A stretch of 64,000 bases of DNA from positions 1,984,001 to 2,048,000 of the forward strand of contig CAWAIF010000003.1 in NCBI GenBank assembly GCA_963782055.1. The letters run 5' to 3'. Positions 1 to 64,000 of this stretch are shown in pieces. The notes beneath the pieces are model-generated. The model did no database searches. It had not been told where the DNA came from and saw only the letters and a list, made by a program, of their open reading frames with translations. Numbering within the stretch: position 1 is the stretch's first letter; every line of letters begins with the position of its first letter. This stretch comes from an uncultured delta proteobacterium (GTDB lineage: Bacteria > Myxococcota_A > Polyangia > Polyangiales > Polyangiaceae). The position numbers were made by a program, and so were the translations under genes.

Positions 1-40
1 AGGCACGACGTCCCGGGGGCGAGCGGCTGTACGGGCGCCG

Positions 41-1051
41 TCAGGGGACGAGCACGGCGCGGAAGCGGACGCGGTTCTCCATCATCCTGGAGAACGCCTC
101 CTCGGCGCGCTCGAGCGGGAACTTCTCGACCCGCGGCCTGACCTTGGTGCGCGCGGCGAACGCCATCGTCTCCTCCGAGTCGATCGCCGAGCCGCTCGGC
201 CAGCCGGCGATCGTCTTGCCGCTGAGGAGAGGGAACGCCGAGATCTGCATCGGCTCGAACGGGGCCGCCACGATGAGCAGCTTGCCGCGCGGCTTGAGGC
301 CGCCGACCGTCGACGCGATCGCCGTGCTGCTGGGCGCGGTCGCGAGGACGAGGTCGGCCCCGCCGAGGCGCTGGAGGCCCTCGGCCGCGTCGACCGAGCT
401 GGTGTCCACGTAGTCGTCGGCGCCGAGCTCGCGCGCGAGCTTCTCCTTCTGGGCGCCGTGCGAGAGGGCGACGGTGCGGAACCCCAGGCGAGACGCGAAC
501 TGCAGGGCGAGATGTCCGAGCCCGCCGATGCCTTGCACCGCGAGCGTCCCCCCGGGCAGGACGCCGCTGTGGCGGATGGCGTTGAAGGTGGTGATGCCGG
601 CGCACATGAGCGGTCCGGCGTCGGCGGCGTCGAGCGCCTCGGGGATGCGCGCGGCCGCCTGCTGCGGGACGACGGCGTAGTCGGCGTAGCCGCCGTCGAA
701 GCTCACGCCGGTGACGCGCCCGTTCCGGCAGTTGATGAAATGCCCGCCGCGACACGCCGCGCACTCGCCGCAGTGACCGCCGTACCAGCCGACGCCCACC
801 CGGTCGCCGGCCTTCCACATCCGTACGTTGGCGCCGACCGCGTCGACGCGGCCCGCGACCTCGTGTCCGGGCACTCGCGGCAGCACGATGCCCGGGTACC
901 CGCCCGATCGGGTGAGCACGTCGCTGTGGCAGACGCCGCAGGCCTCCACCTTGATCCGGATCTCGTCGGGCCCGGGATCGCGGACCTCTCGCTCGACGAT
1001 CTCGAACGGGGCGTTGGCTTTCGTGGCCTGTACGGCGCGCATCTTCGGCAT
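41..1051 (-). CDS. Zn-dependent alcohol dehydrogenase (MDR family)
   Basis: CGVCHSD, GHE, structural-Zn CxxCxxC...C and GIGGLG motifs. Confidence 0.93.
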   Translation of the reverse strand: MPKMRAVQATKANAPFEIVEREVRDPGPDEIRIKVEACGVCHSDVLTRSGGYPGIVLPRVPGHEVAGRVDAVGANVRMWKAGDRVGVGWYGGHCGECAACRGGHFINCRNGRVTGVSFDGGYADYAVVPQQAAARIPEALDAADAGPLMCAGITTFNAIRHSGVLPGGTLAVQGIGGLGHLALQFASRLGFRTVALSHGAQKEKLARELGADDYVDTSSVDAAEGLQRLGGADLVLATAPSSTAIASTVGGLKPRGKLLIVAAPFEPMQISAFPLLSGKTIAGWPSGSAIDSEETMAFAARTKVRPRVEKFPLERAEEAFSRMMENRVRFRAVLVP

Positions 1052-1191
1052 GGGGTGGCCTCCGGGACGGGTGCGGCGATCGGTCGGCGCAACGTGGGGT
1101 CATGGTGCGCCGGTGTCAACTCGCCGGGCTGGACCTCGCCCGACCGCCGGCAACTGGCCCGGACCGGCCGCCCGCCGTATCCTGCAGGAGG

Positions 1192-2025
1192 ATGGCCAGG
1201 CGTGGCGCAACATGGCGAGGGCTGGCTCTCACGCTCGGCGTGTGGCTCGTCGTCTGCCGCGCGCCGCTCGAGCGCGACGCGCTCGGGTCGGCGCCCGCGT
1301 CCCCCGCGCCTCACCCGAGGGCCGCCGTCGCCGTGCTCGCGCCCGCCACGCCGGCGCCGGACGCGCAGAGCCCGCCGCAGACGTCGTGCCGCGAGGTGGC
1401 GCACGTCGGTGACTCGACGTCGCTCGGCCTCGTCTCGAGGCTCTTCCTGCCCGACGCCGACGACCGCATCGCCGCGCGCTACCACGATGTCGGCGTCGAG
1501 CGCTTCTGGCCGGAGATCAGCGGCGCGCGGAGCATGGTCGAGACCTACCGGCGCCAGCCGAACGCGACGCAGGTCGTCCGGCGTCGCGTCCGCAGCGGGT
1601 ACAAGGGCTGCTGGGTCATGGCGCTCGGCACCAACGATCCGGCGAACACCAGCGGCAACGTCGCGCGGCTGGGCGCGCGCATCGACGCCATCATGAGGCT
1701 CATCGGCGAGCACCGCGACGTGCTCTGGATGACCACCAAGACGCTCAAGCAGAAGGGCCCGTACCGGAACGAGAACATGGCCGGGTGGAACGAGGCGGTG
1801 AAGCGCTCCTGCGCCCGGCACCCCAACGTGCGCGTCTACGACTGGGCCGGCGAGGTGAAGGACGCCTGGTTCGCGCACGACGGCATCCACTACAACTCGC
1901 TCGGGTACCGCGAGCGCGCCGAGCGGATCGCCGACGCCCTCGCGCGCGCCTTCCCGAAGGACGGGCCGCTGCCCTCCGGGTGCCTCGTCCACGTCCACGG
2001 ACGCGTCGAGTCGCGCGCCCGGTAG
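1192..2025 (+). CDS. SGNH/GDSL hydrolase-domain exported protein (OatA C-terminal-like)
   Basis: GDS, GTND and DGIH blocks; N-terminal hydrophobic stretch; ATG 1192 chosen as start. Confidence 0.8.
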   Translation: MARRGATWRGLALTLGVWLVVCRAPLERDALGSAPASPAPHPRAAVAVLAPATPAPDAQSPPQTSCREVAHVGDSTSLGLVSRLFLPDADDRIAARYHDVGVERFWPEISGARSMVETYRRQPNATQVVRRRVRSGYKGCWVMALGTNDPANTSGNVARLGARIDAIMRLIGEHRDVLWMTTKTLKQKGPYRNENMAGWNEAVKRSCARHPNVRVYDWAGEVKDAWFAHDGIHYNSLGYRERAERIADALARAFPKDGPLPSGCLVHVHGRVESRAR

Positions 2026-2268
2026 GACGCCAGCAGTCCGGGTCCGCCTGCAGCCCGTCCTCGGCCAGCTCGTCGAGCCGGCCTCCGCGGACGCGTCGGG
2101 CGCGGGACACGATCGCGCAGCCGCCGCGCGAGGCCATGCCGCGCGCCGGACCGGGGAACGAGTCCCCGAGATCGTCCGGTCGCGCGAAGACGCTCGCGTG
2201 GCGGCTGCGTGCCGCGGGACCGCTCGCGATCGACGGCGTGGAGAGGAGGTCGACCGGCTCTCGCCGAT

Positions 2269-2560
2269 CGGTCCAAAGGTCCCCCGGTGGTGGTAACGGA
2301 GTGGGGGGCCGGACATCGCGCCCGGCTGCTCCCACCCGAGAAGCCGCCACGCAAGGCGCGATCTCACCGGCGTTGCGGCCGGCCCGCGCCACCTGCTCGG
2401 CTCATCGCCGCGCGCGAGGAGACCTCACGACCGGCGATGAACCGCGCGCCGGCGCCGCGGTCTTCGTCATGCTGCGAGCGGGAACCCCCGCGGGCCCCCG
2501 CACGCGCACAACCGCGCCGGGAGCACACCTCAAGACGGCCAGGCCGCCGCGACCTGACCG
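2269..2560 (+). ncRNA. Candidate structured non-coding RNA, family unassigned
   Basis: The 5' and 3' ends pair, G-U wobbles favour the + strand, several internal hairpins, located in an intergenic gap. Confidence 0.35.
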
Positions 2561-2615
2561 CCCCGCTGTGCTTCTCTGCTTGCGGGCGGGCCGGGGAGTC
2601 GGTCAACCTTCCGCC

Positions 2616-3671
2616 ATGACGCGCGCGTGGATGCTCTTGCCGGTGCTCTCCTTCGGTCTGGTTGGCGCCGTGGCGTCGGCGCAGGAGCCGGCCGCAGGCG
2701 CGACGGCGTCGGCCTCTGCCTCGGCGGCCACGCCACCGCCGCTGCCTGCCACGTCGGCCTCCGCGGCCGCCACGCCGTCGGCGTCGGCGAGCGCGGTCCC
2801 GTACCCGCCGCCCGCCGCCGGGGGCATCGCGGGCGCGCCCGCCGCGCCGCCGCCCGCCACCACCGGCGCGCCGGCCCCGGCCGCGTCCCCGCCGCCCGAC
2901 GCGAGCGCTCCACCGCCCCTCCCTGTCGCCGCGGCGCGGCCTCCCGCTCCGGGCGGTCGCTACGTCACCGCCGACACGCCGCTTCGCCTGCGCGATCTCA
3001 TCAAGGTGGAGGCCGACCGCGGTCGCGCGTCACGCTACTTCAGCGCGACGCTCGGCGTGCTGGGCGGGGCGGGCACGCTCGTGAGCGGCTTCGTCATGCT
3101 GGACACCACCAGCGGCGCCGCCGACAACGACCCCAACGCCGAGGCGGTCCGCGTCTACTCGTACCTCGTCATCGGCACCGGCGGACTCATCGCGCTGACC
3201 TCGCTCTACTCCTTCTTCTCCCGCTCCCCCATGGAGCGGCTCTACGACGCCTACGCGCCGGTCGCCGCGGACGGGAGCGTCCCGGTCAGCGTGCGGCTCG
3301 AGCGGGGGGAGTCGGCGCTGGCGGCGATGGCGGAGGCGGACCGCTCGTCGCGCATCATCAGCGGCGTGACCGGCCTCATCGGCGCGGCCGTGCTGGGCGG
3401 CTTCGCCGTCTACTTCGCCGCCAACAGCGGCCTGACGGACTACGACCGCGTCCTGTTCGGCATGGTGGGCGCCCTCTCCGGGGTCGCGGCGGCGGGGAGC
3501 GCCATCGCCTCGCTGACCTTCGAGCGGGGGGAGGCGGAGATCGCCTGGGAGCACTGGCAGGCGTCGCAGGGGATGCTCTCGTCCGGCGAGTCGCAGTCGC
3601 GGCTGACGCTGACGCCGCAGGTGGCCGTGCTGCCCGGCGGGATGCAGGCCGGGCTGGCGGCGCGGTTCTAG
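2616..3671 (+). CDS. Hypothetical exported/membrane protein with Pro/Ala-rich linker
   Basis: Signal peptide MTRAWMLL..., four hydrophobic segments, C-terminal Phe. Confidence 0.75.
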   Translation: MTRAWMLLPVLSFGLVGAVASAQEPAAGATASASASAATPPPLPATSASAAATPSASASAVPYPPPAAGGIAGAPAAPPPATTGAPAPAASPPPDASAPPPLPVAAARPPAPGGRYVTADTPLRLRDLIKVEADRGRASRYFSATLGVLGGAGTLVSGFVMLDTTSGAADNDPNAEAVRVYSYLVIGTGGLIALTSLYSFFSRSPMERLYDAYAPVAADGSVPVSVRLERGESALAAMAEADRSSRIISGVTGLIGAAVLGGFAVYFAANSGLTDYDRVLFGMVGALSGVAAAGSAIASLTFERGEAEIAWEHWQASQGMLSSGESQSRLTLTPQVAVLPGGMQAGLAARF

Positions 3672-3673
3672 AT

Positions 3674-4702
3674 TTAGCTCGCCTCCACCTCGTCCCAGAA
3701 CTCGCCGACCAGCGCCTCCACGCGGGCGCGCACCGGCGCGCTCTCTAGGACCGACTTCACCGCGGGCCAGAGCGCGCGGGCGAGGGGCCTGACATCGGGC
3801 GTGACGGTGACGCCGTAGCGCTCCAGCACCTCGCCGACCGGCTCGGTGGCGTGCAGCTTCACCAGCTCCTCCACCGCGGCCCGCCGCTTCCTCTTCGCGT
3901 CCTCGAGGAGCATGGAGTGCTCCGTCAGGTCGAGCACGATGTCGTGCGCCAGCCCGGAGGTCTCGTCGTCGGCGTTGCGCACCAGCTCGCGGACCTCCCG
4001 CTCGTAGAGCCAGGCCAGGACGCTCTTTTGCACCACCCCGAACTTGGGGTCCTCCATCTTCTGGACGGTGAGGTCAGTCATCTTGTGGAGCGCGCGTCGG
4101 GAGAAGCCCTGGAGGAACTTGCGCATCTCCGGCTCCATGCGCTTCTCCAGCTCGGCCCGCACGTTCTCGATCGACTTGCTCACCGGGCCCAGCCCGAAGG
4201 GGCCGAGGCGCTTGAGGATGCCCGGCAGCCCCCAGTCGGCGACGAACGGGTTGACCTTCTCGTTGAACTCGACGAGCGCGTCGTAGAGCACGTCGCGCAG
4301 CGTCTCCTCCATGGCGTCCTGCTCGATGAGGCGCCGCACGAGCTCCTCGTCGACGAGGTTGGGCCGCTGCAGCAGGCGCTCCAGCTTGCCGCGCGTCTTC
4401 TCCGGCACCAGGTCACCGACCTTGGTCTTGTCCTCGCGCATGGCGGCGACCACCGAGGCGTGCACCGCGCGCGAGAGCGGCCGCACCGCCTTCTCGAAGT
4501 GCTCGGCGGCGAGGGCGGCCTCGACGGCGGCGACGAGACGTTCGGTCTCGACGATCTCGCCGAGCGGCCGCGCGAGGAGCGTCGCGTGCGCGGCGGCCGC
4601 GTCGGCGACGAAGTCCTCCTCCGCTTGCTCGGAGGTGACGCGACGGAGAAAGAACTCGACCTGGCGCGCGCGGAGCTCGGCGGGGGCGGGCAGTGGAGCC
4701 AT
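3674..4702 (-). CDS. Hypothetical alpha-helical protein
   Basis: 342-aa ORF with protein-like composition filling the gap between neighbours. Confidence 0.75.
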   Translation of the reverse strand: MAPLPAPAELRARQVEFFLRRVTSEQAEEDFVADAAAAHATLLARPLGEIVETERLVAAVEAALAAEHFEKAVRPLSRAVHASVVAAMREDKTKVGDLVPEKTRGKLERLLQRPNLVDEELVRRLIEQDAMEETLRDVLYDALVEFNEKVNPFVADWGLPGILKRLGPFGLGPVSKSIENVRAELEKRMEPEMRKFLQGFSRRALHKMTDLTVQKMEDPKFGVVQKSVLAWLYEREVRELVRNADDETSGLAHDIVLDLTEHSMLLEDAKRKRRAAVEELVKLHATEPVGEVLERYGVTVTPDVRPLARALWPAVKSVLESAPVRARVEALVGEFWDEVEAS

Positions 4703-4740
4703 GGCCCCTCTTTACCGCACCGCGGTATGCTCGCGCCATC

Positions 4741-5601
4741 ATGCGCTCGCTCATCCGGAGCACGCTGGGCGCCTTCACCGGCCGCGGCGGGCGCTCGCTC
4801 GCCGGGGCGATCGCCTTCTACGCGATGCTCTCGGTCGCCCCGCTGCTGGTGATCGCCCTCCAGATCGCGGGCGCCCTGACCGGCGCGAGCGCGGCGCGGG
4901 CGGCCCTGCTCGATGACCTGACAGGCTGGGTCGGCAAGGACGGCGCCGCCACCATCATCGCCCTGGTCGACCGCGTGCACCGGCCCGGTGCGGGCTGGCA
5001 CAGCCTGCTGCCCATCGCCGTGATGCTCTACGCTTCGACGCGCCTCTTCAGCCAGCTGAAGCGTGCGCTGGACCAGGTCTGGGCGGTGTCGCCGCCGCAC
5101 GCGGCGGGTCTGCGTGACAAGGTGCGCGCGCAGCTCGGCAAGCGCCTCACCAGCTTCCTGCTCGTGCTTGGCGTCGGCCTCGTTTTGGTGGCGCTGGTCG
5201 CGGTGAGGGCGGGCTACGCGCACGCGGCGAGCGCGCTCGGCGGGGACCGGCCGCTGGCGTGGCGCATCACCGAGACCGGGTCGTCCGTCGCCATCGCCGC
5301 CCTTCTCTTCGCCGTGCTCTTCAAGGTGCTGCCGCACGCGAGCATCCCCTGGCGCGAGGCCCTGCTGGGCGGGCTCATCACCGCGGCCCTCTTCACGGCC
5401 GGCTCGAGCGTCGTCGGGGCGTACCTCTCGCACCGCGACGTCGCCGCGCGCTACGGCGAGGCGGGCTCGGTGGTCGTGCTCCTGCTGTGGGTGCACTACT
5501 CCTCTCAGGTGTTCTTGCTGGGCGCCGCCTTCACCGGCGAGTGGGCGCGGGAGCACGGACACCTGCCCGCCGCCACGCCTGCGCGCGAGGACGCCGCGTA
5601 G
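4741..5601 (+). CDS. YihY/virulence factor BrkB family membrane protein
   Basis: AIAFYAMLSVAP and YGEAGSVVVLLLWVHYSSQVFLLGA motifs. Confidence 0.88.
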   Translation: MRSLIRSTLGAFTGRGGRSLAGAIAFYAMLSVAPLLVIALQIAGALTGASAARAALLDDLTGWVGKDGAATIIALVDRVHRPGAGWHSLLPIAVMLYASTRLFSQLKRALDQVWAVSPPHAAGLRDKVRAQLGKRLTSFLLVLGVGLVLVALVAVRAGYAHAASALGGDRPLAWRITETGSSVAIAALLFAVLFKVLPHASIPWREALLGGLITAALFTAGSSVVGAYLSHRDVAARYGEAGSVVVLLLWVHYSSQVFLLGAAFTGEWAREHGHLPAATPAREDAA

Positions 5602-5736
5602 CGCGCCCGCAGCCGTTGCGTCGCCGCGCGAGCCGTGCGCGTCATCCGGTGGGGTTTCTCCGTGATTTCGGCGGGTTGCCGTGTGGCCCGGTGGAACGGA
5701 AGTTGAATGGACAGCGGGCGAAAGGAGGTGAGTTAC

Positions 5737-6231
5737 ATGGCCAACATCGCAATCCGGAAGGACTCGCCTCAGGCGACGGCCCCTGCCAAGCAGGCCGAAG
5801 CGTGGGAGCCCTTCCGCTCGCTACGAGGTCTGCTGTCGTGGGATCCGTTCCGCGAGATGCAGCCCTACTTCGGCTCGCCCATGTACGAGGAAGAGCGCTA
5901 CCTGCCTGCCTTCGACGTGAAGGAGACGGCGGACGCGTTCCACTTCCAGGCGGACGTCCCCGGCATCAAGGACGCCGACCTGCAGGTGACCGTCACGGGC
6001 AACCGGCTGACGGTGACCGGCAAGCGCGAGGCCGAGCAGAAGAAGCAGACCGACACCTACTACGCCTACGAGCGCAGCTACGGGTCGTTCACCCGCTCCT
6101 TCACGCTGCCCGAGGGCGCCGACGTCCAGAAGACGCAGGCGGACCTCAAGGACGGCGTCCTCTCGGTCATCGTGCCGAAGAAGCCGGAGCAGCAGCCCAA
6201 GACCATCAACGTCAAGACGACGAAGTCCTGA
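5737..6231 (+). CDS. Hsp20/alpha-crystallin small heat-shock protein
   Basis: DVPG, ERSYGSFTRSFTLP, DGVL; strong SD AAGGAGGT. Confidence 0.95.
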   Translation: MANIAIRKDSPQATAPAKQAEAWEPFRSLRGLLSWDPFREMQPYFGSPMYEEERYLPAFDVKETADAFHFQADVPGIKDADLQVTVTGNRLTVTGKREAEQKKQTDTYYAYERSYGSFTRSFTLPEGADVQKTQADLKDGVLSVIVPKKPEQQPKTINVKTTKS

Positions 6232-6244
6232 GCTGAGGTGATTC

Positions 6245-6430
6245 GTGACGCTCATGACGCCGCTTCGCATCTATGACGGCGAGAAAGGGCCGGGCACCGC
6301 CGCGGTGCACTGCCCCAGGCGCGGAAAGCCCACGCCGTTGCTCGTCTGCGAGGCGTGCGCCATGTGCGTTCACGTCTCCCGTCCCAGCGACCCGAGGGAC
6401 TGGGTCGTGATCTGCGCCGCGCCGGGTTGA
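6245..6430 (+). CDS. Small Cys-rich protein (61 aa)
   Basis: SD GAGGTG before GTG; CPRR...CEACAMC...C; directly follows hsp20. Confidence 0.55.
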   Translation: MTLMTPLRIYDGEKGPGTAAVHCPRRGKPTPLLVCEACAMCVHVSRPSDPRDWVVICAAPG

Positions 6431-6503
6431 TCCGGCGGTCTCGGAGTCCGCGAAGAGTTCCCTCCGGCGGGGACGCACGACGCGCGCAGCCGGAGGGCTC
6501 GCG

Positions 6504-7910
6504 TCAGATACGCAGCACGTCCCCGGGCGCCGGGACGTGGATGTCCGGGATGCCGTGCTGCTCCATCTTCTGCTCGAGGACCCGCTGCGACTGCGGCTCG
6601 CCGTGGACCAGCGCCACGTGCGCGAGGTGCCCGGCCTCCTTGACCGCGTCGGCGAAGGCGAGCAGGTCCGCCTGGTCGGCGTGCGCGGAGAAGCCGTTGA
6701 GGACGAAGACCTCCGCCCGCAGATCCCGCTCCACCCCGAAGATGCGCACGCGCGGGCGCCGCTCCACCAGCCGGCGGCCCAGGGTGTGCTGCGCCTGGAA
6801 GCCGACGATGCACACCGCGTTCTTCTCGCTCTCGATGAGGGCCTTGAGGTGATGCACGACGCGCCCGCCCTCGCACATGCCGCTCGCCGAGATGATGACG
6901 CACGGGTCCTTGCTCGCGTCGATGGCCTTGGAGTCGGCGACCTCCGAGATGTAACGCAGGTCTTCGAAGTCGAAGGGCGACTGGTGCCCGGCGAGCAGCG
7001 CGCGTGTCTCGTCGTCGTAGCAGTCGGGGTGCATCTTGAAGACCTCGGTGATGCGCACCGTGAGCGGCGAGTCGACGTAGACCGGCATCGACGGCATCGC
7101 GCCGCGCGCCTTCAGCCGCTTGAGGGCGAAGACGATCTCCTGCGCGCGCTCCAGGGCAAAGCTGGGGATGACGATCTTTCCACCACGCTCGTACACGCGC
7201 TTCAGGACGTGCGCGAGCGCGTCGTCCATCTCCTCGATGGGCGCGTGCAGGCGGTCGCCGTAGGTGCTCTCGCTGATCAGCGTCTGCGCGTCCGGCGGCA
7301 CCTCCGGGTCGCGCAGGATGGGGATGTGCTTGCGGCCCAGATCGCCGGTGAAGACGAGGCGCTTGTCGTGGCCGTCGTCCTCGATGTCCAGGATGGTGAT
7401 CGCGCTGCCCAGGACGTGCCCGGCGTCGACGAAGGTCACGCGCACGCCCGGCGCGATGGTGTGGCGTCGGTGGTAGGGGATGGAGATGGTGGCGTTGAGC
7501 ACGCCCAGCACGTCCTCCGGGCCGTAGAGCGGCTCCACCGGGTCCATCGGGGCGTGGTCCCGCTCGATGGCCCGATTGATGTACTCCGCATCGTACTTCT
7601 GGATCATCGCCGCGTCCTCCAGCATCGCGGCGCACAGGTCGCGGGTGGCGGGCGTGGTGTAGATGGGGCCATCGTAGCCCTGCTTGATCAGCAGCGGCAG
7701 CGCGCCGGAGTGGTCGATGTGGGCGTGCGAGAGGACGACGGCGTCCACGTCGGCGTGGTCGAAGCCCAGGTGCTGGTTCTTCTCAATCGACTCTCGCCGG
7801 CGACCCTGGAAGAGTCCGCAGTCGAGCAGGATGGTGGCGTGCTTGGTGCGCACCAGGTGCTTGCTGCCCGTGACGGTCTGCGCGGCGCCCACGAACTGGA
7901 TCTCGATCAT
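6504..7910 (-). CDS. MBL-fold beta-CASP ribonuclease
   Basis: HAHIDHSG, AGHVLGS, FTGDLG, ESTYG, SASGM and FSAHAD motifs. Confidence 0.93.
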   Translation of the reverse strand: MIEIQFVGAAQTVTGSKHLVRTKHATILLDCGLFQGRRRESIEKNQHLGFDHADVDAVVLSHAHIDHSGALPLLIKQGYDGPIYTTPATRDLCAAMLEDAAMIQKYDAEYINRAIERDHAPMDPVEPLYGPEDVLGVLNATISIPYHRRHTIAPGVRVTFVDAGHVLGSAITILDIEDDGHDKRLVFTGDLGRKHIPILRDPEVPPDAQTLISESTYGDRLHAPIEEMDDALAHVLKRVYERGGKIVIPSFALERAQEIVFALKRLKARGAMPSMPVYVDSPLTVRITEVFKMHPDCYDDETRALLAGHQSPFDFEDLRYISEVADSKAIDASKDPCVIISASGMCEGGRVVHHLKALIESEKNAVCIVGFQAQHTLGRRLVERRPRVRIFGVERDLRAEVFVLNGFSAHADQADLLAFADAVKEAGHLAHVALVHGEPQSQRVLEQKMEQHGIPDIHVPAPGDVLRI

Positions 7911-8058
7911 GGTCGAGAGGGTAGCCAAAACTCGGCGGCGCCGCAGCCTTCGCCAGTGCGGGCGCACGCGCTGCGCGTCCGACTCGGCCGCCCGCGCGCA
8001 TCCGCAGCCGTGGGGGGCCGCTCGTCGTGGTGGCCCTGGCCTTGCAAACGCTGCCCTC

Positions 8059-8829
8059 ATGGCGAAGCGATTCGACGGGATGGTGGCGCTTGTCACCGGG
8101 GCGGCTCGAGGCATCGGCGCGGCGACGTGCCGGCGGCTCGGCGACGAGGGGGCGACGGTCTTCGCGTGCGACGTGCTGGACGAGGAGGGCGAGGCCATGG
8201 TCCGCGACATGACCGCGGGCGAGCGCGACGCCTTCTACCTCCACCTCGACGTCGCGGTGCAGAGCCAGTGGCAGGCGGTCGTGCAGCAGGTGGCCGCGCG
8301 CGCGGGACGTCTGGACGTCCTCGTCAACAACGCCGGGATCGCCCGGCTCGAGGACATCGAGCAGGAGACCGTGGAGGGCTTCGCGCACGTCATCGCGGTC
8401 AACGAGACGGGGGTGTGGCTGGGGATGAAGAGCGCGATGGCGATGCTCAAGCAGTCCGGCGGGAGCATCGTCAACGTCGCGTCCATCCTCGGCACGGTGG
8501 GCGGCAACGGCACCGCCATCGCCTACCAGGCGTCGAAGGGGGCCGTGCGGCTGATGACCAAGAACGCCGCCATCCGCTACGCCAAGGAGGGCGTGCGGGT
8601 GAACTCGGTGCACCCGGGCTACATCGAGACGCCGATGGTGGCGCCCTTCCTCTCCGGCGAGACGGAGGTCGCCACGCAGATGCGCGCGTACGTGGAGGCG
8701 ACCACGCCGATGGGGCGGCTCGGCCGCTCGGAGGAGGTCGCCGCGGCGATCGCCTTCCTGGCGAGCCGCGACGCGACCTACGTGACCGGCAGCGAGCTCT
8801 ACGTCGACGGCGGCTGGACCGCGTGGTGA
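8059..8829 (+). CDS. Short-chain dehydrogenase/reductase
   Basis: TGAARGIG, NNAG, YQASK, VDGG. Confidence 0.93.
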   Translation: MAKRFDGMVALVTGAARGIGAATCRRLGDEGATVFACDVLDEEGEAMVRDMTAGERDAFYLHLDVAVQSQWQAVVQQVAARAGRLDVLVNNAGIARLEDIEQETVEGFAHVIAVNETGVWLGMKSAMAMLKQSGGSIVNVASILGTVGGNGTAIAYQASKGAVRLMTKNAAIRYAKEGVRVNSVHPGYIETPMVAPFLSGETEVATQMRAYVEATTPMGRLGRSEEVAAAIAFLASRDATYVTGSELYVDGGWTAW

Positions 8830-8854
8830 GCGACGCGTCGGTGCGCGCCTCGTG

Positions 8855-8869
8855 TAGGATGCGCCCATG
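8855..8869 (+). promoter_or_regulatory. Putative -10 box with leaderless start codon (5' exon of intron copy 1)
   Basis: TAGGAT, 6 nt, ATG; no SD. Confidence 0.55.
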
Positions 8870-10906
8870 GTGCGCCGTGAAGAAGCAGGTCGTCCGTCGG
8901 GCATGCCCGACGAACGACCTGCCTCAAGCTGCGCTTCTCCAGCGGGTGAGAGTCCCGCACCGGTAAGCGTCGGAGCGCCGGGTAGCAGGCCCCAGCCGAG
9001 CGGGAGAGATCCCGTCGGCCGAGCGGGGCGTCGAAAGGGTCCACGGACCGAGCGAGCACGCGGGCCGCAACATGAAGTGAAGCTTGCAGCCTCGTCAGAT
9101 CTACAAACCGGGAGCCGAGCCGATCATGTCGCGGCGAAGGCAATATCGGCGGCGCCAGATCCGAAACGCGCCGTCGGTCCCGGCGGGGTAGGGAGCGCAG
9201 CACGCGTGCAAGGAGGAGTGCGGAACTCGGGAGGCCCGTCTGCGTCGCCCTCGTCGGGGCAAGGCGCGTCGTATAAGCCAGAGGCGAAGTCGGCCGCTGC
9301 GCAGCGGGAGTCCGAGGGGGTCACTGTACCGAAGAGCGAGGCGCGAGCTTCGCGAACGAACGCCGTGAAGAACAACGCGGCAGGAGGGAAAGACCCCTGC
9401 AGTGGTCGTGTCGGCGGAGCAGGTAAGCGCGAGGGCATGGCCGGCGAGACCGGTCCCAACCACCCCCATCGGCGACAGCCCATGGACAAAGTGCGACAAC
9501 TGCAACGCCGGCTGTGTGCCGCGGCCAAGCGGCATCCGGAGCGCCGATTCCACGCGCTGTATGACCGCATCGCGAGGCGTGACGTCCTCGCGGAAGCGTG
9601 GAAGCGGGTAAGGAGGAACAAGGGAGCCGCGGGCGTCGATGCCCAGACGATCGCGGCGCTCGAGGTGTACGGAGTGGATCGACTCCTCGGAGAGATCCAT
9701 GACGTGCTCCGTGCAGGCAGGTACCGGCCGGCAGCGGTGCTGCGCCGGTACATCCCGAAGGCCGATGGGAAGAAGCGGCCGCTTGGGATCCCGACGGTCC
9801 GAGACCGGGTGGTGCAGATGGCGACGAAGCTCGTGCTGGAGCCGATCTTCGAGGCGAGCTTTCGCTCGTGCTCGTACGGCTTCCGTATCGGGCGGAGCGC
9901 GACGGACGCCCTGGAGACGCTGAGGAAGCTCGGCGCGAAGGGGTACAACCACGTGCTCGACGCCGACATCCGTGACTACTTCGGGAGCATCGATCACGAC
10001 AAGCTGATGAAGCTCGTCGAGCGGCGCATCTCGGACCGGAGGGTGCTCAAGCTGCTGCGGCAGTGGCTCACGGCGGGGGTGATGGACGAAGGCACGGTGA
10101 CCAACCCCTCCAGCGGCACGCCGCAGGGCGGGGTGATCTCGCCGCTGCTCTCGAACATCTACCTCGCCGTGCTCGACGACGTGTGGACGAAGCGGTGCGC
10201 GCATCTTGGCGAGCTGGTTCGTTATGCGGACGACTTCGTCGTGATGTGCAGGACGAAGCGTGACGTCGACGAGGCCGAGCTTCGCGTGAAGCACGTGATG
10301 ACGCGACTCGGGCTCGAGCTGCACCCGGACAAGACGAGGAAGCTGGACCTCTCCTGGGGTAAGAAGGGGTTCGACTTCCTCGGCTGCCACCTGCGGAAAC
10401 GCTTGAGCGGGTCCATCTGGGAGAGGTCGCGCAAACGCGTGTACTTCCTCCAGCGCTGGCCATCGGCTCGCGCGATGAAGCGGATCCGGCAGCGCGTGAG
10501 GGACCTCACCCCGCGATCACGCTGCCACGCGGACCTGCGCGACGTCGTCGCGCAGCTCAACCCCGTGCTGCGTGGCTGGGGCGAGTACTTTCGCACCGGG
10601 AACGCCGACGTGAAGTTCAACCGACTCGACGAGTACGTGTACGAACGGCTTCGAGCGCTGCGCCTGAAACGGGCCGGCTCGAAGCTCAAGGCCGGACAAG
10701 CCGAGCGCTGGACCCGCGACTACTTCGTCGAAGGCTTCGGGCTCCACCGCCTGCGCGGGACCATCCGCTACCCGGAGGCCGCGTAATGCCGCGTCACGAG
10801 AGACCACCGGTAAGCCGTGTGCGGGAAATCCGCACGCACGGTTTGAGAGGGGGTCTTGACTCCAACCGCCGCCGTAGGGCGGCCAAGGTGTAAGGATCTA
10901 CCAATG
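8870..10906 (+). mobile_element. Group II intron copy 1 (2037 nt), inserted after the host ATG
   Basis: 5' GTGCG; domain V 10812-10844 with AGC triad; domain VI with bulged A10900; RT ORF; boundaries fixed by comparison with copy 2. Confidence 0.95.
9482..10786 (+). CDS. ltrA: Group II intron RT/maturase without endonuclease domain (frame open from ATG 8867)
   Basis: RPLGIPTVRDR, DADIRDYF, GTPQGGVISPLL, YADD, FDFLG, domain X LNPVLRGWGEYF; no HNH tail. Confidence 0.96.
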   Translation: MDKVRQLQRRLCAAAKRHPERRFHALYDRIARRDVLAEAWKRVRRNKGAAGVDAQTIAALEVYGVDRLLGEIHDVLRAGRYRPAAVLRRYIPKADGKKRPLGIPTVRDRVVQMATKLVLEPIFEASFRSCSYGFRIGRSATDALETLRKLGAKGYNHVLDADIRDYFGSIDHDKLMKLVERRISDRRVLKLLRQWLTAGVMDEGTVTNPSSGTPQGGVISPLLSNIYLAVLDDVWTKRCAHLGELVRYADDFVVMCRTKRDVDEAELRVKHVMTRLGLELHPDKTRKLDLSWGKKGFDFLGCHLRKRLSGSIWERSRKRVYFLQRWPSARAMKRIRQRVRDLTPRSRCHADLRDVVAQLNPVLRGWGEYFRTGNADVKFNRLDEYVYERLRALRLKRAGSKLKAGQAERWTRDYFVEGFGLHRLRGTIRYPEAA

Positions 10907-11560
10907 TCGCACTGGGAGCACCGACCCGAGCCGAAGTGGCGTGAGTTCAAGTTCAACCAGCCGTACGCGAAGGGGCTGAAGCGCCTGCGCGAGGAGGTCC
11001 TCGCCAAGACCGACTTCGACCCCGCGACGCTCTGGCAGTGGGGGACGATGCAGGCGATGGCGCTGATCGAGGTGCTCAAGTCCTGCGAGGCGACCTTCGG
11101 CGCGGAGGGGCAGAAGCTGGTGCAGGACGCGCTCCATCGCGTCGGTCAGGACGTCGGCCGGCAGATCCTGGAGGGTGTGGAGATCCCAGACGACCTGACC
11201 GAGACCGAGTTCATCTCCTTCTACGCCACGGTCATCAACCGCATCCCGTACGCCTCGCTGGAGGCGCCGCGCATCGACGCCGAGGGCAAGGCGACCTTCG
11301 ACATCCTCTGGTGCCCGCACCAGGACCACTACGGCGCCTTCGACTGCCGCGTGCAGCGCTACTTCGTGCAGGGGATGATCGACGCCGCGCGCGAGCACGC
11401 CGCGGGCTTCGGCTTCGAGGTGCGCTTTGACACGACGATCCCGTCGGGGTCGCCGACGTGCCACTTCACGATGTGGAAGCCGACGGAGGAGGAGCGCGCC
11501 GCGTGGGAGGGCACGACGAAGCTGATCGAGGACAAGGCGCTCGCCCGCGCGAAGCGGTAG
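10904..11560 (+). CDS. Hypothetical protein, host gene of intron copy 1 (possible V4R/ATC-hydrolase-like fold)
   Basis: 218-aa ORF with WCPH, DC and CHF motifs; ATG supplied by the intron end or by 8867 after splicing. Confidence 0.75.
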   Translation: MSHWEHRPEPKWREFKFNQPYAKGLKRLREEVLAKTDFDPATLWQWGTMQAMALIEVLKSCEATFGAEGQKLVQDALHRVGQDVGRQILEGVEIPDDLTETEFISFYATVINRIPYASLEAPRIDAEGKATFDILWCPHQDHYGAFDCRVQRYFVQGMIDAAREHAAGFGFEVRFDTTIPSGSPTCHFTMWKPTEEERAAWEGTTKLIEDKALARAKR

Positions 11561-11563
11561 CGC

Positions 11564-13402
11564 TCAGTGCACCAGCCCCTGCCGGAATGCGTCCACGATC
11601 CCCGCGATCGCCGGGCGGTAGCCGTACAGCGGGTCGTTCGGCTGCGTCTCGGTGACGTGGATCGGGCAGATGGATGACACGCTCGCCTGTGCGCCCAGCG
11701 CGTGCGCCAGCGCCAGCTCGCGGATGGTGGGGTAGGCCTTGCCGCGGAGCTGGAGCGTCGGCGTCTTCTCGTCGCAGAGGGGGGAGCCGTGCGCCTTGTT
11801 CTGCGCGCAGTCGCACACCGCGCCCAGGTTGGGGTCGTTGCAGTCGCGCGGGGCGGCGAGCGGGAAGGTGCATGCAAACTGCAAGAACTGGCCACCGCTG
11901 TCCCACTCGCGGCCGTGGATGGGGTCCGCAGTGTCCGACGCGCTCGGCGGCGGCAGGCCGGGGCGCGGGGTGATGCTCTCCAGCATGTGCGGGTCCTCCC
12001 CGGTGAAGTCGTAGGCGAGGGGATCTTTGCCCAGGATCTTCTGCCAGTCGGCCTCGGTGAGGGTGTCCTTCTGCGGACTCTGGGGGTTCGTCGGGTCGAC
12101 CTGCAGGAGCTGGTGCGGCACGCCCCCGATGACGGCGAAGAAGACGAGCTTGGGCGAGCGCGGGCCCGGCGGGAGATTGCACAGCTCCTCGCTCGGCGTC
12201 GCCGGCAGCGCCCCGGCGAAGATGGGGTTGGTGCAGTTCTTCTGGCCGACGTAGTCGAAGGAGCCGCCCGGGTGCTCGCCCTCGCGGTCCGGCACCGTGG
12301 TCGACGTGAGGCCGTCGACGTAGCGCGAGAGCGGGTACTGCGGGTCCACGCCGAAGCGCTGCTTCAGGTGGAACATGCGCACGTTGGGCGGGTCCTCGCT
12401 GGAGGTGTAGAAGCCGCCGCCGATGGCGCAGTTGGGATCGCTCGATCCACCTGTGCACGGACGGCACTGGGGAGAGAGCGGGTCGGTCGCGCACGCGCTG
12501 GTAGGGCGCGGGTCGCCGCCGCCGGAGGAGCCGGGATAGGTGGAGTTGAGGTAGGCCCACGCGTGGCCGCCGAGGGCGCGCGGGTCGATCTGCGAGTCGT
12601 TCTCGTCGCTGACGACGATGACCCCGAGCAGGGAGTCGGGCCGAAGGAAGTCGTGGCGCTGCTGCAGGATGGTGGAGTCGACGCCGGAGAAGGTGGCGAT
12701 GTCGCCCTGCCGCACGATCTCGGCGTAGGGGTCGGGCTGCACCAGGAAGCGGTACCAGCTCTCGAGCTGGCCCTCGAAGCCACACCCGAACTCGCCCAGC
12801 CCGGTGACCAGATCCTGGAAGCGCGCGACGAGCTGCGCCGGGTCGGAGATGGCGGTGACCGGCGGCTTGGGGTTGCCCCTGTTGGCGTCCACGTCGGGGA
12901 ACCAGGCGAGGAAGTTGTCCGGCGAGGCCTCCGGCACGGCCTCGTCCTGCGGCGCCTTGCGGTTGACCAGGTGTCCCTGGTCGTCGTTGTGGCGCAGCAG
13001 GGCAGGGTTCTGCGGGTTGGGCGAGCCGGCGTCGCACTCGTCGGACCCCATGCCGCCGAGCGACGAGGTGACGATGGCGATGTGGATGTCGGGCACCGGC
13101 TTGAACTCCAGCTTGCCCACCTGGCACTTGCCGTCCACCGAGTCGCCGACGATGGCGTTGCTCGCGTCCACGCACTTCGGGCGGATGAGGCGGTCGAGCA
13201 GGTCCGGCACCGCCTGCCGCAGGAGCTCCTGCTTGTCCCCCATCGACCCCGAGTTGTCGATCATGAAGAGCAGGTCCACCTTGCCGCTCACCGAGAGCGG
13301 GCCGGCGTCGACCTCCGTCCTGTGATCCGGCGCGAGCAGGCCGGTGCGCGCACCGCACGCGACGACCAGCAAGGCCAACCCCACCACCAAGCCAAGGCGC
13401 AT
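11564..13402 (-). CDS. Myxobacterial Cys-rich lipoprotein with vWA-like domain (CglB-like)
   Basis: Lipobox VVAC; MIDAS-like DLLFMIDNSGSM; VSDEND. Confidence 0.8.
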   Translation of the reverse strand: MRLGLVVGLALLVVACGARTGLLAPDHRTEVDAGPLSVSGKVDLLFMIDNSGSMGDKQELLRQAVPDLLDRLIRPKCVDASNAIVGDSVDGKCQVGKLEFKPVPDIHIAIVTSSLGGMGSDECDAGSPNPQNPALLRHNDDQGHLVNRKAPQDEAVPEASPDNFLAWFPDVDANRGNPKPPVTAISDPAQLVARFQDLVTGLGEFGCGFEGQLESWYRFLVQPDPYAEIVRQGDIATFSGVDSTILQQRHDFLRPDSLLGVIVVSDENDSQIDPRALGGHAWAYLNSTYPGSSGGGDPRPTSACATDPLSPQCRPCTGGSSDPNCAIGGGFYTSSEDPPNVRMFHLKQRFGVDPQYPLSRYVDGLTSTTVPDREGEHPGGSFDYVGQKNCTNPIFAGALPATPSEELCNLPPGPRSPKLVFFAVIGGVPHQLLQVDPTNPQSPQKDTLTEADWQKILGKDPLAYDFTGEDPHMLESITPRPGLPPPSASDTADPIHGREWDSGGQFLQFACTFPLAAPRDCNDPNLGAVCDCAQNKAHGSPLCDEKTPTLQLRGKAYPTIRELALAHALGAQASVSSICPIHVTETQPNDPLYGYRPAIAGIVDAFRQGLVH

Positions 13403-13456
13403 GGGGATAGAGATGGCGCATGGGCGGCGGGGCGCAAGCCCAAAGCGCCGCCGCGG

Positions 13457-15643
13457 TCACTCGATGTCGTCCGGGCCGTCGTAGATCCCGTCGTCGTCCT
13501 CGCCGCTCCCGTCCTCGCTGCTGCGGTAGCGGTCGAGGAGATCGCGGTGATCCCGCGCGGCGGCGCCGCCCATGTCCTCCAGCGCATCGGCGGCGGCTCG
13601 CTTGACGTCGGCGGAGGCGTCGTCGCGCAGCAAGACGTCCACCAGGGCCGACTGCGCCTTGTCGTCGCCGAGCTGGGCCAGATACCGGATGCTGCTCTGT
13701 TGCACCTGGGGGTCGCTGTCCTTGACGCCCTCCAGCAGGACGCGCTCGTTGGCGTCGCCGCCGAGAGAGCTCGCGGTGGTCACCGCGGTGAGGCGCAGCG
13801 CCGGATCGTCGGAATGGATGTCGCGGTCGGCCGCGGCGGCGGCGCGCTCGGGGCTGGACTGCGCCAGCGCGTACATCGCGGCGCGCGAGACGTTGGGATC
13901 CTTGTCCAGGGCGAGCTGCTCGAGCTGGGAGGAGGCGGCGCCGCTGTGCACGCGCCCCAGGGAGCGGATGGAGGTGAGGCGCGTGGAGAGGTCGCTATCG
14001 TGCGTCCCGTCGATGAGGGCGCGCTCGGCGTCCGGGCCGCCCACCATCGCCAGGCCGTTCAGGGCGCTGCGTCGCACGCCCGCGTCCTTGTCGTGGAGCG
14101 CGGCCACGAACACCGGCGCCGTCTTGGGGTCGCCGCTGCCGCCCAGCGCGGTGAGGGCCTGCGCCCGTGTCGCCGGCTCGCCGGTGCGCGCCAGGTCCTC
14201 GACGGCCTGGATGGCGACCGCGTCGCCCTGCTGGATGAGCGCGTTCATCGCCTGCGTCCTCATCGTCTGGCCGCCGCCGCGCGCCACCTGGATCAGGGCG
14301 TCGCGCGCCTCCGGCGTGCCGTCCTGGGCGAGCAGGTTGAGCGCGACGGAGCCGCCGTCGCCCCCCTGGTCCCTGGCGAGGTCGATCGCGAGCTTGCGCG
14401 CCTCCTCCTTGCCGCCGGGCATACCCATGAGCTGCTGGAGCGCCGTCGCCTGCTGGGGACCGGACGCGCGCGCCACCCCGGCCACCGCGTCGCGCGCGGC
14501 GTCGCCGCCGATGTTCGCCAGGGCGTTCAGCGCGTTGCCCGCCGCGCCGGGCGAGCCGTGGCGCACCATGTCGGTGAGCGTGCCGACCGCGGAGGTGTCG
14601 TGGCGGTTGCCGAAGAAGTTGGCGGCGGTCGCGGCGATCTGCGCGTCGCTCGAGGACAGGCCTCGGATCATCGCGCCACGCACGTCGTCGCCGTCCAGCG
14701 TGGACATCGCCTGGAAGGCGTACAGGGACCTGTCGTGATCGGCGCCGCCGGCGATCTGCACCAGGAGCGCGCGCGAGGCGTCGTCGCCCACCCGGGCGAG
14801 AGCGTTGGTAGCGACGGCCACCTCGCCGCGGGTGCCGTGCTGCGCGGCGTCGCCGAGCACCTGCACCGCCGCCGCGCCGCCGAGGTCTCCCAGCGCGCGC
14901 AGGGCGGACTGGCGCGCCTCGGCGGTGCCGCCCTTCGCCACGGCGCAGAGCACGGGTACCGCTGCGGCGTCGTGGGTGGCGCCGAGGGCGGCGATGAGCT
15001 CCGCCTGCGACTCGCCGGTCTCGGTCTTCAGCGCGTCCTCGATGAGGCCGGACGCCTCCGCCACGTGCGCGTTGCCCAGGGCGAGCAGGGCGGCGAGCCG
15101 CGTGTCGTGGTCCCCCGTCTTCGCGGCGGTGAGGACCATCTGGTGCGCCTCGGGGTCGTCCAGCGACGCCAGGGAGGCCAGAGCGGCGTCGCGGACATCG
15201 GGGTTCTTGTCGCCGATGAGCTCGCCCAGCCAGCTCTTGGCGGCGCCGTTGTGGACCTGACCGAGGGCGGTGGCCGCGCATAGGCGGACGGGCTGCGGCT
15301 GCTTCGCGTCCGTCCGATCGGTGATGGCGCTGGTGGCCTCCTGATCGTCGGTGGCGTTGGGCGCCAGGGCGTAGAGCGCATCGCACACCTTCGACGGGGA
15401 GCGGGCCGCGCGCAGCGCCTCGACCTGGGTGCCGACGTGGGCGGCGGGCGTGTCGTCCTGCGTGGCGTCTCCGGCGCCGAAGAAGCCGAACCATCCCCCG
15501 CCGCTCTTCGCCCGTACATGTGGGGAAGAGGACGCCTTGGTGCCCGCCCCGGCGTGGGCGTGGTCCTTCGCCGGGTGCAGGGCGAAGAAGGCAGCGGCCC
15601 CCACGGCGGCGAACGTCGAGATTTTCCAGGCGCGGGTGCCCAT
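13457..15643 (-). CDS. Exported HEAT-repeat protein
   Basis: Recurring D.D..VR.AA..AL..lg units; N-terminal hydrophobic segment. Confidence 0.85.
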   Translation of the reverse strand: MGTRAWKISTFAAVGAAAFFALHPAKDHAHAGAGTKASSSPHVRAKSGGGWFGFFGAGDATQDDTPAAHVGTQVEALRAARSPSKVCDALYALAPNATDDQEATSAITDRTDAKQPQPVRLCAATALGQVHNGAAKSWLGELIGDKNPDVRDAALASLASLDDPEAHQMVLTAAKTGDHDTRLAALLALGNAHVAEASGLIEDALKTETGESQAELIAALGATHDAAAVPVLCAVAKGGTAEARQSALRALGDLGGAAAVQVLGDAAQHGTRGEVAVATNALARVGDDASRALLVQIAGGADHDRSLYAFQAMSTLDGDDVRGAMIRGLSSSDAQIAATAANFFGNRHDTSAVGTLTDMVRHGSPGAAGNALNALANIGGDAARDAVAGVARASGPQQATALQQLMGMPGGKEEARKLAIDLARDQGGDGGSVALNLLAQDGTPEARDALIQVARGGGQTMRTQAMNALIQQGDAVAIQAVEDLARTGEPATRAQALTALGGSGDPKTAPVFVAALHDKDAGVRRSALNGLAMVGGPDAERALIDGTHDSDLSTRLTSIRSLGRVHSGAASSQLEQLALDKDPNVSRAAMYALAQSSPERAAAAADRDIHSDDPALRLTAVTTASSLGGDANERVLLEGVKDSDPQVQQSSIRYLAQLGDDKAQSALVDVLLRDDASADVKRAAADALEDMGGAAARDHRDLLDRYRSSEDGSGEDDDGIYDGPDDIE

Positions 15644-15814
15644 CGTTCTCCGTACGGTCGTACGCTCGGCGAAGATCTCTTCTTCCGCCGGCGTCAGGCG
15701 ATCGAGAGGACAGCAGACGGCCCGCCGGGTTCCCGGACGCTCCTCCTTTGACCACACGCCGGGCGCCGGCTTGGACCTCCCCGTCGCCGGCGGGAGCGGC
15801 TACCCTGGGCTGGA

Positions 15815-16375
15815 ATGGATGCGATGGGTGGCGAGCGAGGGGCAGAGCGCCGCACGACCCGTGGGGTGCGCTTCGTGCCCCTCATCGAGATGCCCTGCAT
15901 GGTCTCCGGCATCTGGCGCCGCTTCGGTGTCCACGTCTTCGAGGGCAAGGTCACCCTGGAGGACATGGCCCGCATCGAGCAGGCGAGCGAAGCGTGGCAC
16001 GCCAAGATCCCCGGCAAGCTGGTGGAGCTGGTGGTCGTCATCCCCAGCGGCGCCAAGATGACGAGCGACGAGCGCAAGAAGATGGCGCACATCATCCGCC
16101 GCTGGGAGAACACGCGGACCGCCTCCGCCACGGTGATCCTCGCGCAGGGCCTCGTGGGCGCCATGCACCGCAGCGTCCTCACCGGGATGCAGATGCTCGC
16201 CCCCGCGCCCCACCCGCAGTCGGTGTTCGGCAACGTGCCCGACGCCCTGCTCTGGCTTTGCCCACATGTACGTGACGCGTGCCAGGCCGCCGTCGAGCCG
16301 GAGGACCTGGTGGCGGGCGTCGACGCGCTGACCGAGAGCTTCGCCGCGCGCCCCGAGAAGGCCCCGCTGGTCTAG
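15815..16375 (+). CDS. Hypothetical protein (possibly STAS/SEC14-like)
   Basis: 186-aa ORF with protein-like composition. Confidence 0.6.
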   Translation: MDAMGGERGAERRTTRGVRFVPLIEMPCMVSGIWRRFGVHVFEGKVTLEDMARIEQASEAWHAKIPGKLVELVVVIPSGAKMTSDERKKMAHIIRRWENTRTASATVILAQGLVGAMHRSVLTGMQMLAPAPHPQSVFGNVPDALLWLCPHVRDACQAAVEPEDLVAGVDALTESFAARPEKAPLV

Positions 16376-16446
16376 GTCGTTCCTTGCTCCAGCCCCGCGG
16401 ATGTGCTGGGCTTGATGAGGGCACCAATCTCAGCAGGAGGGCTGCC

Positions 16447-18528
16447 GTGAAAGTCACCAGTAGCGTGCTCGTCGTGGCGTTCTTGGCCGCGTTCGGAGCG
16501 GCGGTCGCCTGCGGCGACAGCGGGAACGGTTTCATTCCTGACGGCGGGGATCTGGACGCCACCGCGGGCGACGCCAGCGACGACTCGCCGGGCTTCAACA
16601 ACCAGCCCGACGCCTCGGCGGGCCTGGTGGTCCAGCCGCCCACGGCGACGCTCGTCTACAACGGCTCTCCCGTCACGCAGCAGTTCACCGCGCTGTCGAA
16701 CAACCAGCCGCTCGCCGGCGTGCAGTGGTCGATCGACAACTTCGCGCTGGGCACCATCGACTCCAGCGGCCTGTTCACGGCCTCCGGCACCGTGGGCGGC
16801 ACCGGTCACGTCACCGCGGTCAAGGGCAACGCCAGCGGGTCCGCGACGATCCTGGTGCAGGTGCAGCTCTCGGCGAACCCGGGCAACGTCCCGAGCGGCG
16901 TCATCAGCCAGCTCAAGGGCGGCGGCAGCGCCGACTCGGCCTTCAAGTGGCTCTACCCCTACGACAAGACCCTCTGGCCGCGCGGGCTCACCGGCCCGCT
17001 CCTGCAGTTCGGCGGCTCGGCGATGCAGTACGCGTGGCTGCACGTGGAGACAGCCTCGAAGTCCATCGTCTACGACGGCTACTACGGCGCGGCCAGCCCG
17101 GCGCGGCTGGATCTCTCGAGCGACCCGATCTGGACGACCATCGGCAACTCCGCCGGGCCGAACGACGCGGTCAGCGTCAGCGTCACCAAGATGTCCGGCG
17201 GCCAGGTGACCGGGCCGATCAAGGAGACGTGGACCTTCGCGCAGGGCTCGCTCAAGGGCACCGTCTACTACAACTCGTACGACTCCAAGCTGGGCAACGG
17301 CTACGGCGCGGTGCTCAAGTTCAAGCCCGGCAACGGCAACACCGCGCAGCTCCTGGTGGGCGGCACGAGCAGCAAGTGCACGGTGTGCCACACGGTCAGC
17401 TCCAACGGCAACGTGATGATCGCCGCGAACAGCACGTACGACACCGGCGCCCGTTACGACCTGCAGAACAACGCCGCCCAGAGCCAGGGCCGCAACGACT
17501 ACGTCTACAACTTCCCGGCGCTCAACCCGGACGGCAGCGTCGTCGTCTCCACCACCAGCGACAAGATCGGCGGCATGTGGTCGTCGGCCGCGTCCCACGT
17601 CTACGACGGCTCGGGCGCGCAGATGAACGGCACCGGCTTCGAGTCGCTCGTCTCCTACGCGGCCATGCCGGCGTTCTCGGCCGACGGCAAGCTGCTCGCC
17701 TTCAACAACGAGCACCAGCCCGCGATGAACGGCGCCAGCCCCAACAACGAGATCGACGTCCTCTCCTTCGACCCCAACGCGAAGAAGTTCTCCAACCTGG
17801 TGAAGCTGGTGAGCGACGCCAACGCGAGCAACCTGCTCGGCTGGCCCTCCTTCACGCCCGACGGCAAGCTCGTCGTCTACGACCACCACCAGGGCACCAA
17901 CTCGGAGGGCACCAACTACGGCACCTGGGGCGCGCAGCGCTCGGTGCTGGAGATGGTCGACGTCTCCTCGAAGACCGTCTACCCGATCAACGCTCTCAAC
18001 GGCCTGGATGGCAGCAACCAGCCGTACCTCCCCTTCGGCGCGGACGACGAGAACCGCAACTTCGAGCCGAACGTGCTGCCGCTCGCGGCGGGCGGGTACT
18101 TCTGGGTCGTGTTCACCAGCCGCCGCCAGTACGGCAACACCATCAACTCGGCGGAGACGGGCGCGTACGGCCAGGACATCCGCAAGAAGCTCTGGGTCGC
18201 GGCGATCGACATCAACCCGACGCCTGGCACCGACCCGAGCCACGCGGCCTTCTACCTGCCGGGCCAGGAGGTCACCGCGGGCAACATGCGCGGCTTCTGG
18301 GTGCTCGACCCGTGCAAGCAGAACGGCAACTCGTGCGAGTCCGGCGACGAGTGCTGCGGCGGCTTCTGCCGTCAGGTCGCGGGGCCGGATGGCGGCGTCG
18401 AGAACGTGTGCGTGCCGCCGCCCAACGGCTGCTCGCACGAGTTCGAGAAGTGCACCACCGCGGCCGACTGCTGCGACCCGGGTGATCAGTGCATCAACGG
18501 CTTCTGCGCCATCCCCCCGCCGAAGTGA
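16447..18528 (+). CDS. Lipoprotein with TolB/PD40-like propeller and Cys-rich C-terminus
   Basis: SD AGGAGG, lipobox AVAC, PAFSADG and PSFTPDG repeats, CC-containing tail. Confidence 0.85.
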   Translation: MKVTSSVLVVAFLAAFGAAVACGDSGNGFIPDGGDLDATAGDASDDSPGFNNQPDASAGLVVQPPTATLVYNGSPVTQQFTALSNNQPLAGVQWSIDNFALGTIDSSGLFTASGTVGGTGHVTAVKGNASGSATILVQVQLSANPGNVPSGVISQLKGGGSADSAFKWLYPYDKTLWPRGLTGPLLQFGGSAMQYAWLHVETASKSIVYDGYYGAASPARLDLSSDPIWTTIGNSAGPNDAVSVSVTKMSGGQVTGPIKETWTFAQGSLKGTVYYNSYDSKLGNGYGAVLKFKPGNGNTAQLLVGGTSSKCTVCHTVSSNGNVMIAANSTYDTGARYDLQNNAAQSQGRNDYVYNFPALNPDGSVVVSTTSDKIGGMWSSAASHVYDGSGAQMNGTGFESLVSYAAMPAFSADGKLLAFNNEHQPAMNGASPNNEIDVLSFDPNAKKFSNLVKLVSDANASNLLGWPSFTPDGKLVVYDHHQGTNSEGTNYGTWGAQRSVLEMVDVSSKTVYPINALNGLDGSNQPYLPFGADDENRNFEPNVLPLAAGGYFWVVFTSRRQYGNTINSAETGAYGQDIRKKLWVAAIDINPTPGTDPSHAAFYLPGQEVTAGNMRGFWVLDPCKQNGNSCESGDECCGGFCRQVAGPDGGVENVCVPPPNGCSHEFEKCTTAADCCDPGDQCINGFCAIPPPK

Positions 18529-18591
18529 CGGGGACCCCCTCTCTGGCACACGCTGGCACGCGCCATCCCCCAGCAAGCCCGCACTTCGCGC

Positions 18592-18607
18592 TGGCACGTA
18601 GCCTGCT
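18592..18607 (+). promoter_or_regulatory. sigma54 -24/-12 promoter of the intron-2 host gene
   Basis: TGGCACGTAGCCTGCT (GG-N10-GC); ATG at 18621. Confidence 0.7.
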
Positions 18608-18623
18608 AACGGTCGTGCCCATG

Positions 18624-20660
18624 GTGCGCCGTGAAGAAGCAGGTCGTCCGTCGGGCATGCCCGACGAACGACCTGCCTCAAGCTGCGCTTCTCCAGCGGG
18701 TGAGAGTCCCGCACCGGTAAGCGTCGGAGCGCCGGGTAGCAGGCCCCAGCCGAGCGGGAGAGATCCCGTCGGCCGAGCGGGGCGTCGAAAGGGTCCACGG
18801 ACCGAGCGAGCACGCGGGCCGCAACATGAAGTGAAGCTTGCAGCCTCGTCAGATCTACAAACCGGGAGCCGAGCCGATCATGTCGCGGCGAAGGCAATAT
18901 CGGCGGCGCCAGATCCGAAACGCGCCGTCGGTCCCGGCGGGGTAGGGAGCGCAGCACGCGTGCAAGGAGGAGTGCGGAACTCGGGAGGCCCGTCTGCGTC
19001 GCCCTCGTCGGGGCAAGGCGCGTCGTATAAGCCAGAGGCGAAGTCGGCCGCTGCGCAGCGGGAGTCCGAGGGGGTCACTGTACCGAAGAGCGAGGCGCGA
19101 GCTTCGCGAACGAACGCCGTGAAGAACAACGCGGCAGGAGGGAAAGACCCCTGCAGTGGTCGTGTCGGCGGAGCAGGTAAGCGCGAGGGCATGGCCGGCG
19201 AGACCGGTCCCAACCACCCCCATCGGCGACAGCCCATGGACAAAGTGCGACAACTGCAACGCCGGCTGTGTGCCGCGGCCAAGCGGCATCCGGAGCGCCG
19301 ATTCCACGCGCTGTATGACCGCATCGCGAGGCGTGACGTCCTCGCGGAAGCGTGGAAGCGGGTAAGGAGGAACAAGGGAGCCGCGGGCGTCGATGCCCAG
19401 ACGATCGCGGCGCTCGAGGTGTACGGAGTGGATCGACTCCTCGGAGAGATCCATGACGTGCTCCGTGCAGGCAGGTACCGGCCGGCAGCGGTGCTGCGCC
19501 GGTACATCCCGAAGGCCGATGGGAAGAAGCGGCCGCTTGGGATCCCGACGGTCCGAGACCGGGTGGTGCAGATGGCGACGAAGCTCGTGCTGGAGCCGAT
19601 CTTCGAGGCGAGCTTTCGCTCGTGCTCGTACGGCTTCCGTATCGGGCGGAGCGCGACGGACGCCCTGGAGACGCTGAGGAAGCTCGGCGCGAAGGGGTAC
19701 AACCACGTGCTCGACGCCGACATCCGTGACTACTTCGGGAGCATCGATCACGACAAGCTGATGAAGCTCGTCGAGCGGCGCATCTCGGACCGGAGGGTGC
19801 TCAAGCTGCTGCGGCAGTGGCTCACGGCGGGGGTGATGGACGAAGGCACGGTGACCAACCCCTCCAGCGGCACGCCGCAGGGCGGGGTGATCTCGCCGCT
19901 GCTCTCGAACATCTACCTCGCCGTGCTCGACGACGTGTGGACGAAGCGGTGCGCGCATCTTGGCGAGCTGGTTCGTTATGCGGACGACTTCGTCGTGATG
20001 TGCAGGACGAAGCGTGACGTCGACGAGGCCGAGCTTCGCGTGAAGCACGTGATGACGCGACTCGGGCTCGAGCTGCACCCGGACAAGACGAGGAAGCTGG
20101 ACCTCTCCTGGGGTAAGAAGGGGTTCGACTTCCTCGGCTGCCACCTGCGGAAACGCTTGAGCGGGTCCATCTGGGAGAGGTCGCGCAAACGCGTGTACTT
20201 CCTCCAGCGCTGGCCATCGGCTCGCGCGATGAAGCGGATCCGGCAGCGCGTGAGGGACCTCACCCCGCGATCACGCTGCCACGCGGACCTGCGCGACGTC
20301 GTCGCGCAGCTCAACCCCGTGCTGCGTGGCTGGGGCGAGTACTTTCGCACCGGGAACGCCGACGTGAAGTTCAACCGACTCGACGAGTACGTGTACGAAC
20401 GGCTTCGAGCGCTGCGCCTGAAACGGGCCGGCTCGAAGCTCAAGGCCGGACAAGCCGAGCGCTGGACCCGCGACTACTTCGTCGAAGGCTTCGGGCTCCA
20501 CCGCCTGCGCGGGACCATCCGCTACCCGGAGGCCGCGTAATGCCGCGTCACGAGAGACCACCGGTAAGCCGTGTGCGGGAAATCCGCACGCACGGTTTGA
20601 GAGGGGGTCTTGACTCCAACCGCCGCCGTAGGGCGGCCAAGGTGTAAGGATCTACCAATG
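18624..20660 (+). mobile_element. Group II intron copy 2 (2037 nt), inserted after the host ATG
   Basis: Matches copy 1 at offset 9754; shared internal ORF translations are identical. Confidence 0.95.
19236..20540 (+). CDS. ltrA: Group II intron RT/maturase (frame open from ATG 18621)
   Basis: Same protein as copy 1; YADD. Confidence 0.96.
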   Translation: MDKVRQLQRRLCAAAKRHPERRFHALYDRIARRDVLAEAWKRVRRNKGAAGVDAQTIAALEVYGVDRLLGEIHDVLRAGRYRPAAVLRRYIPKADGKKRPLGIPTVRDRVVQMATKLVLEPIFEASFRSCSYGFRIGRSATDALETLRKLGAKGYNHVLDADIRDYFGSIDHDKLMKLVERRISDRRVLKLLRQWLTAGVMDEGTVTNPSSGTPQGGVISPLLSNIYLAVLDDVWTKRCAHLGELVRYADDFVVMCRTKRDVDEAELRVKHVMTRLGLELHPDKTRKLDLSWGKKGFDFLGCHLRKRLSGSIWERSRKRVYFLQRWPSARAMKRIRQRVRDLTPRSRCHADLRDVVAQLNPVLRGWGEYFRTGNADVKFNRLDEYVYERLRALRLKRAGSKLKAGQAERWTRDYFVEGFGLHRLRGTIRYPEAA

Positions 20661-21068
20661 CGCTCCCTTCTCCTCGCTCTCCTCTCGGCGTCCTCCCTCG
20701 CGCTCGGCGCATGCGGCGGCGTGGCCGTGGACACCTCCTCCGACGCCGGCGCGGGCGCGGACGGCGGTCACGACGCCGCGACCTCCCCCGTCACGTGTCA
20801 GGGCAAGACGTGCGGCGCGGGGGAGGTGTGCGTGGTCACCACCTCCGGCGGCGGCCCGTGCCTCCTGCCTGACGACGCGGGGGTCTGTCCCGACGGCACC
20901 CACACCACCGGCTGCTGCGACAACACGACCACCGGCTACGCGTGCAAGCCGCTCCCCGCCGCATGCAAGGGCAGCCTCGCGTGCCCGTGCGCGGACACGC
21001 TCTGCCAGTGCGGCGGCTGCCAGGTCGCCGACGCGGGCGTGCTCGCGTGCCAGTGCCTGTATCCCTGA
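20658..21068 (+). CDS. Cys-rich lipoprotein, host gene of intron copy 2
   Basis: Complete signal peptide MRSLLLALLSASSLALGAC begins exactly at the intron-terminal ATG. Confidence 0.85.
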   Translation: MRSLLLALLSASSLALGACGGVAVDTSSDAGAGADGGHDAATSPVTCQGKTCGAGEVCVVTTSGGGPCLLPDDAGVCPDGTHTTGCCDNTTTGYACKPLPAACKGSLACPCADTLCQCGGCQVADAGVLACQCLYP

Positions 21069-21112
21069 CGCGCGCGCTTGCCCTCGCAGCGCAGCCGGTC
21101 GACCATCGGCCC

Positions 21113-21625
21113 ATGCGAACCGTCGCCCTCGCGCTCCTCGTGCTCGCCCCGGTCGCTTGCGACAAGCCCGCGCCGGCCGCCTCCGACGCCGGCGCGGTGG
21201 CGATCGCCACCTCCTCGCCGCCACCCGCGGCGTCATCCGCCCCGGCGGTCGCGTCCGCCGTCGCCTCGGCGTCGGCGGCGCCGGAGGACGCCGCGCCCCT
21301 GGAGAAGGTCGGCGCCCAGCACGTGCTCATCGCCTACAAGGGAGCGAAGAACGCGCCGCGCAACGTGACGCGTACCAAGGCGCAGGCGCGCAAGCTGGCG
21401 GAGGAGGTGCTCGCCAAGGCGCGCTCGGGGCAGGACTTCGCCGGCCTCGCCAGGACGTACTCCGACGACCCGGGCTCGAAGGACCGCCTGGGCTCCGTCG
21501 GCACCTTCAAGCGCGACGGGATGGTGAAGCCCTTCTCCGACGCCGCCTTCGCCCTCCAGGTGAACCAGATCAGCGACGTGGTGGAGACACCCTTTGGCTT
21601 CCACGTGATCAAGCGCTTCGAGTGA
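21113..21625 (+). CDS. Parvulin-type peptidyl-prolyl isomerase lipoprotein
   Basis: HVLIAY, YSDDPGS, MVKPF, VETPFGFHVIKR. Confidence 0.93.
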   Translation: MRTVALALLVLAPVACDKPAPAASDAGAVAIATSSPPPAASSAPAVASAVASASAAPEDAAPLEKVGAQHVLIAYKGAKNAPRNVTRTKAQARKLAEEVLAKARSGQDFAGLARTYSDDPGSKDRLGSVGTFKRDGMVKPFSDAAFALQVNQISDVVETPFGFHVIKRFE

Positions 21626-21671
21626 TCTCCTCGTCGCCGGCCGGCGCGGTTTGGGCTACAAGCAAGCGGGC

Positions 21672-21944
21672 ATGCCCAAGAAGAACAAGAAGAGCGCCCT
21701 CGCGCAGGCCGCCAGCCGCAAGCTCGCGCGCATCGCCGGCCCGCGCATGTCGCCGCAGGAGATCGCCCACACCCTCTGGCACGCCGAGCAGCGCGGGGAG
21801 GTGCAGCGCGTGGACCTGGACGACGGCTCGTGGGGCTGGGCGGCGCCGGGCCCGGACGGCAAGGTGCAGATCCTGAAGCCCACGCCGGAGATGCTCGCCG
21901 CGGTGGACGCGCTGGACGTCGAGGGTCACCCGCACGAGCATTGA
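21672..21944 (+). CDS. Small hypothetical protein
   Basis: 90-aa ORF in an intergenic gap. Confidence 0.55.
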   Translation: MPKKNKKSALAQAASRKLARIAGPRMSPQEIAHTLWHAEQRGEVQRVDLDDGSWGWAAPGPDGKVQILKPTPEMLAAVDALDVEGHPHEH

Positions 21945-22073
21945 CGTCCGGGGGAGCCGCGTGAACATGGGGATGGGCCCGCGTGCTCTCGCGCGCCCGA
22001 TCTACATGCGCGGCGCAAGCCGCTGGCGCCGCCCGCTCACGTGACCGACGCACGTTCCTGCTATGGTCTGCGC

Positions 22074-22604
22074 GTGCCGGCCGACGACCGCCCGAAACCC
22101 CCCACGCGCCGCCGTGCCCTCGAGATCCTCGCGGGCGCTGGCGCCGTATGCGCGGGGGTGGCCGCCCTCGAGCCGCCGGCCGCGGAGGTGATCGCCGCCG
22201 GTCGTCGAGGCGGGGCAGGGGGCGCGCGCTGGGTGCGCACCATCAAGCTCTCCGAGCTGCACGAGGGCAAGCCGAAGCGCGTCGCCATCGTGAGCGACCA
22301 GCGCGACGCGTGGAAGGTGGAGCGCGCCGCGCAGCTCGGATCGGTGTGGCTGGTGCGCAAGGGCGACCTGGTCGTCGCGCTCTCGGTGGCGTGCCCGCAC
22401 CTCGGCTGCTCCATCGGCCTCGACCCCGGCGGCGCCTTCTTGTGTCCGTGCCACGACTCCAGCTTCGACGCCGCCGGCCACCGGAAAGGCGGGCCCTCGC
22501 CACGCGACATGGACGCGCTCGCGACGCGCGTCGCGGAGGGTTTCGTGGAGGTGGACTTCCGCCGCTACCGGCAGGGGACGCGCGAGCGTGTGGAGATCGG
22601 GTGA
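22074..22604 (+). CDS. Rieske 2Fe-2S protein
   Basis: CPHLGC and CPCHDS; Tat-like RRR; start uncertain (22041 or 22074). Confidence 0.92.
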   Translation: MPADDRPKPPTRRRALEILAGAGAVCAGVAALEPPAAEVIAAGRRGGAGGARWVRTIKLSELHEGKPKRVAIVSDQRDAWKVERAAQLGSVWLVRKGDLVVALSVACPHLGCSIGLDPGGAFLCPCHDSSFDAAGHRKGGPSPRDMDALATRVAEGFVEVDFRRYRQGTRERVEIG

Positions 22605-24352
22605 GCGAGGACGAGCGCACCGGTCTGCGTGCGCGCCTGCGCGCCTGGATGGATCACCCCCTCGCCGGGGGGCCGAGCTGGGCGTACGCGCTGGGCACCT
22701 GCTTCGCCTACCTCTTCTTGCTGGAGGCGGCGACAGGCGTCGCGCTGATGACCTCCTACGTGCCGTCCATCGAGGCGGCGTGGGCGAGCGTGTACTTCAC
22801 GAGCTACGTGATGCCGCACGGAGGCCTGGTGCGCGGCATGCACCACTTCGCCGGCGAGGGGATGCTCGCGCTGGCGGCGGCCCACGTCGCGGCGCTGGCG
22901 GTCGGCGGCGGCCACCGTCGCCCGCGCCATCTCGGCTTCGTCGCCACCGTGCTCGGCGTGGGTCTGGTCGCCGCGCAGTGCATCACCGGCGGCCTGCTCC
23001 CCTGGGACCAGAAGGGCTACTGGGCGCGCCGCGTGGAGCTGGGGATCGCCACGATGGGCCCGGGCGGCGCCGGCGTCGCGCGCATGGTCCAGGGTGGCGA
23101 CGGTCTCGGCCAGCTCGCCCTCACGCGCTTCTACGCGCTTCACGTGGTGGTGCTGCCGCTCGTCCTCTGGCTGCTCTGGCGCTTCGCGCGGGGGCAGGCG
23201 CGCGACCGCGGGGGCGCCGCCGGCGTCGCCCGGCGCTACTTCCCCGACCAGGCCCTGCGCGACCTCGGCCTGCTCGTCCTCGCGCTCGTCCTCGTGCTGG
23301 TGCTCGCCGCGCACGGCGCGCCGCTCGATGCTCCCGCCGATCCCTTCGGCGACTACCCGGCGCGCCCGGAGTGGCACCTGATGTGGCTCTACGAGCTGCG
23401 CCACCTGATGCCCGGTGCGCTGGAGTTCTGGGGGACCGCGGTCGTCCCGCTGCTGCTGCTCGGCCTCCTCGCCGCGCTCCCCTGGGTGGACCGCAAGCGC
23501 GAGGGCCGCAGCATCGCCGGGATCGCGGCCGTCGTCGTCGCGGCGCTGCTGGTGGGCTCGCTCACCTACGCGGCGATGCGTCACGACGCGCATGACGCGC
23601 GCTTCCAGGCGCAGGTGGCGCGGGCGACCAGGCGCGCCGATGTCGCGAAGCGACTCGCGGCGGGCGGCGTCCCGGTGCAGGGCCCGCTCTACATGCTCGC
23701 GCACGATCCCGAGCTGCGCGGGGAGAGCCTCTTCAAGGAGCACTGCGCCAGCTGCCACGTGCTCGGCGAGCTGGGCGACGCGAAGAAGGCGAACGCGCCG
23801 AAGCTGGACGGCTGGGGGACGGAGGCGTGGGTGCTGGGGATGCTCCACGACCCCGACGCCGACGAGCGCTTCGGCAAGACGCCCTACCGCGGCGACATGC
23901 CGTCGATGGACGTGCCGCCGTCCGATCCCGACGAGCGCGCCCGCTTCAAGCCCATGTCGACGCAGGACATGACGGCGGCCGCCGCCTTCCTCACGTCGCA
24001 GGGCGACGAGCCGGGGGAGCCGATCGACCCGCGCGCCGCGCGCCGCGACGCGGGGGTGGTGGCCGCCGGCAAGGCGATCGTCAGGGACCGCTGCACCGGC
24101 TGTCACCTCTACGGGGGCGAGGGCGACGACGAGGGCTCCGGCACCGCGCCGGAGCTCGCGGGCTACGGGTCGGTCGCGTGGACGCGCGCGCAGGTCGCCG
24201 ACCCGTCGACCAAGACCACCTACCGCGCCGTCGCCCTCGACCCGAAGCGCAAGCACCACATGCCGAGGTTCGCCGACGACCTGTCGCCTGGAGACGTCGA
24301 CCTGGTCGCGCGCTGGACGCGCGCCCACGCCCGCGGCGTGCCGCTGCGCTGA
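22601..24352 (+). CDS. Cytochrome b fused to a dihaem cytochrome c
   Basis: TGGLLPWDQKGYW, TRFYALH, PEWH; CASCH and CTGCH; GTGA overlap with the Rieske gene. Confidence 0.9.
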   Translation: MSEDERTGLRARLRAWMDHPLAGGPSWAYALGTCFAYLFLLEAATGVALMTSYVPSIEAAWASVYFTSYVMPHGGLVRGMHHFAGEGMLALAAAHVAALAVGGGHRRPRHLGFVATVLGVGLVAAQCITGGLLPWDQKGYWARRVELGIATMGPGGAGVARMVQGGDGLGQLALTRFYALHVVVLPLVLWLLWRFARGQARDRGGAAGVARRYFPDQALRDLGLLVLALVLVLVLAAHGAPLDAPADPFGDYPARPEWHLMWLYELRHLMPGALEFWGTAVVPLLLLGLLAALPWVDRKREGRSIAGIAAVVVAALLVGSLTYAAMRHDAHDARFQAQVARATRRADVAKRLAAGGVPVQGPLYMLAHDPELRGESLFKEHCASCHVLGELGDAKKANAPKLDGWGTEAWVLGMLHDPDADERFGKTPYRGDMPSMDVPPSDPDERARFKPMSTQDMTAAAAFLTSQGDEPGEPIDPRAARRDAGVVAAGKAIVRDRCTGCHLYGGEGDDEGSGTAPELAGYGSVAWTRAQVADPSTKTTYRAVALDPKRKHHMPRFADDLSPGDVDLVARWTRAHARGVPLR

Positions 24353-24364
24353 CGGCGCCCCGGG

Positions 24365-25123
24365 TCACCCGCCCAGCCGGGCGATGACCTCGCCCACCGG
24401 AAGCATCCGCAGCGTGTGGTGCCTCGCGCGGCTCACCACCCGCGCGAGGTCGGAGGGCGTGACGCCGTAGGGGCTCGGTCGATCGGAGACGTCGTGGGTG
24501 AAGAAGACGACCCACCCGCCGCGGGCGGCGACGTCGTCGACGAGCTCCACCGCGCGATCCACGAATCCGCCGGACGAGAAGATCTTGTTCGCGCGCAGCA
24601 GGTGGAGGTCGGCGCGCCCGCGATGCACGCCGGGGAAGATGGATCGCAACGACTGGAAGCGCGCGCCCAGCAGCGCCTTGTGCGCCGGGCGCAGGCGCCC
24701 GTACGGGAACGCGAACTGGCGCAGCGGCACGTCGGGCAGCACGCGCGCGACCGCGTCGGCGTTGCGGTTCACGTCGTCCACGATCTGCCGGTCGGAGGCG
24801 AGGAAGCAGTCCAGGTGCGCGTGGGTGTGGCAGCCCAGCTCCTGCGCCTCCCGCGCGAGGGCGACGAGGTCGTCGGCGGAGAAGCCCTCGCCCTCCGCCG
24901 GACTGGCGGTGAGCTTGCTCATGGCTGCGTAGAACGTCCCGCGCGCGCCGTAGTCGGCGAGCACTCGCGCCCCGCGCGTCCGGGCGGAGCGCGGGAAGTC
25001 GTCGAAGGTGAAGGAGACGAAGGCGGCCTCCGGCGGGACCGCGACGTAGCGCGCCCCGACGCGCGTCGCCGCCACCGCGCGGGTGCCGCGGTAGATGGCG
25101 CTGTCGACGACCCGCTGCATCAT
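24365..25123 (-). CDS. Polysaccharide deacetylase (NodB family)
   Basis: TFDD, HTHAH, FAFPYG. Confidence 0.88.
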   Translation of the reverse strand: MMQRVVDSAIYRGTRAVAATRVGARYVAVPPEAAFVSFTFDDFPRSARTRGARVLADYGARGTFYAAMSKLTASPAEGEGFSADDLVALAREAQELGCHTHAHLDCFLASDRQIVDDVNRNADAVARVLPDVPLRQFAFPYGRLRPAHKALLGARFQSLRSIFPGVHRGRADLHLLRANKIFSSGGFVDRAVELVDDVAARGGWVVFFTHDVSDRPSPYGVTPSDLARVVSRARHHTLRMLPVGEVIARLGG

Positions 25124-26091
25124 GTTCGCGCTCGCTCGGAGGCCGTCGGGTAGCGCCGCACACGGAAGGGGGGCATCCACAGGACCTTGCCCGCCCCGCC
25201 GACCGCCTCGCAGAGGAACCGTGGCGCCGCGGCAGAACGTACCGCGCTCGCCGCCACCGCGAGCGCGCCGTACACCGCGGCCTGCGCGGCGCCGATCGCC
25301 ATCCAGGTCGCGGCCTTCAGCGGCTCCGCCGGCGGGGTGACGCACGTCGCGGTGCGCACCTGCCCGCTGCTGAAGCGGCGCTTGAGCGTGTATCGAAGCG
25401 TCGTGCGCTCCGCGGGGACCAGCTCGGTCACGCGCGCCTCGGGCGCCCACCACAGCGGCCAGCCCTCCGCGACCAGTCGCTTGATGAAGGCGGAGTCCTC
25501 CCCGCCGCTGAGCCCGAGATCCGGATCGAACGGTCGCGGCCCGAGCGCGCGCTTGGTGAAGAGCGCGTTGCCGGTGCCGAAGGCGGCGAGCTGCGCGCGT
25601 CGCGCGGGACCGGAGCGCCGCCGGAAGAGGCGCGTGAACGGCCTGAGGTAGAGTGGGTCGACCTGAGCCGCGTCCGCGGCCGCCGCCACCACCGCGCCGA
25701 AGACACCGCCCGCGCGGCTCGCCTTCTGGGCGCGAACCAGCGCGGCGAGCCAGTCGCGGTCCGCCTCGTTGTCGTCGTCGAGAAAGGCCACGAGCGGCGC
25801 GTGCGCGGCCGATACCCCGGCGTTGCGCGCCGCGGCGACGCCCGGCCGCGGTTCCTGCACGTAGCGCACCGGGAAGGGGGCGGTCACGCTCGCGGCGCGC
25901 ACGACCTCCCGCGCGGACCCGTCCGGACAGTTGTCCACGACGACCAGCTCGGTGGATAGCTGGCGCGTCTGCCCCACGCAGCTCTCGATCGCGCGCGCCA
26001 GCGAGTCCGGCCTGCGGAAGGTGGGGATCACGACGCTCACCCCCGGTGTCGCCGCGGTCGCCGTGCCTTCCCCTGCCGCGTCCAGTTCCAT
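25120..26091 (-). CDS. GT2 glycosyltransferase (ExoM-like)
   Basis: VVIPT, VVDN, ARNAG, FLDDD, GGED. Confidence 0.9.
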   Translation of the reverse strand: MELDAAGEGTATAATPGVSVVIPTFRRPDSLARAIESCVGQTRQLSTELVVVDNCPDGSAREVVRAASVTAPFPVRYVQEPRPGVAAARNAGVSAAHAPLVAFLDDDNEADRDWLAALVRAQKASRAGGVFGAVVAAAADAAQVDPLYLRPFTRLFRRRSGPARRAQLAAFGTGNALFTKRALGPRPFDPDLGLSGGEDSAFIKRLVAEGWPLWWAPEARVTELVPAERTTLRYTLKRRFSSGQVRTATCVTPPAEPLKAATWMAIGAAQAAVYGALAVAASAVRSAAAPRFLCEAVGGAGKVLWMPPFRVRRYPTASERART

Positions 26092-26275
26092 CCAGGACCT
26101 CCGCACGGCGAGGTGCATCGGGCGTGCCGCGCGCACCGTCAGTCACTTGGGGTCGGTCAAGGGCGCAACTCGCGCGGGCTGAGCGCAAACGCCCCGGTCC
26201 GCGCCGCTCTCACGCACGTCTCGCCCCGACGGCTTCGGGTGGCGCTCCCCGTGCGCCGGCCTTAACCTCTGCACC

Positions 26276-26467
26276 ATGAGCAAGACGCGCACCGAAGTGA
26301 GGGCTGATTCGAAGCGAAAGGCGGTGGCCGCCGGCGTCACCACGGCCGCCGCGGTCGGGCTGGGGGTCATCGGGTGGCCTGTCACTGCCACCATCGCCGC
26401 CGTGCCGGCCGCGGTGCTCACCTGGAAGTGGTGGAAGCACCGGGCGGAGAACGGCATCAAGTTCTAG
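26276..26467 (+). CDS. Small membrane protein
   Basis: 63 aa, hydrophobic core, WWKHRAENGIKF tail. Confidence 0.6.
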   Translation: MSKTRTEVRADSKRKAVAAGVTTAAAVGLGVIGWPVTATIAAVPAAVLTWKWWKHRAENGIKF

Positions 26468-26527
26468 GCTCCGGGTCGCTGTCATCTGAGTTGACGGAAC
26501 GGGGACTTGCCGGCCATTCTAAGGGGG

Positions 26528-29500
26528 ATGGCTGCGGCGCGCGGGGTGTCATCTTCGTTGGCGGTCGCCGGCGACTGGGTGCTGGAGGCTCCGGTCGGCC
26601 GGGGCGCGACCTCCGTCGTCTACCGCGCCAGCCACCGCGAGAGCGGCGTGCAGGCGGCGGTGAAGGTGCTCGCCGCCGGAATCGCCCCAGGAGAGGCTGA
26701 GCTGCTGGCGCGGCTGGGCCGGCGGTGGGGGCCGGCGCTGCTCGACGTGGGGCGGCTGCCCTCCGGTCAGACCTTCCTCGCCACCGAGTGGACCGAGGGC
26801 GAGCCCCTCGCGGTCGCGGCGCGTGAGGGGGAGCAGCGCGCGCTGATCGTCGCCCACGCCGTCGGGCGGGCCCTGGCCGAGCTGCACGCGTCAGGCGTGC
26901 GACACGGGGACGTGAAGCCCGCCAACGTGCTGTGGCATGGCCGGAAGCCCGCACGCGACGTGCCGACCGAGCGCGGCGCCACCCTCATCGACCTCGGGCT
27001 GGCGACGCGGGTGGGCGCCGCCGCGCGCGGCGGGACGGCGCGCTACGCGGCGCCAGAGCTGGCGCGTGGGGCGGACGTGGGACCGCGCGCGGACCTGTTC
27101 GCCCTCGGCGTGATGCTGGCGGAGCTGCTCGAGCCGGCGCTGGCGACGGCGACCGATCCCGCGGCGAGGGTCGCGAGCTGGACGGGGAAAGGGGACATCG
27201 CGCGGGTGGCGGCGCTGCTGCTCTCTCCGCACCCCGGCGCGCGTCCGGACGCGGCGTGGGTGGCCGATCGCGCCGCGCGGCTGCTCGCGCTGCCGGCCGA
27301 CCCGGCGGAGCCGGGCGAGGCGCGGGCCGCGGAGGTGCGGCGGGCATACCTCGCGCTGCGAGCGCCGGAGATCGCCGGCGCGACCGGGGTCGCCGACGAT
27401 GTGCGTGGCCCGGCGCGGGGATGGCTGGAAGAGGCGTGCTCGCTCGCGCGCAGGATCCGTCCGGCGGAAGGCGAGTCGCTCCTCGGTGCGAGCAGCGCGC
27501 TCGTTCGCTCGCGCTGGCTGGTCGCGCTGGTCGGCGCGGCGGCGGCGGCGTGGCCCGTCGACACGGTGGCCGAGGACGTGTTCGCCGACCGCCTGCTCGC
27601 GCTCGCGCGGGAGCGGCCCTTCTCGTCGTGGACGCTCGCCGATCTGCGCGGCGCGCGGCCGGCAGCCCTCGAGCGCGGCAAGGGGAACGCGACCGATCGC
27701 GCGGTGGCGCTCGCCCTCGCGCTCGCGCGCGCGAACCCGCGCAAGGAGGCGCTGGCGGAGGCGGAGGCGATGGTCTCGGCGCACCCCGCTCCGGCGCTCG
27801 CGCTCGCGCTCGCCGAGGCGCTGGCGCGAGCAGGGGAGATCGGACGCGCGCGGCTCGCGCTCGACGGGATCGAGGGGGCGCGCGCGGAGGTGCTGCGGGC
27901 GGAGCTGGCGCGTCGCGCGGGCGACCGCGCCGGCGCAGAGAAGGCGGCACGGGCGGCGCTCGCGCAGCGCGACGCGCCCGCCGGTCTCGCGTCTCGTGCC
28001 GCCTCGGTGCTCGGCAGGCTCGCGTGGGACACGGGCGATGACGCGGGGGCCGCGCGCGCGCTCGAGGGCCACGCCGGCCCGGCGCCCGCGGAGGTGGCCG
28101 CGCTGGTGGCGTACCGGCACGGCGCCTTCGACGCGGGGCTGCGCGTGGTGGCCGACGCGTTGCCGCTCTGCGACGACGCCCTCTCCCGCGCGCGCCTGGA
28201 GAGCATGCGCGGCTACCTGGAGCACGCGGCGGGTCGCTCGCGGCCGGCGCTGGAGGCGTACGCGCGCGCGGTGGATCTCGCCACGCAGTGCGGCGCGGTG
28301 CCGGAGGAGGCGACCTATCTCGTCGGCGAGGCGGCCTCCGCGCTCGACGCCGGCGACGTGGGACGCGGTATCCGCAGCGCGACGCGCGGCGCGCTCCTGC
28401 TCGAGCGCCTAGGACGCTTCTCGGAGGCCTCCGTCGCGTGGCTCGGCCGCGCCGGGGCCTTCGCCGCGCTGGGCGCGACGCACGAGGCGGACGTGGGAGC
28501 CGGGCAGGCGATGGCCCTCGCCGGACCTGACGCGCGCGCGCGGGCGTTCGCCCGGTGGGCGCGGGTGGAGACGCGGCCGGAGGGTGATCCCGTCGCGCGG
28601 GAGGAGTCGCTCGCCGCGCGCGCGGACCTCGCGACCTCCGGCGTCGAGGATCGGGTGCGGGCGGAGGCGCGCGCGCTGGTGTGGGCGCCGGACGCGGTGG
28701 ACGCCGACGCCATCCGATCGACTGACCGCGCGTCGGCGGCGGCGAGCGGCGCCGCGCGCTGGGAGTGGTGGGGGGCGCGTGCCCGTCGCATCGTCGCCGG
28801 CGGTGGCGAGGGCGAGGGCGCGGCGGAGGTGCTCGCGGCGCTCGTCGGCCTGGTGGACACGCCGGCGCCGCTGTGGTGGCGCGGCCCCGCGCTCGCCGCG
28901 GGCCGCGACCTGGCGATGAAGCTCGGCGACGGCGAGGCGGCGCGGCGGCTGGAGGCGTTGCGGCGAGAGGCGGCGTCGCGCCTGCGCGAGACCACGCCGC
29001 CGGAGCACGCCGACCAGCTCACGCAGCTCGCGTGGATGCGCGACGTCGCGCGGGAGGAGTCGGGGCTGCTGCCCGAGCAGATCGGGCAGCTGGAGACCAT
29101 CGTGCGCTCGCTCTCGTACCGCGAGCGGCTCCGCCCGCTGCTCGAGCAGGTGCTCGACGCCATGGTGCTCTGGGTGGGCGTGGAGCGCGGCCTGCTCCTG
29201 CTGCGTGCGCCGCCGCGCGCCGGCGACGACGCCGTGCGGCTGGTGCCACGCGCCGCGCGCAACCTGGCGCGGGAGGACCTGCGCGGCGAGCAGCTCGCGC
29301 TCTCCATGACGCTGGCGCGCCGGGCGATGGAGAGCGGCGAGGCGGTGGTCGCCACCGACGCCTTCTCCACGATGGGCGACGTGCACGCGTCGGTGCACGC
29401 GCTGCGGCTGCGCAGCGTGCTGGCGGTGCCGCTCGTCGCCCGCGGCGAGACGCTGGGCGTCGTCTACCTGGACGACCGCGGGCGCCGCGGCGCCTTCGGC

Positions 29501-30667
29501 CCGCGCGAGCTCTCCTGGGTGAGCCTGCTGGCGAGCCAGGCGGCGCTCGCCATCGCCGACGCGCGCGATCAGGCGCTGCTCCGGCGGGCGGCGCGGCGCG
29601 CGGAGCGGGCGCAGCGCGAGCTCGCCGGCATCCTCTCCGACCGGGAGGCGGAGCTGTTCGTCACGCGCACCGAGCTGGAGGCGGCGAAGGGGGAGGCGAC
29701 GCGCTTCCGCTACGACCGCATCGCCGGGCGCAGCGAGCCGATGCGCGAGCTGTTGCGCGTGGTCGACCGCGTGACCACCAGCGACGTGCCGGTGCTCGTC
29801 GTCGGCGAGAGCGGGACCGGCAAGGAGCTCATCGCCCGCGCGATGCACGAGAACGGCCCCCGCGCGCGCCGCCCCTTCGTGAGCGAGAACTGCGCCGCGG
29901 TGCCGGAGACGCTCCTGGAGTCCGCGCTCTTCGGCCACGTGAAGGGCGCCTTCACCGGCGCGTCGCAGACGCGGCCGGGCCTGTTCGAGGTGGCCGACGG
30001 CGGCACCCTCTTCCTCGACGAGATCGGCGAGATGCCGCTCTCCATGCAGGCCAAGCTGCTGCGGGTGCTGCAGGACGGCGAGGTGCGGCCTGTTGGCTCC
30101 GACCGGATGCGGCGGGTGAACGTCCGGCTGGTCGCCGCGACGCACCGCGACCTGGAGGCGATGGTGCAGAAGCGCTCTTTCCGCGAGGACCTGTACTACC
30201 GGCTCAACGTCGTCACCGTGCGCGTGCCGTCGCTGCGGGAGCGCCGGCCGGACATCCCGCTCATCGTCTCGCACCTGCTCGCGCGGCACGCGCCGGGCCG
30301 CAAGGTGCGCGTGACGCGCGCGGCGATGGACCGCCTCGTCGCCTTCCCCTGGCCGGGCAACGTGCGGCAACTGGAGAACGAGGTGCGGCGCGCGCTGGTG
30401 CTGCTCTCCACGTCCGGCGAGCACGAGGCGGTGATCGACGTGGGCGATCTGTCGCCGGAGGTGGTCCGCGGAGGGCCGGACGCCGCGCGCGAGGCGGGGC
30501 TGGACCTGCGCGCGCGCGTGGACCTGCTGGAGACCGAGCTGCTGCGCGAGGCGCTCGCCAAGACGCAGGGCAACCAGACGCGCGCGGCCGAGCTGCTCGG
30601 CCTCTCGCGCTTCGGCCTGCAGAAGATGATGCGGCGGCTGAAGATCCTTGCGAAGGGGGCGTCGTGA
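26528..30667 (+). CDS. Ser/Thr kinase - helical repeat - GAF - sigma54 AAA+ - Fis HTH fusion
   Basis: HGDVKPAN, DLG, APE; GESGTGKE, GAFTGA, FLDEIGE, WPGNVRQLEN, GNQTRAAELLG; start uncertain. Confidence 0.92.
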   Translation: MAAARGVSSSLAVAGDWVLEAPVGRGATSVVYRASHRESGVQAAVKVLAAGIAPGEAELLARLGRRWGPALLDVGRLPSGQTFLATEWTEGEPLAVAAREGEQRALIVAHAVGRALAELHASGVRHGDVKPANVLWHGRKPARDVPTERGATLIDLGLATRVGAAARGGTARYAAPELARGADVGPRADLFALGVMLAELLEPALATATDPAARVASWTGKGDIARVAALLLSPHPGARPDAAWVADRAARLLALPADPAEPGEARAAEVRRAYLALRAPEIAGATGVADDVRGPARGWLEEACSLARRIRPAEGESLLGASSALVRSRWLVALVGAAAAAWPVDTVAEDVFADRLLALARERPFSSWTLADLRGARPAALERGKGNATDRAVALALALARANPRKEALAEAEAMVSAHPAPALALALAEALARAGEIGRARLALDGIEGARAEVLRAELARRAGDRAGAEKAARAALAQRDAPAGLASRAASVLGRLAWDTGDDAGAARALEGHAGPAPAEVAALVAYRHGAFDAGLRVVADALPLCDDALSRARLESMRGYLEHAAGRSRPALEAYARAVDLATQCGAVPEEATYLVGEAASALDAGDVGRGIRSATRGALLLERLGRFSEASVAWLGRAGAFAALGATHEADVGAGQAMALAGPDARARAFARWARVETRPEGDPVAREESLAARADLATSGVEDRVRAEARALVWAPDAVDADAIRSTDRASAAASGAARWEWWGARARRIVAGGGEGEGAAEVLAALVGLVDTPAPLWWRGPALAAGRDLAMKLGDGEAARRLEALRREAASRLRETTPPEHADQLTQLAWMRDVAREESGLLPEQIGQLETIVRSLSYRERLRPLLEQVLDAMVLWVGVERGLLLLRAPPRAGDDAVRLVPRAARNLAREDLRGEQLALSMTLARRAMESGEAVVATDAFSTMGDVHASVHALRLRSVLAVPLVARGETLGVVYLDDRGRRGAFGPRELSWVSLLASQAALAIADARDQALLRRAARRAERAQRELAGILSDREAELFVTRTELEAAKGEATRFRYDRIAGRSEPMRELLRVVDRVTTSDVPVLVVGESGTGKELIARAMHENGPRARRPFVSENCAAVPETLLESALFGHVKGAFTGASQTRPGLFEVADGGTLFLDEIGEMPLSMQAKLLRVLQDGEVRPVGSDRMRRVNVRLVAATHRDLEAMVQKRSFREDLYYRLNVVTVRVPSLRERRPDIPLIVSHLLARHAPGRKVRVTRAAMDRLVAFPWPGNVRQLENEVRRALVLLSTSGEHEAVIDVGDLSPEVVRGGPDAAREAGLDLRARVDLLETELLREALAKTQGNQTRAAELLGLSRFGLQKMMRRLKILAKGAS

Positions 30668-31182
30668 TCGCCGCGCTGGGTGACAGGGTGCCGCTCGTGG
30701 CGCCGGACGCGTACGTCGCCGAGGGGGCGACGGTGGTCGGCAGCGTGGAGCTCGGCGCGCGCGCCAGCGTGTGGTTCGGCGCGGTGCTGCGGGGCGACTG
30801 CGACCTGATCACGGTGGGGGAGGAGTCCAACATCCAGGACGGCGCCGTGCTTCACGCCGACGAGGGCGTCCCCCTCACCATGGGGGCGCGCGTCACCGTG
30901 GGGCACCGCGCGATGCTCCACGGGTGCTTCGTGGAGGACGAGGCGCTCATCGGCATCGGCGCGATCGTCCTGAACCGCGCGCGCATCGGACGCCACTGCA
31001 TCATCGGGGCCGCCGCGCTGATCCCGGAGGGCAAGGTCATCCCGGAGCGCAGCCTGGTCGTCGGGGTGCCCGGCCGCGTGGTGCGCCAGCTCACCGACGA
31101 GGAGGTCGCGAGCCTCCGCGACAGCGCCGCGCACTACGTGGAGCAGGCGCGACGCTTCCGGGAGTCGCTGCGGCGCCTCTGA
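30664..31182 (+). CDS. Gamma-carbonic anhydrase family protein
   Basis: LRGD, NIQDGAVLH, GHRAMLHG, hexapeptide repeats. Confidence 0.92.
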   Translation: MIAALGDRVPLVAPDAYVAEGATVVGSVELGARASVWFGAVLRGDCDLITVGEESNIQDGAVLHADEGVPLTMGARVTVGHRAMLHGCFVEDEALIGIGAIVLNRARIGRHCIIGAAALIPEGKVIPERSLVVGVPGRVVRQLTDEEVASLRDSAAHYVEQARRFRESLRRL

Positions 31183-31188
31183 ACGTCT

Positions 31189-31674
31189 TCAGGGCGCCTC
31201 GCCGCACGCGCTCTGCCTGACCGCGCCGCCCGGCTGGGTATAGGTCAGAAGCTCCGCCTTGCAGTCGGCCTCGGTGATGGCGCAGTGATCTTCTCCCTGC
31301 GCCCCGTCGAACCAGAGGTGCGTGCAGGAGGCCGTCTTCTCGGCGGAGCACGAGGGGACGGTCGAACCGTCGGCGTGCCGTGCCGCCGCGGCGCGGCAGT
31401 CCTTGCGCGATCGCCCGCAGACGCTCCGGGTCGCGCCCCCGGCTCGGTACTCGAAGCAGTACCAGCCCGGACCGCCTCCCGGTTTCGGCGCCTGCTCGGC
31501 GGGCACCGTGTCGATGGCCTTCATTCCGGCCATCATGGGCGACGCGTAGCCGGTGCTCGCGCCGGCGGCGTGCGGGTAGGACGTGACGGCGTACGCCGGG
31601 TGCAGCGCTGGCTGGCAGGCCACGACGAGCGTGGCGGTGGCGGTGAGGGGGCCCAGGTAGAGGAGGTGTCGCAT
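31189..31674 (-). CDS. Cys-rich lipoprotein
   Basis: Lipobox VVAC followed by 8 further Cys. Confidence 0.7.
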   Translation of the reverse strand: MRHLLYLGPLTATATLVVACQPALHPAYAVTSYPHAAGASTGYASPMMAGMKAIDTVPAEQAPKPGGGPGWYCFEYRAGGATRSVCGRSRKDCRAAAARHADGSTVPSCSAEKTASCTHLWFDGAQGEDHCAITEADCKAELLTYTQPGGAVRQSACGEAP

Positions 31675-31820
31675 GATGGCCGCTGGTACGAGCGCTGGCT
31701 GCCTACCTTCCGGCTGCGCTGATTACTTCGGATTACCCGGGCAGCCAGCACGCCGAGGAGGCCGGTCAGGGTGGCGCTGGACAACGCGTCGTAGATTCTG
31801 TAGATGTCCGTCCCTCCTCC

Positions 31821-31893
31821 GGGGCCGTAGCTCAGCTGGGAGAGCGCATCCATGGCATGGATGAGGTCAGGGGTTCGATCCCCCTCGGCTCCA
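31821..31893 (+). tRNA. tRNA-Ala(GGC)
   Basis: Cloverleaf; G3:U70; anticodon arm CATCC-ATGGCAT-GGATG; GTTCGATC; CCA not encoded. Confidence 0.96.
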
Positions 31894-32030
31894 CCCCTGG
31901 TCGCAGGGGCGGCACGCGCCGCCCCTCCCCGCCCAAGTCCATTGGGCGGGGCCCTCCCCGACGTGGGCGCTCAGCCTGCGGCTCGGACTCCAGTTCATTC
32001 ACGGCCTCGCGGTCGGGTATAGGTTGAGGC

Positions 32031-33440
32031 ATGTCGCGGGGCGCGCAGCTCGTGGCCGGCGCCCTGGCGCTGGGTCTCGCCGGCCTCCTGGCGGAGGCTT
32101 GCTCGCGCGCCTCCTCGTCCAGTCCGGAGTGTCCGCCCGTGACGTCCGCCACCGCGCCGTCCTCCGCGGCCGCGCCCGCCGCCCCGGCGCCTCGCTGGCC
32201 GGATCTGCCGCGCGGCCTCCCCGCCACCGAGCGCCTCGTCGCCTCGCAGGTCCTCCGGCCGGAGCCCACGTCCTCGGTCGCGCGCACGCCAGAGGCCATC
32301 TCCGCCGCCGCGCAGGACACCGCGCACGTGGTGACGGGCTACGACGCGATGGCCGCGGTGCTCGACCAGTGGCTGGAGGCGGACCACCACCCCGCCTACC
32401 TCCTCTTCGGCACGATGCACGACGCACCGTCGCACCTCACGGCGTTCCGCCGCGTCACCTCGCGCATGAAGAACCTCTGGGCGGTGGGCCTGGAGCAGCT
32501 CCGCGCCGCGGGCGAGTGGCGCGCGGCACCGGCGAGCGTCACCGCCGACGACGCCGATCTGGACGCCTTCTTCGCCGGTGACCGCGGCGCGCTGGAGCGC
32601 CTGGGCGGCAGGCAGCGCATGCTCGACTACGCGGCGTGGAAGTTCGGGTACGTGGCGGAGGTGGAGGACGAGATCATCGCGGCGCGCGGCGCGGGCACCC
32701 CGGCGCTCGGCTGCGACATGCCGCCGGAGCTACGCAAGGCGGTGCTCGCCGGCGCCGCCGACGGCGGGGACACGCTCTCCCACGCGCGCGAGCTGCACTG
32801 CGCGCTGGCGGTGCGCACGCGCCTCGCCGCCCTCGCCGCGCGGCACCCGGAGGGGGCCGAAGACGACGATCCGGCGCCCGCCCGCGTGGCCATGCTGGTC
32901 GGGGCCCTGCACGCCGAGCCGAGCGGCCTGCCCCGCTTCCTGCCGCCCGACGCGCGCGTGCGGTCCATCTACGTCTATGGCGGCCGTCCGTCGGACGACG
33001 ACCCGGCTCGCGACGAGCTCGCCGCGGGAGGCCTCCTGGTGACCGCGCCGCTCCTCCTCCCGCTCTCTCGCGACAAGGCGCAGCGGGAGTGGGCGCTGCT
33101 CCTTCCCACCGCCGCGGCGGCGGCGCGGGTGGACCGGGTGCACGACGCCGACGCGAAGGAGGGGGCGCGCCGTCGCGCCGCCGTCCACCGCGATCCCGCC
33201 CTGCCGCCGGTCACCCTCTTCGTGACGGTGGCCGAGCCCGCCACGGTGTCCATCGCCAACGCGCGGGTGGAGGTCGGCCCGCAGGGGGAGTGGCTCAGCC
33301 TGCGGGGAGGCCTGCACGCCTTCGACATCCGGGGCGCGGCCGGCCACGTGCTGGGGGCGGTGCGGGTGCCCTTCACCGGGCACGTGGAGCTGCGCGTCTC
33401 CCTCGCGACGCCGAGCATCGCGGTGACCGACTACGAGTGA
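32031..33440 (+). CDS. Hypothetical exported/lipoprotein
   Basis: Signal-like N-terminus with Cys; 469 aa. Confidence 0.7.
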   Translation: MSRGAQLVAGALALGLAGLLAEACSRASSSSPECPPVTSATAPSSAAAPAAPAPRWPDLPRGLPATERLVASQVLRPEPTSSVARTPEAISAAAQDTAHVVTGYDAMAAVLDQWLEADHHPAYLLFGTMHDAPSHLTAFRRVTSRMKNLWAVGLEQLRAAGEWRAAPASVTADDADLDAFFAGDRGALERLGGRQRMLDYAAWKFGYVAEVEDEIIAARGAGTPALGCDMPPELRKAVLAGAADGGDTLSHARELHCALAVRTRLAALAARHPEGAEDDDPAPARVAMLVGALHAEPSGLPRFLPPDARVRSIYVYGGRPSDDDPARDELAAGGLLVTAPLLLPLSRDKAQREWALLLPTAAAAARVDRVHDADAKEGARRRAAVHRDPALPPVTLFVTVAEPATVSIANARVEVGPQGEWLSLRGGLHAFDIRGAAGHVLGAVRVPFTGHVELRVSLATPSIAVTDYE

Positions 33441-33495
33441 TCGTCACGCGCACGGGCCATCTCCGGCCTTGGAAGTTTGCTAGGCTGCCGGCCCC

Positions 33496-34260
33496 ATGGA
33501 CTACGTCGACCCCTCGCTCCCCCGAGAGATGTTCGGGTGGGAGAGCCCTCGCCTCGGCATCCACATGCCCATCGTCCGCTACGGGAACTGGGGCCACCCG
33601 CTCATCCTCTACCCCACCGCGCAGGCCGACCTGCTCGACTGCGAGCGCTTCTACCTGATCAAGGCGCTCGAGCCGCTGCTCTTCGCCGGGCGCGTCACCG
33701 TCTTCGCCATCAACAGCATCAACGAGCACGCGTGGGGCCAGCGCGGGCTCCCCGTCGCCGAGAAGGCGCGGCGTCAGGCGCTGTACTCGGGGTACGTGGA
33801 GGAAGAGGTGGTGCCGCACATCCGCCGCTGCGTGCAGGACGAGAGCGCGCGCATCGGCGTCACCGGGGCGAGCTTCGGGGCGTTCCACGCCGCCAACCAG
33901 TTCTTCCGCCGGCCGGACCTCTTCGACACCCTCATCGGCATGAGCGGCCTGTACGACCTGCGCACGCACTACACCAACGGCTTCTCCAGCGACGACCTGT
34001 ACTTCAACAACCCGCCCAGCTTCGTCCCGGGGATGAACGACGGGCGCATGCTCGACCTCATCAAGCACCACAGCCAGATTCACATCCTGACGGGGCAGGG
34101 GCAGTGGGAGCACCCGGAGGCGTCGGTGGAGTTCTCGCGCCTGCTCTGGGCGCACGGCATCTGGAACAACCTGGACATGTGGGGACACGACATGAAGCAC
34201 GACTGGCCCACCTGGCGGCAGCAGCTGCCGTACTACCTGGCGGAGCGCGTCGGATGGTAG
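33496..34260 (+). CDS. Alpha/beta-hydrolase esterase
   Basis: GASFG nucleophile elbow; HDW. Confidence 0.9.
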   Translation: MDYVDPSLPREMFGWESPRLGIHMPIVRYGNWGHPLILYPTAQADLLDCERFYLIKALEPLLFAGRVTVFAINSINEHAWGQRGLPVAEKARRQALYSGYVEEEVVPHIRRCVQDESARIGVTGASFGAFHAANQFFRRPDLFDTLIGMSGLYDLRTHYTNGFSSDDLYFNNPPSFVPGMNDGRMLDLIKHHSQIHILTGQGQWEHPEASVEFSRLLWAHGIWNNLDMWGHDMKHDWPTWRQQLPYYLAERVGW

Positions 34261-35216
34261 CCAGCAGCAGCCCTTCGGCGCTCCGGGTGGGCCTGCTCGT
34301 CGGGCGCGAGCGCACCTTCCCGGAGGCGCTCATCGCCGAGATCGCGAAGCGCGGGGCGGGCGTCACCTGCGAGTACGCCGAGTTCTCGGCGCCGCGCGCC
34401 CACGAGCCGCCGGCCTGGGCGGTCCTGGTGGACCGCATCTCGCACGAGATCCCGTGCTACCAGCCGTACCTCAAGCTGGCCGCGCTTCACGGGACGCGGG
34501 TCGTCAACAACCCCTTCTGGCGCATCGCCGACGACAAGTTCTTCAACGTGGCGCTCGCCGGGCGACTGGGCGTCGCCGCGCCGAAGACGGTGCTGCTGCC
34601 GTCGAAGGCCTACGGCGACGACGTCAACGGCGCCTCGCTGGAGCGCAACATGCGCTACGTCGACTGGGAGGCGCTCGTGGCGGAGCTCGGCCTGCCCCTG
34701 TTCGTCAAGCCGCACTGGGGCGGCGGCTGGCGCGACGTGCACCGCGTCACGTCGAAGGAGGAGCTGCTCGGCGTCTACGACCGCAGCGGCCGCACCACCC
34801 TCATCGTGCAGGAGGCCATCGAGTGGACGCAGTACACGCGGTGCATCGTCATCGGCCAGCGTGACGTGCGCGTGGCGCTATGGGACCCGCGCCTCTCCCA
34901 CTTCGACCGCTACGCGCGCGCGGCCGAGACGATGCCCGCGCTCGACCCGGCCCTGAAGGAGCGTGTCGCCCACGACGCCCTGCTGCTGAGCCAGGCGCTC
35001 GGCTACGACATGAACACGGTCGAGCTGGCGATCAAGGACGGCGTGCCGTACGCCATCGACTTCATGAACTCGGCGCCCGACTTCGACATCTCCTCGCTGG
35101 GGGAGTCGCACTTCGCGTGGACGGTGGCGCGGATGGCCGACCTCTGCATCGACGGCGCGCGCGACCGGGGCCACGCGCGCTTCCGCTGGGACGATCTGTT
35201 GCGGGGCTCGAGGTGA
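34254..35216 (+). CDS. ATP-grasp ligase (RimK-like)
   Basis: NNPFW..DDKF, KPHWGGGW, QEAI, IDFMN. Confidence 0.88.
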   Translation: MVASSSPSALRVGLLVGRERTFPEALIAEIAKRGAGVTCEYAEFSAPRAHEPPAWAVLVDRISHEIPCYQPYLKLAALHGTRVVNNPFWRIADDKFFNVALAGRLGVAAPKTVLLPSKAYGDDVNGASLERNMRYVDWEALVAELGLPLFVKPHWGGGWRDVHRVTSKEELLGVYDRSGRTTLIVQEAIEWTQYTRCIVIGQRDVRVALWDPRLSHFDRYARAAETMPALDPALKERVAHDALLLSQALGYDMNTVELAIKDGVPYAIDFMNSAPDFDISSLGESHFAWTVARMADLCIDGARDRGHARFRWDDLLRGSR

Positions 35217-35217
35217 C

Positions 35218-36447
35218 ATGGACCGCCACAGGCGCGACGCGTTCAACGCGCAGGACACGGACGCCCTCTTCGCGCGCTACCGCGACACGCTGACGGCGCA
35301 GCTCGGGCCGTTCCCCTTTCGCCTCGCCGAGACGCCGCTCTTCCTCTCGCGCACGCTGCGCGAGCACCTGCGCCAGTCGGCGGTGGAGATCGTCGGGCAG
35401 CTCACCCGGCCGGCGACCCACGTCGAGCTGATGAAGGCGATCCCCGCGCACTACGCCGCGCCGGGGATGGACGCGCTGCCCGACTGCGTGCAGGTGGACT
35501 TCGCCCTGGTGCGCGGCCCCTCCGGCGAGATCGAGGGCAAGCTGGTGGAGCTGCAGGCGTTCCCGTCGCTCTACGCGCTGGAGACGGTGGAGGCGGACGC
35601 GTGGAACGAGACGCTCGGCGCGGTGCCCGGGCTGGAGGGCGAGTGGACGTGCTTCTTCTCGGAGGACCGCGCGGCGTCGCTGGCGCTGATGCGCGGCGCC
35701 ATCCTGGGCGGCCTCGCGCCGGAGGAGGTGGCGCTCGTCGACTTCCAGCCGATGTCGCAGAAGACCGCGCCGGACTTCGCCGCCACCAAGCGGCTCTTCG
35801 ACGTGGACGCGGTGTGCGTCACCGAGATCGAGCGCGAGGGCAGGCGCCTGTTCCGCAAGAAGGACGGCCGGCGCGTGCCGCTGCGGCGCATCTACAACCG
35901 GATGGTGTTCGACGAGCTTGAGGCCAAGAAGGTGCCGGTGCCCTTCGGCTGGAACGACGAGCTGGACGTGACCTGGTGCTCGCACCCCAACTGGTACTGG
36001 GTCTGGTCCAAGTACTCGATGCCCTACCTCGACCACCCGGCGGTGCCGCGCGCGCGCTTCCTCTCCGACCTGGGCGAGCTGCCGGAGGACCTCACCGGCT
36101 ACGTGCTCAAGCCGCTCTTCTCCTTCGCCGGGGCGGGGGTGATCGTCGACGTCACGCGGGAGGCGATCGAGGCGGTGCCGGCGGAGCGGCGCGGTCAGTA
36201 CCTGCTTCAGGAAAAGGTGCAGTATGCATGGACCATCCGCATGCCCGGCGCGGCGGAGCCGCTGGAGGCGCACAACGCGGTGAAGGCGGAGGTGCGGGTC
36301 ATGCTGATGCGCGGGGGCCCGGGCAAGCCGCTGGAGGCGCTGTTGCCGCTGGTGCGCCTCTCACGCGGCAAGATGCTGGGCGTGGACCAGAACCGCGACG
36401 CCGAGACGCGCTGGACCGGCGGCGCCGTCGGCATCTGGACGATGTGA
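35218..36447 (+). CDS. Circularly permuted ATP-grasp-like ligase
   Basis: VDF, ELQAFPS, RIYNR, LKPLFSFAGAGV, LQEKV. Confidence 0.75.
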   Translation: MDRHRRDAFNAQDTDALFARYRDTLTAQLGPFPFRLAETPLFLSRTLREHLRQSAVEIVGQLTRPATHVELMKAIPAHYAAPGMDALPDCVQVDFALVRGPSGEIEGKLVELQAFPSLYALETVEADAWNETLGAVPGLEGEWTCFFSEDRAASLALMRGAILGGLAPEEVALVDFQPMSQKTAPDFAATKRLFDVDAVCVTEIEREGRRLFRKKDGRRVPLRRIYNRMVFDELEAKKVPVPFGWNDELDVTWCSHPNWYWVWSKYSMPYLDHPAVPRARFLSDLGELPEDLTGYVLKPLFSFAGAGVIVDVTREAIEAVPAERRGQYLLQEKVQYAWTIRMPGAAEPLEAHNAVKAEVRVMLMRGGPGKPLEALLPLVRLSRGKMLGVDQNRDAETRWTGGAVGIWTM

Positions 36448-36611
36448 ACGACCTCGGACGCCTGCGGCCTGAGAGGATGCCCGGGGGGCGGTCGGGCCTC
36501 TCTGACGACGCGGCGGACGCGCAAGGCCGGCTCTCGCCGCGGGGCTGCGCCCGGCGCCCACAGATCCTCCCGGCTCGCTGGAACGTGGCCCGGCGGCCTG
36601 CGGGGACCTGG

Positions 36612-37208
36612 TCACGCCCTCGGCGCGGCCAGCGCGAGTGCACGATCGAGCTCGCGCTGGCGCTGCGCGCGTTGCTTCTGGGCGTGGCGGGCGCGGTCGC
36701 AGTCCCGTGAAACCCAGAACCCGTACTCCGCACGCCGGTCCAGCGTCGCCTCGTCGCCGAATCCGAGCCGGATGCGCATGCAGAGCGCCTCGAGGTGTCT
36801 GCGCGCGCTGGCGCACCGCCGCGGGTCGGGCCAGCGCCGCTCGCCCGGCGCAAGCGCGCCGTCCAGCGCGAGCCCCACGTGCCCCACGAGCACGAGCCCG
36901 TAGTACGCCCGCCGGATGCGCCGACGCCCCTCGGGCGTGAGCGCGACGATGACCTCGCGCCCGTCACGCCGCCGGGTGACGAGCCCGATCGTCTCGAGCG
37001 ACCGCATCATCTCGCTGATGGTGGCCCGCGCCACGCCGAGCCCGCGCCGCAGGTCGCTCTGGAAGTGTGCGCACCCCGTCCCGAGCCGGTAGAGCGCATC
37101 GAGCACGTCGAACCGTGCCGCCGTCAGCCCCATCGCCCGGAGCGCCCGCCGCGTGAGCCGGAGCGTCGCGTAATAGGCCCGCTTGATCGTGAAGAACACA
37201 GGATCCAT
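36612..37208 (-). CDS. MarR-like winged-helix protein
   Basis: GLTAARFDVL, QSDLRRGLGVARATISEM, GLV, LTPEGR. Confidence 0.8.
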   Translation of the reverse strand: MDPVFFTIKRAYYATLRLTRRALRAMGLTAARFDVLDALYRLGTGCAHFQSDLRRGLGVARATISEMMRSLETIGLVTRRRDGREVIVALTPEGRRRIRRAYYGLVLVGHVGLALDGALAPGERRWPDPRRCASARRHLEALCMRIRLGFGDEATLDRRAEYGFWVSRDCDRARHAQKQRAQRQRELDRALALAAPRA

Positions 37209-37220
37209 CCCCGCCCCCCA

Positions 37221-37236
37221 AGCACCCCCCATGCCA
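37221..37236 (-). promoter_or_regulatory. sigma54 promoter
   Basis: TGGCATGGGGGGTGCT on the minus strand. Confidence 0.65.
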
Positions 37237-37267
37237 CCCCCCCCTCCCCCACCGACTCCCGCGGAAA

Positions 37268-37299
37268 CGTCGGAGTGCAAGGACCCTTGCACTTCGACG
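37268..37299. repeat. 15-bp inverted repeat
   Basis: CGTCGGAGTGCAAGG-AC-CCTTGCACTTCGACG with one mismatch. Confidence 0.8.
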
Positions 37300-37320
37300 G
37301 TTGGTGTCCAGGGACAGAAA

Positions 37321-37345
37321 GGGGGGACAGGGGGGACAGGGGGGA
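37321..37345 (+). repeat. Tandem GGGGGGACA repeat (~2.7 copies)
   Basis: Read directly from the sequence. Confidence 0.8.
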
Positions 37346-37409
37346 TTCGAGTGGCGGCGAAGGCAGACGGAGCCGATTGAGCGGCGCTTCAGGTCGAGGT
37401 CACATCCTC

Positions 37410-38513
37410 TCAGATTCCCTTCATCGTCTCGGCGATGAGCCAGTCGACGACGGCCTTCACGTCCTTCGTCTTCTCGAAGACCTCGATCTGCCGGTGGGCG
37501 CTCGTGCCCTGGCGCTGGATGTCGATCGCCTTGCGCACCTCCTCGGTCGTGCCGAGGGCGTCGGAGGCATCGCTCACGAAGTCCACCAGCTCCACGATGA
37601 GATCGCCGAAGGGGCGCTCCTCCTTGCGGCCGAAGTCGATGAGCTTGGCGTCGGTGCCGAAGCGCACCGCGCGCCACTTGTTCTCCTCCATCAGGCTGCG
37701 GCCGTAGGAGCGCCACTGCGTGTTGCTCCGGTACATCATGTACAGCTTTGCCATGAGCGCCTGGATGAGCGCCACCAGCGTGATGGTGTGGTCCATCTGC
37801 GTGGGCATGTCGCAGATGCGGATCTCCACGGTGTCGTACACGTGGTGCGCGCGCACGTCCCACCAGATCTTCTTGCCGTCGTCGATGCACCCCGTCTTGA
37901 TGAGGAGCTTCACGAAGTTCTGGAAGGTCTCGTAGCTCTCGAACTCGTCGGGGATGCCGGTGCGCGGGAAGCGCTTGAAGATCTGCGAGCGCATGCTCAT
38001 CAGCCCGCCGCGGCGCCCGAGCCAGAAGGGCGAGCTGGTGGAGAGCGCGAGCAGGTGCGGCAGGAAGTAGCGCACCTGGTTCTGCAGGGCGATCGCCACC
38101 TCCTTCTCCTTGATGCCGACGTGGACGTGCATGCCGAAGATGAGGTTGGCGCGCGCGACGTCCTGCAGGTCCTCGACGATGGTGTGGTAGCGCTGGTTGG
38201 GGCTGATGTCCTGCGTCTTCCAGTCGCTGAAGGGGTGGGTGGAGGCGGCGACGATGCGCAGGCCGCCCTTGCGCGCGAGCTTGTCCAGCTCCCCGCGCAT
38301 CTCGACCAGCTCGCTCCTCACCTCGCCGACGTTCTTGCAGACGCCGGTGCCCACCTCGACGACCGACTGGTGCATCTCCATGCGCACGCGCTCGCGCAGG
38401 AGCGACTTGCCGTCCTCCAGGAGGCGCGAGATGTAGCTCCGGAGCTCCCGCGTCTCCGGGTCGACGATCTGGTACTCCTCCTCGACGCCGAGGGTGAACT
38501 GGTCGTCCAGCAT
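37410..38513 (-). CDS. ybdK: Carboxylate-amine ligase, GCS2/YbdK family
   Basis: TLGVEEEYQIVD, FGMHVHVG, SSPFW, WWDVR, EIRICD. Confidence 0.92.
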   Translation of the reverse strand: MLDDQFTLGVEEEYQIVDPETRELRSYISRLLEDGKSLLRERVRMEMHQSVVEVGTGVCKNVGEVRSELVEMRGELDKLARKGGLRIVAASTHPFSDWKTQDISPNQRYHTIVEDLQDVARANLIFGMHVHVGIKEKEVAIALQNQVRYFLPHLLALSTSSPFWLGRRGGLMSMRSQIFKRFPRTGIPDEFESYETFQNFVKLLIKTGCIDDGKKIWWDVRAHHVYDTVEIRICDMPTQMDHTITLVALIQALMAKLYMMYRSNTQWRSYGRSLMEENKWRAVRFGTDAKLIDFGRKEERPFGDLIVELVDFVSDASDALGTTEEVRKAIDIQRQGTSAHRQIEVFEKTKDVKAVVDWLIAETMKGI

Positions 38514-38549
38514 GACCGGCGAGGATAACACGCCCGGCCCGCGCGCGTG

Positions 38550-39518
38550 TCAGGCGGCGGACCCCCCCGTGCGCCTGGGCCGGGCCGTCTCGCCCTGCTC
38601 CAGGTAGCGGCGGTATGCGTAGTCGCCGGAGTGGCCGCGGCCCTCGCGGGCGCAGGCGATGCAGAACTTCGCCATCTCGTCGACGACCATGTGAAAGTGC
38701 TTGGGGAGGATCGCGTTGACGTCGAAGTCCGGCGCGGGGTTGGTGAAGTCGATGGCGTACGGCACGCCGTCCTTGCAGGCGAACTCCACCGAGTTCATGT
38801 CGTAGCCGAGCGCGTGGTTGAGGGCGTAGGCGCCGTCCATCACCTTCTGCTCCAGCGCCTTGGGCATGAAGGGGCCGTCGTTCTCCAGGTAACAGCGCCG
38901 CCGCGGGTCGTACTGGATGGGGAGCACGAACTCCCGCCCCACGCACACGCACCGGATGTACTCGTCGAAGTCGATGAACTGCTGCAGGGTCATCACCAGC
39001 TCCCCCGTCTGGTCGTAGGTGCGGAGCAGCTCGTCCATGTCGTTGACGCGGAAGACGTTCTTCCACCCGCCGCCGTCCGCCGGCTTGAGGATGGCGGGGA
39101 AGCCGACGTAGTCGGCGATGGCGTGCCAGTCGAGCGGGTACTCCAGGTTGCGCAGCGAGCGCGAGGGGTCGATGCCCGGGATGTACTGCTTCTGCGGGAG
39201 CATCACGGTGCGCGGCACCGCGACGCCGATCTTCGACGCCAGCGAGTAGCCGAACATCTTGTCGTCGGAGCTCCACCAGAAGGGGTCGTTGATGACGTAC
39301 GTCCCCGCGAGCGCCGCGTTCTTCAGGAAGAATCGGTAGAAGGGCACCTCGTGGCTGAGGCGGTCGACGATGACCGCGTGGGTGCGCTCGTAGTGCTCGG
39401 TGATGCCCCCCACCTTGATGAGCTCCGCCTGGAAGCCCGGGGTCTCGCTCACCTTCGCGATGAAGGCCGGCGGGAAGGTGTTCTCCATGCCGACGATGAG
39501 GCCGATCCGCTCCGTCAT
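38550..39518 (-). CDS. ATP-grasp ligase (paralogue of 34254-35216)
   Basis: NDPFW..DDK, KPADGGGW, IDFTNPAPD. Confidence 0.9.
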   Translation of the reverse strand: MTERIGLIVGMENTFPPAFIAKVSETPGFQAELIKVGGITEHYERTHAVIVDRLSHEVPFYRFFLKNAALAGTYVINDPFWWSSDDKMFGYSLASKIGVAVPRTVMLPQKQYIPGIDPSRSLRNLEYPLDWHAIADYVGFPAILKPADGGGWKNVFRVNDMDELLRTYDQTGELVMTLQQFIDFDEYIRCVCVGREFVLPIQYDPRRRCYLENDGPFMPKALEQKVMDGAYALNHALGYDMNSVEFACKDGVPYAIDFTNPAPDFDVNAILPKHFHMVVDEMAKFCIACAREGRGHSGDYAYRRYLEQGETARPRRTGGSAA

Positions 39519-39544
39519 GCGCCCGAAGCTAGCAGAAGGGGAGC

Positions 39545-40450
39545 TCAGACGGCGACGTCGAACTCGGCCATGTTCTGACGGGGCTCTTCCAGGGGACGCC
39601 AGTCGCGGGAGCGGGCGAGCTCGTTGAAGCGGTAGGTCATCCAGCCGGGGATGAGCAGGGCGAAGGTCTTAGCAAGCCGCTCGGGGTTGCCGAGGCTCTT
39701 GACCATGCGCTCGTAGAGCGTCTTGCCGTACGCGTCCTCCACGGCGGCCTTGTGCTCCGGCTTCTCGATCCAGGCCATGACGCCCGGCTTGTCCGCCTCG
39801 GGGTGGAACTGGGTGCCGGACACCCCGTCGGCGAAGTGCAGGCCGAGGAGGGCGTCGCCCTTGTACGCGCCGCCCTCCGCCGTCTCCTTGGCGAGCAGCT
39901 TGCCGCCCAGCTCGGCGAGCCGCTTCTCTTCGAGGCCGACGGCCTCCCAGTTGCGGTGCTCCCAGCAGAAGAGGCGGTAGCCGAAGGGGCGCAGGAAGTC
40001 GGCGCCCTCGCCCTCGCGCGTCATGTACGCGGGCATCAGCCCGAACTTGAGGGACTCCCGCGGCTCCATGCGCGCCACGCCGAAGTGCAGCACCAAGAGC
40101 TGGAAGGAGTGGCACACCGCCATCACCTTCGGCGAGTCGTGGGGAGCCTTCAGGTTGCGCTCCACGACCCGGTCCAGAAACTTCCGGTACCCGGTGCACC
40201 ACGCGTCCTCGTAGCCGTCGAAGGGCGAGCCGGGGCCGCCGGAGGACAGGACCATGTCCACCTCGTCGTCGGGCAGCTCGCCCAGGTTGCGCGGCTGGAC
40301 GTGCCGGAACGTCACCTCCATGCCCGGGTTGCGCTCCTTCGCCCGGTGGGAGAAGGAGTCGACGAGGCGCCGGAAGCAGCGTGTCGCCTGGTTGGCGACG
40401 CCGTTGTTCATGTCGACGAGGCAGATGCGCAGCCGCTGCGTGGAGGGCAT
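39545..40450 (-). CDS. Class I glutamine amidotransferase-like protein
   Basis: SGGPGSP, AVCHSFQ, QFHPE. Confidence 0.88.
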   Translation of the reverse strand: MPSTQRLRICLVDMNNGVANQATRCFRRLVDSFSHRAKERNPGMEVTFRHVQPRNLGELPDDEVDMVLSSGGPGSPFDGYEDAWCTGYRKFLDRVVERNLKAPHDSPKVMAVCHSFQLLVLHFGVARMEPRESLKFGLMPAYMTREGEGADFLRPFGYRLFCWEHRNWEAVGLEEKRLAELGGKLLAKETAEGGAYKGDALLGLHFADGVSGTQFHPEADKPGVMAWIEKPEHKAAVEDAYGKTLYERMVKSLGNPERLAKTFALLIPGWMTYRFNELARSRDWRPLEEPRQNMAEFDVAV

Positions 40451-40509
40451 ACTTTCCGAAACGCTAGCAAATGCCGCGCTTTTTCGCTAGCAGCATTGCT
40501 CGACACCCC

Positions 40510-41712
40510 GTGACGACCCACAAGGCCCGCAAGTCCGCCCCCCCGCAGCCTGGCCACGCACCCTCCGGCCTCCGGCCGGACCTCACCGCGCGCGGGGGCA
40601 AGGAGCGTGATCCCCTCCCCATCGCCGACCGCCTCCGCGCCGACGGCAACTACACCGGGCGGGGCGTCGTCGCGGCGTTCATCGACTCGGGCTTCTACGC
40701 CCACGCGGATCTCGTCACGCCCTTCTCGCGCATCCACGCCTACCAGGACGTCATCCACGAGACCGGGGGCCTGGAGGTCCTCAAGCACGCCGACGTCTCG
40801 TCCTGGCACGGGATGATGTCCACCGTCGTCGCCGCGGGCAACGGCGCGCTCTCCGGCGGGCGCTTCAAGTCGCTTGCGCCCGAGCTGGGGCTCGTGCTGG
40901 TCAAGGCGGGCACGCTCTCGCGCGTGCACCACGACGACATCGCCCGGGCGATCGAGTGGGTGCTCGTCAACCGGGCGCGCTTCGACGTGCGCATCCTCAA
41001 CATCTCGTGCGGCGGCGACTACGAGGCGAGCTACCTCACCGACGTGATGAGCCGCTTCGCCGAGGCCTGCGTCCGCGCCGGGATCGTGGTGGTCGCCGCC
41101 GTCGGCAACTCCGGCCACCGCCCCGGCTACGTGGTGCCGCCGGCGAGCGTGCCGTGCGTCATCAGCGTCGGGGGCCTGGACGACGAGGGCAACCCGTACC
41201 TCGGCCGCATCAACCCGTACCGGTCGTCCTACGGGCCCACCATCGACGGCGTGCAGAAGCCGGAGATCATCACCCTGGCCGACTGGATCCCCGCGCCCAT
41301 CCTCCCGGAGACGCCCACCCACAAGCAGGTCTCCCTCCTGGCAAAGCTGGACAAGACCCCCGACGAGCGCCTGCGGGAGGTCATCGAGGCCCACCCGGGC
41401 GTCTTCGCCCCGCTCGACGAGGCGAAGGAGCAGCCGGCGTACCTCATCCGTCAGATCCTGGCCGCCGCGCTCCACGACGAGAAGGTCATCGACGAGCACT
41501 ACAAGATGGTGGACGGCACCAGCTTCGCCGCCCCGATCGTCACCAGCGTGGTGGCGCAGATGCTCCAGGCCAACCCGGCCCTCACCCCCTCGCAGGTCAA
41601 GCGTATCCTGATCCAGACTGCCCGGCGCGTGCCCAACATCGACGTGGACCGTCAGGGCTGGGGAGAGGTGCAGCCCGGCGCGGCCGTGGAGCGCGCCATC
41701 GCCACGCGGTGA
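40510..41712 (+). CDS. Cytoplasmic subtilisin-like S8 peptidase
   Basis: IDSG, HG, GNSG, GTSFAAP; no signal peptide. Confidence 0.9.
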   Translation: MTTHKARKSAPPQPGHAPSGLRPDLTARGGKERDPLPIADRLRADGNYTGRGVVAAFIDSGFYAHADLVTPFSRIHAYQDVIHETGGLEVLKHADVSSWHGMMSTVVAAGNGALSGGRFKSLAPELGLVLVKAGTLSRVHHDDIARAIEWVLVNRARFDVRILNISCGGDYEASYLTDVMSRFAEACVRAGIVVVAAVGNSGHRPGYVVPPASVPCVISVGGLDDEGNPYLGRINPYRSSYGPTIDGVQKPEIITLADWIPAPILPETPTHKQVSLLAKLDKTPDERLREVIEAHPGVFAPLDEAKEQPAYLIRQILAAALHDEKVIDEHYKMVDGTSFAAPIVTSVVAQMLQANPALTPSQVKRILIQTARRVPNIDVDRQGWGEVQPGAAVERAIATR

Positions 41713-41738
41713 TCCGCCTGGTATCCTGACGCGGCGTC

Positions 41739-43349
41739 ATGCCGATCGACACGGAGGACGAGGCCACCCAGGCCGCCCAGAAGCGCGTCGGCGACGTGCT
41801 CGGCGGCAAGTGGCGTCTGGACAGGCTGCTGGGTCTCGGCGGGATGGCGGCGGTGTACGCGGCCGAGCACACCAACAACGGCAAGACCGTCGCGGTCAAG
41901 GTGCTCCACCCCGAGCTCGTCCGGCAGGAGTCCATCAAGACGCGCTTCTTGCGGGAGGGGTACATCGCCAACAAGGTGGGCCACCCCGGCGCCGTGAGCG
42001 TGCTGGACGACGGCACCGATCCGGACGGCAGCGTCTACCTGGTGATGGAGCTGCTGGAGGGAGAGTCGCTCGCGTATCGCTCCTACGAGGCCAACGACAA
42101 GCTGCCTCCGAAGCAGATCATGCGCATCGCCCAGGGCATCCTGGACGTGCTCGTCGCGGCGCACGCGCAGGCGATCGTCCACCGCGACCTGAAGGCGGAC
42201 AACGTCTTCTTGACCAACGACGGCACGGTGAAGGTGCTGGACTTCGGCGTGGCGCGCATGACCGATCAGACCGGCGACGCCAAGACGCGCACCGGGCTGG
42301 TGATGGGCACGCCGGAGTACATGCCGCCGGAGCAGGCGCGCGGCCGCTCCGAGCTCATCGACGGGCGCACCGACCTCTGGGCCGTCGGCGCGATGATGTT
42401 CAAGCTCTTCACCGGCCGCTACGTGCACGAGGCGGAGACCCCCAACGAGGTGCTCCTGCTGGCGATGACCGAGCCGGCGAAGAAGCTGGCGGAGGTCTTG
42501 CCCGGAGTCCACCCGAAGGTCGCGGAGGTGGTGGACAGGGCGCTGGCCTTCGAGCGCGACGAGCGCTTCCCCGACGCCGCGGCGATGCGGGTGGCGGTGG
42601 ACGAGGCGAGCACGGCGCTCGAAGAGAGCGACGTGGCCACGACGGTCGCCGGCGACATCGCCGCGCAGGCGGTGGTCCACGCGATGGACGAGACGGTGCC
42701 CGCGCCCCCGCCCGAGCACCTGGAGGAGGCCGCCGCCGCGCTGCGCGCGGAGCGCGCCTCGGGGACGAAGGAGGCGCCGGTGGCGGAGGCGGCCGTCGCG
42801 GCGGCGGTGCCCGCGGTGGTGGTGGCGGACGCGCCCCCCGCGGTGGTGGCCGAGGCGGCGTCGCAGGACGGGAGCTTCGCGGCGGCCGAGACGCCGGGGC
42901 CGCTGGCCGTCGACGCACGCGCCGAGTCTCCCACCGGCGGACCGGTCTCCAAGCCGAACCTCTGGGTGCACACGCAGGCGACGCCGCCGTCACCGCCCCG
43001 CGCCCCGCGCCGCAAGCGCTCGCTCGTGCCGCTCATCGGGCTGCTGGTGCTCGCGGGGGGCGGCGCCGCGGTGGCCGCGTTTGCCCTGCCGCGCGTGCGC
43101 GGCGACGCCGACCCGCTCGCGGCGTCCAGCGAGGCCTCGGGCGAGGGCACCACGACGCTCGCCACCGACATGACGGGCGCCGACGCCGGGGAGAGCGACG
43201 ACGCCGCGTCGGAGGCCGGCGCGGAGGCGGTGCACCCGGCGCCCACGGCGCCCCACGTCACGCACGCGCCGGTGGCGACCGCCCACCACACGATCACGCC
43301 GCCCCACAAGAAGGTCACCAAGCACAAGGTGACCAAGAAGCACCGCTGA
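41739..43349 (+). CDS. Membrane Ser/Thr protein kinase
   Basis: GLGGMA, VAVK, HRDLK, DFG, GTPEYMPPEQ; one TM segment. Confidence 0.95.
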   Translation: MPIDTEDEATQAAQKRVGDVLGGKWRLDRLLGLGGMAAVYAAEHTNNGKTVAVKVLHPELVRQESIKTRFLREGYIANKVGHPGAVSVLDDGTDPDGSVYLVMELLEGESLAYRSYEANDKLPPKQIMRIAQGILDVLVAAHAQAIVHRDLKADNVFLTNDGTVKVLDFGVARMTDQTGDAKTRTGLVMGTPEYMPPEQARGRSELIDGRTDLWAVGAMMFKLFTGRYVHEAETPNEVLLLAMTEPAKKLAEVLPGVHPKVAEVVDRALAFERDERFPDAAAMRVAVDEASTALEESDVATTVAGDIAAQAVVHAMDETVPAPPPEHLEEAAAALRAERASGTKEAPVAEAAVAAAVPAVVVADAPPAVVAEAASQDGSFAAAETPGPLAVDARAESPTGGPVSKPNLWVHTQATPPSPPRAPRRKRSLVPLIGLLVLAGGGAAVAAFALPRVRGDADPLAASSEASGEGTTTLATDMTGADAGESDDAASEAGAEAVHPAPTAPHVTHAPVATAHHTITPPHKKVTKHKVTKKHR

Positions 43350-43355
43350 TCGCGG

Positions 43356-45173
43356 CTAGTCGCCCGCGCCCGCGTCCGCGGGCGGCTCGTTCGCGGAGCG
43401 GAGCTCGCCCGCCACGCACCCAGGCCCCTCGCCGAAGAGGGAGAGCTGGGTGTCGGGCGCGCGCGCCTTCTTCTGCGTGCGACGCGGCGGCACGACCGGC
43501 TCCTCGCGGTGGCCGGAGCTCACCTGCGCGGCGAAGAGATCGCGCACGGTCTGGAGCGTGTCGGCCTGCGCCGGTGTCTTGTCGTCGCGCACCCGCGCGA
43601 TGCGCGGGAAGCGGAGCGCGAAGCCGCTCGGGTGGCGGGAGGAGCGCTGGATGCCGTCGAACGCGATCTCCAGCACCACACGCGGCTCCACCACCCGCAC
43701 CCGCCCGCGGTCCTGCAGCGTCGTCTCCACGAAGACCTGCCCGAGCGCGTCGATCTCCGCGTCGGTCAGGCCGCTGTACGCCTTGCCTACCGTCACCAGC
43801 GCGCCGTCGTCCCACACCGCGAAGGTGTAATCGCTCAGCTTGCCCGCGCGCTTGCCGTGCCCCTCCTCGACGGCGACGACGACCACGTCCAGCGTGGCGA
43901 GCGCCCGCTTGACCTTGATCCACGCGTGCCCGCGTCGCCCCGGCTCGTAGGGCGCGTCCCTGCGCTTGAGGACCAGCCCCTCGTTGGCGCGCGCGCGGGC
44001 GCTCGCGAACGCCGCGTCGAGCGCGGCCTCGTCCTCGACGGCGTAGACGGCGTTGAGCCGGAAGGCACCGGCGTCCGGGTGGCGCGCGGCGAGACGCTCC
44101 AGCGCGGCGCGTCGCTCGGCGAGCGGTCGATCGATCAGCGCCTCGCCGCCGAGAGCGAGCAGGTCGAAGGCGACGAACACGATCGGCACCTCGGCGAGCA
44201 GCGTATGCGCCGGGTCCTTGCGTCCGAGGCGCGCCTGCAGCGCCTGGAAGGGGCGCGGCCTGCCGTCCTCTCCCGCCGCGACGATCTCGCCGTCCATGAC
44301 GGCGTCCTCGCTCCACGCGCCGAGCGCACGCGCCACCTCCGGGAAGGTCTGCGTCACGTTCCCTTGCCCGCGGGCGAAGACGGCGACGTGCCCGCCGCTG
44401 ACGTGGACCTGCGCGCGCACGCCGTCCAGCTTGTCCTCGACGACCACCGCGCCGAGATCGACGGCCTCGCGCACCGCCTCGCGCGGCGTGGCGAGCATGA
44501 AGGCGAGCGGCCGCAGCGGCACAAGCCGCGCCTCGCCCAGGCGTCCGCCGCTCGCGAGCACGGCGAGCTCGGCCAGGTCCGGGAGGAGGCCCGACGCGCG
44601 CCGTGCCTCCTCCGGCGACGCGCCGAAGGCCCTGGCGATCGCCTCGCGGATGACGCCGGGCGCGGCGCCGGTGCGCATCTCCCCGAGCAGGGCCTTGGCG
44701 AGGTACTTCGCCTGCAGCGGGGTCGCGCGGCGCAGCACGCCGGCGAGCAGGTCGGCCTTCACCGCGCGCGCGGCGCCGGAGCCCAGCGCCCGCGCCAGCT
44801 CGGCGACGTCGTCGAGGCTCACGCCCGGGCGATCGCGCGCCCGCGCGATCGTCACGTCGAAGACGGCGTCCCCCAGATCCCCGCGTCGGCGCGCCGCCTC
44901 GAAGAGCTCGGCGTCGGTCGCGCCCGTCACCGCCGACACCACCCCCGCGAGCATGCGCCAGCCGACGCCGGTCGCCGCGCGGGCGCCGCCGCCGAGCTCG
45001 CCCGCCGCCACGCGGACGGCGGTCCTCAGCGCCTCGTCGCCCTCGCGCGCCGCCACGCGCAGCGCTCCGGCGATCGCCTCCACCTTCGCCAGGCGCGAGC
45101 GTGTCGCAGCGGCCGTCTGCAGCGCCTGAGCCAGCGCGCCCATCGCGCCGTCGGGCGCCTCGTCTGTAGGCAT
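43356..45173 (-). CDS. ATP-dependent DNA ligase (LigB-like)
   Basis: EDKLDGVR, DGE, FDLL, EGLVLK, WIKVK, LRFPRIARVRDDK. Confidence 0.93.
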   Translation of the reverse strand: MPTDEAPDGAMGALAQALQTAAATRSRLAKVEAIAGALRVAAREGDEALRTAVRVAAGELGGGARAATGVGWRMLAGVVSAVTGATDAELFEAARRRGDLGDAVFDVTIARARDRPGVSLDDVAELARALGSGAARAVKADLLAGVLRRATPLQAKYLAKALLGEMRTGAAPGVIREAIARAFGASPEEARRASGLLPDLAELAVLASGGRLGEARLVPLRPLAFMLATPREAVREAVDLGAVVVEDKLDGVRAQVHVSGGHVAVFARGQGNVTQTFPEVARALGAWSEDAVMDGEIVAAGEDGRPRPFQALQARLGRKDPAHTLLAEVPIVFVAFDLLALGGEALIDRPLAERRAALERLAARHPDAGAFRLNAVYAVEDEAALDAAFASARARANEGLVLKRRDAPYEPGRRGHAWIKVKRALATLDVVVVAVEEGHGKRAGKLSDYTFAVWDDGALVTVGKAYSGLTDAEIDALGQVFVETTLQDRGRVRVVEPRVVLEIAFDGIQRSSRHPSGFALRFPRIARVRDDKTPAQADTLQTVRDLFAAQVSSGHREEPVVPPRRTQKKARAPDTQLSLFGEGPGCVAGELRSANEPPADAGAGD

Positions 45174-45207
45174 GTGCCGATTCTACTTTTGCACTATGCT
45201 GGGCGCG

Positions 45208-46044
45208 ATGCGATCGAACCTGCCCTTTTCTCTCGTCCTTGCGGCCGTTGCCGTTGTCCCCCTCGTCGTCATCGCGTGCGGTGGGAGCGACAATCCCCCG
45301 CCGCAGACCGCCAACAACGCCGCGCAGCCGCAGGGCTACCCGCCCCCGCAGCAAGGGTATCCGCCGCAGCAGGGCTACCCGCAGCAGGGCTACCCGCAGC
45401 AGCAGGGCTACCCTCCGCAGCAGCAGGGCTACCCCCCGCAGCAGGGCTACCCGCCGCCGCAGGGCACCGCGCCGCCGGCGTACACCGCGCCGCCGCAGGG
45501 CACGGCGCCGCCGGCGTACACCGCGCCGCCGCCGCAGGGCACCGCGCCGCCGCCTGCGGGCACAGGCACCTTCGCCATTCCCTCCACGCTCCCGACGTTC
45601 GGGGCGCCGCCGCAGGGCAACGCGCCGGCGGGCGCGCCCGCGCAGGCGATCAACCCGATGCTGGCCAGCGCCGCCACCATGCCTCTCGGCGCCTTCGCGG
45701 CGACCGAGGCGCCCGGCATGGCACGGGAGGGCAACATCAACGCGGCCAACTTCCAGCAAGGCCAGATCCAGGAGGTGCCGGTCACCCTCCAGCCGGGCAA
45801 GTGCTACACGGTGCTCGCCGTCGGGATCGGCATCCAGAACGTGGACATCGCCCTCATCGCCACCACGCCCATCCCCAACGTCAACCCGGTGCTCGCGCAG
45901 GACAACGGCACCGGCTCGCAGGCGTCGCTGGGCGGCAAGGGAAACTGCTACCGGCTGCCGGTGCCCATCACGGTGCAGGCGAAGTATGTCGTCCGGGCGA
46001 CCGCCGGGGCGGGGCTGGCGGCGAGCGCGCTCTTCGTGAAGTGA
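45208..46044 (+). CDS. Lipoprotein with (P)PQQGY repeats
   Basis: Lipobox VIAC; coding repeats ~45330-45555. Confidence 0.85.
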   Translation: MRSNLPFSLVLAAVAVVPLVVIACGGSDNPPPQTANNAAQPQGYPPPQQGYPPQQGYPQQGYPQQQGYPPQQQGYPPQQGYPPPQGTAPPAYTAPPQGTAPPAYTAPPPQGTAPPPAGTGTFAIPSTLPTFGAPPQGNAPAGAPAQAINPMLASAATMPLGAFAATEAPGMAREGNINAANFQQGQIQEVPVTLQPGKCYTVLAVGIGIQNVDIALIATTPIPNVNPVLAQDNGTGSQASLGGKGNCYRLPVPITVQAKYVVRATAGAGLAASALFVK

Positions 46045-46203
46045 AGTAGAGGGGGTCCCTCCGGGCGCCATGCTCGGGCACAGGCTGGTGGGCGCTCGCC
46101 CACCTGTCCCGGGGACACCCCCGATCTGTCTGGGGACACCCTCGCCAGCCGCGTGCCTCTCACCGCGCCCCTGTTTCTTGCCGGTTGCGCGAGGCGGGCG
46201 GGG

Positions 46204-46219
46204 TGGCACGCCGGGTGCT
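46204..46219 (+). promoter_or_regulatory. sigma54 promoter
   Basis: TGGCACGCCGGGTGCT. Confidence 0.7.
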
Positions 46220-46231
46220 CAGGAGGGGTGC

Positions 46232-46585
46232 ATGAGCACACTCACCTTTCTCGAGACCCGGCGCGCGTATCACGCCACCCTGCGCGCGACGCGCCGCCTC
46301 TTCGTTCCCGTCGGGCTCACCCCCGCACGCTTCGAGCTGCTCCACGTGCTGTTTCGCGTGCCGCACCAGCTCTGCCACCAGAGCGAGCTGCGCCGGGCGC
46401 TCGGCGTGGCGCGCTCCACCATCAGCACCATGGTGCGCTCGCTGCAGGCCATCGGCCTCGTCGAGCGGCTGCCACCCCTCGACGACAAGCGGCAGGTCGA
46501 CGTGCGCCTCACCGCCGCAGGCCGCCGCAGCGTATCGCGAGCGCTCCGCACCCTGGTACGCGCCAGCGCGCCGATCTCACCTTGA
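46232..46585 (+). CDS. MarR-like winged-helix protein (paralogue of 36612-37208)
   Basis: GLTPARFELL, QSELRRALGVARSTISTM, DKR, LTAAGR. Confidence 0.82.
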   Translation: MSTLTFLETRRAYHATLRATRRLFVPVGLTPARFELLHVLFRVPHQLCHQSELRRALGVARSTISTMVRSLQAIGLVERLPPLDDKRQVDVRLTAAGRRSVSRALRTLVRASAPISP

Positions 46586-46659
46586 GCTCCCCCTCTCCAC
46601 TTCGTGGAGAAGGGAGGCTGGAGCGGCGTGACGGCGATGGGGGCGGCCGGGGCTGAGGC

Positions 46660-48219
46660 TCACCGCTTGCCCGTGACCGACTCCACCAGCGCGCGGTCCC
46701 CCTGGACGGCGACGCGTTGCATGTAGAATGCAAGTCCGCGGCGTCCGCCCAGCTCCTCCCCGCCGCCGGCGCGGCCCGGGCCGCCGTGCAGGAGAGAGGG
46801 CAGCACCAGTCCAGGTGGCATCGCCTGGCTGGCGATCTTGCTGGAGCCGATGGTCACGCGGCCGTGGAAGGGCGCCACGCCCAGGACGAAGTCGCGCACG
46901 AAGTCCTTGTCGTCGGAGTACAGGCTGGAGACGAGGCCGCCGCCGCCTGCGGCCACCAGCTCCGCGGCGCGCGCGGCGCTGGCGTCGTACGGCATCACCG
47001 TGGCGACCGGGCCGAAGACCTCGTGGGAGTGGACGGGATCGCCGGCGGCGGGCGTCTCGCAAACGAGCAAGGTCGGCGCGACGAAGTAGCCCTTGCCCGC
47101 CGGCGCGCCCAGGCCGTCCACCGCGCCCGCTCCGCCCAGCGCGATCGTCGCGACAGAGGCGAGCTTGCCGATGCCGTCCCGCACGTCGCGGAGCTGCTGC
47201 GCCGTCGACACCGGGCCCATGCCCACGCCCTCGCGCGACGGATCGCCCACCTTGATGGCGCCCAGTCGATCCTTCAGCAGCTCCACCACCACCGCGACCC
47301 GCGCCGCGGGCACGTACACGCGGCGGATGGCGGTGCACTTCTGGCCGGTCTTCTGCGTCATGTCGCGCACCACGTCGGCGGCGAAGAGGTTCAGCACGTC
47401 GGAGCCGTCCTCCACGTCCGGACCGAGCACCGCGGCGTTGAGGCTGTCGGCCTCCACGTTGACGTGGACGCTGTGCCCGACGACCGCCTTGCCACCCCGC
47501 AGCGTGGCGCCCGTCCAGCTCGAGCCGGTGAAGGCGAGCACGTCCTGGCCGCCGAGCAGCTCCAGCAGGTTGCCGGTACTCCCGGCGATGAAGGAGAGCG
47601 CGCCCTCCGGCAGCAGCTTCTCCTCCACGAAGACCTGCATCATGCGGAAGGCGAGCAGGGCGGTGGAGGTCGCCGGCTTGCTGATCACCGGCATCCCCGC
47701 GAGGAGCGCGCACGCGGCCTTCTCGGCCAGGCCCCACGCCGGGAAGTTGAAGGCGTTGACGTGCACCGCCACGCCGCGGCGCGGCACGTAGACGTGCGCG
47801 CCGAAGAGGCGGGGGCTGCGGCCGAGCTGCACCGCCTCGCCGTCCTCCAGCAGCGGCGCGTCGCCCAGGGTGGGCGCGAGGTCGGCGTAGTAGGCCAGCG
47901 TGCCGGAGGCGCCGTCGATGTCGAACTTGGCGTCGGAGCGGGTATTGCCCCCGTTCTGGATGGCGAGCGCGATGAGCTCGTCGCGGTGGGCGTGGATGGC
48001 GCGCGACAAGGCGCGCAGGAGCTCTCCGCGCTGGGCGAAGGAGAGCGCGCGCAGCGCGGGGCCACCGACATCGCGCGCGTGGGCGTACGCCCTGGCGAAG
48101 TCCAGGCCCTCCGTCGACGTCCGGGCGACGGGCTCCTCGGTGGCGGGGTTGACGAGCTCGACGGCCTTGCCCTTGCCCGTGAACCACTGCCCGTGCACGT
48201 ACGACGCAAGCTCGATCAT
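46660..48219 (-). CDS. boxD: 3,4-dehydroadipyl-CoA semialdehyde dehydrogenase
   Basis: [30 protein letters not shown]; PaaZ-type ALDH without MaoC domain; near boxCB. Confidence 0.85.
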
Positions 48220-48477
48220 CCGGCGCGCTCCTGATGGCGGAGGGGATGCCAAGAGCGCATCCATCTCGAGCCATGCCTGGTGTTGAAGGCCCCCTCTGGT
48301 GGCAAGCCCGACGCGCAGCGGAGGGGCCCGCGTGGGGAGGGGAGGGGCGGCGCGTGCCGCCTCTCCGAGGATCGATGGCGCGGTTTGCCGCGCGAGGCAA
48401 GGGAGAAGAGGGCGGCCAGCCGGGAGGCCCGCGCCGAAAAGTTGGCTCCGGCCACGCGGGCAAGCGACAGTCGGCCG

Positions 48478-49161
48478 ATGCATCGGGGATGGTGGGTGGC
48501 TTTCGTCCTGGCCGTGGGGGCATGCTCCAGCGCCGACGCGCGCGAGCCCGACCGCAAGGCGCCGCGACCGGCAGCGAGCACCCGGCCCGTCGCCGCCGCC
48601 GTCCACGACGCCCACGCGAAGACGAGGCCGCCGGCCGCGACCACGCCGCCGCCGCGCCCGAAGCGCGTCCTTCAGTTCGGCGACTCCATGGTCGGCTACG
48701 GCCACGGCCTCTCCCGCGCCCTGAAGAAGCGCTTCCAGGCCGCCAACATCGAGTACCACTGGGACGCCTGGACCAGCGCGGGCATCCAGACCTTCGACGG
48801 CTCGGCGCGCATGAAGCGCCTGCTCGCCGCCTTCAAGCCGGATCTGGTGCTGGTCAACCTGGGGACCAACAACCTCTCCTACCCGCACCCCGAGGTCCTC
48901 GCCGGGCACATCCAATCCATCGCCAGGACCCTCGGCGCCCACGGCCGGCAGTGCGTGTGGATCGGCCCCATCCGGCCGAAGTGGAAGTGGAACCCGGCCA
49001 CCCTCGAGGTCATCCGCGACAACGTGGCGCCCTGCCGCTACTTCGACTCCACCGTCGTCGACCCCAAGCTGCAGAGCGACCACATCCACCCCACCGACCC
49101 CGGCGGGGAGGCCTGGGCGAAGGTGATCTGGCCCACGCTCGGCGTCGCCGAAGACCCTTGA
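48478..49161 (+). CDS. SGNH hydrolase lipoprotein
   Basis: Lipobox VGAC, GDS, GTNN, DHIHP. Confidence 0.82.
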   Translation: MHRGWWVAFVLAVGACSSADAREPDRKAPRPAASTRPVAAAVHDAHAKTRPPAATTPPPRPKRVLQFGDSMVGYGHGLSRALKKRFQAANIEYHWDAWTSAGIQTFDGSARMKRLLAAFKPDLVLVNLGTNNLSYPHPEVLAGHIQSIARTLGAHGRQCVWIGPIRPKWKWNPATLEVIRDNVAPCRYFDSTVVDPKLQSDHIHPTDPGGEAWAKVIWPTLGVAEDP

Positions 49162-49165
49162 CGGG

Positions 49166-49954
49166 TCAAGCGCTGTCGCCGCGCGCGACGGCCGCCACCT
49201 TCGCCGCGGCGGCGTCCAGGCCCACGCTCGAGGTGTCGATGACGTGCTCCGCCCGCGCGTAGAGCCGCTTGCGTGCACGCAGCAGCTCCTTCAGCTCCGC
49301 CATCGCCGCCGGCCGGCCCTTCATCGGCCGCCCGTCGCCCTGCGCCACCACGCGATCCCAGTGGTCCTTCGCCTCTGCCCGGAGCCACACCGTCTTGGCG
49401 CGCCTGCGCAGCATCGCGAAGGTCTCGCGGTCGGTCACGATGGAGCCGCTCGTCGCGAGCACCGCCCGGGGCCTGGCGTCCAGGAAGCGCTTGAGCGCCT
49501 GCCGCTCCACGCGACGGAAGTACGCCTCGCCGTGCATCTCGAAGATGGTGGAGAGGCTCATCCCCGCCTCCTTCGCGACCAGCGCGTCCAGCTCCACCAG
49601 CGGCACGCCGAGCCGGGCCGCCGCCCGCTCCCCCACCGCGGTCTTGCCCGCGCCGCGCAGCCCGAGCAGCGCCACCACGCCCTCCGGCGGGGGGGCGGGG
49701 GCGTTGGTGGCCTGCGCCAGCAGCTCGGAGGGCGAGGTGCCGAGCGCCTCGGCGACGTCGAGGAGCCGGGCGACCGAGATGTTGCCGACGCCGCCCTCGA
49801 GCTGCAGCAAGAAGCGCTCGCTCACGTGCGCGTCGCGGGCGAGCGCCTTGAGCGTCAGGCCGCGCTCGGTGCGTCGCGCGCGCACGGCGGCGCCGAGTCC
49901 CCGGAGGAGGGTCTCCCGGCGTGTCGTGGGCGCAGAATTATAGTGCGCAGTCAT
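49166..49954 (-). CDS. boxR: BzdR/BoxR-type regulator (XRE HTH + shikimate-kinase-like domain)
   Basis: HTH with SERFL.QLE.G.GNIS; GLRGAGKT; RVVAQGD.RPM. Confidence 0.9.
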   Translation of the reverse strand: MTAHYNSAPTTRRETLLRGLGAAVRARRTERGLTLKALARDAHVSERFLLQLEGGVGNISVARLLDVAEALGTSPSELLAQATNAPAPPPEGVVALLGLRGAGKTAVGERAAARLGVPLVELDALVAKEAGMSLSTIFEMHGEAYFRRVERQALKRFLDARPRAVLATSGSIVTDRETFAMLRRRAKTVWLRAEAKDHWDRVVAQGDGRPMKGRPAAMAELKELLRARKRLYARAEHVIDTSSVGLDAAAAKVAAVARGDSA

Positions 49955-50078
49955 CCTGACTTCGAGAACTATACTACAGACGGCGAGAGAGGGGCAGGGG
50001 AAGAAGAGGCGAGGGGAGGGAGCCCGCGCCTTGATGCAGTATAGTGCGCATGGCCCAATGTGCACGCACTATAGTACT
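49934..50078. promoter_or_regulatory. Four putative BoxR operator boxes
   Basis: Variants of TGCA-CTATAG-TGCA at 49934, 49965, 50035 and 50065. Confidence 0.65.
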
Positions 50079-50116
50079 TGCGCGAGGCGGTCCGGTTCCG
50101 TAGGCTGCTCCTTCCG

Positions 50117-53202
<3,086 letters not shown>

Positions 53203-53214
53203 GCGGGGGACCCC

Positions 53215-53976
53215 TCAGGCCACCCGCCGCCGCAGAAGACTCAGCACGAAGCACCCGGCGGCGATGAGCACCACCACCGGACCGGGCTCGCGGTGCAGCC
53301 GGGACGCCAGCGCAGCGCCCGCGGACGTGGAGATCACCGCCACCACCACCGCCACCACGAACATCCCGTTGAGTCCGCGCGCCAGCCGCCGCGCGGTCGC
53401 CGCCGGGATGATGACGAGCGAGCCCATGAGCAGCACGCCCAGGTAGCGCAGGCCGAGGGCGATCGTGAGCGCGAAGACCAGCAGGTACTGCAGGTCCAGC
53501 CGCGCCACGTCGATCCCCGCCGTCCGCGCGATCTCCGGTGACACCAGCGACAGCACCAGCTTGTGTCGCGCGCGCAGGATGAAGACGATCGTCAAGGCGG
53601 CGGCCGCCAGCCCGAGCGCCGTCTCCACCGGCGTGATCGCGCGCGACTGCCCGAAGAGCGCCTCGATGAGCTCGTGCCCGGAGGTGATCAGGCTCCCCAC
53701 GGCGAGCGCCGTGGAGAACACCACCCCGATGATCGTCTCCGTCGCGATGCGCGTACGCGTCTCCAGCGCCCAGATGAGGAAGGTGCCGAGCAGCAGCATG
53801 GCGCCCGCGCCCAGCACCGGGTGCACGTGCAGCACGATCGCCAGCCCGATGCCCGGCAGCGCGACGTGGGAGAGCGCGTCCGCCGCGAGCGTCATGCGTC
53901 GCATGAGGGCGAAGCACCCGACCATCCCGGCGGCGGCGCCGGCGCCCACCGACAGGGCGAGCTCCAGCGTGGTCAC
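53215..53976 (-). CDS. Metal ABC transporter permease (ZnuB/MntB-like)
   Basis: DALSHVALPG, LFG, IIPAATA. Confidence 0.88.
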   Translation of the reverse strand: MTTLELALSVGAGAAAGMVGCFALMRRMTLAADALSHVALPGIGLAIVLHVHPVLGAGAMLLLGTFLIWALETRTRIATETIIGVVFSTALAVGSLITSGHELIEALFGQSRAITPVETALGLAAAALTIVFILRARHKLVLSLVSPEIARTAGIDVARLDLQYLLVFALTIALGLRYLGVLLMGSLVIIPAATARRLARGLNGMFVVAVVVAVISTSAGAALASRLHREPGPVVVLIAAGCFVLSLLRRRVA

Positions 53977-54719
53977 GGGGCCTCGTGGACGTGGAGCCCC
54001 ACCGGCGCGCCGTAGAGCCGAGCCAGCATCTCCGGCGTGAGCACCGTGCGCGGGGGGCCGAAGCACACCCCGGTGCGCGCGAGGCAGAGGACGTTGGACG
54101 CGTAGCGGTACACGACGCTCAGGTCGTGGGAGATGAGCAGCAGGGTCAGCCCCCGCTCCGCCCGCAGGCGATCCACCAGCACGTTGAGCGCCTCCTGCCC
54201 GGGCTCATCCACCCCGGCGGTGGGCTCGTCGAGCAGCAGCACGTCGGGCTGGCCCAGCAGCGCGCCGGCCACCAGGAGGCGCTGGAACTGACCGCCGGAG
54301 AGCGCGCCGATGGGCCGGCGCGTCACCTCCGCATCCAGGCCCACCAGCGCGACGACGTCGTCCGCCTCCGCCCGCGAGGCGCGCGACACCTCCGCCTTCG
54401 CCTCCAGGAAGTCACCGCCGGTGATGGGCAGGTCCCGCGCGAGGTCCAGCTTCTGAGGGACGTAGCCGATCTTCACACCACGGGCCCACGTCACGCTGCC
54501 GCCGTGCGCCACGGTGCCGATGAGCGCGCGGAAGAGGACGGTCTTGCCCGACCCGTTCGGCCCGATGATCGCCAGCGCGCTGCCGCGCGTCACCTCGAAG
54601 GACAGCTCGGCCAGCACCGAGAGCGCGCCGAAATGCACCGAGAGATCGCGCACCGAGAGGACCGCGTCGCCGTGCGCTCCCCTGGATCCGGGAGGTGTGT
54701 CGCCGGTCGCCGCGCTCAC
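53973..54719 (-). CDS. Metal ABC transporter ATPase (ZnuC-like)
   Basis: GPNGSGKT, GYVPQK, LSGGQFQR, LDEPT, SHDL. Confidence 0.9.
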   Translation of the reverse strand: MSAATGDTPPGSRGAHGDAVLSVRDLSVHFGALSVLAELSFEVTRGSALAIIGPNGSGKTVLFRALIGTVAHGGSVTWARGVKIGYVPQKLDLARDLPITGGDFLEAKAEVSRASRAEADDVVALVGLDAEVTRRPIGALSGGQFQRLLVAGALLGQPDVLLLDEPTAGVDEPGQEALNVLVDRLRAERGLTLLLISHDLSVVYRYASNVLCLARTGVCFGPPRTVLTPEMLARLYGAPVGLHVHEAP

Positions 54720-55396
54720 CGGCAGGGTTGCACCTGCACGCAGGACCGGCCGACCTCCCGCCCCGAGAGGGCGATGGACCCCGTCTGCTTGGGCATCTCG
54801 GTCTTGGAGACCTGCGTGTTCTGCATGGAGAATGTCTTCATGTCGGGGGAGAAGTTGAACGGACCGAACTGTACCAGGCCGGGCCCGATGTGCAGCGGAG
54901 TCTGTCCGGGAGGCGGGGCGCCGAACTTGCCGCAGAGCGACCCCTTGCACGTCAACGTTCCGTCGGTGCGGTAGCCGCTCACCGGCGTGCTCCAGCGCAG
55001 CGTGCGCCCGCTGAGCGCGCCGCGGGCCGCGACGGAGCAGGCGTCGGGTGTCGCGCGGGTGTGCGTGTCGGTCGTGACGTCGGTGCTCCAGAAGAGCGCC
55101 TTGGCGTGGATCGTGAAGAGCTCGCGCATGTGGTACGAGACCATCGTGACCGCGCCGCCCGGCGCGCCGCCCTTGTTCTCGTAGCGCAGCACCGCGGTGC
55201 CCGGGCCGATGGGATAGATGCCATCGCCCTGGCCCATCGGGGTGTCGGTGAGCTGCAGGTTGGCCGCCAGGGTGTACCGCACCTCGATGGCGTTGCACGG
55301 CGGAGGTTGCTGCGCCGCGCTCTGCGGTGGGAGGAGCGCCACGAAGAGCGCGGAGACCACGGCGGCGGCGAGGAGGTGGGGACGCACGGCGATCAT
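54716..55396 (-). CDS. Secreted hypothetical protein
   Basis: Signal peptide, 6 Cys, beta-rich; stop overlaps the ATPase start. Confidence 0.75.
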   Translation of the reverse strand: MIAVRPHLLAAAVVSALFVALLPPQSAAQQPPPCNAIEVRYTLAANLQLTDTPMGQGDGIYPIGPGTAVLRYENKGGAPGGAVTMVSYHMRELFTIHAKALFWSTDVTTDTHTRATPDACSVAARGALSGRTLRWSTPVSGYRTDGTLTCKGSLCGKFGAPPPGQTPLHIGPGLVQFGPFNFSPDMKTFSMQNTQVSKTEMPKQTGSIALSGREVGRSCVQVQPCR

Positions 55397-55409
55397 GCCT
55401 GCACTCCGT

Positions 55410-55425
55410 TGCACGGGCGATGCCA
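55410..55425 (-). promoter_or_regulatory. sigma54 promoter
   Basis: TGGCATCGCCCGTGCA. Confidence 0.6.
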
Positions 55426-55533
55426 CGCGACGCACCGTCGCTGGGGCACGATGTTGCGCCACGTCCGCGGCGCGCCCCTTGCGCCACCGCGCAGCGCGAG
55501 CGTGCCCCCAGCCCGCGCGCCGCCCCGATCGGA

Positions 55534-56649
55534 TCACAGCCTCCGCTTCGTCGTCGCCGTGGAGACGAGCAGCATGACGACGGTGAACCCGGCCAGGAAG
55601 ACGACGTGTCGGCTCGCCGCGCCGAGATCGCCGCCGCGGAACAGCACCGCCTTGAGCGCGGCGACCGCGTGCATCTCGGGGTTCACCTTGGCGAAGTCGC
55701 GCAGCCACCAGGGGAAGCTCTGGATCGGGTACAGCGCGCCGCTCGGGAAGAAGAGGATGATGTTGAGGAAGCCGTTGACCATGCCCACCACGCGCGGGTG
55801 CCCCGCGCGTCCGAGAAGCGCCATCGTCATGGCGAGCATCCCCAGCCCGGTGAGCAGGACGACGCCGAACACCAGCCCGTAGCCCGCCGCCCCGCCGTGG
55901 ATGCGCACCCCGGTGACGAGCAAACCCACCGCGAGCACGATCGCGCTGGTCACGCAGGTGATGGTGGTGCCGCTCAGCAGCACGCCCATGTTGATGTGCC
56001 AGCGCCGCAGCGGCGTGGACAGGTAGGCCTCGTGCACGCCCAGGAAGCGGTCCATCACCATGTTGAACGCACCGGCGATGAGCGTCGCCATGAAGATGGA
56101 CATCACCACCACGCCCGGGATGAGCGAGGCGTCGTAGTCGACGCGCGGGTAGATCTCCTCCGCGCGGATCTGCGCGGGCCCGTCGTGCACCTCGAAGCGC
56201 GCGAGCGGCTTGCCGAGCGAGGGGAGCGCCGCCTGCACCGCGCCCTCCACCGCCATGGCGGCGATGGCGTTGACGTTGTCGACGAAGAGCCCGGCGGAGG
56301 CGGCGAGGCCGCGCTCCAGGTCGGAGGAGAAGTGCGGGGGCACGACGAGCAGCGCCGCGAGGTCGCCGTCGTGCAGCCGCCTCATCCCTGCCTGCACGTC
56401 CCCGGCCGGGACGACCTCCACGGTGCCCGGCCCGTGCTCCACCGCCTGCAGCGCCCCGAGGAGCTGCCGCGCCTCCGGCCCCTGGTCCTGCATCACCACG
56501 CCGAGCTTCAGCCCGGTGAGCGGGCCCTGCAGCGAGTTGCCCAGGATGAGCAGGTAGACGAGGGGCAGCGCGATGGCCGTCACGAGCACCATCGGGTTGC
56601 GCAGCATGCGCAACAGGTCGCGCTTCATCACCGCCCAGACCTTGCCCAT
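55534..56649 (-). CDS. ABC-2 type permease
   Basis: Multiple TM segments; FPSGALYP, NP motif. Confidence 0.88.
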   Translation of the reverse strand: MGKVWAVMKRDLLRMLRNPMVLVTAIALPLVYLLILGNSLQGPLTGLKLGVVMQDQGPEARQLLGALQAVEHGPGTVEVVPAGDVQAGMRRLHDGDLAALLVVPPHFSSDLERGLAASAGLFVDNVNAIAAMAVEGAVQAALPSLGKPLARFEVHDGPAQIRAEEIYPRVDYDASLIPGVVVMSIFMATLIAGAFNMVMDRFLGVHEAYLSTPLRRWHINMGVLLSGTTITCVTSAIVLAVGLLVTGVRIHGGAAGYGLVFGVVLLTGLGMLAMTMALLGRAGHPRVVGMVNGFLNIILFFPSGALYPIQSFPWWLRDFAKVNPEMHAVAALKAVLFRGGDLGAASRHVVFLAGFTVVMLLVSTATTKRRL

Positions 56650-57635
56650 CACACCACCCGGCGCCCCTGCGGCGCCCCGCGCGGCGCCGCCTCGTCGCGG
56701 AGGGACTTGCCCGTGAAGTGGATGAAGACGTCCTCCAGGCTCACCCGCTCCACGCTCGCCGAGCGGACGTTCGCGCCGTCGCCCGCGAGATCCTGCAGCA
56801 GCCGCGGCAGGAGGCCCGCGCCGTCGTCCACGCGCAGGGTGACGCTCCCGCCCTTGGCCTGCACGTCGCGCACGCCGCGGAAGGCGCGCAGGCGCTCCAG
56901 CCGCCCCGCCGGGGGCGCCTCCGCCAGGCCGATGGAGATGGTGTCGCTCCCGGGCACCTCCGCCTTGAGCTCGGCCGGCGAGCCGAGCGCGACGACCTTC
57001 CCCGCGTCGACGATGGCCACGCGATCGCACAGGGCGTCGGCCTCGTCGAGGTAGTGGGTCGTCAGCGAGACCGTCAGGGCGTCTCCGCTCCGCAGATCGC
57101 GCAGCAGGTCCCAGATGACGTGCCGGCTCTGCGGGTCGAGGCCGATGGTCGGCTCGTCGAGGAACAGCACCCTGGGCTTGTGGATGAGGCCTCGCGCGAT
57201 CTCCAGCCGCCGCCGCATCCCGCCGGAGTACGTCTTGACCAGATCCTTGCGGCGGTCCCACAGCGCCACGTGCCGCAGCAGCTCCTCGATGCGCGCGTCC
57301 CGCCGCGCCCGCGGCACGCCGAAGTACCGCGCGTAGATGTCCATGTTCTCGTAGCCGGTGAGGTCCAGGTCCGACGTGAGCGCCTGCGGCACCACGCCGA
57401 GCACCGTGCGCACGCCGTCGGGGTCGCCGCGCACGTCGATCCCCGCGATGCGCGCGTCCCCCTCGGTGATGCTGATGAGCCCCGCCAGCATCCGCACCAG
57501 CGTGGTCTTGCCCGCGCCGTTGGGGCCGAGCAGGCCGAAGAACTCCCCGGCCTCCACGCGCAGGTCGACGTGGTCGACGGCGGTCACGCCGCCGAAGCGC
57601 TTGGTCAGTCCCCGGGTCTCGATCGCCGCGGTCAT
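56649..57635 (-). CDS. ABC exporter ATPase (DrrA-like)
   Basis: GPNGAGKT, YSGGM, LDEPT, TTHY. Confidence 0.92.
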   Translation of the reverse strand: MTAAIETRGLTKRFGGVTAVDHVDLRVEAGEFFGLLGPNGAGKTTLVRMLAGLISITEGDARIAGIDVRGDPDGVRTVLGVVPQALTSDLDLTGYENMDIYARYFGVPRARRDARIEELLRHVALWDRRKDLVKTYSGGMRRRLEIARGLIHKPRVLFLDEPTIGLDPQSRHVIWDLLRDLRSGDALTVSLTTHYLDEADALCDRVAIVDAGKVVALGSPAELKAEVPGSDTISIGLAEAPPAGRLERLRAFRGVRDVQAKGGSVTLRVDDGAGLLPRLLQDLAGDGANVRSASVERVSLEDVFIHFTGKSLRDEAAPRGAPQGRRVV

Positions 57636-58660
57636 CGCTTCGCCGCGAGCGGCGCGCCGGGCGACGGCGCCTGGCCGGTCAGCTTCACGTCCGCCGTCAT
57701 CCCCGGGCGCAGCTCCCGAGGAGGCTCGTCGAAGGCGACGCGCACCATGAAGGTCCGCACGTCCGGGCGCCCGCGCTTGACGTCGCGGTTGATGGCGAAG
57801 TCGCCCTCCGCTCCCACCAGCGCGACGCGCCCGGGGAAGGTGCTCGCCCCGAGCGCCACCACGTGGATGCGCGCCGGGGCGCCGACCTGCAGGCCGCGGA
57901 ACGCGGTCTCCCCCACGTCCAGGCGCACCCACGGGCGGGAGGTGTCCTCCACCGTCACCACGGCGCTCCCGGCCGCCGCCCACTCGCCCTCCTCCAGGTT
58001 CCGGGAGACCACCGTCCCGTCGAAGGGCGCGGTGATGTGCGTCTGCGCGAGCTGCACGCGCGCCAGATCGAGCGCGGCTTGCGCCACGCGCACCCCCGCC
58101 CGCGCGTCCTTCACGCCGGCCGCCGCCACGCCCACCTTGCCCTGCGTCTGCGACCTGGCCGCCAGCAGCGCGTCGACCGAGGCCTCCGCCTCCAGCCGCC
58201 TCGCGCGGGCCGAGTCCAGGTCCGCCTGCGGGATGGAGCCGGCGGCCGCCAGCTTGTCGGTGCGCCGGAAGTCCAGGCGCGCCTCGTCGAGCGTGGCCCG
58301 CGCGCGCGCCACGTCCGCGCCGGCGCCGGTGACCGCGGGGAGGGCGACGCGGAAGCTCGCCTCCGCCTCCTCCAGCGTGCGCTGCGCGCGCTCCACGTTC
58401 GCCTCCGCCTGCGCGACCGTCGCCTCGCGCTCGCCGGAGTCGAGCCGCGCCAGCAGCTCGCCCTGCGTCACGTGGTCCCCCTCGTGAACCAGGATCGACA
58501 CCACCTTCCCGGGCGTCTGCGTGGCCACCGCCGCGACCGGCTCGTCCACGAAGCCGGAGTAGGGCAGCGCCTCCTCCGCGTGGCAGGTGAGGCAGGCCGC
58601 CGAGAGGCAGACGACGATCAGCCGCGGCGCGACGCCTGGGTGGATCTCCAGCGAGTGCAT
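57632..58660 (-). CDS. HlyD-family membrane fusion protein
   Basis: Lipoyl half-motifs, coiled coil, ITAPFDG, LRPGM. Confidence 0.88.
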   Translation of the reverse strand: MHSLEIHPGVAPRLIVVCLSAACLTCHAEEALPYSGFVDEPVAAVATQTPGKVVSILVHEGDHVTQGELLARLDSGEREATVAQAEANVERAQRTLEEAEASFRVALPAVTGAGADVARARATLDEARLDFRRTDKLAAAGSIPQADLDSARARRLEAEASVDALLAARSQTQGKVGVAAAGVKDARAGVRVAQAALDLARVQLAQTHITAPFDGTVVSRNLEEGEWAAAGSAVVTVEDTSRPWVRLDVGETAFRGLQVGAPARIHVVALGASTFPGRVALVGAEGDFAINRDVKRGRPDVRTFMVRVAFDEPPRELRPGMTADVKLTGQAPSPGAPLAAKR

Positions 58661-58671
58661 GCCACGCGACG

Positions 58672-58687
58672 AGCATCGCCCGTGCCG
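58672..58687 (-). promoter_or_regulatory. sigma54 promoter
   Basis: CGGCACGGGCGATGCT. Confidence 0.55.
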
Positions 58688-58760
58688 TCTCGCCAGCTCC
58701 GGCGCGCGCGGGGGTCGGCGGCCGCGCCTGCTGCAGCCACGCGCAATCCGCGCGCGGGTG

Positions 58761-59252
58761 TCAGCGCCCGGCGTCGCGCCTGGCGGCGGCCTTCGGCGGA
58801 GCGCCCGCGTCGGCGAGCGCGTCGGCGCAGCGGTGCTCGACGCACACGGCCTTGAACGGCTTCGGCTCGCACGCGGGGCCGGGGGCGCAGGCGAGGCGCT
58901 TGGCGTGCTGCATCGCGAAGAGGCGCGGCTTGAGGCCGGGGGGGCAGCCGGGCTGACGGAGCATCGTCGGGCCCGCGCACACGTCGTCGTGCAGGTAGTA
59001 GCCGCCGCAGTCCTGGTCCTTGTCGCAGTCCGCCGGGAGCTTCGCCACGAAGCTTTCGATCGCCTTCCGCGCCGCCTCGCAGCGCTGCGGGTCCGGCTTC
59101 GGGGCCTCGCCCGGCGGGAAGCCCATCACCACCGTGGTGGCGGGGATGGCCTCGCCGGCGTCCTCCTGGGCGGAGGACTCCGCGTCCTGCGAGTGGCAGG
59201 CGGCGAGGGCGAGGAGGCTGGCGGCGAGGGCGGCGCGGGCGTGAGGATGCAT
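58761..59252 (-). CDS. Cys-rich lipoprotein
   Basis: Lipobox LAAC. Confidence 0.75.
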   Translation of the reverse strand: MHPHARAALAASLLALAACHSQDAESSAQEDAGEAIPATTVVMGFPPGEAPKPDPQRCEAARKAIESFVAKLPADCDKDQDCGGYYLHDDVCAGPTMLRQPGCPPGLKPRLFAMQHAKRLACAPGPACEPKPFKAVCVEHRCADALADAGAPPKAAARRDAGR

Positions 59253-59295
59253 GACTCGTCAACGGTTGGCGCGCGAGGCGCCGCACGTGCTGTAG

Positions 59296-61194
59296 TCAGC
59301 GCACGCGGCCGTTGGCAAGATGCAACGACACGTGCTTGCCGTTGGCGAGGGTGAGCGCGGCGTTTCCCGTCTTGACCGTCAGGGGCGCGCAGCTCGCGTC
59401 GGACTTGCCCATCCTGGTCGGGACGATCGCCTCCGGCAGCTTGACCTCGGCGGGCAGCTTGGCGGTCCACTTCAGCTTGCCGGTGACGGTCGACCAGGCC
59501 GAGGCCTGCTTCCCGGACACCAGCGCCACGACGCCCGTGTCGCAGGCCATACCCATCCGCAGCGGCGAGGCGACCGTCGTGTCGTCGGGGGGCCACACCG
59601 CCCCGGCGTGCGGCGCGGTGGTGTAGTGGTTGCTCATCGTCATGAAGCCCTGCAGCGACGACACGTTCAGGTGCCACGGGTCGGTCTGATCGGAGGCCGG
59701 CCCGGCGAAGGCCACGCGGATCTGCGGCGCCGTCTGCCCGTCCCCACCGAACACGCAGTGGCACGTCGCGACCTCGACGGCCTGCGGTGCCCGCGGCTTG
59801 GGCTTGCTCGTGGACGTGTCGTGCGTGCTCCTCGCGCTCGTCTTCGTGCGCTTCGAGGATGAGGAGGTGCTGTGACCCGCCCGCGTCAGGAAGAAGGCGC
59901 CGCCGGCGCCCGCCATCACCAGGATCGCCGAGAGCGCCTGGATCGCCGGAGCGCCGCCGCCAGGCTTCTTGCGCGGCCGGACGGGCCGGTCGTAGGTGGG
60001 GTTGTAGGTCGGCTTGTACGGCGCCGACGCCGCCGACGGACCCGGCGCGTACGGGTTGGGCGCCGACCGCTGCGCCTGCGCCGCGATCTCCGCCAGCTTC
60101 TTGCGCGCCCAGCTCGGCGCGCGAAAGGCGACCCAGAACGCGGGCGCGCCCACCGTGCTCGCCGCGGCTGCGCCTCGCGGCGCCACGTGCGAGGGCAGCA
60201 GGGAGGCCACCCCACAGTACGTGCATCGTGTCAGGCGCCCGCCGTCCGTCGCGGGCTGCAACGGCGAGCCGCACTGCGGGCACATCACGGCGAGCGCCGC
60301 CGTCCCCGCCTGCGCCTCGACGCGCGCCGCCTGCCGGCCCTCGACGTGCTCCGGCGCGACGACGCCCACCACGTCGGGGCAGGCGCCGAGCGCGTCGCCG
60401 GGCGCGACGTGCGTCTCGTCCAGCCCGCACTGCGCGCAGTGAAGCTTGATGCGCCCGCGGTCGAGCGTCGTGGCCTGGAGCGCGACGTGGCACGTGGGGC
60501 AGATCGGATGGCCCGGCGTCATGCGCGCCGACATGATGCACGTCTTCACGCCCGCGCCGGTCATCGCCATCCCGCTGGAGTTGAGCTCCAGACCCGTCTG
60601 GGTCACCCCCACCTTGGGCAGCACCACCGTCCGCACGAGCACCAGCGGCTCGTCGTCGTCATCGCTGTCGTCCGCAGCCCGCGGCGCCTCGAAGGTGGGA
60701 AACACGCCCGCGCGCGCCCAGTAGGCGTCGCCCGCCGCGGAGGCGAGCGGGAGCACCTTCTCCTCCCAGAGGTCCTCGTCGAACATGCGCTCCTGCCCGC
60801 AGGAGGTGCAGAAGAACCGGCCCTGGACGTCCAGATGATCGAGCGGCGACTTGTTCCCGCACTGCTGGCACCCGAGCAGGACGCGCAGCTGCATCCAGTG
60901 GATCCCATCGGCCGGCGCCGGCGCACCGAGCGGTGCTCCCTGGGTGCCGCACGCGCTGCAAGCGCCGCCGAGGAGCGCCGCGCCGCACGTCGCACAGAGC
61001 TGGGCGGCGCCGGAGGAGGCCTGCGGCGCTGCCGGAGCCGGCGCGCCGTACGGGGACGGGCTGGCCTGGGGCGCGGTTGGAGCCTGCGGCGCGGTGCCCC
61101 ATGCGGGCGCGGCGGGAGCGTCGAAGGTCTGGCCGCAGCTCGCGCAGAAGCGCGCGCCGGGAGTGTTGGGTTTCCCACACGACGTGCAGAACAT
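59296..61194 (-). CDS. Multi zinc-ribbon membrane protein
   Basis: About ten CxxC pairs, one TM segment, C-terminal beta domain. Confidence 0.8.
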   Translation of the reverse strand: MFCTSCGKPNTPGARFCASCGQTFDAPAAPAWGTAPQAPTAPQASPSPYGAPAPAAPQASSGAAQLCATCGAALLGGACSACGTQGAPLGAPAPADGIHWMQLRVLLGCQQCGNKSPLDHLDVQGRFFCTSCGQERMFDEDLWEEKVLPLASAAGDAYWARAGVFPTFEAPRAADDSDDDDEPLVLVRTVVLPKVGVTQTGLELNSSGMAMTGAGVKTCIMSARMTPGHPICPTCHVALQATTLDRGRIKLHCAQCGLDETHVAPGDALGACPDVVGVVAPEHVEGRQAARVEAQAGTAALAVMCPQCGSPLQPATDGGRLTRCTYCGVASLLPSHVAPRGAAAASTVGAPAFWVAFRAPSWARKKLAEIAAQAQRSAPNPYAPGPSAASAPYKPTYNPTYDRPVRPRKKPGGGAPAIQALSAILVMAGAGGAFFLTRAGHSTSSSSKRTKTSARSTHDTSTSKPKPRAPQAVEVATCHCVFGGDGQTAPQIRVAFAGPASDQTDPWHLNVSSLQGFMTMSNHYTTAPHAGAVWPPDDTTVASPLRMGMACDTGVVALVSGKQASAWSTVTGKLKWTAKLPAEVKLPEAIVPTRMGKSDASCAPLTVKTGNAALTLANGKHVSLHLANGRVR

Positions 61195-61272
61195 TCGCTG
61201 AGGCTATCCGCCCCGCAGACCGGGTGCAACGACGTCCCGCCTTCGCCGCCGGTGTTGGAGTAAATGGCTCGC

Positions 61273-62061
61273 ATGGCCCACACCTTCATCGTCACCGGCG
61301 CCTCCGCCGGCATCGGCGCTGCCGTCGCGTACGCCTACGCCTCCCGTGGGGACAACGTCGTGCTCGCGTCCCGCGACGAGCAGGCCCTCTCGCAGCTCGC
61401 CGAGCGGTGCGAGCGGGCAGGGGGCAAGGCCCTGGTGGTCCGCACCGACGTCACCGACCCCGCGCAGTGCAAGGCGCTCGTCGACCGGACGCTGGAGCGC
61501 TTCGGCGGCGTCGACGTCCTCGTCAACAACGCGGGCATCAGCATGTGGGCGCGCTTCGACGAGATCACCGACCTGTCGATCTTCGAGCGCATCATGCGGG
61601 TCAACTACCTGGGCACGGTGTACTGCACCTACCACGCGCGGGCCGCGCTGGAGCGCTCGCATGGGCTCATCGTCGGCATCTCGTCGCTCACCGGCAAGAC
61701 CGGCGTGCCCACGCGCTCCGCCTACGCCGCCAGCAAGCACGCCATGCAGGGCTTCCTCGACTCCATCCGCATCGAGCTCCGGCCCCGCGGCGTCGACGTG
61801 CTCGTCGTCTCGCCAGGCTTCGTCAAGACCGACATCCGCGCGCGCGTGCTCGGCCCGGACGGCAAGCCGCTCGCCGCGAGCCCGCGCGACGAGAGCAAGG
61901 ACACGATGAGCGTCGAGGAGTGCACCGACATCATCGTGCGCGCCATCGACACGCGGAAGCGCGAGGTGGTGATGACCCCGCGCGCGAAGCTGGGGCTGTG
62001 GGTCAAGCTGGTGGCGCCGGGCCTGGTGGATCGCCTCGCCGAGCGCGCGGTCAGGACGTAG
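61273..62061 (+). CDS. Short-chain dehydrogenase/reductase
   Basis: TGASAGIG, NNAG, YAASK. Confidence 0.93.
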   Translation: MAHTFIVTGASAGIGAAVAYAYASRGDNVVLASRDEQALSQLAERCERAGGKALVVRTDVTDPAQCKALVDRTLERFGGVDVLVNNAGISMWARFDEITDLSIFERIMRVNYLGTVYCTYHARAALERSHGLIVGISSLTGKTGVPTRSAYAASKHAMQGFLDSIRIELRPRGVDVLVVSPGFVKTDIRARVLGPDGKPLAASPRDESKDTMSVEECTDIIVRAIDTRKREVVMTPRAKLGLWVKLVAPGLVDRLAERAVRT

Positions 62062-62068
62062 GCGGCCC

Positions 62069-62611
62069 TCAGCCGGCGCTGCGTCGAGCCGAGGCGGGCG
62101 GGGTCGACGCGGCGTGCAGCATGCGGTCGGCGAGGTCGATGCGCGCGGCGAGCTCGGTCGCGGCGCGCGCCGCGCCGCCATCCAGGTTGCGCAGGATGGC
62201 GACCGTCTCCGCACCCTCCCGCTCCACGCCCATGAGCAGTCGCATCGACGACTCCTCCGCCGCGAGCTCCAGCGCCACGCGCCGCTGCGCGCCCTCGTAG
62301 GCGAAGGCGCACGCGAGCGCGCTCGCCACGCCGGTCATCCACTCGGCGCAGGCCTCCAGCCACGTGCGCGTGACGTGCGGACAGCCGAGGTCGCGCGTCC
62401 ACTTCTCCACGTCCGCCGCCGCGCGCTCCACCAGCGCGAGGGTCGTCACGATGCCGGTGTCGGCCCTGGTGCCATGCTCGCGGACGGTCTCCTCCACGCC
62501 CTGCAGCGCGAGGGCCATCTCCGCGCGGCAACCGACCGAGACGCGGAGGCGGGTCTGTGAGCGAGGCTCGGGCGCCCGCGGGGGCGTGTCCCGTGAAGCA
62601 AGCTTGTCCAT
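62069..62611 (-). CDS. Hypothetical helical protein
   Basis: ATG preceded by sigma54-like TGGTCCGGCGATTGCA (62624-62639). Confidence 0.55.
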   Translation of the reverse strand: MDKLASRDTPPRAPEPRSQTRLRVSVGCRAEMALALQGVEETVREHGTRADTGIVTTLALVERAAADVEKWTRDLGCPHVTRTWLEACAEWMTGVASALACAFAYEGAQRRVALELAAEESSMRLLMGVEREGAETVAILRNLDGGAARAATELAARIDLADRMLHAASTPPASARRSAG

Positions 62612-62736
62612 GCCCGGGGTTTCTGCAATCGCCGGACCAGCCACGAGATCGTTCGTGAATCCGGCGCCGAGGCGGGCGATCGTGAAAACCTGGTTGCTCG
62701 ATCTCGAAAAAAGTTGCGAGGTCCCCCCGGGAAGAC

Positions 62737-64000
62737 TCACCGCGTCACGCGCGCCAGCTCCCGCTCCAGGATGCGCCGCACGATGGCGATGGCGCAGGAG
62801 TAGGTGCTGTCCACGCCGAAGTAGCTCAGGCTCTTGGAGAGGAGCGACTGCCTGCGGGAGTACGGCGTGTCGCTCGCGTAGTGGAGCAGCCCGAGCTCGA
62901 AGGGCGCGCGGCCGGCGAGGTTGACGATCTCGTTGGTGCTCACCCGCGTCGGGCTCGCCAGCTCGTAGGTCGCCGAGAGGAAGGGACCGGCCTCCATCTC
63001 CAGCACGGTGTAGCCGTCCCGGTAGAAGGCGTTCATGTAGTGCTTGTTCTGCAGGAAGGCGCTGCGCACGGTGAGCGCGGCCTGGTTGTCGAAGACGCTG
63101 CCGTGGCGCAGGTACGGCTGTACGTCCTTCGCCGAGAAGGCGTTCTCGAAGAGGAAGGTGTTGCGCGTGTGCTCGTCGAACACCACGCCGGGGAGCATGA
63201 CGTCGCCCACCCGCCCGTTCAGCGTCGCGGCCTTGCCCATGACGTAGATGCCCCGGAGCTCCCCCACGCCCTGGCCCAGGCGCGAGAGCAGGTGATACGC
63301 CGCCATGCCCAGCGGGTAGTCGATGTTGACGATCAGCGCGTCGCTCCGCGTGAGGCGCTCCAGGCCCGGCACGAGGAGGCGCGGGTCGAGGCGCGCAGGG
63401 TCCAGCTTGCCGAGGTCGACGATCTGCACGTCGACGTCGATGTGCCCCGGCTCGGAGAGGTGCGCGAGCCCCGACTCCGCCTCGAAGGCGCGGACCTGCC
63501 GCATGCGCGCCCCGGTCTTGTCGTGGTGGATGTACCCGCGCAGCAGGTAGTGGAGCAGCCCGGCGTGGGCCGCCTCGTCGCCGCCGGCGATCGCCTGCTC
63601 CAGGTCCGGCCAGAGGCCCTCCGGGTTGCACTCCTTCGCCCACGCCGCGATGGGCCCCGCGTGCGTCCACGCGTAGCCGCCGACCAGGTTGGCGATGGCG
63701 TGCGTGTTGGACGAGACGAAGTAGACAGGCGCGCGGCGCGGCGGCGAGGAGCGCAGGTACTCCGGCTCGATGCCGCTCCACCACCGCTGCGCCACGCGCT
63801 GGTACTGCGAGTAGCTGGACGCGAGCATCTGGACCGAGAGGTCGGAGTCGCGCTCGCGCACCCGCGCGATGCCGCGCGCGTAGTCGCCGCCGAAGGCGTC
63901 CTTGAGCGTGCGCATCGCCGTCTCGTCCAGCCCGAGCACCCGCGCGACGTGGGGGTCGTCGAGCTCGCCGGGCTCCGCGCGCAGACGCGCGTGCATCTTG
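62737..64000 (-). CDS. Conserved hypothetical protein, 5' end outside the window (nucleoside-phosphorylase-like fold possible)
   Basis: MGKAA, GDV, LEMEAGP, YASD. Confidence 0.75.
   Translation of the reverse strand, partial: KMHARLRAEPGELDDPHVARVLGLDETAMRTLKDAFGGDYARGIARVRERDSDLSVQMLASSYSQYQRVAQRWWSGIEPEYLRSSPPRRAPVYFVSSNTHAIANLVGGYAWTHAGPIAAWAKECNPEGLWPDLEQAIAGGDEAAHAGLLHYLLRGYIHHDKTGARMRQVRAFEAESGLAHLSEPGHIDVDVQIVDLGKLDPARLDPRLLVPGLERLTRSDALIVNIDYPLGMAAYHLLSRLGQGVGELRGIYVMGKAATLNGRVGDVMLPGVVFDEHTRNTFLFENAFSAKDVQPYLRHGSVFDNQAALTVRSAFLQNKHYMNAFYRDGYTVLEMEAGPFLSATYELASPTRVSTNEIVNLAGRAPFELGLLHYASDTPYSRRQSLLSKSLSYFGVDSTYSCAIAIVRRILERELARVTR

Follow-up and report, generated by a model that had tools for sequence, protein, structure and literature searches.

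The window analysed here, a stretch of 64,000 nucleotides from an uncultured delta proteobacterium of the Polyangiaceae, carries two copies of one group II intron (Table 1). Read directly from the sequence, the junctions are GCGCCCATG|GTGCG...CTACCAATG|TCGCAC for copy 1 and GTGCCCATG|GTGCG...CTACCAATG|CGCTCC for copy 2; the two introns are identical and each is 2037 nt long. The genome as a whole contains nine copies. Seven of them are full-length and 100% identical and two further ones are interrupted by IS elements, which indicates that the intron has been active recently.

Table 1. Features of the two intron loci, in positions of the window.
Feature	Position	Strand	Basis
TAGGAT, -10-like box, 6 nt 5' of the copy 1 host start codon	8855..8860	+	sequence reading
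Host start codon, copy 1 (IBS1 core)	8867..8869	+	ATG shared by orthologues; pairs with EBS1
639-codon open frame that starts at the host ATG and crosses domains I-III to reach the RT/maturase	8867..10786	+	ORF translation
Group II intron copy 1, GUGCG...CUACCAAUG	8870..10906	+	Rfam; genome copies; covariation for the splice sites
Predicted EBS1, CAUG in hairpin loop AUCAUGUCG, intron nt 256-259	9125..9128	+	covariation with the flank
Predicted EBS3, G, intron nt 322	9191..9191	+	covariation with the first base after the terminal xTG
Conserved internal ATG in GAGGGCATGG, 15 codons before the RT core	9438..9440	+	in frame in nearly all relatives
RT (RVT_1) and maturase (GIIM) core	9482..10786	+	Pfam: RVT_1 4.9e-37, GIIM 5.8e-17
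Domain V	10811..10845	+	RF00029; consensus fold, 26 sequences
Domain VI, predicted bulged branch A at 10900	10849..10902	+	consensus fold, compensatory changes in 9/24 pairs
Terminal AUG borne by the intron, in frame with the host ORF	10904..10906	+	3' splice site placed after AUG by EBS3 covariation
Host gene 1 from codon 2, weak match to ATC_hydrolase	10907..11560	+	Pfam; orthologues
TGGCACG-N4-CTGCT, presumed sigma-54-type -24/-12 motif, 13 nt 5' of the copy 2 host ATG	18592..18607	+	sequence reading
Host start codon, copy 2	18621..18623	+	sequence reading
Group II intron copy 2, identical to copy 1	18624..20660	+	sequence reading
Terminal ATG and host gene 2, a 136-aa lipoprotein-type precursor	20658..21068	+	sequence reading, orthologues

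Both copies match RF02003 (77.1 bits), RF02005 (55.8 bits) and RF00029 (44 bits) in Rfam, all above the gathering thresholds, and so possess the D1-D4 ribozyme core and the domain V that characterize group II introns. Domains I-III amount to 568 nt in total and include a variable hairpin of about 40 nt at intron nt 15-56. The CAUG loop of this hairpin was considered as a second exon mimic and discarded, since relatives vary in the hairpin and do not share the CAUG. Domain V is nearly invariant across 26 sequences. In the predicted fold of domain VI, two base pairs and a 4-nt tail lie below the bulged A, as expected of a branch adenosine, and the 3' strand, AAGGAUCU, is Shine-Dalgarno-like. A motif of this kind precedes the terminal AUG in 50 of the 80 related introns. 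Domain VI was also considered as an outward leaderless promoter (TAGGAT-N6-ATG); a TANNNT motif occurs in only 30 of the 80 introns and the pairing of domain VI accounts for the sequence, leaving this as a minor possibility. Domain IV encodes a protein with reverse transcriptase and maturase domains. An endonuclease or HNH domain was not detected in it by Pfam, and just 34 residues follow GIIM. The 5' end is GUGCG in the main group and UUGCG in an actinobacterial subgroup. Group II introns have GUGYG...AY termini; here all 80 introns finish with A/G-U-G. This UG terminus is a deviation at the end and not a failure of the fold.

All nine junctions in this genome lie immediately behind a start codon, which is ATG in eight cases and GTG in one. 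The same holds for 66 of the 67 usable 5' flanks among 80 related loci from many phyla (including Myxococcota, Acidobacteriota, Actinomycetota, Planctomycetota and Proteobacteria), so that what the initial annotation had observed for the two copies in the window, insertion directly after the start codons of unrelated genes, extends well beyond the window. Such placement at start codons is far above chance. L085, whose 5' end is mislocated, was left out of the counts, and the loci without a usable 5' flank are L084-L087, L029, L042, L043, L057, L067, L068, L070, L076, L081 and L095. Tabulation of the copies revealed no insertion that could be called a non-start site: the single odd flank, AGG in L071, is preceded by a TAGAAT-N6 box. 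At the other end, the terminal triplet is ATG in 74 introns and GTG in six, never UUG, and none of the 80 has lost it. With the insertion point falling precisely at the boundary of start codon and codon 2, and with AUG or GUG as the final three bases of the intron itself, insertion rebuilds the sequence of start codon plus codon 2. The converse assignment, with the 5' triplet borne by the intron and the 3' triplet by the host, was dismissed: the 5' triplet varies within families (copy 9 of this genome has GTG; L091 has GTG and L092 ATG) and the 3' triplet is constant. Covariation between position -4 and EBS1 likewise puts the 5' triplet in IBS1.

The host genes are many and unrelated (HEAT-repeat, lipoprotein-like, unknown) and are not housekeeping genes. 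Excision of the 2037 nt mends each host ORF in the window, as had been noted; with copy 2 removed, the sequence reads MRSLLLALLSASSLALGACGG, a lipoprotein-type signal. All seven intron-less orthologues of host gene 1 begin with M-(A/P)-H-W at the ATG equivalent to 8867, and at the orthologous sites that are empty the sequence is ATG|GCG CAC, which contains no added G. The initial annotation had argued that splicing at AT|G would add a G and throw both genes out of frame. The added G stands, and copy 2 would indeed have no start in the signal-peptide frame back to a TAA. For copy 1 the argument is incomplete, as an upstream ATG at 8859, which had been overlooked, would then enter the frame. Use of this ATG by host gene 1 is nevertheless disfavoured, since the seven orthologues all start at the equivalent of 8867.

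The splice sites can be placed by covariation between the intron and its flanks. Nucleotide 258 of the predicted EBS1 is Watson-Crick complementary to flank position -3 in 62 of 64 introns and nucleotide 259 to position -4 in 49 of 63 (59 of 63 if wobble pairs are counted), and the G of xTG is paired by a C that does not vary in the loop. Inspection by eye of a 13-nt internal loop before the EBS1 stem gave no consistent partner for EBS3; a column scan identified nt 322: in 60 of 65 introns it can form a Watson-Crick pair with the base that follows the terminal xTG, and all four bases occur. In this genome the base in question is C at eight copies and T at one. Since it covaries with EBS3, outside the EBS1 loop, and may be any of the four bases, it is most simply read as the first base of the 3' exon. 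An EBS3 that is separate from the EBS1 loop and pairs with +1 corresponds to IIB-type recognition. Taken together, the EBS1 and EBS3 covariation indicates that the intron ends in AUG and not in AY, the end that had been proposed from the two copies and that more than 60 independent insertions also support. A 3' end directly after AUG or GUG is supported by geometry as well, the predicted branch A lying 6 nt from it, which is the usual distance in group II introns.

With canonical boundaries the intron would instead be read as G-GUGCG...CCAAU, the start codon being split as AU|G, with the 5' G and the 3' AU retained and the G taken as the first base of the 3' exon. Such boundaries have the appeal of giving G...AY termini in the main group and in the UUGCG subgroup alike (xTG|TTGCG becoming GUUGCG...AAU). 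The IIA-type delta-delta' rule is compatible with a CAU-N helix in the AU|G register and would suit them too. They are hard to reconcile, however, with the covariation of nt 322 with the base that follows xTG, with the pairing of the invariant EBS1-loop C to the G of xTG and with the distance of 6 nt from the branch A to that same G. We regard them as very improbable.

Beyond these contacts little of the target appears to be read by the RNA. With the first 420 nt scanned for an EBS2-IBS2 pairing, no D1 column covaried with positions -5 to -15 above background; the covariation scan found no partner for +2 to +6 either, and identical copies in this genome have unrelated bases at -5 to -9. The predicted RNA pairing thus covers only five target bases: an anticodon-like EBS1 loop (C-A-U/C-N) would read N-(A/G)-U-G and EBS3 the first base of codon 2. 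The specialization for translation start sites suggested in the initial annotation is upheld by this covariation and by more than 60 independent insertions.

A TANNNT box is found 5-8 nt upstream of the target start codon in 62 of 67 flanks, a spacing that matches the geometry of leaderless promoters. The same box occurs at only 516 of the 46,636 CATG sites (1.1%) in this genome; an ORF of at least 150 codons follows TANNNT-N6-ATG in 265 of 392 cases genome-wide. Four of the seven intron-less orthologues of host gene 1 have a strict TANNNT box, and the same ATG is kept. The strict box is absent at copy 2, which is preceded by a motif that we take to be of the sigma-54 type, and two orthologues of its host gene (L113 and L114) carry GGCAC-N5-CTGCT 12-13 nt before their ATG. 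With one target bearing a sigma-54-type box instead, there is no single DNA motif common to all targets.

It might be that the leaderless context is not sensed at insertion, any N-ATG-N site being entered and the copies that survive or spread being those at promoter-adjacent starts. A pairing that spans 5 nt, the lack of a D1 column covarying with -5 to -15, a box spacing that ranges from 5 to 8 nt and the sigma-54-type box at one target would all sit comfortably with such sorting after the event. Yet dead-end copies at internal or leadered ATGs should last for a while, and none of the 67 flanks of intact or nearly intact copies is of this kind; so few of the many CATG sites in this genome have the box, and L092 retains it despite an EBS1 mismatch at -4. 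Sorting by survival is therefore judged unlikely.

Followed from the captured start codon, the frame passes through domains I-III and reaches the RT without a stop in 50 of 64 introns; in 52 of 64 it is the RT frame. Over 555 nt, the mean number of stops is 0.51 in frame 0 as against 5.28 and 5.22 in the other two, and 39 of 48 clusters (90% identity) have no frame-0 stop at all. Many relatives lack a start codon at the position that aligns with the M of MDKV. The fused frame is absent from 14 of the 64 introns, among them the whole UUGCG-starting actinobacterial subgroup, where frame 0 stops after 125-187 codons, and several members of the main group. The conventional candidate for the start of the intron protein is the internal ATG (Table 1), which is GTG in L047 and L089; a conserved GAGGGC-ATG/GTG precedes the RT core. 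Conservation of this internal start even in relatives whose frame 0 is closed, the ability of the actinobacterial relatives to manage without the fused frame and the low-complexity appearance of the encoded 190-residue extension could mean that the open frame has no translational role, the RT being made only from the internal AUG and splicing being ordinary. We find this rather unlikely because stops are depleted in one frame only and are missing altogether from most clusters, because the stop-free frame is so often the RT frame, and because siblings with a 1-nt indel (L064, L073 and L092) lose the frame at once. A single such indel suffices to destroy it, so that the frame would easily be broken in the absence of selection.

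In yeast mitochondria, introns aI1 and aI2 carry RT ORFs that continue the reading frame of the cox1 exon before them. The intron described here resembles them in that an ORF runs through domains I-III in the frame of the upstream exon and host initiation would be needed. In contrast, aI1 and aI2 are organellar introns of the ML lineage with long upstream exons, whereas the present bacterial intron would have nothing but a start codon as its upstream exon and has a conserved internal start besides. To our knowledge, exon-fused intron ORFs are known only from organelles; the present frame would be a bacterial case, in which catalytic RNA doubles as coding sequence.

The terminal AUG or GUG could be kept mainly as an internal mimic of IBS1 that pairs with EBS1 during some step of splicing or mobility, and not as a start codon for the host. 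Among the D1 columns, nucleotide 258 of EBS1 shows the strongest association with the opening base of the terminal triplet, being C in three of the six GUG-ending introns and in none of the 61 AUG-ending ones, and the incompatible pair of CAC with AUG is seen in 0 of 67 introns. The absence of UUG termini and the lack of the Shine-Dalgarno-like motif in 30 of the 80 introns point the same way. However, there are only three CAC introns, all of which also lie behind GTG, so that a shared host preference could produce the CAC/GUG pattern. In addition, the two triplets seen, AUG and GUG, are precisely those in common use as start codons, and we know of no step in group II splicing that needs the intron 3' end on EBS1. 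As the main reason for the triplet, mimicry of IBS1 seems doubtful.

It is likely, in our estimation, that these elements represent a recently active intron of IIB layout with an endonuclease-less RT/maturase, belonging to a widespread lineage specialized for the start codons of leaderless genes. In the mechanism that we propose, transcription would start at the A of the host ATG, and the 5' exon would be just AUG; for copy 1, the RNA probably has no 5' exon beyond the host start codon. Pairing of this AUG with EBS1 would permit splicing that restores the leaderless mRNA. With only 3 nt of 5' exon and three base pairs to hold it, ordinary group II exon ligation has a poor substrate, hence efficient splicing is not assured, and whether the ribozyme splices with so short an exon becomes a testable question. 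Ribosomes on the 5'-terminal AUG of unspliced RNA would translate domains I-III into the RT, which amounts to borrowing the promoter and start codon of the host for the intron protein. The terminal AUG would serve as a spare start, as an EBS1-pairing mimic of IBS1, or as both. An unspliced copy might then be nearly neutral, as the initial annotation suggested, though only 50 of the 80 introns have a Shine-Dalgarno-like motif ahead of the terminal AUG. As with other endonuclease-less introns, new copies would be made at replication forks, where the intron would reverse-splice into the template of the lagging strand.

All nine copies are co-oriented with replication, whereas candidate leaderless starts divide 286:298 (P about 0.0016); for this test the origin and terminus were placed from a GC skew that is noisy and from a dnaA gene on a different contig. 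The initial annotation had passed over this replication-strand bias, along with the leaderless-promoter context and the exon-fused frame. Eight soil metatranscriptome runs (X1-X8) contain 0.49-0.72 of the sampled words (at least half in five runs). Contigs from X1, X3, X4 and X5 match only 8918-10852, at 100% identity, free of joints and short of the junctions and exons; they span the intron interior only and have no bearing on splicing or on transcript starts or ends.

A more tentative proposal, to which we would give somewhat less than an even chance, is that the lineage is built around leaderless starts, with an initiator-anticodon-like loop, targeting to the transcription start, a read-through RT and a replacement AUG. 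The site would then be found as melted promoter DNA on the lagging-strand template or as a transcript 5' end, and not by its DNA sequence. About 570 nt would be both catalytic RNA and coding sequence, ribozyme folding (EBS1 on AUG) and translation would be mutually exclusive and act as a switch, and the replacement AUG given to the host would also dock on EBS1.

No description of this lineage was found in the literature searched, in which the work of Michel, Costa, Doucet and Ferat (2007, Biochimie) is represented by passages in PMC12584367. The nearest published lineage is the endonuclease-bearing IIB1 clade at start or stop codons described in those passages, whose terminal intron base rebuilds the codon on insertion (groEL UAA becoming UAG). 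This is in line with the remark in the initial annotation on introns that insert at translation signals, although the lineage is a different one. Monophyletic bacterial introns tied to translation signals, with a terminal base that rebuilds the codon, are common to both. As far as the IIB1/CL1 clade is described there, it differs in its C-terminal endonuclease, which is missing here. Other differences are the brevity of domains I-III (only 568 nt here), the many unrelated targets and the combination of 5-nt recognition, leaderless-promoter context and fused frame. The present intron lies at start codons in 9/9 copies, in genes other than housekeeping ones.

Class C (IIC) introns insert after intrinsic terminators or attC sites, as set out in excerpts from PMC4424553. 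On that account they share with the present intron the lack of an endonuclease, a very short EBS1 together with EBS3, no EBS2 and little sequence specificity, and in neither is the site set by a long homing sequence, an adjoining functional signal in the DNA or RNA taking that part. The flanks differ, being promoter boxes and ATG here and not inverted repeats followed by Ts. Unlike class C, the ribozyme here matches the Rfam D1D4-4 and D1D4-6 models, and its 3' end is CUACCAAUG. A protein limited to RT and maturase is found as well in RmInt1 and in the endonuclease-less classes D, E and F (excerpts from PMC3552965 and PMC4424553). The orientation bias (9/9 co-oriented) would likewise fit replication-fork priming; RmInt1 itself homes to a long specific site by means of EBS1, EBS2 and EBS3, unlike the intron here.

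Five paired bases plus a transcription start would constitute a third targeting logic for group II introns, beside long homing sites and terminator stem-loops. The introns would mark leaderless genes in many phyla, and an element with no requirement beyond N-AUG-N, after whose insertion a start codon is still in place, is an unusual and possible scaffold for gene targeting. Finally, the hosts of class F and unclassified introns named in the excerpts from PMC3552965 (Sorangium, Solibacter and Myxococcus) overlap with the hosts found here, an overlap that we treat only as a lead.

On sequence evidence, both 2037-nt insertions in the window are group II introns (see table below). The Rfam D1-D4 models and the domain V/VI model give above-threshold scores in both copies, and the long intron ORF carries RVT_1 and GIIM domains, with no space left for an endonuclease domain. 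When 26 related 3' ends are folded to a consensus, domain V is recovered together with a domain VI bearing a bulged A, and 9 of the 24 pairs show compensatory changes. The same assembly holds seven full-length copies (100% identity) and two broken ones. The claim of the initial annotation that both window copies lie directly behind a start codon is borne out, all nine 5' junctions of this genome being alike (CATG in eight, CGTG in one); the first base 3' of the intron is C in eight cases and T in one. Of the nine frames downstream, seven or eight are plausible genes. They are of unrelated kinds and include a HEAT-repeat protein, several signal-peptide proteins and a weak ATC_hydrolase match.

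Features located in the window
Feature	Window position	Strand	Remark
Group II intron copy 1	8870-10906	+	2037 nt
Group II intron copy 2	18624-20660	+	2037 nt, identical to copy 1
tRNA gene	31821-31893		Rfam RF00005, 61 bits; no relation to the intron finding

In one of the two broken copies (L112, G000:C3:5377628-5379141), domain VI is interrupted at intron nt 2006. The inserted element is 1.5 kb long and codes for an IS66-family transposase (DDE_Tnp_IS66, 1.5e-34), and its junctions show a duplication of ten intron bases (nt 1997-2006). The other (L111, G000:C3:2503251-2504075 and 2517652-2518302), the only copy here behind GTG, has nt 1-772 joined to nt 1338-1392 and then passes into an element carrying an rve integrase; the 3' part of this copy (nt 1387-2037) is found 14 kb off, inverted. 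From its sequence, this arrangement suggests an inversion between two IS copies of opposite orientation. There are weak matches to DnaA-family ATPases (PF00308, 38 bits) at C3:2504274 and, on the other strand, C3:2520224.

With one genome per species, the RT has at least 577 relatives. The best 80 (56-90% identity) come from Myxococcota, Acidobacteriota, Planctomycetota, Actinomycetota, Beta- and Gammaproteobacteria, Gemmatimonadota, Spirochaetota and others. Every one of the 80 located 3' ends, the window copy included, is ATG (74) or GTG (6), mostly as CTACCAATG. Of 67 5' flanks of at least 45 nt (nine from this genome and 58 other loci, the mislocated L085 being left out), 66 end in ATG or GTG. 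The sole exception, L071, has AGG behind a perfect TAGAAT-N6, and its siblings L072 and L073 are located behind ATG; the AGG may be what is left of a host start codon after the intron's own ATG took over.

Since an xTG stands at both intron ends, sequence alone allows three splicing registers, and it is covariation that decides between them. EBS1 is a hairpin loop, C-U-C-A-U-N-U-C-A (CAUG at window 9125-9128). In 62 of 64 introns its third base can pair with the start codon's first base, and a CAC loop is seen only where the start codon is GTG. For its fourth base the partner is flank position -4, in 49 of 63 introns, or 59 of 63 when wobble is allowed. The base that directly follows the terminal xTG is the Watson-Crick complement of EBS3 (intron nt 322, window G9191) in 60 of 65 introns, and all four bases are represented. 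The 5' exon thus ends with the start codon and the 3' exon opens with codon 2. Together with the uniform xTG 3' ends, this upholds the earlier proposal that the intron ends in AUG and not in AY; on this evidence its terminus is truly A/G-U-G. Six bases follow the branch A. The 5' triplet varies within families and the 3' triplet is constant, indicating that the latter belongs to the intron. The terminal triplet is always EBS1-compatible, and C at nt 258 is found in three of six GUG-ending introns and in none of 61 AUG-ending ones. Of 80 introns, 50 have an SD-like 4-mer, part of the D6 helix, 5-10 nt upstream of their terminal start codon. The covariation scan found no pairing partner for flank positions -5 to -15 or +2 to +6, and EBS2 is, as judged from the first 420 nt of the intron, absent.

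An upstream ATG at 8859 would rescue the copy 1 gene under canonical splicing. However, intron-less orthologues start at the later ATG, all seven reading M-(A/P)-H-W from it, so that ATG 8859 is not the true gene start and the codon taken by copy 1 is the real one, as originally supposed. Orthologues of the copy 2 host gene start ATG CGN.

The target sites resemble leaderless promoters. Of the 67 flanks, 62 have a TANNNT box 5-8 nt ahead of the start codon (spacing 6 nt in 39, 7 nt in 15, 8 nt in seven), against a genome-wide background at CATG of 516 in 46,636 sites (1.1%). In this genome, an ORF of at least 150 codons follows TANNNT-N6-ATG in 265 of 392 cases, versus 20-35% at other spacings, indicating that leaderless-type starts are real and a common gene class here. 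Transcription of the target genes would start at the A of the host ATG. Copy 2 has no strict TANNNT box and carries TGGCACG-N4-CTGCT 13 nt upstream instead (window 18592-18607); its host orthologues L113 and L114 have GGCAC-N5-CTGCT ending 12-13 nt before ATG. We take this motif to be a sigma-54-type -24/-12 promoter, from which transcription is expected to start at or next to the ATG, and these would be leaderless or near-leaderless sigma-54 genes. On the large contig, about 580 TANNNT-N6-8-ATG sites lead into an ORF of 150 codons or more; 134 of them also match the intron's C at -4 and C/T at +1 and are unoccupied.

On the large contig, which does not carry dnaA (found on a different contig), the cumulative GC skew reaches its maximum near 3.5 Mb. 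If the terminus is placed there, all nine copies are co-oriented with replication, while candidate leaderless starts split 286:298 (P ~0.0016 for the intron bias). The bias is consistent with reverse splicing into the template of the lagging strand, a route that passages of PMC4424553 describe for introns lacking an endonuclease.

Full-text literature searches turned up no description of such a start-codon lineage, and passages from two reviews or surveys of bacterial introns contained none. The IIB1 start/stop-codon clade (Michel 2007), as portrayed in excerpts of PMC12584367, encodes an endonuclease, carries an insertion of 300-700 nt in domain I and brings an SD and start codon of its own; judged by that description, the present lineage lacks the clade's defining features. 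It is closer in logic to class C introns, with which it shares a short EBS1, EBS3, no EBS2 and a functional signal adjoining the site.

In 50 of 64 introns the frame set by the captured start codon (frame 0) runs open across domains I-III and on into the RT, for 625-680 codons in all, and the remaining two frames reach a stop after 3-76 codons. Of 48 clusters at 90% identity, 39 are free of frame-0 stops over the first 555 nt; on average this length holds 0.51 stops in frame 0 versus 5.28 and 5.22 in the other two. Exceptions are the 1-nt-indel siblings L064, L073 and L092, the loci L031, L036, L040, L050, L078 and L082, and an actinobacterial subgroup (L083, L088, L096, L099, L100). This subgroup begins UUGCG, with U and not G as first intron base, ends GACUACCAAUG and has neither the variable 5' hairpin nor the fused frame. 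Many relatives have something other than a start codon where the first Met of the RT core aligns, but an ATG (GTG in two) is conserved 15 codons further upstream, which makes internal initiation of the RT possible.

Soil metatranscriptome contigs from small runs of two studies are 100% identical to the intron body (window 8918-10852) and end short of both intron ends. In runs X4 and X5, one contig continues past 10852 into differing sequence, which may be a variant domain VI.

What the first reader, a model, noticed from the sequence alone, without database searches (positions are those of the whole stretch)
8867..9481. RT ORF is open in frame from the host ATG through 615 nt of ribozyme
Seen: the host ATG reads without a stop through domains I-III into the RT (639 aa) in both copies. 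I count 10 stop triplets in 8870-9481 (8878, 8947, 8964, 8983, 9073, 9078, 9189, 9274, 9366, 9424), all in the other two frames; naive chance is (2/3)^10, about 2%. The conserved-domain start MDKV (9482) has no evident SD. Established: some mitochondrial group II IEPs are translated as fusions with the upstream exon. Inference: the IEP may be expressed from the captured host promoter and start codon.
Basis: partly seen in the sequence, partly recalled or inferred. Interest (0 to 1): 0.75.

Follow-up and report, generated by a model that had tools for sequence, protein, structure and literature searches.

The report
Intron enzyme translated from host start
A mobile self-splicing intron sits directly behind the start codon of bacterial genes that appear to lack a leader, and keeps its front 600 bases free of stop codons, apparently so that its reverse transcriptase is made from the host gene's own promoter and start codon.

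Summary
ATG 8867 opens a 639-codon frame through ribozyme domains I-III into the reverse transcriptase (RT).

In the window alone this is weak: 1-3% by shuffling, and the two copies are identical. Relatives make it strong.
- I examined 80 related introns from many phyla. For 65 of them, plus the window, I could place the 5' end.
- In 58 of these 66 the distance from start codon to RT is a multiple of 3, across 21 different lengths.
- In 57 of those 58 the frame has no stop. The other two frames carry 462 stops in 42 non-redundant sequences.
- Each of the 8 out-of-phase loci is one indel away from an open frame.
- Lineages that are not fused end the upstream frame beside or on top of a conserved internal ATG (window 9437).

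The stretch is a real ribozyme, with 100 of 137 pairs showing compensatory changes. It shows no protein-level constraint and is predicted disordered.

All 72 insertion sites follow a start codon. In 67 of them a TAnnnT box lies just upstream, mostly 6-8 nt. An exon-binding loop, 5'-CAUN, pairs with N'AUG.

Translation is inferred, not shown. I found no published description. Earlier notes of this scan report the same lineage in other genomes.

The parts
8855..8860 (+). TAGGAT, a -10-like hexamer of the host gene, 6 nt before the start codon
   Evidence: Read directly. A TAnnnT hexamer at spacer 6, 7 or 8 gives 41, 18 and 7 hits among 72 insertion sites, against 19 of 2088 control ATGs. The E. 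coli-type sigma-70 scan finds no full promoter here.
8867..8869 (+). Host start codon, the last 3 nt of the 5' exon and part of IBS1 (8866-8869, CATG); first codon of the 639-codon frame
   Evidence: Orthologues without the intron start ATG-GCN-CAC-TGG at this point in 7 of 7 relatives. The 5' codon varies between ATG and GTG among copies of one intron within a genome.
8870..10906 (+). Group II intron copy 1, 2037 nt, GTGCG...CTACCAATG
   Evidence: Rfam RF02003, RF02005 and RF00029 match at gathering score. The reading register follows from the EBS1-IBS1 pairing and from the bulged A lying 6 nt from the end.
8870..9436 (+). Ribozyme domains I-III plus the start of domain IV, read as codons 2-190 of the open frame (dual use)
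   Evidence: The alignment has 137 consensus pairs, 100 of them with compensatory changes. There are 0 frame-0 stops against 462 off-frame stops in 42 sequences. Divergence by codon position is 0.252/0.285/0.287. pLDDT is below 50 for residues 1-205.
8885..8922 (+). Variable hairpin near the 5' end, at the base of domain I
   Evidence: Folds at -31.4 kcal/mol, z-score -6.7. Its length is 0-50 nt in relatives and always changes in steps of 3.
9123..9131 (+). EBS1 loop AUCAUGUCG; CAUG at 9126-9129 pairs with the exon's CAUG
   Evidence: Hairpin loop seen. The fourth base pairs with exon position -4 in 62 of 68 introns, and 0 of 10,000 permutations reach that count. CAC replaces CAU in 4 introns, and all 4 sit behind GTG.
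9437..9439 (+). Conserved internal ATG in frame with the RT, the likely ancestral start of the intron-encoded protein in domain IVa
   Evidence: GGCATG in frame in 56 of 79 loci. Most of the rest have GGAATG. Two have GTG and one has ATA.
9482..10786 (+). RT plus maturase coding part and stop codon; no endonuclease domain
   Evidence: Pfam RVT_1 and GIIM. The closest solved structure is GsI-IIC RT, E = 2.8e-57. pLDDT is high for residues 206-629.
10811..10845 (+). Domain V
   Evidence: RF00029; fold at -19.4 kcal/mol, z-score -4.6.
10849..10902 (+). Domain VI with a bulged A at 10900
   Evidence: Fold.
10904..10906 (+). The intron's own terminal ATG, in frame with the host ORF
   Evidence: Constant among copies within a genome. 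A host ORF of at least 100 aa follows in frame in 53 of 63 loci.
10907..11560 (+). Host gene (3' exon), weak ATC_hydrolase-like match
   Evidence: orthologues.
18621..20660 (+). Copy 2: host ATG plus an identical intron, followed by a lipoprotein-like ORF (MRSLLLALLSASSLALGAC...)

Best explanation
The window holds two identical copies of a mobile group II intron. It belongs to a widespread lineage that inserts between the start codon and the second codon of genes whose start codon lies 6-8 nt behind a -10-type promoter box. That layout is the signature of leaderless genes.

The intron reads the start codon by base pairing. Its exon-binding loop 5'-CAUN pairs with N'AUG, or with GUG by wobble; introns carrying CAC pair with GUG directly.

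After insertion, the host promoter would give an RNA that begins AUG-GUGCG... A ribosome starting at that AUG would run through about 600 nt of ribozyme (domains I-III), which selection keeps stop-free and in phase, into the RT/maturase gene in domain IV. In this window the product would be a 639-aa protein: a disordered, unconstrained 205-residue head followed by the enzyme. The intron thus borrows both transcription and translation start from its target.

Shown here by sequence comparison: the insertion site, the pairing, conservation of phase and openness, the RNA structure, and the lack of protein-level constraint. Inferred: that the hosts are leaderless, that translation starts at 8867, and that this is how the enzyme is made.
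For: (1) Phase. In 58 of 66 introns the distance from start codon to RT is a multiple of 3, across 21 different lengths from 549 to 672 nt.

(2) Openness. 57 of those 58 have 0 stops in the start-codon frame. In 42 non-redundant sequences (under 90% aa identity) the other two frames hold 217 and 245 stops at 69 distinct alignment columns, and frame 0 holds none.

(3) The 8 out-of-phase loci each fit one indel: frame 0 is open up to some point x, and the RT frame is open from a point before x. In the quick tree they sit as sisters of, or identical to, fused ones.

(4) Non-fused lineages still couple the frames. L096 and L099 have TAG-GGC-ATG. In L082 the upstream frame stops 5 nt after the internal ATG. 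In L078 it stops about 30 nt before it. L083, L088 and L100 share AUGGUGA, where the RT-frame AUG overlaps the frame-0 UGA, and their lengths (554, 563, 620) are all 2 mod 3.

(5) The stretch is a working-type ribozyme: Rfam hits at gathering score, and 100 of 137 pairs carry compensatory changes.

(6) The peptide itself is not selected. Divergence by codon position is 0.252/0.285/0.287, against 0.265/0.221/0.472 in the RT. It matches no Pfam domain, and pLDDT is 27-38 over residues 1-205.

(7) Target. There are 72 distinct sites: 63 follow ATG, 8 GTG and 1 AGG. 67 have TAnnnT upstream, with 41, 18 and 7 hits at spacers 6, 7 and 8, against 0.9% of 2088 control ATGs. In this genome 7 of 9 copies have the strict motif, against 1.0% of 46,635 CATG sites. 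The motif marks ORF starts here: 79% are followed by an ORF of at least 100 aa, against 40% for other ATGs.

(8) Seven intron-less orthologues start at exactly this ATG, and 6 of them have a -10-like hexamer (four strict TAnnnT, two near-matches) 6-7 nt upstream.

(9) The EBS1 covariation holds in 62 of 68 introns, and 0 of 10,000 permutations reach that count.
Against: No transcript start, ribosome footprint or protein has been seen. The RNA libraries that hold the intron are assembled contigs covering 8918-10852 only, with no flanks and no joints, and DNA carry-over cannot be excluded.

The internal ATG 9437 is conserved in nearly all relatives. The enzyme could therefore start there, and the upstream frame might serve another purpose.

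The E. coli-type sigma-70 scan finds no full promoter before either copy. The leaderless reading rests on a -10-like hexamer alone.

A ribosome crossing domains I-III should disturb ribozyme folding, and a leaderless transcript would have a 5' exon of only 3 nt. How splicing and translation would be reconciled is unexplained.

Only the 80 best of 577 relatives found were examined. Many come from metagenome bins. The tree used is a quick one, rooted at its midpoint.
Confidence: 0.7

Rival explanations
1. Ribosome cover only. Translation from the host start codon through domains I-III serves to keep the long RNA covered, for example against Rho-dependent termination or decay. The working enzyme is made separately from the conserved internal ATG 9437, and the fusion protein is a by-product.
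For: The internal ATG is conserved in almost all relatives. The N-terminal stretch shows no protein-level constraint and is predicted disordered. Several lineages make the enzyme without the extension, because the upstream frame ends at the internal ATG.
Against: Cover alone would not need a fixed phase, yet phase with the RT is kept in 58 of 66. In non-fused lineages the upstream frame ends within about 30 nt of, or overlapping, an RT-frame ATG (the conserved internal one, or in L083/L088/L100 an upstream one), which is the geometry of termination-reinitiation. There is no good Shine-Dalgarno spacing before 9437: GAGGG ends 1 nt before the ATG.
Confidence: 0.2
2. Chance. A GC-rich sequence (0.69) has few stop triplets, so the 205-codon open stretch is an accident.
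For: In the window alone, P is 1-3%. The same window lists spurious ORFs of 800-1190 aa. The two copies are identical, so they count once.
Against: There are 0 frame-0 stops against 462 off-frame stops at 69 distinct columns in 42 non-redundant relatives. Phase is kept across 21 different lengths.
Confidence: 0.01
3. The 205-residue head is a functional protein domain of the enzyme, for example one that finds promoters or binds the polymerase or ribosome.
For: It is always present in the fused clade. Its amino-acid identity is 0.57, against 0.66 for the RT. The basis of targeting to -10-adjacent start codons is unknown.
Against: There is no third-position excess in divergence, so the identity follows from RNA constraint. 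It matches no Pfam family. pLDDT is below 50 with no secondary structure. Some lineages lack it altogether.
Confidence: 0.05
4. The host genes are not leaderless. TAnnnT is a sequence that the intron or its protein recognises in DNA, transcripts come from further upstream, and the frame is read by ribosomes that start at the host ATG in the usual way.
For: No start-site data exist. The sigma-70 scan finds no full promoter. TAGGAT before copy 1 contains AGGA at Shine-Dalgarno distance.
Against: The hexamer is there without the intron in 6 of 7 orthologues. It is enriched at ORF starts across the genome. Most hexamers (TACCAT, TAACGT, TAGAAT) are not Shine-Dalgarno-like. Even under this reading, the enzyme is still read from the host start codon.
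Confidence: 0.15

Closest known systems
Specialised subgroup IIB1 clade at initiation or termination codons (Avi.groEL, EcKTE56.groEL). Source: Michel et al. 2007, Biochimie 89:542, which I did not see myself; I read only its description in passages of PMC12584367.
   Same: Bacterial group II introns tied to start or stop codons of protein genes. [quoted passage not shown]
   Different: That clade has a 300-700 nt subdomain Ia and a CL1-type RT with an endonuclease domain. It is found in proteobacteria, in housekeeping genes, and its RT has its own Shine-Dalgarno sequence and UUG start in domain IVa. This lineage has no endonuclease domain. Domains I-III are of ordinary length, 507-624 nt. It occurs in many phyla and in varied, non-housekeeping hosts. 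EBS1 is 4 nt, and the RT frame is joined to the host start codon.
Bacterial class C (IIC) introns, such as GsI-IIC and B.h.I1
   Same: Short EBS1-IBS1 pairing of 3-4 bp. Target choice seems to need something beyond sequence. The RT lacks an endonuclease domain. The closest solved RT is GsI-IIC, E = 2.8e-57.
   Different: IIC introns insert after terminator hairpins or attC sites. Here no terminator-like site lies upstream, and the context is a -10 box plus a start codon. I know of no report of a IIC RT frame running from the 5' exon.
Organellar intron ORFs fused to the upstream exon. The yeast mitochondrial group II introns aI1 and aI2 are recalled, not taken from any call. Group I homing-endonuclease genes fused to the exon and matured by proteolysis come from passages of PMC7487136.
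   Same: The intron protein is read in frame from the upstream exon through the 5' part of the ribozyme, borrowing the host's expression signals.
   Different: Those fusions carry a long host polypeptide and occur in organelles. Here the 'exon' part is the start codon alone, the host is a bacterium, and the arrangement comes with a dedicated start-codon targeting mechanism.
Group IIC-attC introns with outward-facing promoters (PMC3001079; search listing and abstract only)
   Same: An intron that carries signals at its 3' end to express the gene downstream of it.
   Different: Here the possible signal is (T)AGGAT-CTACCA-ATG, ending in a start codon in frame with the host ORF. Its function has not been tested.

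Membership tests
Group II intron (mobile, RT-encoding) | Six-domain ribozyme with domain V and a domain VI carrying a bulged A | tested here: met
   RF02003, RF02005 and RF00029 match at gathering score. 100 of 137 pairs in domains I-III show compensatory changes. Domain V and VI folds show a bulged A at 10900.
Group II intron (mobile, RT-encoding) | Intron-encoded RT with a maturase (X) domain, located in domain IV | tested here: met
   RVT_1 at 1.1e-36 and GIIM at 1.1e-16; group II RTs are the top solved-structure matches.
Group II intron (mobile, RT-encoding) | EBS1-IBS1 pairing with the end of the 5' exon | tested here: met
   CAUN pairs with N'AUG in 62 of 68 introns, and 0 of 10,000 permutations reach that count. 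The 4 introns with CAC all sit behind GTG.
Group II intron (mobile, RT-encoding) | Recent mobility: identical copies at different sites | tested here: met
   Nine 5' ends at 100% identity with different flanks; an empty site in 7 orthologues.
Group II intron (mobile, RT-encoding) | Self-splicing and lariat formation | not testable with these tools
   No spliced joint appears in the RNA contigs, but contigs cannot show absence.
Specialised IIB1 clade at start or stop codons (Michel 2007) | Insertion in or next to an initiation or termination codon | tested here: met
   72 of 72 sites lie directly after a start codon.
Specialised IIB1 clade at start or stop codons (Michel 2007) | Large 5'-subterminal insertion (subdomain Ia, 300-700 nt) | tested here: not met
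   Only a 0-50 nt hairpin sits at that place, and domains I-III measure 507-624 nt.
Specialised IIB1 clade at start or stop codons (Michel 2007) | CL1-lineage RT with a C-terminal endonuclease domain | tested here: not met
   The protein ends after the maturase domain with no further Pfam domain. The class of the RT was not placed on a reference tree.
Specialised IIB1 clade at start or stop codons (Michel 2007) | Housekeeping host genes, proteobacteria | tested here: not met
   Hosts include lipoprotein-like and uncharacterised ORFs. Carriers include Myxococcota, Acidobacteriota, Actinomycetota, Planctomycetota and others.
Class C (IIC) introns | Insertion just after a terminator hairpin or attC site | tested here: not met
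   0 terminator-like sites upstream of either copy; the context is a -10 box plus a start codon.
Class C (IIC) introns | Short IBS1 (3-4 nt) | tested here: met
   Only 4 positions pair consistently.
Class C (IIC) introns | RT falls in phylogenetic class C; IIC ribozyme fold | tested here: inconclusive
   The closest solved RT is GsI-IIC at 2.8e-57, but the T.el4h RT follows at 1e-49. No reference phylogeny was built, and the IIC-specific RNA features were not examined.
Intron ORF fused to upstream exon (organellar type) | Intron protein frame continuous with the 5' exon through the ribozyme | tested here: met
Intron ORF fused to upstream exon (organellar type) | Fusion protein is made and then processed | not testable with these tools
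   No protein data.

The most novel reading that the evidence does not exclude
This would be a fourth target specificity for bacterial group II introns: start codons of leaderless genes, read by an EBS1 triplet (CAU) that has the same sequence as the initiator-tRNA anticodon. It comes with an expression strategy not reported in bacteria. The intron has neither a promoter nor a ribosome-binding site of its own. Its enzyme is made only because ribosomes that load on the 5'-terminal host AUG translate straight through a catalytic RNA that doubles as a stop-free, in-phase reading frame. The still-unknown cue that limits insertion to -10-adjacent start codons could be the open promoter complex or the leaderless initiation machinery itself.
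Probability: 0.5. Interest if true: 0.88.

Novelty: new variant of a known kind. Interest (0 to 1): 0.8.

Why it matters
Bacterial group II introns are taught as promoter-less elements whose protein has its own start signals inside domain IV. The 2015 review that I searched by term (PMC4424553; matching passages only) lists only three target habits: homing sites, terminators and attC sites.

This lineage, spread over many phyla, shows two further things. It targets a functional class of site, leaderless start codons. And about 600 nt of catalytic RNA is held under a second, purely 'syntactic' constraint: no stops, fixed phase.

That gives a natural system for several questions. How do translation and ribozyme folding share one RNA? 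How does a ribonucleoprotein find promoter-adjacent start codons? How does a 3-nt 5' exon suffice for splicing? It also predicts that intron spread depends on how common leaderless genes are in a genome.

The lineage could also yield a compact gene-targeting tool aimed at start codons.

Tried and rejected
RNA evidence. One search found 20 RNA runs, and I laid four runs from one study. Their contigs cover 8918-10852 at 100% identity but stop at the hairpin and at domain VI. They give no flanks, no joints and no start sites, so nothing follows about transcript starts, splicing or expression.

The E. coli-type promoter and terminator scan on 8700-8960, 18450-18720 and 10780-10960 found 0 sites of either kind.

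Programmed -1 frameshift in L083, L088 and L100. No slippery heptamer was found in the overlap; the overlapping AUGGUGA explains the arrangement better.

The CAUG in the loop of the 5' hairpin (8903-8906) as an IBS1 mimic: that stretch is not conserved in relatives.

Ancestral state of the fusion. The tree is a quick one with a midpoint root and one very long branch (L060), so I draw no conclusion about order of events.

Intron class. Toro 2013, Nagy 2013, Waldern 2020 and Miura 2022 were searched by term, and none mentions start-codon targeting. Michel 2007 could not be opened.

Literature searches turned up no description of leaderless start-codon targeting, of an EBS1 CAU, or of a bacterial intron-encoded protein fused through domains I-III. 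Supplements were not consulted.

I made no complex prediction or fold search, because the extension has no confident structure.

The 497 of 577 relatives beyond the best 80 were not examined.
Full report
WHAT IS THERE

The window lies in a 7.6-Mb genome of about 0.70 GC. Rfam finds two group II introns on the + strand at gathering score. Each has domain I-IV pieces (RF02003, RF02005) and domains V/VI (RF00029). Copy 1 is 8870-10906 and copy 2 is 18624-20660. The two are identical.

The frame that begins at ATG 8867 runs 639 codons to 10786. Pfam places RVT_1 at residues 296-509 and the maturase domain GIIM at 537-605. Nothing matches residues 1-205, and there is no endonuclease domain. The closest solved protein is the GsI-IIC reverse transcriptase.

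THE OBSERVATION

Shuffling gives 1.0-2.8% for an open frame of this length and composition. So the window alone is only suggestive. The second copy is not independent, and this GC-rich window also lists spurious ORFs of up to 1193 aa.

WHERE THE INTRON SITS

The genome holds nine 5' ends of the same element at 100% identity. Seven copies are complete, one is interrupted and one is rearranged.

- Every copy is preceded by ATG (GTG once), and every copy ends in ATG.
- The flanks otherwise differ.
- What follows each copy is an ORF that begins right there. Several of these ORFs have lipoprotein-type signal peptides.
- Seven intron-less orthologues of the copy-1 host gene, from related genomes, start ATG-GCN-CAC-TGG at exactly this point. 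Six of the seven have a -10-like hexamer 6-7 nt upstream: four are strict TAnnnT and two (GAAGAT, GATGAT) are near-matches.

RELATIVES

A search of one genome per species with the RT gave 577 confirmed relatives. The best 80 (56-90% identity) were kept. They come from Myxococcota, Acidobacteriota, Planctomycetota, Gemmatimonadota, Pseudomonadota, Spirochaetota, Actinomycetota and other phyla.

Pooling these with the genome's own copies gives 72 distinct insertion sites. Of these, 63 follow ATG, 8 follow GTG and 1 follows AGG. In 67 sites a TAnnnT hexamer lies just upstream, with 41, 18 and 7 hits at spacers 6, 7 and 8. The remaining five sites have near-matches. Only 19 of 2088 other ATGs in the same flanks have this motif.

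In this genome, 1.0% of 46,635 CATG sites carry the motif, against 7 of 9 intron sites. The motif marks ORF starts: 79% of the 917 motif sites are followed by an ORF of at least 100 aa, against 40% of other ATGs. This layout is what established knowledge of high-GC bacteria associates with leaderless genes. No transcript start was seen here, and the E. coli-type scan finds no full sigma-70 promoter.

HOW THE START CODON IS READ

A 9-nt hairpin loop in domain I (window 9123-9131, AUCAUGUCG) holds 5'-CAUG.

- In 62 of 68 introns, the base after CAU pairs with the base before the start codon: 53 Watson-Crick pairs and 9 wobble pairs. None of 10,000 permutations reaches that count.
- Four introns have CAC instead of CAU, and all four sit behind GTG.

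So the start codon is IBS1, and the 5' exon ends with it. Two further facts fix the element as 8870-10906, with a terminal ATG of its own. The 5' codon varies among copies of one intron within a genome while the 3' ATG stays constant. And the bulged A of domain VI lies 6 nt from 10906.

THE FRAME IN RELATIVES

For 65 loci, plus the window, the 5' end lies inside the contig. The results:

| Measure | Result |
|---|---|
| Start-codon-to-RT distance is a multiple of 3 | 58 of 66 |
| Different lengths among the in-phase set | 21 (549-672 nt) |
| In-phase loci with no stop in that frame | 57 of 58 (L078 has one) |
| Stops in each of the other two frames | 3-12 per locus |
| Off-frame stops in 42 non-redundant sequences | 217 + 245, at 69 distinct columns |
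| Frame-0 stops in the same 42 sequences | 0 |

The eight out-of-phase loci differ by one or two bases from a common in-phase length. Each fits a single indel. In the quick tree they are sisters of, or identical to, fused introns. That pattern suggests recent decay or sequencing error.

Three further loci are cut 2 nt short of the start codon, and they are open in the matching frame. Six loci are truncated or broken. One carries a nested second intron.

LINEAGES THAT ARE NOT FUSED

These are informative because they still link the two frames.

- L096 and L099 are in phase, with a single stop, in the arrangement TAG-GGC-ATG. The ATG is the conserved internal one.
- In L082 the upstream frame ends 5 nt after that ATG. 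In L078 it ends about 30 nt before it.
- L083, L088 and L100 share AUGGUGA, where an RT-frame AUG overlaps the stop of the upstream frame. Their lengths (554, 563 and 620 nt) are all 2 mod 3.
- All of these also sit behind a -10 box plus a start codon.

What is conserved across the sample is therefore an unbroken path for ribosomes from the host start codon to the RT gene. The path is either a fusion or a stop/start juxtaposition.

THE STRETCH IS RNA FIRST

The 42-sequence alignment folds into 137 consensus pairs, 100 of which carry compensatory changes. Divergence by codon position is flat in the extension (0.252/0.285/0.287), whereas the RT shows the usual third-position excess (0.265/0.221/0.472).

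A structure prediction from a 33-sequence alignment gives pLDDT 27-38 and no secondary structure for residues 1-205. The enzyme part folds with high confidence. So only the phase and the absence of stops are under selection in the extension, not the peptide.

THE INTERNAL START

ATG 9437, inside the motif GGTAAGCGCGAGGGCATGGCC, is conserved. This leaves room for the main rival reading: that ribosome passage matters and the enzyme starts at 9437. The fixed phase and the coupling geometry make me prefer the view that ribosomes from the host start codon make the enzyme. In this window that would be as a fusion.

COMPARISON WITH WHAT IS KNOWN

[quoted passage not shown] I know it only through passages of PMC12584367. 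That clade has a 300-700 nt subdomain Ia, a CL1 RT with an endonuclease domain, and its own Shine-Dalgarno sequence and start codon. Those features are not met here.

IIC introns share the short IBS1 and the closest solved RT, but they insert after terminators, and none is present here. Organellar intron ORFs fused to the upstream exon are the functional analogue (the yeast aI1/aI2 case is recalled, not taken from a call).

Eight literature searches and term look-ups or section readings in ten papers found no description of this habit. Earlier notes of this scan describe the same lineage in at least seven other genomes. Those are not independent evidence. I reached my reading before seeing them.

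LIMITS

- No transcript start, footprint or protein data exist.
- The RNA contigs only show that the intron sequence is present in soil RNA libraries from one study.
- 80 of 577 relatives were examined.
- Many loci come from metagenome bins.
- The tree is a quick one.

VERDICT

This is a new variant of a known kind. Confidence in the mechanism is 0.7, and interest is 0.8.

Noticed in passing
window 10889-10906 and 20643-20660; 3' ends of L022-L101: The intron ends in its own start codon, preceded by (T)AAGGAT-CTACCA; most relatives have TAGGAT-CTACCA-ATG. This copies the target layout of a -10-like box, 6 nt and ATG, or alternatively an AGGA Shine-Dalgarno sequence at 7 nt. A host ORF of at least 100 aa follows in frame in 53 of 63 loci. 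It may keep the host gene expressed without splicing.
   Followed up: partly
L024, L025, L029, L031, L032, L038, L042, L043, L050, L058, L060, L095 (3' parts): In 12 of 80 loci the RT frame stays open 105-129 nt beyond the RT match, through domains V and VI. It closes only about 9-13 nt before the intron's terminal ATG, which is a possible stop/start coupling to the host ORF.
   Followed up: no
5' ends of L070, L084-L087, L042, L043, L083, L088, L096, L099, L100: The first five intron bases are not always GTGCG. They are TCGCG in L070 and L084-87, GAGCG in L042 and L043, and TTGCG in the Actinomycetota lineages. This is unusual for group II 5' ends.
   Followed up: no
window 8885-8922; alignment A1 columns 14-61: A variable 0-50 nt hairpin sits at the base of domain I, where the Michel-2007 clade has its large subdomain Ia. 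Most length differences among relatives arise here, always in multiples of 3.
   Followed up: partly
L068: A different group II intron, with its own RT, is nested inside this relative.
   Followed up: no
own genome: L008/L012 and L009/L011/L010: One copy is interrupted about 1.5 kb before its 3' end. Another is internally deleted, and its halves lie about 14 kb apart on opposite strands, which looks like an inversion between intron copies.
   Followed up: no
L071: The start codon before this otherwise open copy reads AGG. Sister copies in the same genome have ATG.
   Followed up: no
window 10852: An RNA contig from run X4 leaves the intron at 10852, the start of domain VI, and continues into 73 unlike letters. 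In run X3 a contig ends there in adapter sequence. Unexplained.
   Followed up: no
window 45323-45650: Imperfect tandem repeats with an 18-21 nt period, rich in CAG/GGC/TAC/CCG, consistent with a Q/G/Y/P-rich low-complexity coding stretch.
   Followed up: no
window 31821-31893: A tRNA gene on the + strand.
   Followed up: no

Follow-up and report, generated by a model that had tools for sequence, protein, structure and literature searches.

The 64,000-nt window analysed here, part of a myxobacterial contig, contains two copies of a group II intron that apparently ends in AUG and lies directly behind the start codon of a host gene. According to the available text of PMC4238363, the consensus 3′ end of group II introns is AY, the gamma position is a purine, and the natural gamma pairs are G:C and A:U. 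The locus raises the question of whether the terminal AUG is the true end of a functional intron, and what directs such an intron to start codons. Very probably, the element is an active, endonuclease-less mobile intron of the IIB type, from a lineage specialised for leaderless genes.

The intron, its copies, and its relatives

The two copies in the window (Table 1) are identical over all 2,037 nt. Seven of the nine insertion sites in the source genome hold full copies that share 99.95–100% identity at unrelated sites, which argues for splicing competence, and the many identical copies likewise suggest mobility. The 5′ flank is CATG at eight of the nine sites and CGTG at one; the terminal ATG is followed by C at eight sites and by T at one. 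Domain VI of one further copy is broken by an insertion element of 1,514 nt (G000:C3:5377628-5379141), present in about 14 copies, that is bounded by terminal inverted repeats and contains a frame of 465 codons. Another copy is split (G000:C3:2503251-2504075 and 2517652-2518302) and has a 565-nt internal deletion; its 3′ part is inverted, lies 14 kb off, and adjoins another element. The window also contains a tRNA gene at 31821–31893 (Rfam RF00005).

Table 1. Positions of the intron copies, their functional elements, and the adjoining host genes in the window.
Feature	Position	Strand	Basis or remark
Group II intron copy 1	8870..10906	+	GUGCG...CUACCAAUG, 2,037 nt
Group II intron copy 2, identical	18624..20660	+	host ATG 18621–18623, gamma C19067, branch A20654
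TAGGAT, –10-like box 6 nt before host ATG; 3′ part putative IBS2	8855..8860	+	sequence, enrichment, covariation
Last 4 nt of 5′ exon (–4 to –1)	8866..8869	+	CATG or CGTG at 9/9 genome sites; EBS1 covariation
639-codon open frame, host ATG through domains I–III into RT	8867..10786	+	ORF; conserved frame in relatives
delta′ (A), partner of delta U9124	9088..9088	+	182/183 Watson-Crick, both U:A and G:C
EBS2-like segment GAUCU, complementary to 3′ part of target –10 box	9098..9102	+	covariation
delta U9124 and 4-nt EBS1 CAUG (9125–9128)	9124..9128	+	covariation
EBS3 (G), predicted to pair with first base past terminal AUG	9191..9191	+	mutual information, covariation
J2/3 (CGA), gamma = C9313	9313..9315	+	gamma covariation, alignment
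RT/maturase core, 434 aa from Met 9482, YADD	9482..10786	+	TIGR04416, 411.5 bits (cut-off 300)
Domain V, catalytic triad AGC at 10813–10815	10812..10844	+	Rfam RF00029; fold
Domain VI, bulged branch A10900; Shine-Dalgarno-like AGGA at 10893–10896	10849..10902	+	fold
Terminal AUG: gamma′ G10906 and putative replacement start codon	10904..10906	+	covariation, downstream frames
Host gene behind copy 1, 218 aa, weak ATC_hydrolase-like match below cut-off	10904..11560	+	intact from terminal ATG
Host gene behind copy 2, 136 aa, signal-peptide-like, Cys-rich	20658..21068	+	ORF

Parts of the window were found in 20 metatranscriptome runs. In the four runs examined as assembled contigs, these span only the intron interior (8918–10894), with no flank, splice or lariat joint, and are uninformative on splicing because carried-over DNA of a multi-copy element would look alike.

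Relatives were gathered from GTDB genomes, metagenomes, and plasmids as RT matches of at least 54% identity (n = 243). Both intron ends were located for 194 of them, which collapse to 183 distinct insertion sites; the other 49 were unusable because the contig was cut, the copy was interrupted or a duplicate partial one, or an end was missed. The 5′ ends were located with a weight matrix on intron positions 1–14 only. By record title, the relatives include members of Myxococcota, Acidobacteriota, Planctomycetota, Pseudomonadota, Actinomycetota, Spirochaetota, and Gemmatimonadota. In a quick RT tree, 46 lineage members group together as a single clade (SH-aLRT 99); this tree and the second one were built by a quick method and are supported by SH-aLRT only. 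This ATG clade is separate from Ni.ha.I1 (g3), B.th.I3 (g2), Rh.js.I1 (g1), and Rh.sp.I1, whose published boundaries all give AC or AT ends, and is distinct within an unresolved group that also contains Rh.js.I1 and Rh.sp.I1. The intron is one member of a widespread, apparently undescribed lineage that targets leaderless start codons, a wider picture that the original prediction had missed. One genome, of a member of Vicinamibacterales (G402), has 47 matches in two variants with different EBS codes; its copies are strongly clustered on one strand per contig (L041, L050, and others).

The intron has a domain V with the catalytic triad and a domain VI with a bulged A. Its 5′ end, GTGCG, conforms to the GUGYG consensus, as do the ends at 167 of the 183 sites of its relatives (GTGYG). 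It departs from the AY consensus with a purine at gamma in having a UG end and gamma C, with Watson-Crick pairing retained. The predicted EBS3–IBS3 pairing and the intron-internal delta–delta′ pair are features of subgroup IIB, as is the EBS2–IBS2 pairing suggested by covariation.

A flipped gamma pair defines the 3′ end

The original prediction drew domain VI as a pairing of GGGGGUCUU (10849–10857) with AGGAUCU-[A]-CC, from which A10900 bulges. Folding of 10845–10906 reproduces this structure; three of 200 shuffled sequences fold equally well, and the Rfam Intron_gpII alignment likewise leaves the branch A unpaired. The bases named for the 3′ end (C9313, A10900, and G10906) are all found at their positions, as are their equivalents in the identical second copy (C19067, A20654, and G20660).

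The proposed location of J2/3 was retained by the alignment, in which domain II closes at C9312. Positions 9313–9315 read CGA in all 135 variants, and 9313 could pair within the stem only with column 9230, where 113 of 135 have A. The placement rests on our own alignment; the Rfam coverage here excludes J2/3. A minimum-energy fold that draws C9313 into the stem of domain II was rejected on account of the A in column 9230 and the invariant CGA.

It had further been proposed that the gamma pair is flipped to C–G, which would fail if relatives with gamma C ended in AY. They end in G. The end-finder used for the 183 sites demanded a terminal G, which makes its count of 183/183 circular, and the gamma pair was judged instead from an end-blind search in which the branch A was chosen by domain VI complementarity with no end assumed (137 of 149 distinct introns passed the score). 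In this search, gamma C is matched by a G six bases past the branch A in 118 of 126 introns, gamma G by a C in 9/9, and gamma A by a U one base further (+7) in 2/2. Seven of the eight gamma-C exceptions are automatic mis-picks (the true ends are ACCAATG or ACCTATG), and the eighth is a truncated copy. Among the relatives, the gamma pair thus shows natural compensation between G:C, A:U, and C:G. An intron end at G10906, with the branch A at –7, is borne out by this covariation and, independently, by that of EBS3 with IBS3.

A gamma C also occurs in a different clade, in introns L144 (2358-2385) and L148 on Paenibacillus urinalis plasmids, which have the 3′ end ACTCTAG and the 5′ end GCGCG. L144 lies beside its sisters L146 and L149 (gamma G, ACTCTAC), which suggests a second, independent flip of the gamma pair. 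The 3′ end of L144 is not fixed by its flanks because identity between its two copies continues for about 15 bases beyond ACTCTAG; these shared bases past the expected end of L144 and L148 resemble 3′-extended introns. The Paenibacillus introns of this type follow terminator-like hairpins.

Exon pairing fixes the boundary independently

Since exon and intron both end in TG, the flanks alone would let the boundary slide by one or two bases. Domain elements (EBS, delta, J2/3) were named following the general IIB architecture, and the assignments were then checked by covariation. Mutual information with the base that follows the terminal ATG peaks at column 9191 (0.90 bits); the next-best of all aligned 5′ columns reaches 0.35. 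The resulting EBS3–IBS3 pair is Watson-Crick at 154 and G–U at 9 of 179 sites (114 and 6 of 131 when counted per variant), and all four pairs occur. This covariation fixes the 3′ splice site independently of gamma. EBS1 is complementary to exon positions –1 to –4 and reads N-A-U-G; its fourth pair covaries as well (144 Watson-Crick and 21 G–U of 177). Covariation among the relatives thereby establishes the predicted boundaries, the C:G gamma pair, EBS1, EBS3, and delta–delta′.

At 12 of the 183 sites (L049, L062–L067, L075, L079, L163, L267, and L289), the intron begins with UCGCG or UUGCG instead of GUGCG. EBS3 is C at 11 of these 12 sites, and loss of G1 may keep EBS3 from pairing with the first base of the intron itself.

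Reading frame of the RT and the terminal AUG

The RT matches only the families RVT_1 and GIIM, and its ORF ends 34 residues past GIIM; the family profile search found no match to an endonuclease domain in the intron ORF. From the host ATG across domains I–III, the RT frame contains no stop in 78 of 136 variants and is closed in the other 58. Open frames prevail among variants of at least 64% identity (70/89) and are rare below (8/47). The other two frames are free of stops in 1 and 0 of the 136 variants, and the frame stays open in 0.6% of shuffled sequences. Of 28 distinct lengths, 19 are divisible by three. One further in-frame ATG precedes Met 9482, at 9438; internal in-frame ATGs occur in both the open-frame and the closed-frame group, nearly always without a Shine-Dalgarno-like motif. 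In the subclade that includes this intron, the RT is likely translated as a fusion from the host AUG.

The terminal AUG in turn may serve as a spare start codon for the host gene. The frame that begins with it is open for 100 codons at 97 of 119 sites, against 10 and 49 for the other frames. Seven homologues of the gene that follows copy 1 lack the intron and begin at the same Met, and four of the seven have a TAnnnT motif 6–7 nt upstream (judged by eye). The host gene behind copy 2 has no match in a search of protein family profiles. The terminal ATG is preceded by a Shine-Dalgarno-like motif in 65 and by TAnnnT in 52 of 136 variants; 57 have neither.

These signals lend some weight to the possibility that the intron is excised and mobile while its exons are rarely ligated in vivo, so that the host genes are expressed mainly from the terminal AUG, which would then serve translation over splicing fidelity. 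A predicted 5′ exon of only 3 nt and the tandem insertions of an intron behind the terminal ATG of another copy (L198 and L291) point in the same direction. Yet the pairings of EBS1, EBS3, and gamma are all kept, as both splicing steps and reverse splicing need, and the 57 variants with neither signal do not fit. Rare ligation is a possible but somewhat doubtful reading, and is compatible with an active, leaderless-targeting intron as far as boundary and targeting are concerned. In the tandem L198 (G402:C4:2405250-2409560), the end of the upstream intron, TAGGAT-N6-ATG, is itself target-like.

Leaderless-type start codons as targets

At 176 of 180 sites, the last three bases of the 5′ exon are ATG, GTG, or TTG. 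A TAnnnT motif is located 5–8 nt upstream in 135 of 161 targets, as compared to 11.4% of 3,688 host ATG starts, which were predicted with a simple model of our own, and 0.09% of 31,619 internal ATGs; 500 shuffles yielded at most 14. According to the available text of PMC3160421, TANNNT about 12 bp before the start is a signature of leaderless genes. Statistically, the targets are established as leaderless-type start codons, and the same kind of evidence establishes the open frame described above and the predicted EBS2 complementarity described below. In the source genome, the strict TAnnnT box is present at seven of the nine sites; copy 2 is one of the two without it.

About 11% of the predicted ATG starts in the source genome have TAnnnT 5–8 nt upstream (peak, 6–9), which suggests that many genes of this myxobacterium are of the leaderless type. 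Upstream of copy 1, a short-chain dehydrogenase-like gene (7684–8829) ends 38 nt before the target ATG, and read-through from this gene could give copy 1 a long 5′ exon.

The lineage also appears to base-pair with the promoter box of its targets. When targets are aligned on the box with one site per variant (n = 104), intron column 9098 matches the base just past the box, and columns 9100, 9101, and 9102 match box positions n3, n2, and n1, respectively, by Watson-Crick complementarity in 70, 84, 50, and 37 variants. Shuffling gave means of 45.9, 49.0, 37.2, and 26.3, and the observed counts were reached in 0, 0, 0, and 10 of 2,000 shuffles, figures that overstate the case because kin are not independent. 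A9099 faces the final T of the box in all variants, and the columns neighbouring 9098–9102 show no complementarity signal in the same 104 box-aligned targets. The covarying stretch of the target lies at about –13 to –9. An internal control is provided by G402: introns with the EBS2 variant CAUUC have G after the box in 11 of 12 cases, whereas those with GAUUC have G in 4 and C in 10 of 17 (Fisher p 0.0005); the EBS1 and EBS3 preferences of the two variants also differ as predicted. The invariant TA of the box has no complement in the intron (columns 9103–9104). Since the TA half has no RNA partner, a protein contact, RNA polymerase, or survival must supply it.

The lack of a partner for TA also favours the view that the boundary is right and the box reflects survival, with insertion after many N-ATG-N sites and persistence of only those copies that are expressed from a promoter and start codon. 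Group II introns depend on host promoters, according to the available text of PMC12584367. Selection of this kind is nevertheless an unlikely explanation of the box. Young, near-identical copies already have it (7/9 in the source genome and 29/38 in G402), only 142 of 6,233 contig C3 sites with the same T, C-RTG-Y pattern carry TA, and EBS2 and box covary base by base, also within one genome.

Other placements of the boundary

A register slid by one base, G-GUGCG...CCAAU, would have a canonical AY end and lie between bases 2 and 3 of the start codon, much as Avi.groEL lies in a stop codon. The flanks allow such sliding, since G closes both exon and intron at 182 of 183 sites, and every member would gain G1, including the 12 that otherwise begin with UCGCG or UUGCG, as well as a penultimate A. 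This register is very improbable, because EBS3 covaries with the base after the G and not with the G itself, gamma would face U, A, or C, and the branch A would fall at –6. Moreover, the ambiguity between ATG and ATG is removed at locus L250, where the exon ends in T (TAAT), EBS1 has the compensating A (AUUA), and the intron ends in ACCAAAG. The delta–delta′ pair is intron-internal (182/183), so the C of EBS1 is not a delta of the IIA type.

Even less credible is a terminal ATG that is a target-site duplication or relic with an incidental gamma C: ATG flanks the intron on both sides at 145 of 180 sites, but the two triplets, at the ends of exon and intron, disagree at 31 of 180, which refutes this reading; identical introns in ATG and in GTG or AGG targets are among these cases. 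In addition, gamma is C in all 135 variants, and a separate clade made the same C:G switch beside G:C sisters (L144 versus L146 and L149).

Proposed mechanism

For an intron that ends at G10906 and inserts behind leaderless start codons, the following cycle can be proposed. Covariation shows the 3′ splice site to be set by the flipped C9313:G10906 pair together with the pairing of EBS3 (G9191) with the next base. The ribonucleoprotein would reverse-splice into single-stranded DNA behind the start codon, probably at replication forks; the single-stranded target is suggested by the absence of an endonuclease. The sense strand is locally G-rich for 8/9 copies at ±250 kb and 7/9 at ±100 kb, which is weak evidence of a replication-strand bias, given the irregular skew of contig C3 and the location of dnaA on a different contig. 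The host promoter would then transcribe the intron, and the host AUG would, in the subclade to which the intron belongs, open the frame through domains I–III into the RT. Splicing with a 5′ exon of 3–4 nt would restore AUG and codon 2. If splicing failed, the terminal AUG, often with AGGA in domain VI, could still start the host gene.

The flip of the gamma pair to C:G would be what enables the intron to end in a start codon. A 5′ exon of 3 nt, which presumes a transcript that begins at the A of AUG, is shorter than the 4-bp EBS1 helix, so the fourth pair and EBS2 could act only on DNA. In a bolder version, the chances of which seem about even, the ribozyme itself would read the promoter, with EBS2 on the –10 box and EBS1 on the start codon; the 5′ exon would be only pppAUG, the RT would be translated from the host leaderless start through the catalytic domains, and the C:G pair would carry the spare start.

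Relation to known group II introns

Introns at start or stop codons have been described for an IIB1 (CL1) clade with a subdomain Ia of 300–700 nt (Avi.groEL, EcKTE56.groEL; available text of PMC12584367). Like the present intron, they lie in or beside host translation signals and replace the signal after insertion (PMC12584367). By contrast, they are proteobacterial CL1 introns, and EcKTE56.groEL is 3,228 nt long as compared to 2,037 nt here (PMC12584367). In the present intron, about 610 nt precede the RT core, an endonuclease domain is absent, the target genes are many and diverse, and the last base is G. No large insertion in subdomain Ia is apparent, since the Rfam D1D4-4 match begins 70 nt past the 5′ end, and the 5′ part of close relatives is 567–702 nt long. 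The protein is not of the CL1 type with endonuclease; the trees contained no named CL1 reference. The available text of PMC12584367 does not mention an association of the Avi.groEL clade with leaderless genes or –10 boxes.

The endonuclease-less classes F (g2–g5) and g1/G and unclassified introns are similar in size (about 2.0 kb, with an RT-X protein of 430–440 aa), in their IIB-type exon recognition, and in matching the same Rfam D1–D4 models (available texts of PMC3552965 and PMC8919778). Members of class F g2 differ in having FADD instead of YADD, and the lineage is separate from B.th.I3; neither does it group with Ni.ha.I1 (g3). RmInt1 (class D, IIB3) likewise has no endonuclease, defines its 3′ site by EBS3–IBS3 and gamma–gamma′, and tolerates a penultimate pyrimidine, but has a G:C gamma pair and a single IS target (available text of PMC4238363).

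Class C introns (IIC), which insert after terminators and at attC sites, share the 4-nt EBS1, the targeting of a signal rather than a gene, and the many copies per genome. Unlike the present lineage, which has an EBS2-like segment and recognises a promoter and start codon, IIC introns are without EBS2 and read a DNA hairpin. Start-codon targets and the putative EBS2 pairing place the intron outside class C. If the ribozyme does read the promoter, this would add a third way of targeting a signal to those already seen at terminators and attC sites.

Some proteins of organellar group II introns are translated in frame with the upstream exon. The RT frame described here is similarly continuous from the host start codon through the 5′ ribozyme domains, with the difference that the upstream exon would be the start codon alone.

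The available texts of PMC3552965, PMC8919778, PMC4424553, PMC4028801, PMC3753933, PMC9294222, and PMC13717195 contain no AUG-ending or leaderless-targeting lineage, and a literature search that covered neither Michel 2007 nor Simon 2008 found no published description of it. At 435 aa and 1,943 nt, So.us.I2 matches the acidobacterial lineage members in size and may be an unrecognised member whose insertion habit was overlooked. The novelty of the lineage is provisional because So.us.I2 may be a catalogued member and these two papers lay outside the search.

The lineage is a natural exception to the textbook AY end; an entire clade shows the compensating change, and its terminal G is shared with spliceosomal introns. 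A 5′ exon of 3–4 nt would mark the minimum with which group II splicing can proceed. As a retroelement, it reaches dozens of copies per genome at gene starts while apparently restoring the start codon, and its insertion sites may point to leaderless promoters in bacteria that have not been cultured. With an EBS1/2/3 code that is short and covaries, the proposed targeting can be tested directly.

Members of the lineage can themselves be invaded: in genome G401 (L047, L154, and L158), two of them hold another group II intron near domain III, and the 5′ parts of these interrupted members lie beyond the inserted intron.

What the first reader, a model, noticed from the sequence alone, without database searches (positions are those of the whole stretch)
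9114..9141. Putative EBS1 is CAUG, an anti-start-codon guide
Seen: stem-loop GCC-GA-GCCG-[ATCATGTCG]-CGGC-GAA-GGC. Its loop CATG (9125-9128) is complementary to the CATG ending both 5' exons, and pairing stops after 4 bp. This register puts the 5' splice site right after the G of ATG. Inference: this is domain Id3/EBS1. Four bp cannot give specificity in a genome, so another cue must contribute, such as the shared GYGCCC upstream, an open promoter complex, or IEP recognition.
Basis: partly seen in the sequence, partly recalled or inferred. Interest (0 to 1): 0.72.

Follow-up and report, generated by a model that had tools for sequence, protein, structure and literature searches.

The report
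Intron guide loop reads start codons
The four-base loop CAUG is indeed the guide by which a mobile self-splicing intron recognises the start codon of genes transcribed without a leader, and it belongs to a widespread intron family with an unusual, apparently undescribed way of choosing its landing sites.

Summary
Observation confirmed. The hairpin 9114-9141 exists as written and lies in domain I of a 2037-nt group II intron (8870-10906; identical copy at 18624-20660; 9 5' junctions in the genome).

The interpretation as EBS1 is supported by covariation, not just by complementarity. In 72 junctions (own genome plus relatives from many phyla), exon -1 to -4 pair with loop nt 9125-9128 in 72, 71, 72 and 67 cases. 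Pairing falls to background at -5 to -7 (32, 31, 15). CAC loops go with GTG start codons.

One more base pair exists: G9191 (EBS3) covaries with the first base after the intron's own terminal AUG (56 of 61).

The shared GYGCCC is not a cue (2 of 9 own junctions). The shared cue is a -10-like TAnnnT box 6-8 nt upstream of the start codon (66 of 71 perfect, against 0.9% of genomic CATG[CT] sites). The family therefore sits exactly behind the start codons of leaderless genes.

The reading frame from the host ATG stays open through the ribozyme into the reverse transcriptase in 57 of 68 introns.

How promoter context is sensed is inferred, not shown. This scan met the family before on other DNA. 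I found no description in print, but could not read Michel et al. 2007.

The parts
8855..8860 (+). -10-like box TAGGAT of the host gene, 6 nt upstream of the start codon (copy 1)
   Evidence: Read. Across junctions, 66 of 71 have a perfect TAnnnT ending 4-8 nt before the start codon, 68 of the 71 boxes (perfect or partial) at 6-8 nt. Only 0.86% of genomic CATG[CT] sites have one at 6-8 nt. No -35 element was found.
8866..8869 (+). IBS1 = CATG, the last four bases of the 5' exon. ATG 8867-8869 is the host gene's original start codon.
   Evidence: The intron-free orthologue in a same-genus genome has one ATG directly after a similar promoter stretch.
8870..10906 (+). Group II intron, copy 1 (GUGCG...CUACCAAUG, 2037 nt)
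   Evidence: Rfam hits RF02003, RF02005 and RF00029. Eight full or nearly full identical copies plus fragments occur in the genome. The boundaries are fixed by EBS1/IBS1 and EBS3/IBS3 covariation.
9114..9141 (+). EBS1 hairpin of domain I (the finding)
9125..9128 (+). EBS1 5'-CAUG-3'. C9125:G-1, A9126:U-2, U9127:A-3, G9128:C-4.
   Evidence: Pairing in 72/72, 71/72, 72/72 and 67/72 junctions. The column scan agrees, as does the cluster-level permutation test.
9191..9191 (+). EBS3 (G), pairs with the first base of the 3' exon
   Evidence: Best of all alignment columns: 56 of 61 Watson-Crick (58 with wobble), next best 30 of 61. Own copies have C in 8 of 9 and T in 1 of 9 at +1.
9437..10786 (+). 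Intron-encoded protein (449 aa, RVT_1 + GIIM, no endonuclease domain) counted from the conserved internal ATG. The frame is already open from the host ATG at 8867 (639 codons).
   Evidence: The frame from the host xTG stays open for at least 600 codons in 57 of 68 introns. The internal Met is conserved in 55 of 57.
10813..10844 (+). Domain V
   Evidence: Rfam RF00029 match 10810-10907; sequence read.
10849..10902 (+). Domain VI, with bulged A10900 as the candidate branch point 7 nt from the 3' end
   Evidence: MFE folds of 17 diverse introns: 16 show GG:CC, then the bulged A, then a 4-nt tail.
10904..10906 (+). The intron's last three bases, AUG, in frame with the host ORF (a replacement start codon)
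   Evidence: All 9 own 3' ends share ...CTACCAATG and then diverge. By eye, all 79 relatives printed end in ACYN(A/G)TG. The downstream frame is open for at least 100 codons in 57 of 68.
10907..10907 (+). IBS3, the first base of the 3' exon (T here, G:U with G9191)
18624..20660 (+). Group II intron, copy 2. Identical to copy 1 over the 300 nt aligned and over 2037 nt. EBS1 at 18879-18882, IBS1 at 18620-18623, IBS3 is C20661. The host gene starts with a lipoprotein-like signal peptide.

Best explanation
The hairpin loop 9125-9128 (5'-CAUG) is exon-binding site 1 of a mobile group II intron. It pairs with the last four bases of the 5' exon: the base before the start codon plus the start codon itself. 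A second contact, G9191 (EBS3), pairs with the first base after the insertion point. The RNA therefore reads only five bases, N'AUG|N. The intron belongs to a family that, in many phyla, sits exactly between the start codon and the second codon of genes whose -10 promoter box lies 6-8 nt upstream of that codon, that is, leaderless genes. It has no EBS2 partner, ends in its own AUG, and keeps its reading frame open from the host AUG into the reverse transcriptase. Shown: the pairings, the boundaries, the promoter-box association, the open frame. Inferred: five base pairs cannot explain the site choice, so the particle must also sense the transcription-start context. Most likely it uses the single-stranded non-template strand of an open or initially transcribing promoter complex, perhaps together with access at the replication fork. 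Also inferred: EBS1 (same letters as the initiator tRNA anticodon, CAU) and the ribosome compete for the 5'-terminal AUG, which would switch the transcript between making the protein and splicing.
For: The hairpin is real and conserved. Exon -1..-4 pair with 9125..9128 in 72/72, 71/72, 72/72 and 67/72 junctions; -5..-7 pair in 32, 31 and 15 of 72. The -3 pairs are A:U 64, G:C 3, G:U 5. The -4 pairs are C:G 50, G:U 11, G:C 4, A:U 1, U:A 1, with 5 mismatches. At cluster level 49/53 pair, and 0 of 20000 shuffles reach that. The unbiased column scan picks 9127 and 9128, and finds no partner for -5..-12. EBS3 at 9191 pairs in 56/61, against 30/61 for the next best column. A TAnnnT box occurs in 66/71 junctions, with variable spacing of 6, 7 or 8 nt (41, 19, 8). 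By contrast, only 192 of 22,311 genomic CATG[CT] sites have such a box. All 9 own junctions and 71 of 72 junctions overall follow an ATG/GTG. An intron-free orthologue has a single ATG behind a similar promoter stretch. The frame is open from the host xTG in 57/68 introns, while the other frames stop after 3-76 codons. The IEP has only RVT_1 and GIIM. All 9 own 5' junctions are co-directional with replication as inferred from GC skew (maximum at 3.5 Mb of C3) and dnaA on the neighbouring contig.
Against: No experiment or read evidence shows the transcription start, the splice junctions or the branch point. The RNA contigs found cover only the intron interior. The -10 boxes are consensus matches only: no -35 element was found (TTG in 3 of 65), and the sigma-70 scan found no promoter at either window copy. 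Five of 72 junctions mismatch at -4. One junction (L072) ends in AGG. A conserved internal Met (55/57) means the protein could be made in the ordinary way, and the open upstream frame could have another cause. The replication-orientation count has no baseline for gene-strand bias, and the skew is weak outside 1.5-5.25 Mb. Many relatives come from metagenome bins and are kin, so the junctions are not all independent (55 clusters).
Confidence: 0.8

Rival explanations
1. Five base pairs are all the targeting there is. The intron lands at any N'ATG|N site, and only copies that land behind a leaderless start codon are expressed and multiply, so only those are seen.
For: The reading frame from the host ATG into the IEP is open in 57/68 introns, so expression may depend on the host start codon. 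Group II IEPs act mainly on the RNA they were made from (established knowledge, recalled).
Against: Dead-end copies at neutral sites should stay visible. The genome has 22,311 CATG[CT] sites, of which 192 carry a -10-like box. Yet all 9 own junctions carry a perfect (7) or partial (2) box, and 66 of 71 junctions overall carry a perfect one. No copy was found elsewhere.
Confidence: 0.12
2. The intron-encoded protein reads the -10 hexamer directly as double-stranded DNA sequence, as LtrA reads distal target positions.
For: TAnnnT is the only conserved upstream feature.
Against: The spacing to the insertion point varies (6, 7, 8 nt in 41, 19, 8 junctions). That fits start-site selection by RNA polymerase better than a rigid protein contact. 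The IEP has no DNA-binding or endonuclease domain detectable by Pfam.
Confidence: 0.1
3. The target is RNA. The intron reverse-splices into the 5' end of leaderless mRNAs (pppAUG|N) and reaches the genome by reverse transcription and recombination.
For: It would explain the restriction to leaderless genes without any DNA cue.
Against: Exon -4 lies upstream of the inferred transcription start, yet covaries with 9128 (67/72; 49/53 clusters). So the recognised molecule contains -4.
Confidence: 0.05
4. EBS1 lies in another loop, and the CAUG complementarity is a coincidence of a palindromic tetramer.
For: CATG is self-complementary and common (46,635 sites in the genome).
Against: The covariation at two variable positions is specific to this loop in a scan of all D1-D3 columns.
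Confidence: 0.02

Closest known systems
Bacterial class C (IIC) group II introns (e.g. GsI-IIC, O.i.I1, B.h.I1), which insert after transcription-terminator or attC hairpins
   Same: Short EBS1-IBS1 (3-4 bp; recalled, and described in the introduction of PMC12584367, read). One-base EBS3. No EBS2-IBS2 (none found). An IEP without an endonuclease domain. Among solved structures the IEP is closest to GsI-IIC RT (E 3.6e-57). Both need a non-sequence cue in the 5' exon.
   Different: The cue here is not a DNA hairpin. The 5' exons are less structured than control stretches (-5.54 vs -7.35 kcal/mol) and carry a -10 box plus a start codon instead. The intron ends in AUG, and its ORF is in frame with the exon.
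[quoted passage not shown] 2025, PMC12584367)
   Same: Group II introns tied to start or stop codons. The groEL intron also re-creates a codon (a stop) on insertion (introduction of PMC12584367).
   Different: That lineage is defined by a 300-700 nt insertion near the 5' end of domain I. Here EBS1 lies only 199-271 nt from the 5' end, so no such insertion exists. The targets here are many unrelated genes, not one housekeeping gene. I could not read Michel et al. 2007 itself, so overlap with its 'initiation codon' members cannot be excluded.
Yeast mitochondrial introns aI1 and aI2 of cox1
   Same: The IEP reading frame is continuous with the upstream exon and runs through domains I-III (recalled textbook knowledge, not from a call).
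   Different: Those exons are long coding exons in an organelle. Here the 'exon' part of the frame is just the start codon of a bacterial leaderless gene.
RmInt1 (class D) and other endonuclease-less introns that use replication forks
   Same: No endonuclease domain. All 9 own 5' junctions are oriented so that the invaded strand would be the lagging-strand template (the known bias is recalled).
   Different: RmInt1 uses long EBS1 and EBS2 pairings and targets an insertion sequence, not promoters or start codons (recalled).

Membership tests
Group II intron (mobile, ORF-containing) | Conserved 5' end GUGYG and ribozyme domains I-VI, including domain V | tested here: met
   GTGCG at 8870. Rfam RF02003, RF02005 and RF00029 all score above their gathering thresholds.
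Group II intron (mobile, ORF-containing) | EBS1-IBS1 pairing between a domain I loop and the end of the 5' exon | tested here: met
   Covariation in 72 junctions, in 55 clusters, and in the column scan.
Group II intron (mobile, ORF-containing) | Domain VI with a bulged adenosine 7-8 nt from the 3' splice site | tested here: met
   16 of 17 MFE folds show a bulged A 7 nt from the end (A10900). Branching itself was not tested.
Group II intron (mobile, ORF-containing) | Canonical 3' end AY | tested here: not met
   The intron ends in UG (…CCAAUG). The boundary is set by EBS3 covariation with the next base and by where the copies diverge.
Group II intron (mobile, ORF-containing) | Intron-encoded reverse transcriptase with a maturase (X) domain | tested here: met
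   Pfam RVT_1 (5e-37) and GIIM (6e-17).
Class C (IIC) introns | Insertion downstream of a terminator or attC stem-loop | tested here: not met
   The 5' exons are less structured than controls. A -10 box and a start codon are found instead.
Class C (IIC) introns | Short EBS1, EBS3 present, no EBS2 | tested here: met
Class C (IIC) introns | IEP falls in phylogenetic class C | not tested
   Only similarity to solved structures was seen (best hit GsI-IIC RT). No tree with class references was built, because no reference set was on hand.
IIB1 start/stop-codon lineage (Michel et al. 2007) | 300-700 nt insertion in the basal internal loop of domain I | tested here: not met
   The distance from the 5' end to the EBS1 hairpin is 199-271 nt in all introns measured.
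IIB1 start/stop-codon lineage (Michel et al. 2007) | Insertion in or next to initiation or termination codons | tested here: met
   71 of 72 junctions follow ATG/GTG.
IIB1 start/stop-codon lineage (Michel et al. 2007) | IIB1 ribozyme structure with a CL-type IEP carrying an endonuclease domain | tested here: inconclusive
   No endonuclease domain was found. The ribozyme subclass was not assigned. The defining paper could not be read.

The most novel reading that the evidence does not exclude
The intron particle uses the transcription bubble of leaderless promoters as its DNA target. EBS1 and EBS3 read positions -1 to +4 of the non-template strand while RNA polymerase holds it open, so a retroelement homes to transcription start sites rather than to a sequence. 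The same four-base guide, an initiator-anticodon look-alike, then competes with the ribosome for the 5'-terminal AUG and switches each transcript between translation of the reverse transcriptase and splicing.
Probability: 0.3. Interest if true: 0.9.

Novelty: new variant of a known kind. Interest (0 to 1): 0.72.

Why it matters
Group II introns are usually steered by 11-14 base pairs, or in class C by a DNA hairpin. Here a family spread over many bacterial phyla is steered by only five base pairs plus the context of a transcription and translation start.

If the context cue is the open promoter complex, this would be a retroelement that homes to active start sites. It would also be a natural tool that marks leaderless promoters. 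The design also suggests how an intron can live inside a start codon without a promoter or ribosome-binding site of its own. It borrows the host promoter and AUG, keeps its protein in frame, and hands back an AUG at its 3' end.

The EBS1 and EBS3 positions defined here make direct retargeting tests possible.

Tried and rejected
1. The 'shared GYGCCC' cue is present in only 2 of 9 own junctions, and positions -9..-5 carry little information. Rejected.

2. A 3' splice site after CUAC, with CAAUG as exon. Rejected for three reasons. All copies carry CAAUG before unrelated ORFs. EBS3 covaries with the base after AUG. D6 folds place the bulged A 7 nt from the AUG end.

3. A unit ATGGTGCG...CCA inserted before the start codon. 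Rejected. Near-identical copies differ at the 5' xTG but not at the 3' one (own genome 8 ATG + 1 GTG; L076 GTG vs L077 ATG). IBS1 must also abut the 5' splice site.

4. A conserved Shine-Dalgarno element at the intron's 3' end. AAGGA (10892-10896) is part of the D6 stem and is absent in several relatives (e.g. L045, L093). Not a family feature.

5. An EBS2-type pairing. No column stands out for exon -5..-12.

6. The sigma-70 promoter scan found nothing at either copy, and no -35 motif appears.

7. RNA evidence. Contigs from four metatranscriptome runs match the intron interior 8918-10852 with no differences, apart from six C>T in one X6 contig and one or two letters in two short X3 pieces. They do not reach either junction or the flanks. 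They give no information on starts, splicing or expression.

8. Literature. Searches linking group II introns with leaderless genes or start codons gave nothing relevant. Term searches within Zimmerly & Semper 2015 for start codon or ATG and for altered splice sites or promoter returned no passage about start-codon targeting. Term searches in Toro & Martinez-Abarca 2013 had no matches. Simon et al. 2008 is not held. Michel et al. 2007 was not looked for and is known only from the introduction and reference list of PMC12584367.

9. Assignment to an IEP class was not possible without reference sequences.

Full report
**What is there.** The window holds two identical copies of a group II intron, at 8870-10906 and 18624-20660.

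- Rfam places three group II models on each copy.
- The hairpin 9114-9141 falls inside the D1D4-6 match as a stem-loop with a 9-nt loop.
- The intron encodes a 449-aa protein with reverse-transcriptase and maturase domains only.
- The whole genome (7.58 Mb, 72% G+C) has nine 5' ends and nine 3' ends of the element. Seven are full copies of 2037 nt, one is nearly full, and the rest are fragments. All are 100% identical where aligned.

**The observation.** Both window copies, and all nine genomic 5' junctions, have C at exon -4. Eight of nine have ATG and one has GTG directly before GTGCG. Complementarity to the loop CAUG stops after four pairs.

**Is the loop EBS1?** I fetched 80 related loci through the intron protein. 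They share 56-90% identity and come from Myxococcota, Acidobacteriota, Beta- and Gammaproteobacteria, Planctomycetota, Actinomycetes and other groups.

- The hairpin is conserved as GCCGAGC-CGnUCAUnUCnCGGCGAAGGC.
- RNAalifold on 33 sequences predicts it inside a three-way junction whose enclosing stems covary strongly.
- Pairing between the exon and loop positions 9125-9128, in 72 junctions with at least 8 nt of exon:

| Exon position | Junctions paired (of 72) |
|---|---|
| -1 | 72 |
| -2 | 71 |
| -3 | 72 |
| -4 | 67 |
| -5 | 32 |
| -6 | 31 |
| -7 | 15 |

- Two positions vary and covary. The loop reads CAC instead of CAU in L034, L040, L041, L078 and L090, and all five have a GTG start codon.
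- The fourth loop base is G, U, C or A and matches exon -4: C:G 50, G:U 11, G:C 4, A:U 1, U:A 1, with 5 mismatches.
- Counting one value per cluster of at least 95% identical introns (55 clusters), 49 of 53 pair. None of 20000 shuffles reaches that.
- Very close relatives differ in step. L062, L063 and L075 have loop C with exon G. L073 and L074 have loop G with exon C. L072 has loop G, but its odd exon ends in AGG with A at -4.
- A scan of every alignment column of domains I-III picks 9127 as the best partner of exon -3 and 9128 as the best partner of exon -4 (52 of 57 against 42 of 57 for the next column). It finds nothing for -5 to -12.

The loop is therefore EBS1. It is four bases long, and there is no EBS2-type pairing.

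**A fifth pair and the 3' boundary.** All copies and all 79 relatives printed share ...CUACC(A)AUG, with some AGUG, UAUG and CAUG variants. After that they diverge into unrelated ORFs.

- Scanning all columns against the first base after that AUG gives one clear partner: intron position 322, window G9191. It pairs by Watson-Crick in 56 of 61 introns, against 30 of 61 for the next best column.
- Folds of domain VI in 17 diverse introns give the same picture in 16. Two G:C pairs are followed by a bulged A (A10900) and a 4-nt tail, AAUG. That is the usual branch-point geometry, 7 nt from the end.
- The intron therefore ends in AUG, not in the usual AY, and that AUG is in frame with the host ORF.
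- The downstream frame is open for at least 100 codons in 57 of 68 junctions, against 9 and 33 for the other two frames.
- An intron-free orthologue of the copy-1 host gene in a same-genus genome reads ...GATGATGCGCGC ATG GCG CAC TGG. It has one ATG behind a promoter stretch like the one at 8855-8866.

**The extra cue.**

- What all sites share is a TAnnnT box. It is perfect in 66 of 71 junctions and partial in the other five. Counting perfect and partial boxes, it ends 6, 7 or 8 nt before the start codon in 41, 19 and 8 cases, and 4-5 nt before it in the remaining 3.
- No -35 motif accompanies it, and the simple sigma-70 scan finds nothing. The promoter reading therefore rests on the -10 box and its spacing.
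- The genome has 22,311 CATG[CT] sites, and only 192 (0.86%) carry such a box.
- If landing were random among matching sites, nearly all copies would lie elsewhere, and neutral ones would persist. None does. I therefore infer a mechanistic cue tied to the transcription start.
- The variable spacing argues for the start-site context rather than a rigid protein contact with the hexamer.
- Covariation at -4, which lies upstream of the inferred start, argues that the target is DNA and not the leaderless mRNA.
- All nine own 5' junctions point the same way as replication, judged from the cumulative GC-skew maximum at 3.5 Mb of contig C3 and dnaA on the neighbouring contig. I have no baseline for gene-strand bias, so this is only suggestive.

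**The reading frame.**

- From the host ATG at 8867 the frame runs open for 639 codons through domains I-III into the IEP.
- The same holds in 57 of 68 introns, although their lengths differ (1937-2086 nt). The other two frames stop after 3-76 codons.
- Three of the eleven exceptions differ by one base in length from in-frame sister copies.
- An internal Met at 9437 is also conserved (55 of 57), so both starts are possible.
- I infer that ribosomes starting on the 5'-terminal AUG read into the IEP, as earlier notes of this scan suggested. Translation itself was not shown.
- EBS1 has the letters of the initiator tRNA anticodon (recalled). Pairing and initiation on the same AUG should therefore exclude each other.

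**Comparison with what is known.**

- The family works like class C introns: short EBS1, EBS3, no EBS2, no endonuclease, and a context cue.
- It fails their defining feature. The 5' exons hold no hairpin.
- The IIB1 lineage at start and stop codons is defined by a 300-700 nt insertion in domain I (introduction of PMC12584367). That cannot exist here, because EBS1 lies 199-271 nt from the 5' end.
- Term searches of the 2015 review of group II intron evolution for start codon or ATG, and for altered splice sites or promoter, returned no passage about start-codon targeting.
- No paper in the held library links group II introns with leaderless genes.
- Michel et al. 2007 and Simon et al. 2008 could not be read.
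- This scan met the family four times before on other DNA.

**Verdict.** Its first candidate is wrong, and its second (the open promoter complex) is the best available inference but is untested.

Noticed in passing
L071, L092-L095 (UCGCG); L090, L096 (UUGCG); L040, L041 (GAGCG); L072-L074 (GUGUG): Several relatives start with a non-canonical 5' end instead of GUGCG. Some of them still have multiple identical copies in one genome (L092-L095), so they seem to be mobile.
   Followed up: partly
3' terminal triplet of the introns (window 10904-10906) versus EBS1 type: GUG instead of AUG at the intron's 3' end occurs in 3 of 5 clusters with a CAC loop, but in only 3 of 48 with a CAU loop (Fisher p = 0.008). 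The intron's own last three bases could pair with EBS1 as an IBS1 look-alike. The sample is small and the clusters are related.
   Followed up: partly
G000:C3:2503251-2504075 and 2517652-2518302 (outside the window): Two truncated intron pieces lie in opposite orientation 14 kb apart. One carries the only GTG junction. They are flanked by weak Bac_DnaA-like hits of the kind given by IS21-type helper ATPases (2504274-2504588, 2520224-2520538). This looks like IS insertion and inversion between intron copies.
   Followed up: no
window 8882-8925: A long, near-perfect inverted repeat lies just inside the intron's 5' end (self-match 91%). Its sequence and length differ freely among relatives. Its role is unknown.
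   Followed up: no
window 45323-45650: Tandem 18-21-nt repeats that would encode a Pro/Gln/Gly/Tyr-rich low-complexity protein stretch.
   Followed up: no
window 31821-31893: A tRNA gene (Rfam RF00005, 61 bits).
   Followed up: no
window 8918-10852: Soil metatranscriptome contigs, from two coded studies among the four runs laid, match the intron interior with no differences, apart from six C>T in one X6 contig and one or two letters in two short X3 pieces. No contig covers the host flanks. This could reflect stable intron RNA, the multi-copy nature of the element, or DNA carry-over.
   Followed up: partly
window 20658-20720: The host gene of copy 2 begins MRSLLLALLSASSLALGAC, a lipoprotein-type signal peptide, straight after the intron's terminal ATG.
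   Followed up: no
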